Positions 1 through 34,773 of a stretch of 34,773 nucleotides of DNA are shown piece by piece. The stretch is from a virus (taxonomy: Duplodnaviria; Caudoviricetes), in the IMG/VR virus record IMGVR_UViG_3300046778_000343, positions 1 to 34,773 of that record; one strand, given 5' to 3'. The notes beneath the pieces are model-generated. The model was not told the DNA's origin. It saw only the letters and a list, made by a program, of their open reading frames with translations, and made no database searches. The translations under genes were made by a program, and so were the position numbers. The first letter of the stretch is position 1. Every line of letters begins with the position of its first letter.

Positions 1-834
1 ATGCTCGTACTCGATTCTTTATTAGCTACCTATACCACCCGCCCTGCCTACTATGTTCGCTTTGGCAACCACGGTTGCCTGTTCGATCTGCGTATCAACG
101 ATGTCTATACCGAGAAGATGACTTACCCCGGCCGCATCGGAAGCACGATAGAACCCATCAATACCGAAATCTTACGCAGCGGCACCAACAAAGTAAGCTT
201 GCGTATCTACCCATTCCCCGGCGAGCAGGTAATAACCGAACAAAAGCCGTTTCACCTCGAGATTATTTACAAAGACTTTGCCCTTCCCGCAGGCAAGCGC
301 CCCTGGCATAGTGTATTGCAAATGCCTGCAATCACCGTCCCTGCAGAAGGCTTGCCGTATTACGAGTACGAAGCCGAATTTGAAGCTGAAGTACCCTATC
401 AGGTAACTGGTTGGAGCGATTGCATCGATCTACGCAAAGTACCCAATATTGAGCAAAAGCTAGTAACAGAGTTTAAACGCATCCGCCAGCTGATGGTCGA
501 CCACAAGTTTGAAGATCTACGAAAAATGCTCGAAACCAAGCATTACGATATAGGTGTACCCCTCTATCAGTCCTCAGCATATAGGGAAGAGCTTTGGGAA
601 GAATACATTGCCGATATAAAAGAAGCCGAAGCTGACGAATGGCAGCCTATCGAAGACTACGAGCTGGTGTTTTATGCCGATGGCAGACTGGTAACCCTTG
701 AATCAAAGAAGAAAAAAGGTTTTCCGAGTGCCATTGTTTGGATAAAGAGTGGTGGGGGACGTTACCGATATTGCTATTTTGACATGCGTTTAGGCATACG
801 CAAAGGCACCGACAAGTTTGTTCCGATACGCTAA
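1..834 (+). CDS. Host lipoprotein paralog, copy 1 (5' part probably upstream of window)
   Basis: Near-identical to the ORF ending at 1771; position 1 aligns with an internal part of copy 2 (about 938), so the signal peptide lies outside the window or is missing. Confidence 0.85.
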   Translation: MLVLDSLLATYTTRPAYYVRFGNHGCLFDLRINDVYTEKMTYPGRIGSTIEPINTEILRSGTNKVSLRIYPFPGEQVITEQKPFHLEIIYKDFALPAGKRPWHSVLQMPAITVPAEGLPYYEYEAEFEAEVPYQVTGWSDCIDLRKVPNIEQKLVTEFKRIRQLMVDHKFEDLRKMLETKHYDIGVPLYQSSAYREELWEEYIADIKEAEADEWQPIEDYELVFYADGRLVTLESKKKKGFPSAIVWIKSGGGRYRYCYFDMRLGIRKGTDKFVPIR

Positions 835-841
835 TGATTCG

Positions 842-1771
842 ATGATTATGACAAAATACAGTATTGTACTATTTCTTTTTCTGAGCATCTTCACAGCTGG
901 CAGTTGTCAGCAGCAGACAGATCGTTCATCCGCCCCCCTCGTCGTACTCGATTCTTTATTGGCTACCTATACCACCCGCCCTGTCTACTATGTTCGCTTT
1001 GGCAACCACGGTTGCCTGTTTGATTTGCGCATCAACGATGTCTATACCGAGAAGATGACCTACCCTAGCCGCATCGGAGGCACGATAAAACCCATCAATA
1101 CCGAAATCTTACGCAGCGGCACCAACAAAGTAAGTTTGCGTATCTACCCATTCCCTGGCGAGCAGGCAATAACCGAGCAAAAGCCGTTTCACCTCGAGAT
1201 TATTTACAAAGACTTTGCCCTTCCCGCAGGCAAGCGCCCTTGGCATAGCGTATTGCAAATGCCTGCAATCACCGTTCCTGCAGAAGGCTTGCCGTATTAC
1301 GAGTACGAAGCCGAGTTTGAAGCTGAAGTACCCTATCAGGTAAGCGGTTGGAGCGATTGCATCGATCTACGCAAAGTACCCAATATTGAGCAAAAGGTAG
1401 TAGCAGAATTTAAACGCATCCGCCAACTGATGGTCGACCACAAATTTGAAGAAATCAGAGCAATGAACCAGTTTAAAAATTACGATATAGCTGTACCCCT
1501 CTATCAATCGTCAGCATACGAATGGAAGCTTTGGGAAGAATACATTGCCGATATAAAAGAAGCCGAAGCTGACGAATGGCAGCCTATCGAAGACTACGAG
1601 CTGGTGTTTTATGCCGATGGCAGATTGGTAACCCTTGAGTCAAAAAAAGAACGTGGTTTTCCGAGTGCTTTGGGGTGGATTAAATACAGTGAGGATACTT
1701 ACCGATATTGTTATTTTGACATGCGTTTAGGCATACGCAAAGGCACCGACAAGTTTGTTCCGATACGCTAA
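842..1771 (+). CDS. Host lipoprotein paralog, copy 2 (unknown function; possible immunity-type protein)
   Basis: ATG at 842/848; hydrophobic signal peptide with lipobox-like end (SIFTAGS-C-QQQ); 937-bp tandem period. Confidence 0.85.
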   Translation: MIMTKYSIVLFLFLSIFTAGSCQQQTDRSSAPLVVLDSLLATYTTRPVYYVRFGNHGCLFDLRINDVYTEKMTYPSRIGGTIKPINTEILRSGTNKVSLRIYPFPGEQAITEQKPFHLEIIYKDFALPAGKRPWHSVLQMPAITVPAEGLPYYEYEAEFEAEVPYQVSGWSDCIDLRKVPNIEQKVVAEFKRIRQLMVDHKFEEIRAMNQFKNYDIAVPLYQSSAYEWKLWEEYIADIKEAEADEWQPIEDYELVFYADGRLVTLESKKERGFPSALGWIKYSEDTYRYCYFDMRLGIRKGTDKFVPIR

Positions 1772-1778
1772 TGATTCG

Positions 1779-1928
1779 ATGATTATGACAAAATACAGTA
1801 TTGTACTATTTCTTTTTCTGAGCATCTTCACAGCTGGCAGTTGTCAGCAGCAGGCAGATCGTTCATCCGCCCCCCTCGTCGTCCTCGATTCTTTATTGGC
1901 TACCTATACTACCCGCCCTGCCTACTAT
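1779..1928 (+). pseudogene. Host lipoprotein paralog, copy 3, interrupted by prophage insertion
   Basis: Matches copies 1/2 through ...CCTACTAT (1928), then diverges abruptly and reads into phage DNA to a stop at 1958. Confidence 0.9.
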
Positions 1929-1936
1929 TTATTATT

Positions 1937-1980
1937 GCCAAAACCACTTGTACACTAACCTAAAACCATTTGTACATAAA
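1937..1980 (+). repeat. Two tandem 22-bp terminal repeats, putative transposase-binding sites
   Basis: GCCAAAACCACTTGTACACTAA (1937-1958) and CCTAAAACCATTTGTACATAAA (1959-1980), 17/22 identical, 8 bp from the host junction; resembles adjacent Mu R1/R2 sites. Confidence 0.75.
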
Positions 1981-2040
1981 AAATTGAGACCGCAACAAGT
2001 TGTATAGCCCTCAAACCTACCTAAAAACGCACACGCCACC

Positions 2041-2080
2041 AAATGTAGAAAGTCTCATCACTGTGAGACTTTCTACATTT
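2041..2080. terminator. Perfect 17-bp inverted repeat, probable terminator of the tail operon
   Basis: AAATGTAGAAAGTCTCA-tcactg-TGAGACTTTCTACATTT, 16 bp downstream of the stop at 2097. Confidence 0.7.
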
Positions 2081-2096
2081 AAAGGTCATTTAAATA

Positions 2097-4664
2097 CTAT
2101 TTTAATACATTCATCGCATATGGCAATATACGCTCTGCCATTGCTTCCATACCAGCATCTCCCGCGTGATTGGCAACACCCGCATGTGTTATTTCGTGCC
2201 ACACACCATCGTCGCCTAATACAAGCGTGCCAATAGCTGACTTGTATTCTGCCTTGTCGAGGTCTTGAAAATCGATAAAAGGAATGTTACCGAAAGAGTC
2301 AACGGCCGCCTTTAATTTGGCTTGTTTGGCTTGGTGTGTCAAAAACACACCGCCGAAAATAATCGGAACATTTGGCACTTTGCCTCGTATATAATTGATA
2401 AGCGTTTTCGTATCTTCCGTCAATGTGGATGTATTCGGATTATTTTCACCTATTCTTATTATCACCAACTCGGTGTCGGGTTGCAAATAAGGGTTAATCC
2501 GTGAGTAATCGAAGTTAGCAGCATTTAATTCCCAGCCCTCATTACCATTTATATTTTCGGCGATCGAGCAAGGAGAAATAGTCGCTAAAACTCCTTTACT
2601 CATTAACTTTTCCATTAATTGGTGAACCCAATCCTTCTCTTTGCGGGTTGCCGCCATACCACAAAGCGACCACCACAAGCCCGCCATAATAGGGTGTACA
2701 TCGAAGCTATTACCAAAAACGGATACCTTTTTAGATGCTACTTTTTGCCATGCTGTTTGCCCGTTGTTGTCAATGGTTTGCTTCCATCGTGTGCCGTCGG
2801 GCGACAGCATGTAAAGATCATTAAATGTAAGCCCATTTACTGTTGTCTCGATATTAGATAATTGCACTTGCACCTCCGACAATTCTTTTTTTGAAGCTAA
2901 AGAACTTGTTATTATCCGCTTGCCCTCGATCTCGTACTTGAATATAATCTCGTCGGCCTCAACATTCAACTGAATGTCATTTGCGACACTTTCTAAGTGT
3001 ATGCCGTCGGTGTTATAGCCTACGCTCAACGCTGTTTTAAAAAATAATCGTTGATTGTCTGACAAAGCGATGTTTGGGAAGTGAATTTCAGACAGCCCCG
3101 CCGCTGGAATATTAACCGTATATTCTTCATCAACAATAGCCCAGTTTCTTTGGTCAATTATCCCGACTCCTATTTTTATTTCGCCCGCCGTTTCGGTGTC
3201 AATCCAAAGGCGTTTTACATTGCCATTGAAAGAGAAAGGCGAGGCGTTGAAAGTTACCGATTTATCGGGGTTCATTGCCTTATATCCACTTGTCGGGGCT
3301 ATTAAGCCTTGATAAAACAAGCCTTTTGCATAGCCGTGTACATTTACATCGACATCGGTTGTCGGGTTTGATTTCAAAGTATAGGATAACCCGACCCATC
3401 CTTTCATATTAGTACCCGCAAAAGCGGCATAAGGAACTGGAAACTGCAAAAAACGACAATCAAAATCTTGATGATTGATTCTAAAACCGAATTTTGAAGT
3501 ATCTTTATAAAAGCCGAGATATTGACCTTTTAAGCCGTGCATCGAAGCATCAGCCGTCCAAAGCCCCGCATGGTCTGACTTCATTACGACTCTGTCAACT
3601 TCGTATAATTTACCATCTACCAACTCGCCTAAAACGACGTGTATATCCGTGTTTGGTTGGACATTCGCCGTAAGCGATGTTATTTCACCGCTTGACGGTA
3701 ATTGTAAGAGCGAGGCGGTTGTCAACACATCAGCCCCACCTTCTCCAAAACCGGCACTTGCCCGAATCAGTTTATCAGACATCACAGTCCCTTTTACGCT
3801 TTCAAAAGCAACACTTTCCACTTTATTAGATACTGTATCTATATGCGTTACATCGTTAGGGGTGATAAGGGCATAAGCCATTACCGCGTCGTATTGCTCA
3901 GATAAACCGCCGTTATTTAGATTTATCACATACATTTTTGGCTTTAGCGTTTCGGGCTCATCTGTTTTATAATACACATTGCCATTTAAGCCGAATCGTT
4001 CGTAAGGCTGCAATTTTATAGGATTGTCGAATAAAATATCTTGTATTGTCGCCTCACCCTCTGGCTGGTCTATTGTTGTAATAAATTCGTAAGATTTTGC
4101 ACGTATGTTGACTTTATACAGATTAAATTTTCCTTTGTTCCGCACTTTGAGCCGTAAGCCTAAAATCGTTTCGGCATAATAATCTATACACCAAATATAC
4201 GAGGTAAAGTTGTCTGTAAACTTATTCGTGTTAGACAATGGGAATGCGGGCTGATAGGTTAATTGTTGCTTAACCTTAATTAAATCGGGCTCTACGACAA
4301 CATCGGACGGGAAAGCGGTTAAACCCGTATCAGCCCAAGACTTTGTACCGTCATCTTTAACTTCACATTGCCAAATCGTGCCCGTTGCTGTTACTTTTGC
4401 CGCCCATCCCGTTTTTGCGTCGGGATATGTGGTATATAAAGCAGCTGAGGTCGGCACTTCGGGTTTATATATAAGGCTCGCCCCTACGTTCGCAAGGTCG
4501 CCCTTACTTGCTTTATCATTCAATGCGTCATTCAACCCCAACACTTGAGATTGTGGCAAACGCTCCGATTTATGCCAAAATGAACCCCATGTTTGTTTAT
4601 ATTGGTCTTCAGTAGGATAAAAACCTCTTTTAAACCATCCAAATATTTGTTCTAAACTTGCCAT
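2097..4664 (-). CDS. Tail fibre/receptor-binding protein with C-terminal SGNH/GDSL hydrolase domain
   Basis: Bacteroidota fibre-type N-terminus (WFKRGFYPTEDQY...SFWHK); LSPDGTRW neck; SGNH blocks FGNS, RIGEN, GVANH; last gene of tail operon. Confidence 0.8.
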   Translation of the reverse strand: MASLEQIFGWFKRGFYPTEDQYKQTWGSFWHKSERLPQSQVLGLNDALNDKASKGDLANVGASLIYKPEVPTSAALYTTYPDAKTGWAAKVTATGTIWQCEVKDDGTKSWADTGLTAFPSDVVVEPDLIKVKQQLTYQPAFPLSNTNKFTDNFTSYIWCIDYYAETILGLRLKVRNKGKFNLYKVNIRAKSYEFITTIDQPEGEATIQDILFDNPIKLQPYERFGLNGNVYYKTDEPETLKPKMYVINLNNGGLSEQYDAVMAYALITPNDVTHIDTVSNKVESVAFESVKGTVMSDKLIRASAGFGEGGADVLTTASLLQLPSSGEITSLTANVQPNTDIHVVLGELVDGKLYEVDRVVMKSDHAGLWTADASMHGLKGQYLGFYKDTSKFGFRINHQDFDCRFLQFPVPYAAFAGTNMKGWVGLSYTLKSNPTTDVDVNVHGYAKGLFYQGLIAPTSGYKAMNPDKSVTFNASPFSFNGNVKRLWIDTETAGEIKIGVGIIDQRNWAIVDEEYTVNIPAAGLSEIHFPNIALSDNQRLFFKTALSVGYNTDGIHLESVANDIQLNVEADEIIFKYEIEGKRIITSSLASKKELSEVQVQLSNIETTVNGLTFNDLYMLSPDGTRWKQTIDNNGQTAWQKVASKKVSVFGNSFDVHPIMAGLWWSLCGMAATRKEKDWVHQLMEKLMSKGVLATISPCSIAENINGNEGWELNAANFDYSRINPYLQPDTELVIIRIGENNPNTSTLTEDTKTLINYIRGKVPNVPIIFGGVFLTHQAKQAKLKAAVDSFGNIPFIDFQDLDKAEYKSAIGTLVLGDDGVWHEITHAGVANHAGDAGMEAMAERILPYAMNVLK

Positions 4665-4667
4665 TGC

Positions 4668-5585
4668 TTATTGTTTTATTTTCATTATATATGCCACCGT
4701 AAAGAATGGAGGTCTATTTTCGTGAGCCTCGTTTTTACCCACTTTTCTTATGGTTGCCTCTTCCCATTGTGGTGCTGTCATTCCTCCTACACGATACTCT
4801 GCATCTGGTGTTTTATCATCTATTGACCCCGGAGTATTTGTTGCATCAACATCGGCTGCCCTAGCTGATAGTTTATTAAAGGATGTACGGTCTCTATCTG
4901 TATGGTCATGTTCGGGTAATTCGTCAACTGATAGTTGGACTTTTTCTTTTCCTCCTTTTTTTCCAATTGCGTTATAATCATCTGTTTGGTTATCATAACC
5001 GACAACAAATAACTTTCTCATATCGGGCAAAGCAAATCCCGTCAAACCATCACTACCATGGATAGTACCTATGACTGTATGTAGTTCTTTGTAATCTTCA
5101 ATTGATAGCATTTCACCATTACAAAGTTTATAATTGGAGGGTATCTTATCTAAATAACCGACCCACATTTCAATTACTCCCAGCGGTGTACCTTTGATTG
5201 ATTCGATACGTTTTTCCAATTCGGTATTCGTCAATACTTGTTTGAAGTCGCCCCAATTGTATGGTCCATTGTCCGAAAAAACGACACTGCGTTTTGTCCT
5301 AGCTTCGGGATATTCCACTCCAAAAGCCATCAATGTTTCTTTTACCTCCTTGATAGTGAGTTTATCTTTTTTATTGCCACCCTCGAAATTATAGGGCATA
5401 CCATCAATCACAATAATGCCGTCACTGACCACACCCGCACGGTCAACACAACCCGACATTATATAATTCTCACCTCCGAGTTTTGCAGCTGCCGTGCCTC
5501 CCATCTTGGCAATGCCCTGCAACATATCCATCGTTTGCGAGGTATTCGGAAAATCTGCTTTGCCTAAAAAATTGATGCTATCCAT
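4668..5585 (-). CDS. Tail fibre protein with tail-collar domain
   Basis: Collar motif PLGVIEMW..PSNYKLCNG..Y.EL..VIG..FALPDMR; C-terminal HENRPPFFTVAYIMK. Confidence 0.85.
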   Translation of the reverse strand: MDSINFLGKADFPNTSQTMDMLQGIAKMGGTAAAKLGGENYIMSGCVDRAGVVSDGIIVIDGMPYNFEGGNKKDKLTIKEVKETLMAFGVEYPEARTKRSVVFSDNGPYNWGDFKQVLTNTELEKRIESIKGTPLGVIEMWVGYLDKIPSNYKLCNGEMLSIEDYKELHTVIGTIHGSDGLTGFALPDMRKLFVVGYDNQTDDYNAIGKKGGKEKVQLSVDELPEHDHTDRDRTSFNKLSARAADVDATNTPGSIDDKTPDAEYRVGGMTAPQWEEATIRKVGKNEAHENRPPFFTVAYIMKIKQ

Positions 5586-6078
5586 TTATTATAATGTATT
5601 TTGTAGATGCTAGTTTATTATTATTTACAAGTGCCTCCACTTGGTTTCTGTCATTATTTGAAAGTATATACCCAACAGGAAAAATAATCTCAAAATCTGC
5701 ATTATTTGCTCCTATTTGCCAATCTTTATTGAGCATATAGAGTTTGAATGTTTCGAGTTGGGTTTCATCATATATCATATTCGGTTTATTGGCCTGGTCC
5801 TGCCACAATAAATAATAATCTTTATTCAATGATGCCGTCCTAACTTTGATACGCCGCTCGTAATAATCGAAATAATCATTGAGTTTTGCTCTCATATAAC
5901 ATATTTGAGAATTTACCGATGTATCAATAGAGTAACGATATGCTCCAAAATCTTCATTCATTATCTCCAATGGTCGCATAAATGCAGCCATAAAAGCAAT
6001 AATTGTCTTTTGACGAATAATGAAAGGCAAAAGGAGCAAAGCCACCCGTGAATAACTGATATTATATATATTCTTCAT
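5578..6078 (-). CDS. Baseplate protein (gpI/gp48-position wedge component)
   Basis: Lies between the baseplate J-like gene and the fibre; overlapping start/stop. Confidence 0.6.
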   Translation of the reverse strand: MKNIYNISYSRVALLLLPFIIRQKTIIAFMAAFMRPLEIMNEDFGAYRYSIDTSVNSQICYMRAKLNDYFDYYERRIKVRTASLNKDYYLLWQDQANKPNMIYDETQLETFKLYMLNKDWQIGANNADFEIIFPVGYILSNNDRNQVEALVNNNKLASTKYIIING

Positions 6079-6934
6079 GAGCTATAAAGTTTAATATCAA
6101 GTTTTCATCCGTTATTGCGTAATAACCTGCATGTGGCACACTTCGTGCATTGATGGGTCTAAATTCGGTATATGTGCCATATTTTGATGCTGCCGATATC
6201 AATTCGGCTTGCTCAACCCCGGACACATTTTGCAACACATCTATGAGTGATTGATTGGTATATAAACCATTGAAAGAAAGATTGCTTAGATAATTTCGGA
6301 TCGCTTCTTGTGCCGGTTGTGTATTCATACCGTCCAATCGTTGGCCCTCACTATCCAATACCAAAGCATCATAATAAATATCTATTTCCAAACGCATTTG
6401 GTCAGCTGGTGCATTTATTATCTCAATTCGCACACCCGCATCGGCGACTTCCTCATTTAAATAGGATTTAAACGCAATTAATTGATTATTATTCAAGGGT
6501 TGTTTTACACCGTTTTGCTCAGTTGCAATCTTTACATACAATATGCTTTTGTCCTTGGGTTGCATGGCAGCTGCAAATTTGACTATTCGTGATGCTTCGA
6601 TTTGTGCCTCTGCCAACCCCGTATTGTCGTAATAATCTGAATCGGTAACAAGGGTTCGTCCAAATTGAAATCGTTTGGCCATCATGGCATACCATTGGTT
6701 TTTATGGGCTTTATTGTTATACAAAGTTTCGGAGATATCCTTTTTATGTTGGTCAAAAAGTTGGAAACTAAGCCATACGGCTGTTGCTACAATAAAAAAC
6801 CAAATACTTTCTATTGTTACCGCTGGGAAACGTTCATCAAAGGTGTGCCCGTCCTTTATCTCATATTTTTCTATAATAACGGGGTCAGCCATAAAAGCAT
6901 CCGTCATTGTTTTTTTTACCTCTGCAATAGTCAT
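6062..6934 (-). CDS. Baseplate J-like protein
   Basis: WY.M.KRFQFG and DAGVRI motifs of Bacteroidota myophage baseplate proteins; synteny. Confidence 0.7.
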   Translation of the reverse strand: MTIAEVKKTMTDAFMADPVIIEKYEIKDGHTFDERFPAVTIESIWFFIVATAVWLSFQLFDQHKKDISETLYNNKAHKNQWYAMMAKRFQFGRTLVTDSDYYDNTGLAEAQIEASRIVKFAAAMQPKDKSILYVKIATEQNGVKQPLNNNQLIAFKSYLNEEVADAGVRIEIINAPADQMRLEIDIYYDALVLDSEGQRLDGMNTQPAQEAIRNYLSNLSFNGLYTNQSLIDVLQNVSGVEQAELISAASKYGTYTEFRPINARSVPHAGYYAITDENLILNFIAHEEYI

Positions 6935-7212
6935 GATACAATATTGTTTTCTTCAATAGCCATATACCCGATACCCGACAATGTCAATATTTCTTGACCC
7001 GAAAATGTGGCGGGTCTTATGTTTTTTACTCTGTAATAGTCAATTATTTGTTCATCCTTTGACTCATCTGCATTCATGTCATGTCCGGGCAATATCTCAC
7101 CCGTGATGCTTAACTCGTTGTTCAGAGCCAAAGCAAACACCGATTCCACAGACCCACCCATTTGGATAGCGAGGTCAAACAAACTTTGTTGTATTACAGT
7201 TTTTGTTTTCAT
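6931..7212 (-). CDS. LysM/tail-X-like small baseplate protein
   Basis: QSLFDLAIQMGGSVE..F.LA.NN LysM-like pattern; C-terminal GIGYMAIE. Confidence 0.7.
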   Translation of the reverse strand: MKTKTVIQQSLFDLAIQMGGSVESVFALALNNELSITGEILPGHDMNADESKDEQIIDYYRVKNIRPATFSGQEILTLSGIGYMAIEENNIVS

Positions 7213-7724
7213 TTCAATAGTTTCTTAATGCCCCATATTGCCCCCCAAATGCCTAAAGCTGTCAAGACAATACCCGATATCAGTTTTTGCCACCAACTGG
7301 GTGATGTCGTTATTTCTTCATTTTGTTCGTTTTGGGTCTTGATATGTTGCTTGCCCTTATCTTCAATATTCAGTTCCTCCGATTGTGATGTTTCCGATTC
7401 CGTATTTTCTTTTATATCCTCCTCGGTTTCTTTGGTTAGGTCCACATTTGTTTCCTCCTTGATGGGAGGTTTGCCCGTTTCGGGGTCAATGGGTTTATCC
7501 GTGTCATATTTTACTTGATTGACTTTGATATTCAGTTTTTCTCGGATAACCTTTTCCAATGCTTGGCTTATAGCCTCATTCAACTTTGCATCATAGTTTA
7601 ATTGTAAGTCATTGACTATGTTTTTATCTTCTTTCTGTTTGGTCTGCAATGCTGTATCTTTTGGAGCTTTGCATGAGAAAAAAGCGAGGCAAGCCAATAA
7701 TATAAATATGTATCTAGTTTTCAT
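7209..7724 (-). CDS. Putative unimolecular spanin (lipoprotein with C-terminal TM helix)
   Basis: ATG 7724 overlaps the endolysin stop (ATGA); signal peptide LLACLAFFS-C; C-terminal TM (LISGIVLTALGIWGAIWGI-KK); third gene of lysis cassette. Confidence 0.7.
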   Translation of the reverse strand: MKTRYIFILLACLAFFSCKAPKDTALQTKQKEDKNIVNDLQLNYDAKLNEAISQALEKVIREKLNIKVNQVKYDTDKPIDPETGKPPIKEETNVDLTKETEEDIKENTESETSQSEELNIEDKGKQHIKTQNEQNEEITTSPSWWQKLISGIVLTALGIWGAIWGIKKLLK

Positions 7725-8140
7725 AATTCTGCTTTTACGTTGAAACTTGGGCATGCTTTATTTGCAAATTCATTGTGTCCATGAATCGTTGCATTTGGGT
7801 GTTTTTGTTGAAGTTCCACCACCAATTCTCGCAATGCTTTCTTTTGAGCATCGGTGCGGGTATCTTTCGGCGTTTTCCCGTCAGCGGCACACCCTCCGAC
7901 ATAAGCAATACCAATCGAATTTTTATTTTGTCCGAGTGTATGTGCTCCTATTCGTTCAATTGGTCGCCCCTCATGTACCGAGCCATCCAAATAAATAACA
8001 TAATGATACCCGATATCGGACCATCCGCGACCACCTTTTGAGGTTGGCAGGGTATGCCATTGTCTCACATCAGTAACGGTAAAATGTTTGCCCTCGGGCG
8101 TCGCCAAACAATGGATTATTATTTTGTCAATTAGTCTCAT
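7721..8140 (-). CDS. Endolysin, N-acetylmuramoyl-L-alanine amidase (T7 lysozyme-like)
   Basis: IIIHC, GWSDIGYHY, GAH..G.N..SIGI, HGHNEF..KACP zinc-amidase motifs. Confidence 0.95.
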   Translation of the reverse strand: MRLIDKIIIHCLATPEGKHFTVTDVRQWHTLPTSKGGRGWSDIGYHYVIYLDGSVHEGRPIERIGAHTLGQNKNSIGIAYVGGCAADGKTPKDTRTDAQKKALRELVVELQQKHPNATIHGHNEFANKACPSFNVKAEL

Positions 8141-8463
8141 TAGTCTTTTTTTCTTAGTTTACAATCCAAAACCGTACATTTAAAGCGCTTCATTTGTGAT
8201 AAATCCTTTTTCACTCGGTTGAGTGCTTCTTCCATATTTGCCACATAGTCACGCATTTTCGACATATTTTCGCGCAAATAATCACATTCGCCGCGTATGT
8301 CTTTTATTGTGTCCTGATACACTTCTTGCACCGCTTTCATGGCTTGTGCCTCGGCTTGCCTTTTGGTTGCACGACGTGTCAGTAAATTAGTTCCTCCAAC
8401 TAATCCGAGAGCTCCAAGGATGGTTTCAAAATTGGAGGAAATGAAAGTCCATAACTCATTCAT
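8140..8463 (-). CDS. Putative holin (N-terminal hydrophobic helix plus coiled coil)
   Basis: Directly upstream of endolysin; ILGALGLVGG segment followed by coiled coil. Confidence 0.55.
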   Translation of the reverse strand: MNELWTFISSNFETILGALGLVGGTNLLTRRATKRQAEAQAMKAVQEVYQDTIKDIRGECDYLRENMSKMRDYVANMEEALNRVKKDLSQMKRFKCTVLDCKLRKKD

Positions 8464-8747
8464 ATACTTTTTCTGTTTATAATTGTCTCAAACTCGGACT
8501 TTATCTCATCAAACTTGATACCCACCCGTTCCAAACCTATTTCGATTGTTTTTCGGATTTTCTCTTTATTCTCACGTCCGCGTATCATTCTCACAAGGTT
8601 TACACCTGCCAATGGGTCTTCTTTGAGGTCGCCTTGATTCATTGACAATACCATGAAAGCATCTTGCATTTTCCGCTCGCCAATCTTCATTGTACCGCCC
8701 TCAATCTTCAAGTCGTTGTCATCATCCAATAAAATGCCTCGTCTCAT
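8460..8747 (-). CDS. Baseplate wedge protein (gp46/GPW-like)
   Basis: ILLD...DL...G.LKEDPLAGV pattern; follows the spike gene. Confidence 0.6.
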   Translation of the reverse strand: MRRGILLDDDNDLKIEGGTMKIGERKMQDAFMVLSMNQGDLKEDPLAGVNLVRMIRGRENKEKIRKTIEIGLERVGIKFDEIKSEFETIINRKSI

Positions 8748-8794
8748 ATTTATTATTCCATTTTACAGGTTTCACAAAACGGTCTGCGACCGCA

Positions 8795-9319
8795 TCAGTG
8801 TGTAATTTTAGTATCCTCAATATCCGTTTGTTTGGTTACGATTATTGTTTGCCCCGTCCATGCCGTTATTGCCGTTTTTAGAGCTGCACCGCCATCATTC
8901 GGCATCGGCACCCATGTTGAAAATATGTTTTTGAGCAAATTCAAATCTTTTTCCAATACATTTATTTTATTTGTCAGTTCCTTAATCTTTACCAATCCGA
9001 AATTGTCGCCACCATTATACACCATGTTTGTGGCTTTTATTTCGACAAGTTCCACGACCTCGGCATTGATAAGAAATGTGACCACTTCTTGCCCGTCAAT
9101 AACCCCGATTAAGCAAAGCGAATTGATTGCAGGTTTTATATCTATGTATCCAAACCCAAGCATGACATCCAAATATTCCACACCGTCGCCCGTTCCTTTG
9201 GCATCCATCGTTTTGTTTTCCCAATCGACCGATACACATTCCACAAATCGGATTTGCGATTGTTTGACACCATCCGCATTTCGTTTTATATTGCTTACTA
9301 ACTTATCTATTGCATCCAT
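8795..9319 (-). CDS. Baseplate central spike (gpV/gp45-like)
   Basis: N-terminal OB-fold-like region; NGG.NFGLVKI, P.DGGAAL motifs; terminal His; follows the hub gene. Confidence 0.65.
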   Translation of the reverse strand: MDAIDKLVSNIKRNADGVKQSQIRFVECVSVDWENKTMDAKGTGDGVEYLDVMLGFGYIDIKPAINSLCLIGVIDGQEVVTFLINAEVVELVEIKATNMVYNGGDNFGLVKIKELTNKINVLEKDLNLLKNIFSTWVPMPNDGGAALKTAITAWTGQTIIVTKQTDIEDTKITH

Positions 9320-9343
9320 ATCAATTTTATATTGTGCGTCAGC

Positions 9344-10321
9344 CTACAAAGCAGTATGCGACTGTGCTTTATTACCGATGGTTATTTGCTGTCTGATACC
9401 CTCCTTTGAAAAGTCTTTTACCACTTTGTCTATATAGTAGGTACCATTCATGTTTTTATAGAATAAGCTGTTGAGCGAAATCTTCATGCCTTGAGTCGCC
9501 CTCGGAATGCCGAATAATGTAATGGTGCCGTCAAAACCTTTTGTCTTTTGTAATTCGATTATCCGTTTAGCTCGGACCTCAATTTCGGATTGTGTCAAAT
9601 ACGGCCAGTTCCTTATTTGGGTAGTACCGTTTTTATCTCCAATCTCGAATGTGATATACTTGCCATTCCGTTGCAACGATTTAAATTTTACAAGTATCTT
9701 TTCATCGGCCTTGCTCTTTTTATTCAAATTTTCACTCACTGCGTTTCTTTCAAGTAATACCTTGATTGTGTCGCCTCCTTGTGAATTACCATCAACCGAA
9801 TGCAATACTTTGCCCACGAAATAAGTATAGATGCCAAGCTCTTTCTTTAGATTTTCAAGAATCTCAACGGGTGCCACATTCGTATATCTCACCGTTCCGA
9901 GGGGCACATCCGGGCATTCAACCTCATAACCCGGCGCAATTTCTTTTAGCAGGTCTTTTAATGTGATACCCTTTTTGCTTATCGTTACCGCACCGCGTTT
10001 CAACTTAAACATTTCGTCCTCACATTTTATGCGATACGGCACACCATCGGCAACGTCTGATATATAGCCCTCAAACTCGGTTGGGATCTCACCCACACCA
10101 TATCCGAATTTGATTGTCACGGGGTCGCCCAGTTCAAAGAGTTTGTCCGCCTCGATGCGGTCAAAATCCCGCACATTCCTCGGCAGCACAATTTCAGCCG
10201 TACCCGTAAATTCTTGCCAACTTTTTTCGACATGAATTTCCGATACCCGCCGCATACTAAAACCAATACGTCCGCGCGATTCATGGAATATTATTTCGGC
10301 TGCCATTATCAAAGCACTCAT
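9344..10321 (-). CDS. Baseplate hub protein (gpD/gp44-like)
   Basis: GD.V.IKFGY, EFEGYI, CEDEMFKLK, G.ITLFGIP, G.YYIDKV motifs. Confidence 0.8.
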   Translation of the reverse strand: MSALIMAAEIIFHESRGRIGFSMRRVSEIHVEKSWQEFTGTAEIVLPRNVRDFDRIEADKLFELGDPVTIKFGYGVGEIPTEFEGYISDVADGVPYRIKCEDEMFKLKRGAVTISKKGITLKDLLKEIAPGYEVECPDVPLGTVRYTNVAPVEILENLKKELGIYTYFVGKVLHSVDGNSQGGDTIKVLLERNAVSENLNKKSKADEKILVKFKSLQRNGKYITFEIGDKNGTTQIRNWPYLTQSEIEVRAKRIIELQKTKGFDGTITLFGIPRATQGMKISLNSLFYKNMNGTYYIDKVVKDFSKEGIRQQITIGNKAQSHTAL

Positions 10322-10974
10322 TGCAAATACAATTCAATCGGTTCATCACTCACTAGTTCAATTTGAAAGGGTATAGCATTCCAGCGGCCAACAATAGGCT
10401 GAACCGATATCGAATTTATCACCACACTATAAATACCTTTGCCTCCGAAAATTGAGCCTTGTATCCCTATGGTATCGCAAACCTCCGCCCATCTGCATAA
10501 TGTCTCTATTTGCTCACGTGCGGTTGTACCCGTACCATTTCGGTTTTCAATGGCAATACCTCTTATTGTTATATCCCAATCTCCAAGGCCGTACAGTTCT
10601 TTCACGGTACCCACACCTCCCAACACTTCCGTTTTTGTGATGTTTTTGGTACGGTTAAACTCAGCAATACATGAATAGGGCAATGTGTAATCTCCAAAGC
10701 GGCTTTTTCTTATGCTTCCGTCTTTTCGTTCATACATATTGTACTCGCCACCCTCAAATAACATTGTGCCAAATACGGGTGTGCCAAATTCGGATGTATC
10801 GTCTTTCTCATCCCTTTCTTGCAATAATTGCAAATTCGGGTATTCGTCCGCTTCATAAGGCACATTTTTGCCCCATGGAATATAAATCGGCATGTTTATA
10901 CCGAATATGCTGCGGATAGCATCCGCAACGAATAAGCCCTTATTTCTATCTACTGCATCCATATAATTATCCAA
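10318..10974 (-). CDS. Tail tube initiator-like protein (DUF6046-like)
   Basis: KNITKT...GTVKELY...DWDITIRG and terminal SDEP; follows tape measure. Confidence 0.7.
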   Translation of the reverse strand: MDNYMDAVDRNKGLFVADAIRSIFGINMPIYIPWGKNVPYEADEYPNLQLLQERDEKDDTSEFGTPVFGTMLFEGGEYNMYERKDGSIRKSRFGDYTLPYSCIAEFNRTKNITKTEVLGGVGTVKELYGLGDWDITIRGIAIENRNGTGTTAREQIETLCRWAEVCDTIGIQGSIFGGKGIYSVVINSISVQPIVGRWNAIPFQIELVSDEPIELYLQ

Positions 10975-12910
10975 CTACCGCTAAACTATCCGACAATCGG
11001 TTATTTATCTCACTGGCCACCGCTTCCGCCATTTCTTTAGTACCCTTAAATCCGTTGAAATTGTTAGTAATATTCATTACAATGCTTTTACCACTACCAC
11101 CGCCTGCACCTCCCAATTTCACACCGTCTTTATCTCCTTTGCCACCTTTTCCACCCTTACCACCGCCAACGATAGTCGAACCTGTCGGCGTTGCTCCTCC
11201 ATTCTGAAAGGTTGCCAATGGTCCTTGTGCCGATACGGGGTCATCACTGGGTTTATCTGATTCGGGGTCTTTGAGATCAAAACCTTTTCGTAATTCTGCA
11301 ATTTGCTCGGCACCCATCGTTGCATATTTCCCAATACCCGGAATACTGCTTAATATTTCTAATAATTGTTGTACCGGGTAAAGGATAGTATCAAGCAAAA
11401 CAATACCGATGCGTTTGATTGCTCCAATAATACCGTCCGATTCAAAAGCCTCTACCACACTATCCCAATTGCGTTTGAGTGCCATTATCGCATTAATGAC
11501 CCATCCAATCGGTCCCATCAGCATGAGGAGCGATGCCCCAAAATCTTCATAATAGACAATTGCCGTTGTTATTATCGCTATCAATGCCGCAATGCCCGTA
11601 ATGATAAGTCCAATCGGGTTTGAAGCCATGGCAATATTAAAAAGCCATTGTGCGGCGGTCTGTATCCTTGTTACAATTGACAGAGAGCGAATAAAACCAA
11701 TCAATTGTTGCATCCCAACCACGGCAGCCGCCATGTTTGCAATGGTAAATGCCACCGTGCCAAGTCCACTTATAAAAGGGGTCAGACTGCCTGCCACATC
11801 AAAGAACCCGATTTTGAGATTGTCGAGCCATGCACTCATGCGCCCCATTTTTTCGGCTTGGCTATCCATGATAATATTTGCACTTTCGGTTGCCGCATTG
11901 GTGTCGGTTATCTTTTCGGTCATTTCCTCTTGTGCATCTATACTGTTAAGTAGTATATTGGCTGCAGCATCATTTTCGATACCGAATATTTGAGCGATAA
12001 GAGTTGCATCTCCTTGTGCTTTCTTCAATTCTCGCAAACGTTCTGTAAATGGGCGGGTCTTATCCGAAACAATATCATAATCAATGCCCAGTTGTTTCAA
12101 TTTTTCTTGTGCCCGCCGTGGTATGATGTCTATTCCTCCCATCTTGCCCAGCACATTACGCAACGATACACCCGCTTCGGCACCCACTCGCCCCCCTTGG
12201 GCAAGTGCCTGCAATGCCGAGTTTGTTTCCTCAAAGGTTACATTTGCATTCTTGGCCGCCACACCTGCATTTTTCAAAGCCTCACCTGTGTCGCCAACCT
12301 CCGATGCACCCACGTTACCTGCCGCTGCCATAACGTGCATCATACGTGCCATTTCACTAGCTGCCACTTGTGGATTATTGATATCAACCCCAAATTGGAG
12401 CATGGCGGTTGTCAAAGCATCCATTGCACCCACGGCATCGTTTTTCATCAACTTGCTCAATGTAGCCACTGAATCACCCATTGACGACATGGCGTTGTTA
12501 TCTTCAGCGATTGCAGGTCCGAATCTTGCAATGATTGCCCCGAAACTTTCCAATTGAGCCGAGGCATTGCCCCCAAAATCTTCAGCCAAATCACGTGCGC
12601 TCGCCCCTAGCTTGCTCATTTCCTCGTCTGTCATTTGGGTTATAGCTTGCACTTCTTTCAGTTGCACCTCGAATGCCATGCCCGGAGCCATTAAGTTTTC
12701 AAATTGTTGGGTCAAATCTCGGATAGCATCCGCCGAGGCTTTCAAGTCCATTGCGGACAGCTTTTTAATCTCTTTGTCCGCATTATTTGCGGCATCACTA
12801 ATCCCGTCGATAGCATCCGCCGCCTCATTGGCCGAATCCGTCACATCATCAACTGGTGATGATATTTCGTCAATAAACCTCGCTATCCATTCCGTTACTA
12901 TTGATGCCAT
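10967..12910 (-). CDS. Tail tape measure protein
   Basis: 647 aa, Ala-rich helical, TP901-type core (GAEAGVSLRNVL, IFG.E), NPIGLII hydrophobic segments. Confidence 0.92.
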   Translation of the reverse strand: MASIVTEWIARFIDEISSPVDDVTDSANEAADAIDGISDAANNADKEIKKLSAMDLKASADAIRDLTQQFENLMAPGMAFEVQLKEVQAITQMTDEEMSKLGASARDLAEDFGGNASAQLESFGAIIARFGPAIAEDNNAMSSMGDSVATLSKLMKNDAVGAMDALTTAMLQFGVDINNPQVAASEMARMMHVMAAAGNVGASEVGDTGEALKNAGVAAKNANVTFEETNSALQALAQGGRVGAEAGVSLRNVLGKMGGIDIIPRRAQEKLKQLGIDYDIVSDKTRPFTERLRELKKAQGDATLIAQIFGIENDAAANILLNSIDAQEEMTEKITDTNAATESANIIMDSQAEKMGRMSAWLDNLKIGFFDVAGSLTPFISGLGTVAFTIANMAAAVVGMQQLIGFIRSLSIVTRIQTAAQWLFNIAMASNPIGLIITGIAALIAIITTAIVYYEDFGASLLMLMGPIGWVINAIMALKRNWDSVVEAFESDGIIGAIKRIGIVLLDTILYPVQQLLEILSSIPGIGKYATMGAEQIAELRKGFDLKDPESDKPSDDPVSAQGPLATFQNGGATPTGSTIVGGGKGGKGGKGDKDGVKLGGAGGGSGKSIVMNITNNFNGFKGTKEMAEAVASEINNRLSDSLAVVG

Positions 12911-13136
12911 CGAAAATAATTTTTGCCGCTTCTAAAACTGCCGTTGTTGTGGCGGCGATTGCTATCTTTTTGTCAATTTCTTTGATGAGTTTATATTTTG
13001 CATAGTAGCCACACCACTGGTCATCGTCCAATTCTTTGGGGTCTATCCCGAAAGTATTTTGTATAACTACATCTATTTGCTTTATCTGGTCTTTTTCTAA
13101 TTCAGCATAGGCCGCCTCTATGCTTTCGTTAAAAAA
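12870..13136 (-). CDS. -1 frameshift extension of tail assembly chaperone (gpGT-like; fusion 13588-12870, ~239 aa)
   Basis: -1 frame open from the slip site (13136-13130) to TGA at 12870: NESIEAAYAELEKDQIKQIDVVIQNTFGIDPKELDDDQWCGYYAKY...; no start codon near its 5' end; stem AGCATAG/CTATGCT 5 nt downstream of the slip site. Confidence 0.85.
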   Translation of the reverse strand, partial: FFNESIEAAYAELEKDQIKQIDVVIQNTFGIDPKELDDDQWCGYYAKYKLIKEIDKKIAIAATTTAVLEAAKIIFDGINSNGMDSEVY

Positions 13137-13588
13137 CTTTGACCCTGCTTGACTATTCCTCCCAATTCTTTCAATACACGGGCAAATACAATCCCATCAT
13201 CCAAGGCCTCCAAATCGCCACCGACCACCATGTTTTTAATTATAATATCATTGGCCTTTGTTAAATTATCTTTATTGGCTGCTATTGCGGATATTGTGGC
13301 ACGACTGGGGCGACAGACGGCAAACTGGTATTTTTCGCTTTCGTCAATAACGACATCCAGCACATATAATTTACCATGTTTGGCCTGCAATGCTTCAAAG
13401 TCGGCTTTCGGCATTTTTAGATTGTCAAAATTGAATGTTGCGACTAATGGGAGGGTCGCTACCATACCCATACCTGCCGTTTGTATATTCGTGGTATCAG
13501 CCCCTATGTCTATGCCACAAAAGCCCACGGCTACACATATTATTGCCACGAGGGCGAGAACGATTTTAAAGATGTTACTTGGTTTCAT
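13118..13588 (-). CDS. Tail assembly chaperone (gpG-like)
   Basis: Between tube and tape measure; KHG..Y and CRPSR motifs; ends at slippery T TTT TTA. Confidence 0.8.
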   Translation of the reverse strand: MKPSNIFKIVLALVAIICVAVGFCGIDIGADTTNIQTAGMGMVATLPLVATFNFDNLKMPKADFEALQAKHGKLYVLDVVIDESEKYQFAVCRPSRATISAIAANKDNLTKANDIIIKNMVVGGDLEALDDGIVFARVLKELGGIVKQGQSFLTKA

Positions 13589-13622
13589 TTTTTACTTGTT
13601 ATTTTATTTTTACTGATTGATT

Positions 13623-14060
13623 TTATAGTATGTTCCAGTCAATGTGCGAAACGATAAGCTCAAATTTGGTTGCAATAGACTTATCATTTTGTTTCACCTC
13701 CACACTGCGCCCCGTAAACTCACAATTGCGGATTCGGTCTTTATAGATTGCCGTTAGATATTCATAGCTTACTGCAATATCAAAAGGTCCAATATCTGTC
13801 AGACGTTTGCCCGGACCTAACGACAATTGAATTGCGTCTACCTCCTCTTTTAAGAGGGTAATTGAACATTTCGCATCATAATTACCCTCACCACGCCCAA
13901 TTGCAAATTTGCCCGCACCTCGGATATTTTCCTTTTCTACCGAATCATCATAAGACACTTCGGAGATACCCTCCACATCACGCCCCATCATAGACACGGT
14001 TACACTGTTCCAACCTGCGACTTTTCCGAATTTGTTTATTAATAATGTTGATATTGCCAT
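13623..14060 (-). CDS. Tail tube protein
   Basis: ATG 14060 (MAISTLL); G.GKFAIGRG.GNY and FDIAVSY motifs; follows sheath. Confidence 0.85.
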   Translation of the reverse strand: MAISTLLINKFGKVAGWNSVTVSMMGRDVEGISEVSYDDSVEKENIRGAGKFAIGRGEGNYDAKCSITLLKEEVDAIQLSLGPGKRLTDIGPFDIAVSYEYLTAIYKDRIRNCEFTGRSVEVKQNDKSIATKFELIVSHIDWNIL

Positions 14061-14073
14061 TGTATTTTTACTT

Positions 14074-15297
14074 TTAAATTGATTTAGTAAAGCCCAGGTC
14101 AACCTCAAATTCATGCACCACGCCATCGGCCACAAATTGGGCTTTGATGTTGAATGGCTTTGTGGATACGGCCGCTTGTTTCGGATCTATGTAGATGTCG
14201 AATGCAGCCACATTGCCCGCCGTTACCATCGGTTCCAAATTCTTGCGTACTCGTCCGTCCCAATCAGTGATAGTGGTATGTTTGATAAACCCAGTTGTTG
14301 GGTCAGCCTCTACCTTGGAACGAATGCGAGGTATCAATGTATTTCGGATGATGCGAGCCCCTTTGTTCCAAATTGCATTGCGCTCGATGAAACAATAGTC
14401 ATTACCGCTTTCCGTACATGTATGAGAGTTTGAAAAGAAATAACCGCCATAGCCAGAGAATGCACCGACATAATTGTAGCCCAGTTCATCCAATTTCTTT
14501 TGGTCGGCACCCGATAGTGTGTCAAATGCACGGCCGTTGCTCAATGTTGCTGACAACCACCTCCCTAGTTTTGTGTCTGTCAAAGTATAATCTTGTTCGG
14601 CTTTGCGGGCACGCGGTTTTATTTCGATATCAACCGACCCCAAATTTTCGTGAATGGCACGTACCATTAGCATACCCATTGCGCTACCTACGGCCGCATG
14701 TTCCTTATATGCTTCATCCAGTGCGGCAATGGCAGGGTCTTGCCCCCATACAACCGATACATTTTCACTGTCAAGGGTTCGCAAATCTGTAAAATCCACA
14801 ATGTTTTCTTTCAGATATGCCCCTTTGCCCTCCAATGCCACGGCGTCAATGTAGATGTAATCTTTTGCGAGATTATCAACCAACAATTGCATGCCTTGCA
14901 CTGCCACATCAATGGTCGCATCATCTGTCAGACCTGCAACTCCTATTGTATTGATGCCATTGATTGAGCGTAAAGCCGAAACAAATTCTTCTAAGTTTTT
15001 CAACTCACTAACTTTAGTCGCTTTGGGTACCACAATAAGGTGCATACGAGTTTCGGGCGATAAGCGAAAAATCTCGGATAAATGATAGTAGGATAGTTCC
15101 TTATTCTCTTTATCCGTTTCGGCTGTAATTCCTCTAACCTCGGCATCTTCTATTTGCAAAAGCTCATAGGCTTTATTCAATTCTAGTTTGTCCGGGATAG
15201 CGGCACCACCCACCACGAGAACCGCGACACGGTCGGAGGTTTCACCCCCACCGAGTCCGCCATTCATCTTATTTATATGTGCGCCTATAAAAGTCAT
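14074..15297 (-). CDS. Tail sheath protein (DUF2586-like)
   Basis: 407 aa; GYGGYFFSNSHTC...DY.FIERN..WNK..R pattern; precedes tube. Confidence 0.85.
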   Translation of the reverse strand: MTFIGAHINKMNGGLGGGETSDRVAVLVVGGAAIPDKLELNKAYELLQIEDAEVRGITAETDKENKELSYYHLSEIFRLSPETRMHLIVVPKATKVSELKNLEEFVSALRSINGINTIGVAGLTDDATIDVAVQGMQLLVDNLAKDYIYIDAVALEGKGAYLKENIVDFTDLRTLDSENVSVVWGQDPAIAALDEAYKEHAAVGSAMGMLMVRAIHENLGSVDIEIKPRARKAEQDYTLTDTKLGRWLSATLSNGRAFDTLSGADQKKLDELGYNYVGAFSGYGGYFFSNSHTCTESGNDYCFIERNAIWNKGARIIRNTLIPRIRSKVEADPTTGFIKHTTITDWDGRVRKNLEPMVTAGNVAAFDIYIDPKQAAVSTKPFNIKAQFVADGVVHEFEVDLGFTKSI

Positions 15298-15824
15298 TGT
15301 TTTTCAGATTTTTCAGCCGCTTTAAGTTTGCCCTCCAATTCTTTGATTTTGGATTCCATCCCAACGACTTTAGTTTCTAATCCCTTTGCCTTATTCTCAG
15401 CATTTTTAATTGTGGATTCTTGCTCCTTGGTTTTAGTTTCAAGTTCCTTAACCTTTGCCTCTGATACTGATAGCTTTTCGGCGGTCTCTTTTTCTTTTGT
15501 TTCCGCCGTTTTCAACTTGCCCTCAAATTCATCGGCTTTAGCCGTTGCGTCTTTTAGTTTCGTTTCCAGTTCTTTAGCTTGGGCAAGTTCTTTTTGTCCC
15601 TTGGCTTTGTCAGCTTCGGTTTTTTCAAGACTTTTTTCATTTTTGCCGTTCTCTTTGGCTTCTCTCTTAAAAGTCTCAACGTCCAAGTCTTTAGAGGCAG
15701 CATGATTTTTGGCGTATGCTTCTTCTATGAATGGTTGCCCATCGGTTGTAAAATACACCTTGCCAACTCTCGGATTACGTTTGAAAAAGTCGTTTGCTAA
15801 TTCTTGTAATTTCTCTTTTTCCAT
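15294..15824 (-). CDS. Virion-associated protein with Lys/Glu-rich coiled-coil tail
   Basis: Small N-terminal domain (YFTTDGQPF...AKNHA) plus repeated KELE.KLK.AE units; between capsid and sheath. Confidence 0.7.
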   Translation of the reverse strand: MEKEKLQELANDFFKRNPRVGKVYFTTDGQPFIEEAYAKNHAASKDLDVETFKREAKENGKNEKSLEKTEADKAKGQKELAQAKELETKLKDATAKADEFEGKLKTAETKEKETAEKLSVSEAKVKELETKTKEQESTIKNAENKAKGLETKVVGMESKIKELEGKLKAAEKSEKQ

Positions 15825-15849
15825 AACTTAAATTTGTTTTAAACGGGAT

Positions 15850-16776
15850 TTAAACGTTAGCCGAAACGATTGCCCCAAATCCATAATCAACAACACGGTC
15901 AACCAAACCATAAGTTTGTGTTCTAAACTCCGATGTCGGGTCAGCATTGCGCGTGTCCTCATGTTCATCTTTGTATAGAATTTTCACTTTTTCCAAATGT
16001 TTCACCGAGTTAGGTGCATAGAAAAAGACCGATGCTTTTTGGTCAGTAGCCACAAGTACGGCACCAAGTGGTTTTTTAGTTCCAGTGGCATCAAATGCTG
16101 GGGTATCATTGTTTTCAAAAAACTTGAATCCCATTACACTGCGAACCTTACCCGTTGCCGTATCAAAGAATATCTCTTTGTTAGAAAAATAGTTTGCCGA
16201 ATCTCTGTCAAGGATTAAATCCGTTGAATGTTCTGGGCACAAAACCATGTACAAACTATTCATGTTTGGCAAGTTGAGTTTTTTAACTATTTCAAGATAT
16301 GTTACCAAATCTTTGAAAGTGAGCCTTTTTCTTCCGTTGCCATCATCGGCACCCGTGGTGCGCATTACTGGCATATCGGGGTTCGTTGTATCACTCGGGC
16401 ATAGTTTGTGCAAAATGTGGTTACGATAACCGATTTTGAACGATTCGGTGTGTTTGATACGAACCTCGGCACGTTTGTCATAAGGCAAAGCGCGTATTTC
16501 GGCATCATCAACCTCGGTCGGCGTGGTATCATATTTTTCCCATTCCACAAATACTTTCTCACCATTCATTTTTTGAGGTGTGAACCCTGCCGTGTTGTTT
16601 ACCAAAAAGCCAACATTGTTAATCAGCTTATTGAATCGGAGGCCGTCAGCGGATACCGCTTTTGTAGGTGCGCCCGGGATAACTCCAACGAAATCATCAT
16701 TGAAGTTTCTAAATTCTTGTAGAAGTTGTGGTCCTACATATTGGGTCAAATGTTGACCCGGAGTGAGTTTCGCCAT
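15850..16776 (-). CDS. Major capsid protein
   Basis: 308 aa, directly after protease/scaffold; G...GFKFFE C-terminal pattern typical of HK97-fold capsids. Confidence 0.75.
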   Translation of the reverse strand: MAKLTPGQHLTQYVGPQLLQEFRNFNDDFVGVIPGAPTKAVSADGLRFNKLINNVGFLVNNTAGFTPQKMNGEKVFVEWEKYDTTPTEVDDAEIRALPYDKRAEVRIKHTESFKIGYRNHILHKLCPSDTTNPDMPVMRTTGADDGNGRKRLTFKDLVTYLEIVKKLNLPNMNSLYMVLCPEHSTDLILDRDSANYFSNKEIFFDTATGKVRSVMGFKFFENNDTPAFDATGTKKPLGAVLVATDQKASVFFYAPNSVKHLEKVKILYKDEHEDTRNADPTSEFRTQTYGLVDRVVDYGFGAIVSANV

Positions 16777-16783
16777 ATCTTTT

Positions 16784-17896
16784 TTATAATTTATTACGTT
16801 TCACATAGTCGTTGAAAAGAGCATCATACGCCGTTGGGTCGGTATTTTGAAGTTCCGCCAATGCGTCCGGGTTCTCATCTTGCAATTCCTCAAAAGTTTT
16901 GCCTTGATGGGTCACTTTGCCAGCCGATGCCGATGCACCGCCATTGCTAGGTGGTTTCACATCCAATTTTTTGACTACCTGCAATTCTTCAAGTGATGCA
17001 CTGGCCGTCTCAAAGTCTGCATTGAGCATCTTTTCCCAATTCGGGCGCATGTCAGCCGTAATGCGTTTGTCGGCAATGGCTTTATCCAATACCGCTTTTA
17101 TGTCCTTAGCCTTTTGCTCTTTTTCCTTTTGGGCAATGCTGGCCTGCAATTCGGCAAGGTCTTTTGTGGCCTTAACACCGTTTGCAATGGCTGTGTTTAC
17201 TTCCGCCTCACTTGCACTTTCGGGCAAACCGAGGGCTTTTGCTGTCGCTTTTAAATCCATTTCGTTTTCTTCTTTTTCATTAATATTTATTGTTGGAATC
17301 TTTGATGCAGGACAGCCACATGCCGAAATTAAGGCGGTTGTGTGCGCTCCTATCTTTGCTTTTTCTTTGATAGAAACTATAAAACCGTTGTCTTTAGCCT
17401 CTTGGGCTGTCATCCACCAGTCGCCAGCATTCCACTGGGTTTCGAGTATCGTGCTATCCGTTGCTTTTTCTTTGTATGTGTTAAAATATTGGCTCTCAAT
17501 ATCTCTTATCAGCTTTAAATAAGATGCTATTTCATTGGCCGTACCCCATGTGCCGCCCGCGGGTTTGTGAATCATAAACATGCCATTTTCGGGCATGGTA
17601 AACGATTCGCAAAACATAGCGATACGCGTATAGGCACTAGCCACGAGCGTACCACCATAGCCCGTAACTTTGCCCGTGAAAACTGATAAAATATTGACTA
17701 TTTCCTCCGCATCGAAACAAGAACCGCCCGGACCATTAAGATATAAATGGGCGTCTGTTATTCCTTGCTCTACAATTGCGTCTACTGTGCGACGGAATTG
17801 CTCGGAATCAGTATCCCAACCGATTGTGCCGGTTATGCGTATTAAGGCCTTTTGGCCTTGTGTCGATGCGTGTATATTGAAAGGTATTTTTTCCAT
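16784..17896 (-). CDS. ClpP-type prohead protease with C-terminal scaffold
   Basis: NGPGGS, VASA (Ser), FMIHKP (His), WMTAQEA..GF; helical scaffold starting MDLKATAKALGLPESASEAEV. Confidence 0.9.
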   Translation of the reverse strand: MEKIPFNIHASTQGQKALIRITGTIGWDTDSEQFRRTVDAIVEQGITDAHLYLNGPGGSCFDAEEIVNILSVFTGKVTGYGGTLVASAYTRIAMFCESFTMPENGMFMIHKPAGGTWGTANEIASYLKLIRDIESQYFNTYKEKATDSTILETQWNAGDWWMTAQEAKDNGFIVSIKEKAKIGAHTTALISACGCPASKIPTININEKEENEMDLKATAKALGLPESASEAEVNTAIANGVKATKDLAELQASIAQKEKEQKAKDIKAVLDKAIADKRITADMRPNWEKMLNADFETASASLEELQVVKKLDVKPPSNGGASASAGKVTHQGKTFEELQDENPDALAELQNTDPTAYDALFNDYVKRNKL

Positions 17897-17949
17897 TTAC
17901 ATAACAATTCTGTTTTCTTGTTTTTGCACACTTCGTGCTATTGTCAGTA

Positions 17950-18038
17950 CAAAGATGTCGGTTATGTAAGTGCCTGAAAAATAATGACGCAAGGCTTGCG
18001 TCAATTCTTTTTGTGGGTGTTTTTATGGTGCATCTTTG
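17950..18038. promoter_or_regulatory. Divergent late promoter pair with central palindromic operator
   Basis: CATCTTTG on minus (17957-17950) and plus (18031-18038) strands, variants of Bacteroidota TAnnTTTG; palindrome TGACGCAAG-G-CTTGCGTCA at 17985-18003. Confidence 0.75.
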
Positions 18039-18058
18039 TGTTAAAATACGGACTGATT

Positions 18059-18589
18059 ATGAGTGATTTTGAGCAAGTGGAAAAACCCGATTATGATAAA
18101 CTAAAGCGTACTGCTTATGAACTCGTTGTGGAGCAAGGCAAAACGCAAAAAGAAGCTGCATTGATATTGCGTGTCAGTGAAAAAGCTGTATCCGATTGGG
18201 CAACCGAAAATGATTTGTCATGGAAAGATTTACGAAAACTAAGGCAATCATCTACAAATACCGCTCGTGAGAATATACAACGTATAATCAGTTTGTTATC
18301 GGACAAACGGCTGAGATTGGAATATCAAATAAATGAGGCGCGCGATGCTGGAGATACAGACCTTGAATTGAGATTAAGAAAAGAGGCAAACCAGGCATCC
18401 AACGAAATGGCATATAACAACAAAGCATTGGTGGAAATCAACAAAGAAAAAGGGGTTACACTGGGGCAATATGTTGATGTATTTGATGACATATTTAGTG
18501 CCATGAGAGCATTTGACCCCGATTTATTTGAAACGACCATCAATTTTCAGAGCGTCCATTTACGCAAAAAATCCAATGAGTTAGGCTAA
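18059..18589 (+). CDS. Terminase small subunit (HTH, Mu gp27-position)
   Basis: ATG 18059; HTH GKTQKEAALILRVSEKAVSDW; stop overlaps the large-subunit start. Confidence 0.75.
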   Translation: MSDFEQVEKPDYDKLKRTAYELVVEQGKTQKEAALILRVSEKAVSDWATENDLSWKDLRKLRQSSTNTARENIQRIISLLSDKRLRLEYQINEARDAGDTDLELRLRKEANQASNEMAYNNKALVEINKEKGVTLGQYVDVFDDIFSAMRAFDPDLFETTINFQSVHLRKKSNELG

Positions 18590-20133
18590 TGGCACGCAAT
18601 CAGAGGAAAAGGGATAAAGAGAAAGTAGATGCCTATTTAAGCAAGTTAGACATTGCACGTACGGCGACATCGGTTGATGCTTTTGAAACATTGACCGATA
18701 AGATAAACCGTATTCATAAGGCAAAAACGGATGTAAAATATTTCGTTGAAACATACTTGCCTCATTATGCCACGGCCGAAAGTGCCGCCTTTCAATTGGA
18801 ATTTGCCCAAATGGTTGCCAACGACCCACTTTTCAAAGGTTTTGCCGAATGGGGCCGAGGGCTTGCCAAATCTGTTTGGTGCGATGTCATCATACCTCTT
18901 TGGTTATGGGTTCGTGGTGAGGATATTTTCTTTTGTTTGATGTCTGATAGCAAGGAACGAGCCGAGGAACTGCTTTGCGATGTACAAGCCGAATTGGAGG
19001 GCAACTCATTACTAATACATGATTTTGGCGAGCAAAAATGTGAGGGCGATTGGGCAATAGGAAATTTCAAAACTATTGACCAACGTTTTATTGGAATGGC
19101 TTTTGGTACGAAAAAGAAAGTGCGCGGTATTCGTGTAAAGCAACGCCGCCCGACACTTTGGGTCATTGATGACTTAGAGACCCCCGACACAATATCGAAC
19201 CCCAAACGGATGCGCAAACAATCCGAAATCATTGAACGTGATGTAATACCGACCATGACGGGGGCACATAGACGTGTGCTTTATGCAAATAATAAATTTG
19301 CAAGGGTGATGACACAAACCATGCTGCAAGAAAAACATCCGCACTGGGTTGTTCATCAAATTTGTGCCTACAACAAAGCCACATACAAACCCGCTTGGAA
19401 TTATTATACGGCCGATTATTACAGAGAGCAAGAAATGGACATGGGAATACCTGCCGCATACGCAGAATATAACCACGAAACCAAATTGGAGGGCAAAAAC
19501 TTTAGTGAGGACGATATCCAATGGGCGACACTCCCGGACTGGTTCGATTTTAAGATGATTATTGTGCATTGGGATATTGCATATACCGACAATGACACAA
19601 GCGACTACAATGCCGTCAAAGCATGGGGCGTGTGCAAAAACAATAAGTTTTGGAAAATAGACTGTTTTGTAAAGCAAGCCAAAATGAATCTCCCATGTGA
19701 TTGGATGTGTGAGTTTAAAAAGTCATTGCCACAAGGTGTAAATGTATTATTCCAATATGAATCACAATTTTGGAATGAGGAGGTGCAACGAAACATTGAC
19801 GAGGCCGAGGACCGAAACGATGTAGTCCTTAACATGATGAAAGTGAGCACACCCAAAGTTAATAAACTGGGGCGTATGCTTACAATGGTACCCTATTATA
19901 AAAACGGGCGTATCTACTACAATATCAAACTGAAAAGCCACAACGATACACAAGTTGCCATCATGCAGTTGTGTGCCGTAGAAGAGGGCAGCACCGAACA
20001 TGACGATAGCCCCGATGCAGATAGAGAGGCACTTTCAGCACTCGAAAAATATGTTGCACCCGTCAAAAAGAAAAAGGAGGGCGAAAAGTCGTACCGCGTT
20101 GGAAAAATGAAACGTAAAGATTATACACTATGA
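18589..20133 (+). CDS. Terminase large subunit
   Basis: Walker A-like WGRGLAKS, RG.R..RP...VIDDLE Walker B, nuclease WD.AY, SDY and HDDSPDA. Confidence 0.92.
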   Translation: MARNQRKRDKEKVDAYLSKLDIARTATSVDAFETLTDKINRIHKAKTDVKYFVETYLPHYATAESAAFQLEFAQMVANDPLFKGFAEWGRGLAKSVWCDVIIPLWLWVRGEDIFFCLMSDSKERAEELLCDVQAELEGNSLLIHDFGEQKCEGDWAIGNFKTIDQRFIGMAFGTKKKVRGIRVKQRRPTLWVIDDLETPDTISNPKRMRKQSEIIERDVIPTMTGAHRRVLYANNKFARVMTQTMLQEKHPHWVVHQICAYNKATYKPAWNYYTADYYREQEMDMGIPAAYAEYNHETKLEGKNFSEDDIQWATLPDWFDFKMIIVHWDIAYTDNDTSDYNAVKAWGVCKNNKFWKIDCFVKQAKMNLPCDWMCEFKKSLPQGVNVLFQYESQFWNEEVQRNIDEAEDRNDVVLNMMKVSTPKVNKLGRMLTMVPYYKNGRIYYNIKLKSHNDTQVAIMQLCAVEEGSTEHDDSPDADREALSALEKYVAPVKKKKEGEKSYRVGKMKRKDYTL

Positions 20134-20582
20134 TATATTTGATAAAAGAGGACTTGGTCGAAGTTATCCAAGAAAAATTGTTAGATGACAGTTTACAACT
20201 GGATGACACAATAATTGACGGCTTAGAAAAAAAGGCGATTGCATTTGCCGTGTCCTATATATCCGGACGATATAAAGTAGATGAAATATTCGGGGGCACA
20301 TGGTATGAAGATGACGACACACAACCGACCACATCTATAAAAAGGAGTCCGCTATTGGTGCAATCCATTGCAATGATAGTAGTGTATAGGGCGGTGCGTA
20401 GAAATGCCGCCCGTAAAGTGCCAGACGATTACACTGATATATATAAGGAGGCAATCAGAATTTTAGAAAACACACAAAAAGGCTCGCAAAAATTGCCTGG
20501 ACTACCCGAAAACTCGGGCGATGGAACAAGTAGTGCAAAGCTAATGTATGGTAACACAACAAATGATAATTACTTTTTATAG
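20130..20582 (+). CDS. Head-tail adaptor (Mu gp36/DUF1320-like)
   Basis: SYISGRY, R.PLL...I.VY, Y..AIR.LE...G...PGLP pattern. Confidence 0.8.
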   Translation: MIYLIKEDLVEVIQEKLLDDSLQLDDTIIDGLEKKAIAFAVSYISGRYKVDEIFGGTWYEDDDTQPTTSIKRSPLLVQSIAMIVVYRAVRRNAARKVPDDYTDIYKEAIRILENTQKGSQKLPGLPENSGDGTSSAKLMYGNTTNDNYFL

Positions 20583-21872
20583 ATGAGAAATATAGTAGAT
20601 AAGGCAGCAGGTTGGTTACTATCCAAAGCAAGTCGAAACATTGTGGTATCTGAATATCACAAACGCTCGGCTGGTAAGCGTATAGACTATACGCGCCAAG
20701 TAACACAACTGAACCGTAAGGAGGTAAAAGATTATATAAATGCGATATCATCAGCAACCGACCCCGATAATCCACGCATGGGCGATTGGTTTCGGTTCCG
20801 TCATATTTTCAAAAACGATGACCATTTGATTAGTTGTGTCGAAAATCGGTATATGCCCGTGCAATGTGCCCCCTACAAATTAGTAGATAGTAACGGTGAC
20901 GAAAACGAGGTCGCAAAAAAACTACTTGAACGTCCATGGATGTTAGACCTTGTTAAAATGGTTGTCTGTGAAAATTTTGAGGGTGTAAAACTCCTTTGCA
21001 TGTTTGAGACGAACGAAAATGGCGAGCTCAAAGAAATAGAGGAAATACCGCAATCCAATTTTATACCACAAAAGGGTATCATCATAAATGAAGAGTACGA
21101 CGACCAGGGCACAAGTTATCGCGAGGGCATTTATAAAAATTACTATTTCCAAGTCGGCAACGATTGGAACCTCGGCGATTATTCGGGATTAGCAACTATT
21201 GTGCTAGCTAAAAAGTTGGCACTGGGTGCATGGCTGTCATATATTGACAAATACGGTGTGCCTCCCATATTTGCTATTACCGATCGAATGGATGAAACAA
21301 GACGGGATGAACTTTTTGAAATGTTGGAAAATTTCCGAATGAATCATTTTGCCGTATTGCAGGGCAATGAAAAAATAGAAACACCACAAGGTTATAATGT
21401 GGATGCTTTCAATACTTTCAAATCGTTGATATCAGATATTGCGGACAAAGCAATTAGTAAACGTCTTTTGGGTAGTTCGGGATTGACAGACGAAAAATCA
21501 TTTGTTGGTTCGGCCGAGGCACAAGAACGCATCTTAAAAATGCGTATTGAGGTTGACAAACTGAAATTCAAATACATATTCAATACCGAGATAAAACCAC
21601 GGCTAATCAAACTAAGCCCGATATATGCCCCATTGGCAAATCTTGATTTTGAATATGACGAAAGCGAATCATTGACCCTCAAAGAGATATTGGAGGCAAT
21701 AAAAGACTTATCGCCATACTTTGAATTTGATATTGAGGAATTGATACAAATAACGGGATTACCTATTACCAAAATAAAAAGCATGCTTGGTCTGTCATTC
21801 GATGACCCGAAAAAGGAGGAAAAAGACCCATCGAAAGAAACCGACCCTCAAAAAAAAAAAAGGATAAATTAA
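20583..21872 (+). CDS. Portal protein (Mu gp29/DUF935-like)
   Basis: DDHL, W..YIDKYGVP, ISKRLLG motifs; ends PQKKK in an A12 tract. Confidence 0.9.
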   Translation: MRNIVDKAAGWLLSKASRNIVVSEYHKRSAGKRIDYTRQVTQLNRKEVKDYINAISSATDPDNPRMGDWFRFRHIFKNDDHLISCVENRYMPVQCAPYKLVDSNGDENEVAKKLLERPWMLDLVKMVVCENFEGVKLLCMFETNENGELKEIEEIPQSNFIPQKGIIINEEYDDQGTSYREGIYKNYYFQVGNDWNLGDYSGLATIVLAKKLALGAWLSYIDKYGVPPIFAITDRMDETRRDELFEMLENFRMNHFAVLQGNEKIETPQGYNVDAFNTFKSLISDIADKAISKRLLGSSGLTDEKSFVGSAEAQERILKMRIEVDKLKFKYIFNTEIKPRLIKLSPIYAPLANLDFEYDESESLTLKEILEAIKDLSPYFEFDIEELIQITGLPITKIKSMLGLSFDDPKKEEKDPSKETDPQKKKRIN

Positions 21873-23143
21873 AAAGTTTCTCTTTGCTTGGACCATTGGC
21901 ATGGCAAACTCCCAATTTTAAAAATACGGGATTGGTTTATGCAGGCACATGGGATAAGGCATTTGATGAGCTGATAGAGCAAATACGGGAAGGCAAAACC
22001 ACTGCCAACGATATAGACAAAGAGTTTATATTGAAAACCTATGACCGATTGAACAAAGCGGCTCAAAACGGATATGGTAAAGAGTATTATAGTGATGATG
22101 TTTCCCGTAAGATGCGCGAAAACCTTTTACGCTTTGCAACTACCAAAACACACATACAACAAAAGGAATTACAACTTTATAGTGATTCTATTGATAGCAA
22201 AAAACAATATGCCGAGGAATCAAAAAAATATCTGAATTTGCAGAATGGGCAATATTTGAATGTGCAGGCGGCTTGGTCGGCAAGGTCTGCCCAGTCAGCA
22301 AGGCAATGGGGTGAGTTTATGCGAGACAAAGATATTTACGGATGTCTCAAAGTCCGCACCATGAATGACGGCGATGTAAGACCGGCACATGCTGTTTTGG
22401 AGGGTTTTGTTATCAGTTTGGATGATCCCGATATTGACAGATACATTGTGCCGTTCGACCCAAATTGCCGATGCTGGAACGAGCAAACCAGAGACAAACC
22501 GAACGACCAAGCCCCGGACTGGGAACCCGACCCACAATGGCAAGGAAACCCGGGGCGAACTGGTGAGGTATTCAATGATGATAATAGTTATAATCAGCAA
22601 GTCGAAAACAACGAAACCCGTTTGGAGATACGCAGGCAAGCCGAACTCACAAAACAATACCTGCCCTATAATCGCATCATTAATGTAGGCGAAAACAAAG
22701 TATATGTCAATGATTTTGCCGATACCTCGGACATGGAGCAAAACATCGAGGCGGCCAAGAAAATGGCCGAGGCTTTGGAAAAAGATATCTATATACGATA
22801 TCATGTGGAGGGTGGCATCGTGAAAGGGCATAAAAACCCCGAATTGGGTATCGGTAAAGTCTCAACACTGGGCGACCTCAAAACATACGACGGCACAAGT
22901 AAGTTTGAAAACTTTATAAAAAACAACATCAAGAAAGCTAATCATCAAGGGGCACAATATGTTGTTTTGGATGTAAGCAATAAGGCTGATTTGTCCGATA
23001 TCAATAGACTATTATATAGCACATTGAGAGAAAATAACAAGAATATCAAACGAGTAGTTTTAATAAAAAACAAACAAGTAGTTGAAATAACCCGAAAACA
23101 ATTGGATAAAAAGGACTTTTCCAAATTAGACCCTATCAAATAA
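21860..23143 (+). CDS. MuF (gp30-like) head protein with C-terminal CdiA-like PD-(D/E)xK nuclease domain; likely made as a portal fusion
   Basis: MuF motif D..VRPAHA.LEG...P..PNCRC; C-terminal NPE...GDLK...IKKA..QGA..VVLD; only a TTG start at 21884, and the frame is open back into the A12 tract. Confidence 0.8.
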   Translation, partial: KDKLKSFSLLGPLAWQTPNFKNTGLVYAGTWDKAFDELIEQIREGKTTANDIDKEFILKTYDRLNKAAQNGYGKEYYSDDVSRKMRENLLRFATTKTHIQQKELQLYSDSIDSKKQYAEESKKYLNLQNGQYLNVQAAWSARSAQSARQWGEFMRDKDIYGCLKVRTMNDGDVRPAHAVLEGFVISLDDPDIDRYIVPFDPNCRCWNEQTRDKPNDQAPDWEPDPQWQGNPGRTGEVFNDDNSYNQQVENNETRLEIRRQAELTKQYLPYNRIINVGENKVYVNDFADTSDMEQNIEAAKKMAEALEKDIYIRYHVEGGIVKGHKNPELGIGKVSTLGDLKTYDGTSKFENFIKNNIKKANHQGAQYVVLDVSNKADLSDINRLLYSTLRENNKNIKRVVLIKNKQVVEITRKQLDKKDFSKLDPIK

Positions 23144-23216
23144 AAAAGAGCAACAAACTAGGGGTCTATCGCTCTTTTCGGGAGATACTCAGTCCTTACG
23201 GGCTTTGCATCATTAG
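23142..23216 (-). ncRNA. Candidate ~75-nt structured small RNA convergent with the MuF-nuclease gene
   Basis: Minus-strand TATATTTG -7 box (23228-23221); GUAA-capped hairpin 23211-23184; 15-bp terminator stem 23178-23144 with three G-U pairs valid only on the minus strand, ending in U6. Confidence 0.6.
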
Positions 23217-23238
23217 ACTACAAATATATGAGTTATTT

Positions 23239-23820
23239 ATGGCATCAAGAAACAAACCGCCTAATTTTTCGCTTGTGGCTAAGGAACTTATCGGAAAACG
23301 TCCGCGAATGGTAGCCATAGAAGCAATGAAGTTTTTTAAAGATTGTTTCCAAAAGGGAGGTTGGACTGATGAGAGTTTCCAAGAATGGAAAAAGAGGACC
23401 AGCCCATTGGGAGGAAAAAAGATATTGATTGGTGGTGCTGGGGCAAATACAATGAACCTCATGCAAAGCATCCGCACATTGGAGGAAAGCGAAAAGCAGG
23501 TGCGCACGGGTACTGAATTGATATATGGAGCCACACACAACGAGGGTGCCGAAATAACGGTAACACTCAAAATGAAAAAATATTGGTGGGCAAAGTATTA
23601 TGAGTTTGCAGGTAAATTGACCAAAACGAAAAACGGCAAAGTCTCAAACTCGGCTAAAAATAGGACTACCAATGCCAAAGCGGAATATTGCAAGCGTATG
23701 GCACTTATGAAAGTAGGTAGCAAAATAAAGATTCCGAAACGGCAATTTATTGGAGAAAGTAAAACGTTGCTCAATCAATTTGAAAAGTGGTTTGCTGACC
23801 AGATAGACGAATTGAAATGA
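23239..23820 (+). CDS. Virion morphogenesis / tail completion protein (Mu gpG, P2 gpS-like)
   Basis: F...GW....W..R, L..SI, YGATHNEG, IPKRQFIG motifs. Confidence 0.88.
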   Translation: MASRNKPPNFSLVAKELIGKRPRMVAIEAMKFFKDCFQKGGWTDESFQEWKKRTSPLGGKKILIGGAGANTMNLMQSIRTLEESEKQVRTGTELIYGATHNEGAEITVTLKMKKYWWAKYYEFAGKLTKTKNGKVSNSAKNRTTNAKAEYCKRMALMKVGSKIKIPKRQFIGESKTLLNQFEKWFADQIDELK

Positions 23821-23851
23821 ATTTAAACGACATTTAAATTGTATTTATATT

Positions 23852-24394
23852 ATGCAATATTGGAATGACTTATACAAAGAATTGACAAAAAAGATATCGG
23901 ATAATTTGCCCGAAATCGAATGGGTGGACCTATGGCATGAGCAAGTTAGCTTTTTGACAGAGGAATTGCCATTTGGCACACCTGCAATATTTCTCGGATT
24001 CTCAACGGTAGATATCAGCGACCGAGGCATATTGGTGCAAGATTGCAACACCCAAATAGATATGTATTTGTTTTATGAAACATTTTCGGATACTTATTTC
24101 GGTAGTTCCAACCAAGACCGAGCTCTTGAATATCTTAATAGTTTGACGAAACTACATGCCCTTTTCCATGGTAAAAATGGCGACAATTATAGTAGTATGC
24201 GGCGTGTGGATATGAGACGGGAGGAAAGCGGCGGGGCTGGGAACTTATATCGTATTTCGTTTCAATGTCTGGTTACTGATTATTCGGCTCAACATCTGTT
24301 TGTTGAAAGTGAGAACCCGGATGCACAACTTGAAATAGAAAAAGGCGGCATACCATCGAAAGATGATGCACCGCCCTTGTATGATGTTGATTGA
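23852..24394 (+). CDS. Putative tail terminator / neck protein (gp37-position)
   Basis: IEWVDLW.EQ...PF..PAIFL pattern; last gene of plus-strand late operon. Confidence 0.6.
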   Translation: MQYWNDLYKELTKKISDNLPEIEWVDLWHEQVSFLTEELPFGTPAIFLGFSTVDISDRGILVQDCNTQIDMYLFYETFSDTYFGSSNQDRALEYLNSLTKLHALFHGKNGDNYSSMRRVDMRREESGGAGNLYRISFQCLVTDYSAQHLFVESENPDAQLEIEKGGIPSKDDAPPLYDVD

Positions 24395-24395
24395 A

Positions 24396-24590
24396 TTATT
24401 CTTGAATTTCTTTTTTAAAGACACATAAAAATAATCTTTGTTTTGGACCTGCCGTATATGGTGCGGTTTCAACTGGTTGCATAGATACTAATTCTAATCC
24501 TTTTTTTCCAGCTTCTTCTGTTAATATTTGAGCCATTTGTTGTGGACTCTCATATATTAATTCCATTGAATGATATTCAAACTTTTTCAT
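24396..24590 (-). CDS. Small DUF4177-like protein (moron)
   Basis: MKKFEY...L...GKKGLELVS...FKK pattern. Confidence 0.65.
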   Translation of the reverse strand: MKKFEYHSMELIYESPQQMAQILTEEAGKKGLELVSMQPVETAPYTAGPKQRLFLCVFKKEIQE

Positions 24591-24595
24591 ATTAT

Positions 24596-25036
24596 TTAAG
24601 GTCTAAAAATGATACTATGTGTTGTTGATTCTGTTAAATTCCCAATATGCCCTTGGTCGTACACTTCTGAATAAAAGGCACTTTCTACAATAATTGTAAC
24701 GGGTCTTTTAGTATATTTTGGATTGATTGAAATAGTACCATCATCACCAATTGTTGCGTTTTGGTCAGCTGAGAAAGTATTTCCTTTCGGGCTTGTATAA
24801 GTACCACCAAGGTTATATGTATATTCGTTTGTAGGTGTCAAATCAAAAAACAAATACACTTTTGCCCCTTTGTCTGCAAATGTTTGCCCGGGACTGTCTG
24901 TCTTTTCGTAACGTGTTGTTACTTTCAATACAATGCCATTGCTACCGCTGTTGTCGTCATCGTCGCTATCACTACAAGAATAAAAAGAGAATGAGAGCAA
25001 CGATACACACATTAAAATAGATAATAATTTTTTCAT
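24596..25036 (-). CDS. Surface lipoprotein (moron)
   Basis: MKK-hydrophobic-FYS-C followed by acidic SDSDDDD, resembling the Bacteroidota lipoprotein export signal. Confidence 0.85.
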   Translation of the reverse strand: MKKLLSILMCVSLLSFSFYSCSDSDDDDNSGSNGIVLKVTTRYEKTDSPGQTFADKGAKVYLFFDLTPTNEYTYNLGGTYTSPKGNTFSADQNATIGDDGTISINPKYTKRPVTIIVESAFYSEVYDQGHIGNLTESTTHSIIFRP

Positions 25037-25245
25037 CTTGTATATACTTCTAATATTATTACATTGTTCAGAGTTCTATTGTTTTTTATTACATCTTCAG
25101 CATCTTCTTTTCTAGCGAATTTAATTAAATTCTCATCCCAAAATGTCATTAGACCACCACCCATATAAGCAGCGACTTTTTCATTTTCATGTTTTCTGTA
25201 ATATTGCTCACTGAAAACATCTTTTATAACATATACTTTTTCCAT
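25033..25245 (-). CDS. Hypothetical protein (moron)
   Basis: 70-aa AT-rich ORF coupled (ATGA) to the lipoprotein; own promoter upstream. Confidence 0.7.
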   Translation of the reverse strand: MEKVYVIKDVFSEQYYRKHENEKVAAYMGGGLMTFWDENLIKFARKEDAEDVIKNNRTLNNVIILEVYTR

Positions 25246-25277
25246 TTGTCAATATTTTAATTCTTCGATTTATAACT

Positions 25278-25308
25278 CAAATGTAGATATTTTAATTTCA
25301 CCCAACAA
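25278..25308 (-). promoter_or_regulatory. Bacteroidota housekeeping promoter for moron cassette
   Basis: TACATTTG (25285-25278) with TTG (25308-25306) 20 nt upstream. Confidence 0.7.
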
Positions 25309-25333
25309 GAAAGGCGAGCAATTTTGCCCGCCT
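25304..25333 (-). terminator. Intrinsic terminator ending the early operon
   Basis: Minus strand AGGCGGGCAA-AA-TTGCTCGCCT then TTCTTGTT; the G-U pair forms only on the minus strand. Confidence 0.8.
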
Positions 25334-25344
25334 CATTCTCAATC

Positions 25345-25596
25345 TCACATAAAACTAAATGTCAATTGAGCTCTTTTTGCCAATTCTTTGGCTGCCTCTC
25401 TTATTCTCATTTTTTCTAGTTCTGCCTTGGCTGGTATTTCAAGGTAACTTTGGAACGTCCGCAGCGAAATATGGTATATTGGCTCTATTTCTATATGAAA
25501 GAGTTCTTTTTGCGTCACATAACGCCGTTGCTCTCTAAGCACAATATCTTGTATTTCTGCCACTTTTGTATAAAAGTTACGCTTGTTATATGCCAT
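25345..25596 (-). CDS. Small DNA-binding protein, candidate late-gene activator
   Basis: HTH-like IEPIYHISLRTFQSYL; last early gene, the position of Mu Mor/C-type activators (inference). Confidence 0.55.
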   Translation of the reverse strand: MAYNKRNFYTKVAEIQDIVLREQRRYVTQKELFHIEIEPIYHISLRTFQSYLEIPAKAELEKMRIREAAKELAKRAQLTFSFM

Positions 25597-25611
25597 ATCC
25601 TAAAAATTTTG

Positions 25612-25676
25612 TATTTTTGCTGATGCCACCCAGCCGTTAACAAAACTTTCAGAGATATGTTAGCGGCTTTTATTTT
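25612..25676 (+). ncRNA. Candidate ~50-nt antisense RNA with own -7 box and terminator
   Basis: TATTTTTG (25612-25619); stem AGCCGTTAACA/TGTTAGCGGCT (25632-25668, G-U on plus strand) followed by a T-rich tail. Confidence 0.5.
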
Positions 25677-26047
25677 CCCAGTCTCAAACTTTCCATATAT
25701 TTGGCCTCCTCCTCTTTTATATATTCGTATATATCTTTCCATGGAGGCAAACCGCCAACCTGCTTATCATCAACATACACATGTGCATAAATCTTGCGTG
25801 AATTACTTTGATATTTGACCGTGTTTTCGGGGTGGTTGTCGTTTACCCTATCAAATGGGATATCTTGCTCTTTAAGCCAATTAATGGCTGCCAATTGTTC
25901 TTTATCACATCGGCATGTATTGATAATGATATAATGTCCTTCATCTTTCAAAATTTGCATATATTTTCGAGCGTCCGGGCTTATCATTCCGATGGATGGA
26001 AACGCCCCCATGTGGAGCGTTCCGTCAAAATCTACTGCTATAATCAT
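25670..26047 (-). CDS. HAD-superfamily phosphatase-like protein
   Basis: IIAVDFDGT motif I, INTCR motif II, K..A.VYVDDK motifs III/IV. Confidence 0.85.
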   Translation of the reverse strand: MIIAVDFDGTLHMGAFPSIGMISPDARKYMQILKDEGHYIIINTCRCDKEQLAAINWLKEQDIPFDRVNDNHPENTVKYQSNSRKIYAHVYVDDKQVGGLPPWKDIYEYIKEEEAKYMESLRLGK

Positions 26048-26598
26048 TTCTTATTTTTATTAAATTGTTTTTCTAACTTTTCAAAGTGTTTAGTCATTCG
26101 CTCGGGCGTTTGATTGCCTCCTTTGTCGTAAAATTGGCTATTCTCACTCTCTTGTGTCGCTGTCTGAGTGCGGACATCATCGTATCGTTCAAACCATCCC
26201 ATAACCTTGGGCATATCTATTGATTCGTACAATTCGCCATATTTCCCCAATTTAGCCCATTTAAAAACGAGGTATATATCGGCAATCGTGAAATAATAAT
26301 ATGTGTTTACAACCTCAAAAGCTATTTCTTCAATTTGTTCATCTGATAAATGCCGTTTTGCATTTATCATTTTTCGCATTTGGAGCAAATAAGCCATTAT
26401 TAAATCTTCGATGACTTCATTGCCATAATCGCGTCTTATAATGGCCAGACTAGGGCACAAATCACGATTAGAAGCTAATGCCAAAGCGTCGCCAACACTT
26501 CTTACATGTTGCAACTCACGACTTAAAACGGCGGGAGTTAGCACGCTGGGCAAGTTTGCTTTCGAGACTGTCGCCAGTTTGTTGTTGTCCGTTTCCAT
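26044..26598 (-). CDS. Hypothetical protein (DUF6633-like, possible replication accessory)
   Basis: TIADI.LVF..AK.GKYGELY..ID...VM.WF pattern common in Bacteroidota phages. Confidence 0.6.
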   Translation of the reverse strand: METDNNKLATVSKANLPSVLTPAVLSRELQHVRSVGDALALASNRDLCPSLAIIRRDYGNEVIEDLIMAYLLQMRKMINAKRHLSDEQIEEIAFEVVNTYYYFTIADIYLVFKWAKLGKYGELYESIDMPKVMGWFERYDDVRTQTATQESENSQFYDKGGNQTPERMTKHFEKLEKQFNKNKK

Positions 26599-26989
26599 TT
26601 TGTGTAATGCTTGCCACTATTTCGTTAAACTTATTATTAATCACCGTGAGAGAAAAAGCGTTTTGTTTATACCAGTCGGGCAATTTTATAATCAAAAATA
26701 TAAACGAACCATGCAACAACTCATCGCTTTTGCTTGGTTGTCTATCTTTCAATTTGCCGATTATTGAGGCTAGAGACCTGCCATCCTTTGCCTCGAAAGA
26801 ATAATCTATACCGGTATGTTTTTTGTATGCTTCTAGGAACGTATCGCGACATTGAACAAAGAGTGTTTTTTCTTTCTCTTTGTTTGGTTGCTCATATTCA
26901 ACACCCAATGAAGCGGCGAGCGCTTCACGCAATTGTGCCTTGCTCGCCTTTTGGTTATTGAGTATTTTGATTTGCTGCTCTTTAGTCAT
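26516..26989 (-). CDS. Hypothetical protein (replication-initiator C-terminus-like)
   Basis: 157-aa ORF in operon; W....FSL..IN.KFNEIV followed by a low-complexity tail overlapping the next gene. Confidence 0.6.
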   Translation of the reverse strand: MTKEQQIKILNNQKASKAQLREALAASLGVEYEQPNKEKEKTLFVQCRDTFLEAYKKHTGIDYSFEAKDGRSLASIIGKLKDRQPSKSDELLHGSFIFLIIKLPDWYKQNAFSLTVINNKFNEIVASITQNGNGQQQTGDSLESKLAQRANSRRFKS

Positions 26990-27019
26990 AATTTAAACAT
27001 GGTTTAAATCGTTATTAAA

Positions 27020-27461
27020 TCAATCCTTTGTTTTGTCGGGTGCATGATATGGGAATACATCCATTATTGTGGTTTCTGACAAACCTGCTATCGAGTAGTC
27101 TGCCATTGTACCCTCCGCCTTGTTTAAGCACCGCAAGGGCGTTGTCAATGTCGGTAGCTTGCACTAACATGTTTGTCCTTGTTAGTTTTTCGGCACCCGT
27201 TTTCTCGTTCATGCCCACAAATTGGATTTTGGCTTTCCAAAATCGATCGCCATTTTCGTTAAAAAACAACTCGGCTATTTTTAGCCGCCGTACACTGGCA
27301 ATTGTAAATTCGCCACTGATATAGGGCTTCAGCTCTTCAATAGCTCGTGCCTCAGCCTCGGCATACGAAAGGGCATCAACCAAATACGGCACTGTTACTT
27401 TCTTTTGCATGCCATTTTCCATCGTTTTTTCATACGTCGCTTTTACTTCAAACCAATTCAT
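27020..27461 (-). pseudogene. DUF4494-like gene with frameshift near 27116
   Basis: N-part WFEVK..YEK....KKV...YLVDALSY.EAEAR; the family-type tail EGTMADYSIAGLSETTIMDVFPY lies in another frame ending TGA at 27020. Confidence 0.8.
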
Positions 27462-27481
27462 AATGTCAATATTTTAAATTA

Positions 27482-27661
27482 TCAATCTATTTTCTCGAAA
27501 ATCACATTTTTACCATCTAAACGGGTATTACCATCGCATGAAATATTATTGCAAGAAAACTCATTAAACACACATCTATTGCAACCACTTTCACACTCAA
27601 CAACTCTAAACTTTAAGTTTATTTCTTTTCCTATTTCTGTGTCTGAAAACAACATATCCAT
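27482..27661 (-). CDS. 59-aa Cys-rich phage protein (below ORF-track cutoff)
   Basis: MDMLFSDTEIGKEINLKFRVVECESGCNRCVFNEFSCNNISCDGNTRLDGKNVIFEKID; fills the operon gap exactly. Confidence 0.8.
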   Translation of the reverse strand: MDMLFSDTEIGKEINLKFRVVECESGCNRCVFNEFSCNNISCDGNTRLDGKNVIFEKID

Positions 27662-27672
27662 AATGTCAATAT

Positions 27673-28341
27673 TTATAGTCTGTTAAAACTTATTTCAACT
27701 TTACGCCATACCTCGCGTTCATCTTTGCGAGAAAAATAGAAGTTTGTAGCCGTACCCTCCACAATATTGGATTCCTTGAATAGTTGCATGATTGCACTAT
27801 ATTCGGCATCGTTAAAATCCGATTCCAATTGATATAATTTGCTGATAGACTTATAATCCAAATCTCCTTGCTGGTTACGCTCCAAAAGTGTCATTCCTAA
27901 CTGATACATCGGGTCGCTTGTGCCTTTTTCCGAGTCCTCAATCCATTTTTCCAAAAACTCCATTAAGCGACTGGCAGCTACATCGGCGCGCTCATCAAAC
28001 TTTTTAACCTTGTTTGTTTTTACCTCAATTCTGAAATCGGCCTCGCTTACTTGATAGCTCAATTGATTTTCACGGCGCAATTGTCCGTATTCTCTCATAA
28101 TGTCAAAAAAGGCGGATGATTCATCGGTTACAAACTGATGAAGTGCCAACACGTCGCCCTCCATGGCTAGAACTTTCTCACTAATTCGTTGCACATGGTC
28201 TTTTCTGATACCCTCATAGGCATCACGGCGTTTATTGTTTTTCTCTGTTTGCTCCTTTTGCAAACTAGCGAGCAAAGCCGTTTTTTGCTCCGATGTCAAT
28301 AATGACACATCAACTGGTAGTGCTTCTTTTTCTTGGTTCAT
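27673..28341 (-). CDS. DUF3164-like protein
   Basis: FDERADVA..RL..FL, LLERN..GDLD, F.....LFKES, YF.......W pattern of Bacteroidota transposable phages. Confidence 0.7.
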   Translation of the reverse strand: MNQEKEALPVDVSLLTSEQKTALLASLQKEQTEKNNKRRDAYEGIRKDHVQRISEKVLAMEGDVLALHQFVTDESSAFFDIMREYGQLRRENQLSYQVSEADFRIEVKTNKVKKFDERADVAASRLMEFLEKWIEDSEKGTSDPMYQLGMTLLERNQQGDLDYKSISKLYQLESDFNDAEYSAIMQLFKESNIVEGTATNFYFSRKDEREVWRKVEISFNRL

Positions 28342-28354
28342 AATTCTGTTTTTA

Positions 28355-28546
28355 TTAAATTATATAATCTGATTTTCCATAATTTCCCGAAACATGTTCG
28401 CCTTTCATATTTGCCAATTTGATATTTAAAGCATGATAAATACTTATGCACTTTGACCAAGCAGCCATTGGTATAGGATGTGCCAATACCCATTCTAGCT
28501 CATCAATTCGCTTTTCTACATCTGTTATTGTCAATTCCTTTTTCAT
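28355..28546 (-). CDS. Hypothetical protein
   Basis: 63-aa ORF coupled by ATGA overlap. Confidence 0.65.
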   Translation of the reverse strand: MKKELTITDVEKRIDELEWVLAHPIPMAAWSKCISIYHALNIKLANMKGEHVSGNYGKSDYII

Positions 28547-28983
28547 TCCAAAATCTTTTTAAATACACTATTGACCCATTCCTCGCCCTCAATACTCTCT
28601 ATTTTCTTGATGCCTGCAATTAGTTGCGATTCGGTAGCATGATTCAAGTTCCTAACCCCACCACATGCACGGCATGCCATTGTATAGGCTTTCTTTTTGT
28701 CATATTCTCGCTTTGCATGTTTACATATCTGACGGATAAGATAGAATAGCTTTTTGCGTTGTTTATCCATTCGTGTAGTCTCTTTGCTTGGTTGCTTGAT
28801 GCTTTCGTCCAATGCTTTGCATAAATGTTGCAATTCATCTACATGTAAGTCTTTGCTAGTATTCACACGATAGTTGTTTTCTAGTATCTCGCGTTTTTCC
28901 TCGTCTGTCATTCCAATTTTTCCGCACAAAGTGTGATACTTTTTGATGAGACCTGCTTTTTGTCTGTCAATTGTTGTTTTCAT
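28543..28983 (-). CDS. GemA/gp16-like (DUF1018-like) protein
   Basis: LIKKYH....KIGMTDEEKR..L...Y...TSKDL...EL..L pattern; ATG 28983 overlaps the methyltransferase stop. Confidence 0.7.
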   Translation of the reverse strand: MKTTIDRQKAGLIKKYHTLCGKIGMTDEEKREILENNYRVNTSKDLHVDELQHLCKALDESIKQPSKETTRMDKQRKKLFYLIRQICKHAKREYDKKKAYTMACRACGGVRNLNHATESQLIAGIKKIESIEGEEWVNSVFKKILE

Positions 28984-30038
28984 AACTTTTTGAGCCATTG
29001 GTTATAAATTCTACTTGCAACCTGGGCAACCATCACGGGAGGAACTGACATGCCAATTACATAATTGGTTGGATTGCCTCCAAAATCATAATCTTTCGGG
29101 TATGTCCCGGACTCACACAATTCGTCAAAATTTCGATAGCGTGGATAGTCAAATAATAAGGCGTTATCATTGGCCGTAACCGTATTGGACACTCTATCCA
29201 TGTACAAAAAGCGATAGTTAAATTGTGCATTCGGATTGCGTCCAAGTCGGGCACTACATGCCGCCATATCCAAATCTCCATGTATTTTCGCATCCCAAAG
29301 TTGTTTGTAATGGTCGGTCAATGGTCTATCTGTATAATCGTGGAATATCTCTCTAAATGGTATCTCTGGTTCGTCAAATTCGAGGTCGATTGTAGGTCGC
29401 TCGGTGAACATATCCACTTGCTCCAAAAATGGACCTGCCAAATCTTTTCTCAATCCGATAAAAAACACGCGCTCTCTTTTTTGAGGTACACCCATTTTTG
29501 AGGCATTGAGCAAAAAATGTTGTACATAGTAGCCTGCATTTTCTAATTCCTCATATACTTTTATCACATAGTCTATTGCAGGACCTTGCAACATTCCTTT
29601 CACATTCTCGGCAATCACAACTTTTGGTTGCAAGCGTTTTGCGAGGTCTATAAAATCGAAAAACAATGTATCAAGGACTTGTTCTTGCTGACCCTCACGA
29701 AACTTTTTCTTTTTGCCCCAATCTTTTTCTCTGTTACCACACATTGAGAATGTGCTGCATGGTGGCGAACCGTCCAATATATCAAGCTCGTAAAGCTCTT
29801 TTGGCAGGTCCTCCATATTCTTAAATTCTTGGATGGGAGCAAGAAACGGATATTTCGGATTATGATTTTTCATGTACACATCCATCATACGATGGTCAAT
29901 CTCATTGCATCCGATAACATCGAACCCTGCCAACTTATAACCCATCGTGCTACCGCCACCACATGCAAAGCATGAAAAAACTTTGCCTTTATCTTTTGTG
30001 AAAGTTGCATCTTTCAATTTCCAATCGTATTTGAACAT
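28980..30038 (-). CDS. Orphan DNA (cytosine-5) methyltransferase
   Basis: Motifs I FACGGG, IV GSPPC, VI ENV, VIII QKRERVF, X GMSVPP. Confidence 0.95.
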   Translation of the reverse strand: MFKYDWKLKDATFTKDKGKVFSCFACGGGSTMGYKLAGFDVIGCNEIDHRMMDVYMKNHNPKYPFLAPIQEFKNMEDLPKELYELDILDGSPPCSTFSMCGNREKDWGKKKKFREGQQEQVLDTLFFDFIDLAKRLQPKVVIAENVKGMLQGPAIDYVIKVYEELENAGYYVQHFLLNASKMGVPQKRERVFFIGLRKDLAGPFLEQVDMFTERPTIDLEFDEPEIPFREIFHDYTDRPLTDHYKQLWDAKIHGDLDMAACSARLGRNPNAQFNYRFLYMDRVSNTVTANDNALLFDYPRYRNFDELCESGTYPKDYDFGGNPTNYVIGMSVPPVMVAQVASRIYNQWLKKL

Positions 30039-30096
30039 CGTTTTTTTTTTTTTAATCGTTAATAGAAAATAAACTTAACAAATGGGTCTGTGACCC

Positions 30097-30741
30097 TTAT
30101 TTACTCTGACCTAACCAATATCTATCTGCATATTCCTTGTGTACATCTATGTACCCGTCACCCTCATATCTTGTTTCTATAAAAGCGCGCCGACCCTCCA
30201 CTCGGATTACTACATTGGCATCACGCATTATAAATTGGGCTACCTCGCCATCCATCTGACGACCTTTCACATGGCTTATGTATATGATTATCTTATTCTT
30301 GAATTTCTCTTTGAGGGCTTTGTATTCATCTTGTTTAATGTTTAGAAATTGAATAGAATCGACAAAAACAAACCCGGGCGATTTATGGGCTTCAAGCCTT
30401 GCCTCCATTTCCTCCAACGATTCTTTTTCCATCAATACTTTGCCTTTAACTTCTTTCATTCCTACTCGCTTGTAGGCTGTTTGCATAGATTTACTCAAGC
30501 CCTCCTCCACGGAATTGTAATACACACGGTCAAACTTTGTCAGATATTTGGCAAGCATCATACAAAAGGTAGTTTTCCCGTTCTTGGTCGGTCCCGATAT
30601 TATCCAAGTACCGGTTTTCTCTGGTCGTCCTATTGCTTTTAGCCACTCGCCGTCAAAATCCAGCTCGTTAAACTTTGCATTGAGAACTTCGGTAACAGAG
30701 AAAGCCCGCCTAACTTTTATTTTTGCTTTTTCCTCACTCAT
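30097..30741 (-). CDS. RecA/KaiC-like P-loop ATPase
   Basis: Walker A GPTKNGKT, YNSVEEG, Walker B FVFVDS. Confidence 0.85.
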   Translation of the reverse strand: MSEEKAKIKVRRAFSVTEVLNAKFNELDFDGEWLKAIGRPEKTGTWIISGPTKNGKTTFCMMLAKYLTKFDRVYYNSVEEGLSKSMQTAYKRVGMKEVKGKVLMEKESLEEMEARLEAHKSPGFVFVDSIQFLNIKQDEYKALKEKFKNKIIIYISHVKGRQMDGEVAQFIMRDANVVIRVEGRRAFIETRYEGDGYIDVHKEYADRYWLGQSK

Positions 30742-31658
30742 TTTGATAATTCCGTATAAATTCGTCTTAAACTTGGTGTGCCGTCATTCATGGTTCTTTT
30801 TCCTTTGCTAGTTTGCAGTTCGGTACTTTCACCCATGGTTTTGCGCAACAATTCTTTTACATTCGTGTCATCCTTTGCATTGGCTTTGATTATCATTGCA
30901 GCGGTCACCATCAAAGTATTTTGTTTTTCCTCGGATGTCTTTTGTGGCATTCCTCCATATTTTTTTCCGAATCGTGAAAATATTTCGGTATAGCCCACTT
31001 TCTTGCCCTCTATTGCTCGTATCATTTTGGCTTTTAGTCCATCAGCTCCAAGCATATAAAATGCACATTGATATTCCGTGCCATTGTAAAGAGCTTTTAT
31101 TTCTAAAAAAGCGTCATATTGCAGGTCGCCCGCTTCATCCAGTATGATTAAAGGTTTGTCTAGTGTTTTGAGATAATATATAAGGTCCTCATACACATCG
31201 GCATATTTCCCCGTGCTGTCAATCCCAAATTCTTTTGCTATGTATCTGATAAACTTTTGCTTACTCTTTACTTGGCTACAATCTACATATACCACGTTTT
31301 TATTGTTGGCGGCATAGTATTTCGCTGCAAATGTTTTTCCGATATCGCTAACATCACAGAATAAAGAGCAAACACTTTCTTTCTGACATTTAGCCATTTG
31401 GGCTGTTATATATTGAAATATAGGTGTGTCTGCTTTTTGCCAAACCCTACTTTTCGTCAAGTTGATACCGACACGGCGTGCCAATGTTACCCACTTGGTC
31501 TCATTCAATACTTTGTCTAAATCTCCTTTTTTGATGCGGTTATAGACACTTTTGTTGATTCCGAGGCTGATTGCATATTGAGTGTCGTTTCCTTGGAAAT
31601 TTACACGCTGGGCGAGCAATGCCGCCACTATTTCTTGTTTAATCTTATCAGTTATCAT
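30738..31658 (-). CDS. MuB-like transposition AAA ATPase
   Basis: N-terminal HTH, Walker A variant DVSDIGKT, Walker B LIILDEAG, EIFSR finger; follows the transposase. Confidence 0.88.
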   Translation of the reverse strand: MITDKIKQEIVAALLAQRVNFQGNDTQYAISLGINKSVYNRIKKGDLDKVLNETKWVTLARRVGINLTKSRVWQKADTPIFQYITAQMAKCQKESVCSLFCDVSDIGKTFAAKYYAANNKNVVYVDCSQVKSKQKFIRYIAKEFGIDSTGKYADVYEDLIYYLKTLDKPLIILDEAGDLQYDAFLEIKALYNGTEYQCAFYMLGADGLKAKMIRAIEGKKVGYTEIFSRFGKKYGGMPQKTSEEKQNTLMVTAAMIIKANAKDDTNVKELLRKTMGESTELQTSKGKRTMNDGTPSLRRIYTELSK

Positions 31659-31716
31659 GACTATATCGTTTTTTATTGTTATCAGATAGTTTGTTTAATA
31701 AATAGGTCTGCGACCT

Positions 31717-33723
31717 TTAAAGGTTTTCCACTGCCATTTTCGACCAATCAATATCCTCATGGTCCACATCTTCATAAAGTGGTGTATCTGTATATTCGGC
31801 TTGTTTTTCGGGGGTGGGTATATCTGCCAATTCTTGGCTCAATTCACTATCCATGCAACCGATTTGTGGTATATCTACTCTATTTTCTTTTATGAATTTA
31901 TCAAATGTCGATAGACGTTTGTTTTGATGTAGCATGCCCGCTTGGTCCTCCTCGGTACGTTCAATTGCATTTTCATTATAAGAAAACTCGGAACGGTTAA
32001 TTGCCTCACCTATATATGTATCTCCTTGGTAGATATATACATTAGCTATATTTCCGCTTTCCTCGGGCAACCAATATGCCACTACATTTCTGTTATTGGG
32101 TTTTAAGCGTTTTAGTGCATTAAAATCAACTAACTCAAAGGCTTCATTTGCACACATCACAAAGTCATTATTTCGTATGGATGTTTCAGTCTCATTGCCG
32201 ATGTGCTGATATAATGCCCAATGTTCTATTGGTTGTAGCTTTTTATTGACTTGGGTTAATAGAACATCTTTACGTGTCATGCCCGGATAGCGTTTTTGCA
32301 ATGGGTGCAATTCATTATTATGTTTTTCTATATCCGCTAGGTCATCGGCAACGATTGTTTGGGGTTGGTAGGTCGGTTCTATAAAATCGCCCGATACTTT
32401 ATTTCTAACTGAGCGCCAAGCCTCATGTTTTGCATACCAACGTCCACGGGTGTGCCCCTCTTTTTTTGCAGTACCGTATTTTAATGACTTGATCTTGTGT
32501 TCGGCTCGTTTTTCGGTCGGGCTTTGGCAAAAACGGACAAACGGGAACATATCATTTAACCAATCAATATCTTTCATCAAGTGGTTCTCAACTTCCAATT
32601 CGCCCGGCATGGGTAAGTTTAATTGTGTCAGTTCACAAAACATATTTCTAAATGCCTCATGCACTGTGTCAAGATTCGGCTTGCCCACGATATAAGCAGG
32701 GCGGAAATAATAACCCGAAACAACATCGACGGCAATATACTTCATCACCCAGCCACGAACGCTTTTACGGCTCAATGCCACGTCATCCATCGAAATTTTA
32801 GATAACGAAAAATTGCCCAATTTTCTATGTTGTTTCGGTCTGTGAGTGTTCACATAGTCAAAATTTCCGTTTCGGTCGGCGTACACGCTTGTATTGTTCA
32901 CTACATCTTTTAGGTAGTTCCAAATCGTGGCCTCGCTAACTTCAAGTGCTCGTCCTTTGTGTCTAAAATCTTCGGGACGGAATATCTCACCTGTTTTTTT
33001 ATCAAACAATTCTTTATCACCTGCCACCCATTCGAGATACAGCTCATGCACACGTCGTATAAATGGTTTGTCATTGGTCCGCCACAAAGCAAGAAAGAGC
33101 TTTGCCATAGACACCGATACCACTCGTGCATTGTCATTTCCCGTACGATTGTCTATTATTGCCATATAACCACCGTTTAAATAGTGTTTAAATAGCCTTT
33201 CAAGACTTCTTTTATTCTTATAGGCGGTACAAGCATATTCTTTGCCCGATGCCATTTCCAGCATCCAATCTTTGGCATGCGTCCAAAACTCACCCATATT
33301 AATGCGTCTGTTATTTCTTGCGCGCACTTCGGTTTGGCTTTCCAAACCCTTTTTTATAGCATTCAGCAACGAGGCTTTATTTACATATTCAGTCACTTTT
33401 TCGGGTTCCAAAGTGGTGCCATCGGGTTTTCTATATTTGGTTGTAAAATAGGTGCGTGCCTCGGTGTCTAGTGTAACCTCAAACAAAGAGTTACTTATTA
33501 TTTTGCTTTCATCGGGTTTGCCATAAAAAGCCTCAATAACACTTTTTCGTTCGGGACGTTTAATGCTGTTTACATCTATAAGAGTATTGCCATACCATGA
33601 GCGGCTAATTATTTCTAAATAACCACGTTTAGAGTCATTTTTGAATTGCGCCTCAGTCAGTCCAGCTCTTATCCAGTCATTGACTGTGATTGCCACCTTT
33701 CCATCTACTATTTGATATGCCAT
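31717..33723 (-). CDS. MuA-like DDE transposase
   Basis: ATG 33723 (MAYQ...), 668 aa; RNase H-like core ISMDD...AVDVVSGY...LEVEN...EKRAE; paired with the MuB-like gene. Confidence 0.88.
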   Translation of the reverse strand: MAYQIVDGKVAITVNDWIRAGLTEAQFKNDSKRGYLEIISRSWYGNTLIDVNSIKRPERKSVIEAFYGKPDESKIISNSLFEVTLDTEARTYFTTKYRKPDGTTLEPEKVTEYVNKASLLNAIKKGLESQTEVRARNNRRINMGEFWTHAKDWMLEMASGKEYACTAYKNKRSLERLFKHYLNGGYMAIIDNRTGNDNARVVSVSMAKLFLALWRTNDKPFIRRVHELYLEWVAGDKELFDKKTGEIFRPEDFRHKGRALEVSEATIWNYLKDVVNNTSVYADRNGNFDYVNTHRPKQHRKLGNFSLSKISMDDVALSRKSVRGWVMKYIAVDVVSGYYFRPAYIVGKPNLDTVHEAFRNMFCELTQLNLPMPGELEVENHLMKDIDWLNDMFPFVRFCQSPTEKRAEHKIKSLKYGTAKKEGHTRGRWYAKHEAWRSVRNKVSGDFIEPTYQPQTIVADDLADIEKHNNELHPLQKRYPGMTRKDVLLTQVNKKLQPIEHWALYQHIGNETETSIRNNDFVMCANEAFELVDFNALKRLKPNNRNVVAYWLPEESGNIANVYIYQGDTYIGEAINRSEFSYNENAIERTEEDQAGMLHQNKRLSTFDKFIKENRVDIPQIGCMDSELSQELADIPTPEKQAEYTDTPLYEDVDHEDIDWSKMAVENL

Positions 33724-33745
33724 TGTTATATTTATTTTGCTTTTT

Positions 33746-33808
33746 TGCTCCCATGTCAGAACTCGAACCGACTGCAAGGCCTCACATTACGTGCTTACCT
33801 TTTGGGAA
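33746..33808 (-). ncRNA. tRNA-like structured element upstream of transposase
   Basis: Acceptor-like stem TTCCCA/TGGGAG, T-arm GTCGG-TTCGAGTT-CTGAC, one internal irregular hairpin; lacks a canonical D arm and anticodon arm. Confidence 0.5.
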
Positions 33809-33814
33809 AATGAT

Positions 33815-33822
33815 TAACTTTG
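33815..33822 (+). promoter_or_regulatory. -7 promoter box for antisense moron gene
   Basis: TAACTTTG matches TAnnTTTG, 28 nt before ATG 33851. Confidence 0.6.
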
Positions 33823-33850
33823 AACTGTCTAATTTTTAAAATCAATCATT

Positions 33851-34060
33851 ATGGAAAAAATTATTACTGAAAAGTCTGATATGAGTGTTGGTGGTTGGGG
33901 TGCTAGTGAAGAAAAATCTTTTCTCATACCTTTTCCCGAAATTCAAAAACATCTTGACGAGGGTTGGAGAATCAAACAAATGTTCGTTAACCCTTATGGT
34001 GTCAATGGAACCAACAAAGCAACTGACCTTGTAATAACGGTTCATTTAGAGAGGCTTTAA
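33851..34060 (+). CDS. Small moron protein, antisense to early operon
   Basis: 69 aa, AT-rich leader, own -7 box; HLDEGWRI motif loosely DUF4177-like. Confidence 0.7.
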   Translation: MEKIITEKSDMSVGGWGASEEKSFLIPFPEIQKHLDEGWRIKQMFVNPYGVNGTNKATDLVITVHLERL

Positions 34061-34192
34061 ACCCACTGTTTTTATACAGTCCAATGTTACAGTCCATTTG
34101 TAAACAAGGATGCCTACGAATCTCACTTCAGTTATTATTATATCTTTTGTGCTACCTAAGTAGACATCCTTTCTTATAATTCCTTTTTTCAT
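34046..34192 (-). CDS. 48-aa hypothetical protein (below ORF-track cutoff)
   Basis: MKKGIIRKDVYLGSTKDIIITEVRFVGILVYKWTVTLDCIKTVGLKPL, starting 4 nt after the previous stop. Confidence 0.6.
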   Translation of the reverse strand: MKKGIIRKDVYLGSTKDIIITEVRFVGILVYKWTVTLDCIKTVGLKPL

Positions 34193-34196
34193 AATT

Positions 34197-34394
34197 TTAT
34201 TTATTTATCAGTTTATCAATCCGTTGTTCAAATCTTTCCATTTCCTTTTCTACCTCTTTTTTGTTTTTGTTTAGCAAATGAGAGGCAAAACCAAACCACC
34301 CGACAATGCAAAATGCAATTACTGGGTCATCTCCAGCGTAACAGAGTGGCACCCATGCAAAAAGCCAATTAATAATTATGAGTTTTACGTTCAT
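34197..34394 (-). CDS. Small two-helix membrane protein
   Basis: Two hydrophobic segments plus charged tail; ATGA coupling. Confidence 0.7.
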   Translation of the reverse strand: MNVKLIIINWLFAWVPLCYAGDDPVIAFCIVGWFGFASHLLNKNKKEVEKEMERFEQRIDKLINK

Positions 34395-34573
34395 AGCTCA
34401 GTTATTAAATCATTTACTTGTGATTCTGTCAATACCGCAGATGTCCTGCAACTCCCTATCAATCCCTCAAACAGATAGCCGTTTATTGTCTCATACTTAT
34501 ATACCACACGTTCAATAACATCACTACCTCGATAGGCATATTCTTTGTTTTTTATCAATTCATTTGCATTCAT
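34391..34573 (-). CDS. Hypothetical protein
   Basis: 60-aa ORF with ATGA overlaps on both sides. Confidence 0.7.
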   Translation of the reverse strand: MNANELIKNKEYAYRGSDVIERVVYKYETINGYLFEGLIGSCRTSAVLTESQVNDLITEL

Positions 34574-34773
34574 AAGGTTACTTTTGTTTCACGATTAATA
34601 ATTGCCAACAGATCCACGGCATCCGTCACAATTTTCACAGCCAACACAGAGTTGCGTTCTCGATTACCGGTTAGAATTTTGGTCACATAGTCGGCAGTAC
34701 AATTGTGTTTGCGAGCTATTGTGGACAATTTCAAGTCTCGAAGCTCATCCGTTGTAAAAATTTTTGTCTGCAT
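34570..34773 (-). CDS. Ner/Cro-like HTH regulator
   Basis: LSTIARKHNCTADYVTKILTG.R HTH at the head of the early operon. Confidence 0.7.
   Translation of the reverse strand: MQTKIFTTDELRDLKLSTIARKHNCTADYVTKILTGNRERNSVLAVKIVTDAVDLLAIINRETKVTL

Follow-up and report, generated by a model that had tools for sequence, protein, structure and literature searches.

The 95-nt gap behind the nuclease-tipped MuF gene of a Mu-like phage holds, in place of a small immunity protein gene, a convergent RNA unit that very probably specifies a direct RNA antitoxin of one kind or another. Judged from its sequence and from comparison with relatives, it is probably an immunity factor made of RNA, a decoy shaped like a tRNA acceptor end that binds and blocks a predicted tRNase. 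The unit lies in a 34,773-nt stretch of viral DNA, hereafter called the window, and its counterparts occupy the same place in other Mu-like phages of Bacteroidota.

A minus-strand RNA unit convergent with the late operon

Read on the minus strand, convergent with the late operon, the unit consists of a promoter box, a 5' stem-loop, an unpaired UCCC and a terminator hairpin, in that order; box, stem-loop and terminator can be read from the sequence where the original prediction had placed them. The unit is present in one copy in the window, without tandem repeats. Its box (TATATTTG, 23228-23221) is of the type TAnnTTTG, described as a sigma-A (-7) element in Bacteroidota (PMC7366714, PMC9723704), and is kept in relatives. 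Matches to the box in the window are at chance level (35 observed vs 39.9 expected); its weight derives from conservation among relatives (the chance of finding a box within such a slot is 0.093) and not from its occurrence by itself. As one of these papers places the element at -12 to -5 from the start site (PMC9723704), transcription is predicted to start near 23216 and to give an RNA of ~75 nt.

The stem-loop (23184-23211, minus strand), a predicted tRNA acceptor-end mimic on the evidence of folding, covariation and tRNA comparison, comprises a 5-bp outer stem, an AA/GA 2x2 loop, an inner stem and a GUAA tetraloop. The GNRA cap proposed earlier is thus present in the window, but a GNRA loop is not conserved in relatives. 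The U-C-C-C left unpaired after the stem (23180-23183, minus strand) would, by comparison with relatives, be the equivalent of the discriminator plus CC(A). Folding places a 16-bp intrinsic terminator at 23142-23179 on the minus strand (hairpin 23179-23143), with three internal and one terminal G-U pairs and a U tract that overlaps the toxin stop codon (23141-23143). The claim that these G-U pairs make the hairpin favour the minus strand was borne out by its fold z-score (-8.1 vs -1.8 on the plus strand); the corresponding values for the whole unit were -6.8 and -1.35, and the 5' stem-loop by itself gave -3.0. A stretch of self-complementarity also links the last codons of the toxin to the loop of the terminator.

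The gap contains no plus-strand ORF of its own of at least 25 aa, and the minus-strand frames near it overlap the flanking genes. ARAGORN returned 0 tRNA genes and no cloverleaf match, and Rfam gave nothing above the gathering score for the window stretch (five weak matches, best E 0.086) or for 16 relatives' loci. Elsewhere, a 367-nt contig (X1 record 2) carries the window's 5' domain (matching 23181-23214) between different flanks, with a CCA-ending sequence before the domain and a different terminator-like hairpin after it, and looks like another tandem array. In RNA run X19, contigs of a relative extend across much of the operon, their strand and level not being readable.

The portal-MuF-nuclease gene

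Upstream of the unit, a Mu-type portal gene (20583-21872, plus strand; PF06074, E 5e-47) adjoins a gene with a MuF domain and a C-terminal toxin (PF06074, PF04233 and PF18451 were all matched across the region). The MuF-CdiA_C frame (21884-23143, plus strand; open from 21806) encodes 419 aa from a TTG and is likely the C-terminal half of a portal fusion; its CdiA_C profile match has an E of 1e-5 and a Pfam score of 26.1, just short of the cut-off of 26.6. Its PD-(D/E)XK nuclease tip (22691-23140, plus strand) retains the motif P-E...D-x-K intact (E320, D331, K333) and gave a confident structure model (pLDDT 88). The best structural match of the model was 4G6V (Foldseek E 1.9e-4; VIA Z 11.3, rmsd 3.2 over 121 residues, next row 7.5), at a sequence identity of 13-14%. 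The 4G6V toxin, CdiA-CT 1026b, cuts the acceptor stem of tRNA-Ala according to a review (PMC9086364). We predict that the window tip is a tRNase of this kind, acceptor-stem cutting being suggested by the fold and the shape of the RNA.

A PDB sequence search yielded nothing useful, tblastn against GenBank phages found no match, and an alignment of the toxin only was too variable for a locus scan. The immunity slot is bounded downstream by a Mu G-like virion morphogenesis gene (gene G; 23239-23820, plus strand; PF05069, E 0.0014, below the cut-off), the nearest relatives of which lie in Dysgonomonas genomes. Relatives were found in cultured Dysgonomonas, Bacteroides, Carboxylicivirga and Flavobacteriales strains, which makes the role of MuF toxins testable. 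The early region of the window also includes a C5 cytosine DNA methylase gene (28980-30038).

An A12 run at the end of the portal gene (21850-21861, plus strand) is a likely slippage site. Runs of at least nine A's occur at the portal-MuF junction in 57/79 representatives (A9-A12), most relatives having A10. Portal and MuF are fused in frame in 40 representatives, 38 of which have a -1-frame stop within three codons, and MuF is reached by a -1 shift in 15, the window among them; a close relative has two A's fewer than the window's twelve and hence the in-frame form. The portal frameshift assumed in the original prediction would be needed in these 15; in the 40 the fusion is already in frame. 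Programmed slippage at the run is likely, and would yield portal as well as fusion and set the ratio of portal to portal-toxin. The run also precedes toxin-less MuF genes (L073, L142, L220).

The immunity slot among related phages

From 229 sequences (228 loci and the window), 51 were dropped for having no usable same-strand MuF upstream of gene G, and the remainder gave 97 distinct junctions and 81 representatives. The RNA unit was found behind 65/67 nuclease tips and behind 0/14 others. Promoter and hairpin RNA followed 52/54 CdiA_C tips, 46 by script alone, with six added by hand. Of these six, L007, L188 and L197 have the same fold and had drawn a flag because of long antisense frames, L194 has a variant box, L019 is truncated at the contig end and L079 is displaced. 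The unit also followed 7/7 other PD-(D/E)XK-like tips and 6/6 putative BECR-like tips, both classes resting in part on assignment by eye; CdiA_C matches were obtained for four of the seven and a weak LPD3 lead for one of the six (L226), and an atlas lookup of L218 returned nothing. Two further independent CdiA_C finds (L279, L280) have the RNA, and in another lineage two CdiA_C genes lack it and have co-directional ORFs (81 and 86 aa).

The slot behind non-nuclease tips (ART, papain-like and HExxH-type) is filled otherwise: all 8, including L204, which was reassigned by hand, have a convergent protein gene there, of 64-91 aa and driven by the same convergent box. These protein genes support the claim that the RNA stands where an immunity gene should be. 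Tips interchange among relatives (CdiA_C, ART, Gln_amidase and a weak metallopeptidase). Four of the five short MuF genes have no box and the fifth, L120, is followed by a convergent ORF. The co-occurrence proposed earlier was therefore recovered, with the element behind nuclease tips and gone behind short MuF genes, and among the representatives no toxin-less MuF homologue was followed by it. The L120 ORF (L120:2638-2962), of 91 aa and with the same box, is a possible orphan protein immunity gene. Other arrangements observed were 16 loci (including L103, L122, L137, L139, L143 and L179) in which MuF is encoded downstream of gene G and on the other strand, and a MuF with a weak intein-like C-terminal match (L125:610-1656; PF14890, E 4e-4).

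Presence of the RNA followed the state of the toxin's active site. Only L165 and L215 of the 54 CdiA_C loci have no RNA, and both have lost the catalytic E and K. With E and K intact the RNA was present in 50 and absent in 0; with them altered it was present in 2 (L194, L214) and absent in 2 (Fisher p 0.004, a value that, like others in this comparison, is optimistic because relatives are not independent).

Distances between RNAs and toxins revealed no overall co-divergence (Mantel rho 0.03; partial -0.04, p 0.72), and the partial correlation of RNA with MuF distance was 0.15 (p 0.009). A nearest-neighbour test preferred the toxin to gene G (18:7, p 0.04) but not to MuF (15:11, p 0.56). Individual swaps did agree with RNA and toxin changing together, as in L080/L164, L085/L089 and L008/L010/L013, where flanks are close and tips and RNAs differ, and L157 has the same tip and RNA as the window on another backbone.

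Covariation of the 5' domain and likeness to tRNA acceptor ends

In relatives, the 5' domain has a 2x2 loop set between an inner stem and an outer stem of 4-8 bp. Conservation is highest in this loop (GC/AA in 19/46 parses), and the motif occurs in 36/50 units. Because MAFFT failed on the divergent RNAs, covariation was counted by loop anchoring and in a close subset. With loop-only anchoring of 36 units, 141/180 outer-stem cells were paired against a null of 76.6 +/- 7.6, with mixed pair types at every outer-stem position; across 14 close units, 93.7% of cells were paired and 5/9 pairs were compensatory, well above slid controls. The folding programs used were pseudoknot-free, and the nested structure is backed by the covariation.

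The domain commonly ends in N-C-C(-A), the closest relatives having C-C-A and the window CCC. CC lies ahead of the terminator in 23/35 units, compared with 25/174 other terminators. In 37 units hand-picked as well parsed, CC directly follows the stem in 20 and CCA in 10. The stem often opens at the predicted start site, its position 1 being base 4 or 5 downstream of the box in 17 of the 37, like a flush tRNA 5' end. Similarity of these 37 units, which are not independent, to an incomplete set of 31 acceptor ends from two Dysgonomonas genomes averaged 7.84 of 11 positions vs 7.07 +/- 0.16; a stricter test of two pairs plus discriminator gave p 0.08. Exact 11/11 matches were found for L164 (tRNA-Cys) and L154 (tRNA-Gly), with L005, L008 and L149 one position off tRNA-Cys. 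Other units match Trp, Gln or His at the discriminator and the first two pairs, and L013, read by eye, equals Asn across a 4-bp register. The window unit itself is weaker than these, matching at 8 of 11 positions (best match Lys), with G1-C72, U73 and CCC. As the terminator follows the mimic's end, a free 3' CCA would need processing. The comparison thus lends support to the decoy RNA of the original prediction, refined here to a putative tRNA acceptor-end-like decoy.

Some units depart from this plan. L003, L148, L153, L155 and L203 each have a pair of differing hairpin domains ahead of a shared terminator, which suggests multi-unit RNAs with a single toxin. Behind the putative BECR/LPD3-like tips (L174, L191, L202, L218, L219, L226), the convergent box is followed by a single long hairpin, which is bulged and lacks the N-C-C end; these tips possibly have a second class of RNA decoy.

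Extra, toxin-free and tandem copies

Four loci (L008, L012, L014, L162) carry a second complete unit with its own promoter, that of L008 being 97% identical over 123 nt to the sole unit of L010. In L079, which has a nuclease plus peptidase double tip and a small ORF, an L164-type RNA lies 249 nt away. A model of the window's RNA subtype, run on 151 family genomes, matched in 10: four matches lay beside toxins, three were taken as chance and three were toxin-free units (L284, L285, L286). All three toxin-free units have a terminator, L284 and L286 have a consensus box, and L285 is a tandem of two mimics. Their genomes, which may be incomplete, gave no toxin match in a search that matched two positive controls. 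Another toxin-free tandem, L278, was accepted on context (E 0.69), in a genome with a toxin elsewhere. Tandem units of different sequence were confined to orphan loci. The model found no new match in 150 genomes sampled across the order, so that orphans of the window subtype are known from the family sample only. Taken together, extra, toxin-free and tandem copies argue for action in trans.

Matches inside coding regions (L287-L289) were rejected as units and taken as chance, as was L231. Three of the orphan loci (L284, L285, L278) adjoin Mu-like remnants, next to genes that are G-like or resemble the small terminase; on the large contig of L286 no such gene was seen.

A proposed acceptor-end decoy and its alternatives

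If the unit is an acceptor-end decoy, the ~75-nt RNA would be made constitutively in the lysogen, and the portal-MuF-nuclease fusion would be made late in infection at a level set by A-run slippage. The fusion would enter the virion together with the portal and be delivered to the next cell by injection. There the toxin would cut the acceptor stem, likely of a U73 tRNA, tRNA-Cys being the most likely target for the window subtype. As a substrate that is cut poorly or is sacrificed, the RNA would fill the toxin's active site and protect the producer and those lysogens or hosts with a matching unit. Extended to the relatives, this amounts to a polymorphic RNA immunity, which we give an even chance as a joint proposition: virion-borne tRNases with different tRNA targets would each be blocked by a mini acceptor-end copy of the target; the mimics would be Cys-, Gly-, Asn-, Trp- and Gln-like, and the RNA sequence would predict the toxin's target (Cys-type for the window, L005 and L164, Gly for L154, Asn for L013, Trp for L080 and Gln for L071); other ribonuclease tips would use other hairpin decoys; and hosts would gather units into toxin-free arrays as acquired immunity.

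The likeness to tRNA might instead be incidental to a direct, aptamer-like antitoxin whose toxin reads the 2x2 loop and may cut other RNA or DNA. The prominence of that loop, the absence of CC from about half of the units and the long single hairpins of the putative BECR-like tips all point this way, but the enrichment of CC before the terminator, the complete matches to two different tRNAs and a toxin fold that is that of an acceptor-stem tRNase make it unlikely. Distinctly unlikely is an OOP-like or type I-like regulator that, by cis-antisense action or convergent transcription, would destabilise the late mRNA where the toxin gene ends and keep toxin low in the lysogen. The small overlap with the coding sequence, earlier thought to limit antisense pairing, does not exclude it, since the convergent RNA would be wholly complementary to the intercistronic late mRNA; the terminator also reaches at least 5 nt into the coding sequence in 19/50 units. 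Orphan copies speak against such a regulator, as do tandem units, orphan second units and the displaced copy of L079; a covarying non-canonical structure would be superfluous for antisense, and trans pairing showed no preference for the cognate over non-cognate upstream mRNA (14/36).

We regard it as very improbable that the unit is just a (bidirectional) terminator whose promoter box arose by chance, or that the RNA serves the nuclease as an activating cofactor. An mRNA-strand U tract in 28/50 hairpins and a box at chance level by itself would suit a terminator, and loss together with a dead enzyme is also expected of a cofactor; against these readings stand a separate covarying 5' domain, a unit missing behind short MuF genes and kept without a toxin, and the weak plus-strand fold in the window.

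Significance and comparison with known systems

Should the acceptor-end decoy be confirmed, RNA would be added to the ways in which delivered (polymorphic) toxins are known to be countered, and antitoxin RNAs would gain a new principle, substrate mimicry. MuF nuclease genes without an immunity ORF would be explained, the tRNA target of a toxin would be readable from the adjoining RNA, and RNA immunity arrays, invisible to protein-centred annotation, would be expected. No description of the element was found in the literature searched; supplements of RNA-motif surveys such as PMC10690425 may list the motif.

MuF polymorphic toxins of temperate phages have been described (Jamet 2017, PMC5576092), Bxa among them (PMC11699363), and a CdiA-2 1026b-like domain (cd13442) appears there as a MuF tip. 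The window shares with these systems a MuF with a C-terminal toxin by the portal and an immunity slot directly downstream, and differs in that its slot holds a non-coding RNA and its toxin is joined to the portal via an A-run. By its sequence, the unit belongs to the MuF toxin systems, the exception being its predicted non-protein immunity. The CdiA-CT/CdiI pair of Burkholderia pseudomallei 1026b (4G6V) shares the toxin fold of the window tip (Z 11.3), and CdiI occludes the active site of CdiA-CT (PMC9086364), the role proposed here for the RNA; it differs in its protein immunity, its CDI delivery and its low identity (13-14%) to the window tip.

Type III toxin-antitoxin systems (ToxIN, CptIN, TenpIN; AbiF, AvcID) share the proposal that a small RNA directly inhibits a protein toxin. 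As described for ToxIN, CptIN and TenpIN (PMC12283969), their RNA lies upstream in the same operon, as tandem pseudoknotted repeats before a terminator. Unlike it, the window RNA is a single downstream convergent gene with plain stems and a tRNA-like end, and adjoins a PD-(D/E)XK toxin on a predicted virion protein. Of the type III-like antitoxin first suggested, the likened mode of action may stand, but the gene order and tandem repeats of those systems are not found in the window. Convergent type I antitoxins and lambda OOP RNA are likewise convergent small RNAs at a gene's 3' end, and act by pairing; unlike these, the present units persist in copies without toxin mRNA and have a structure that covaries. 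The orphan immunity gene arrays of Bacteroidales consist of protein immunity units kept without a toxin and stacked in tandem, whereas the units described here are RNAs of ~30 nt.
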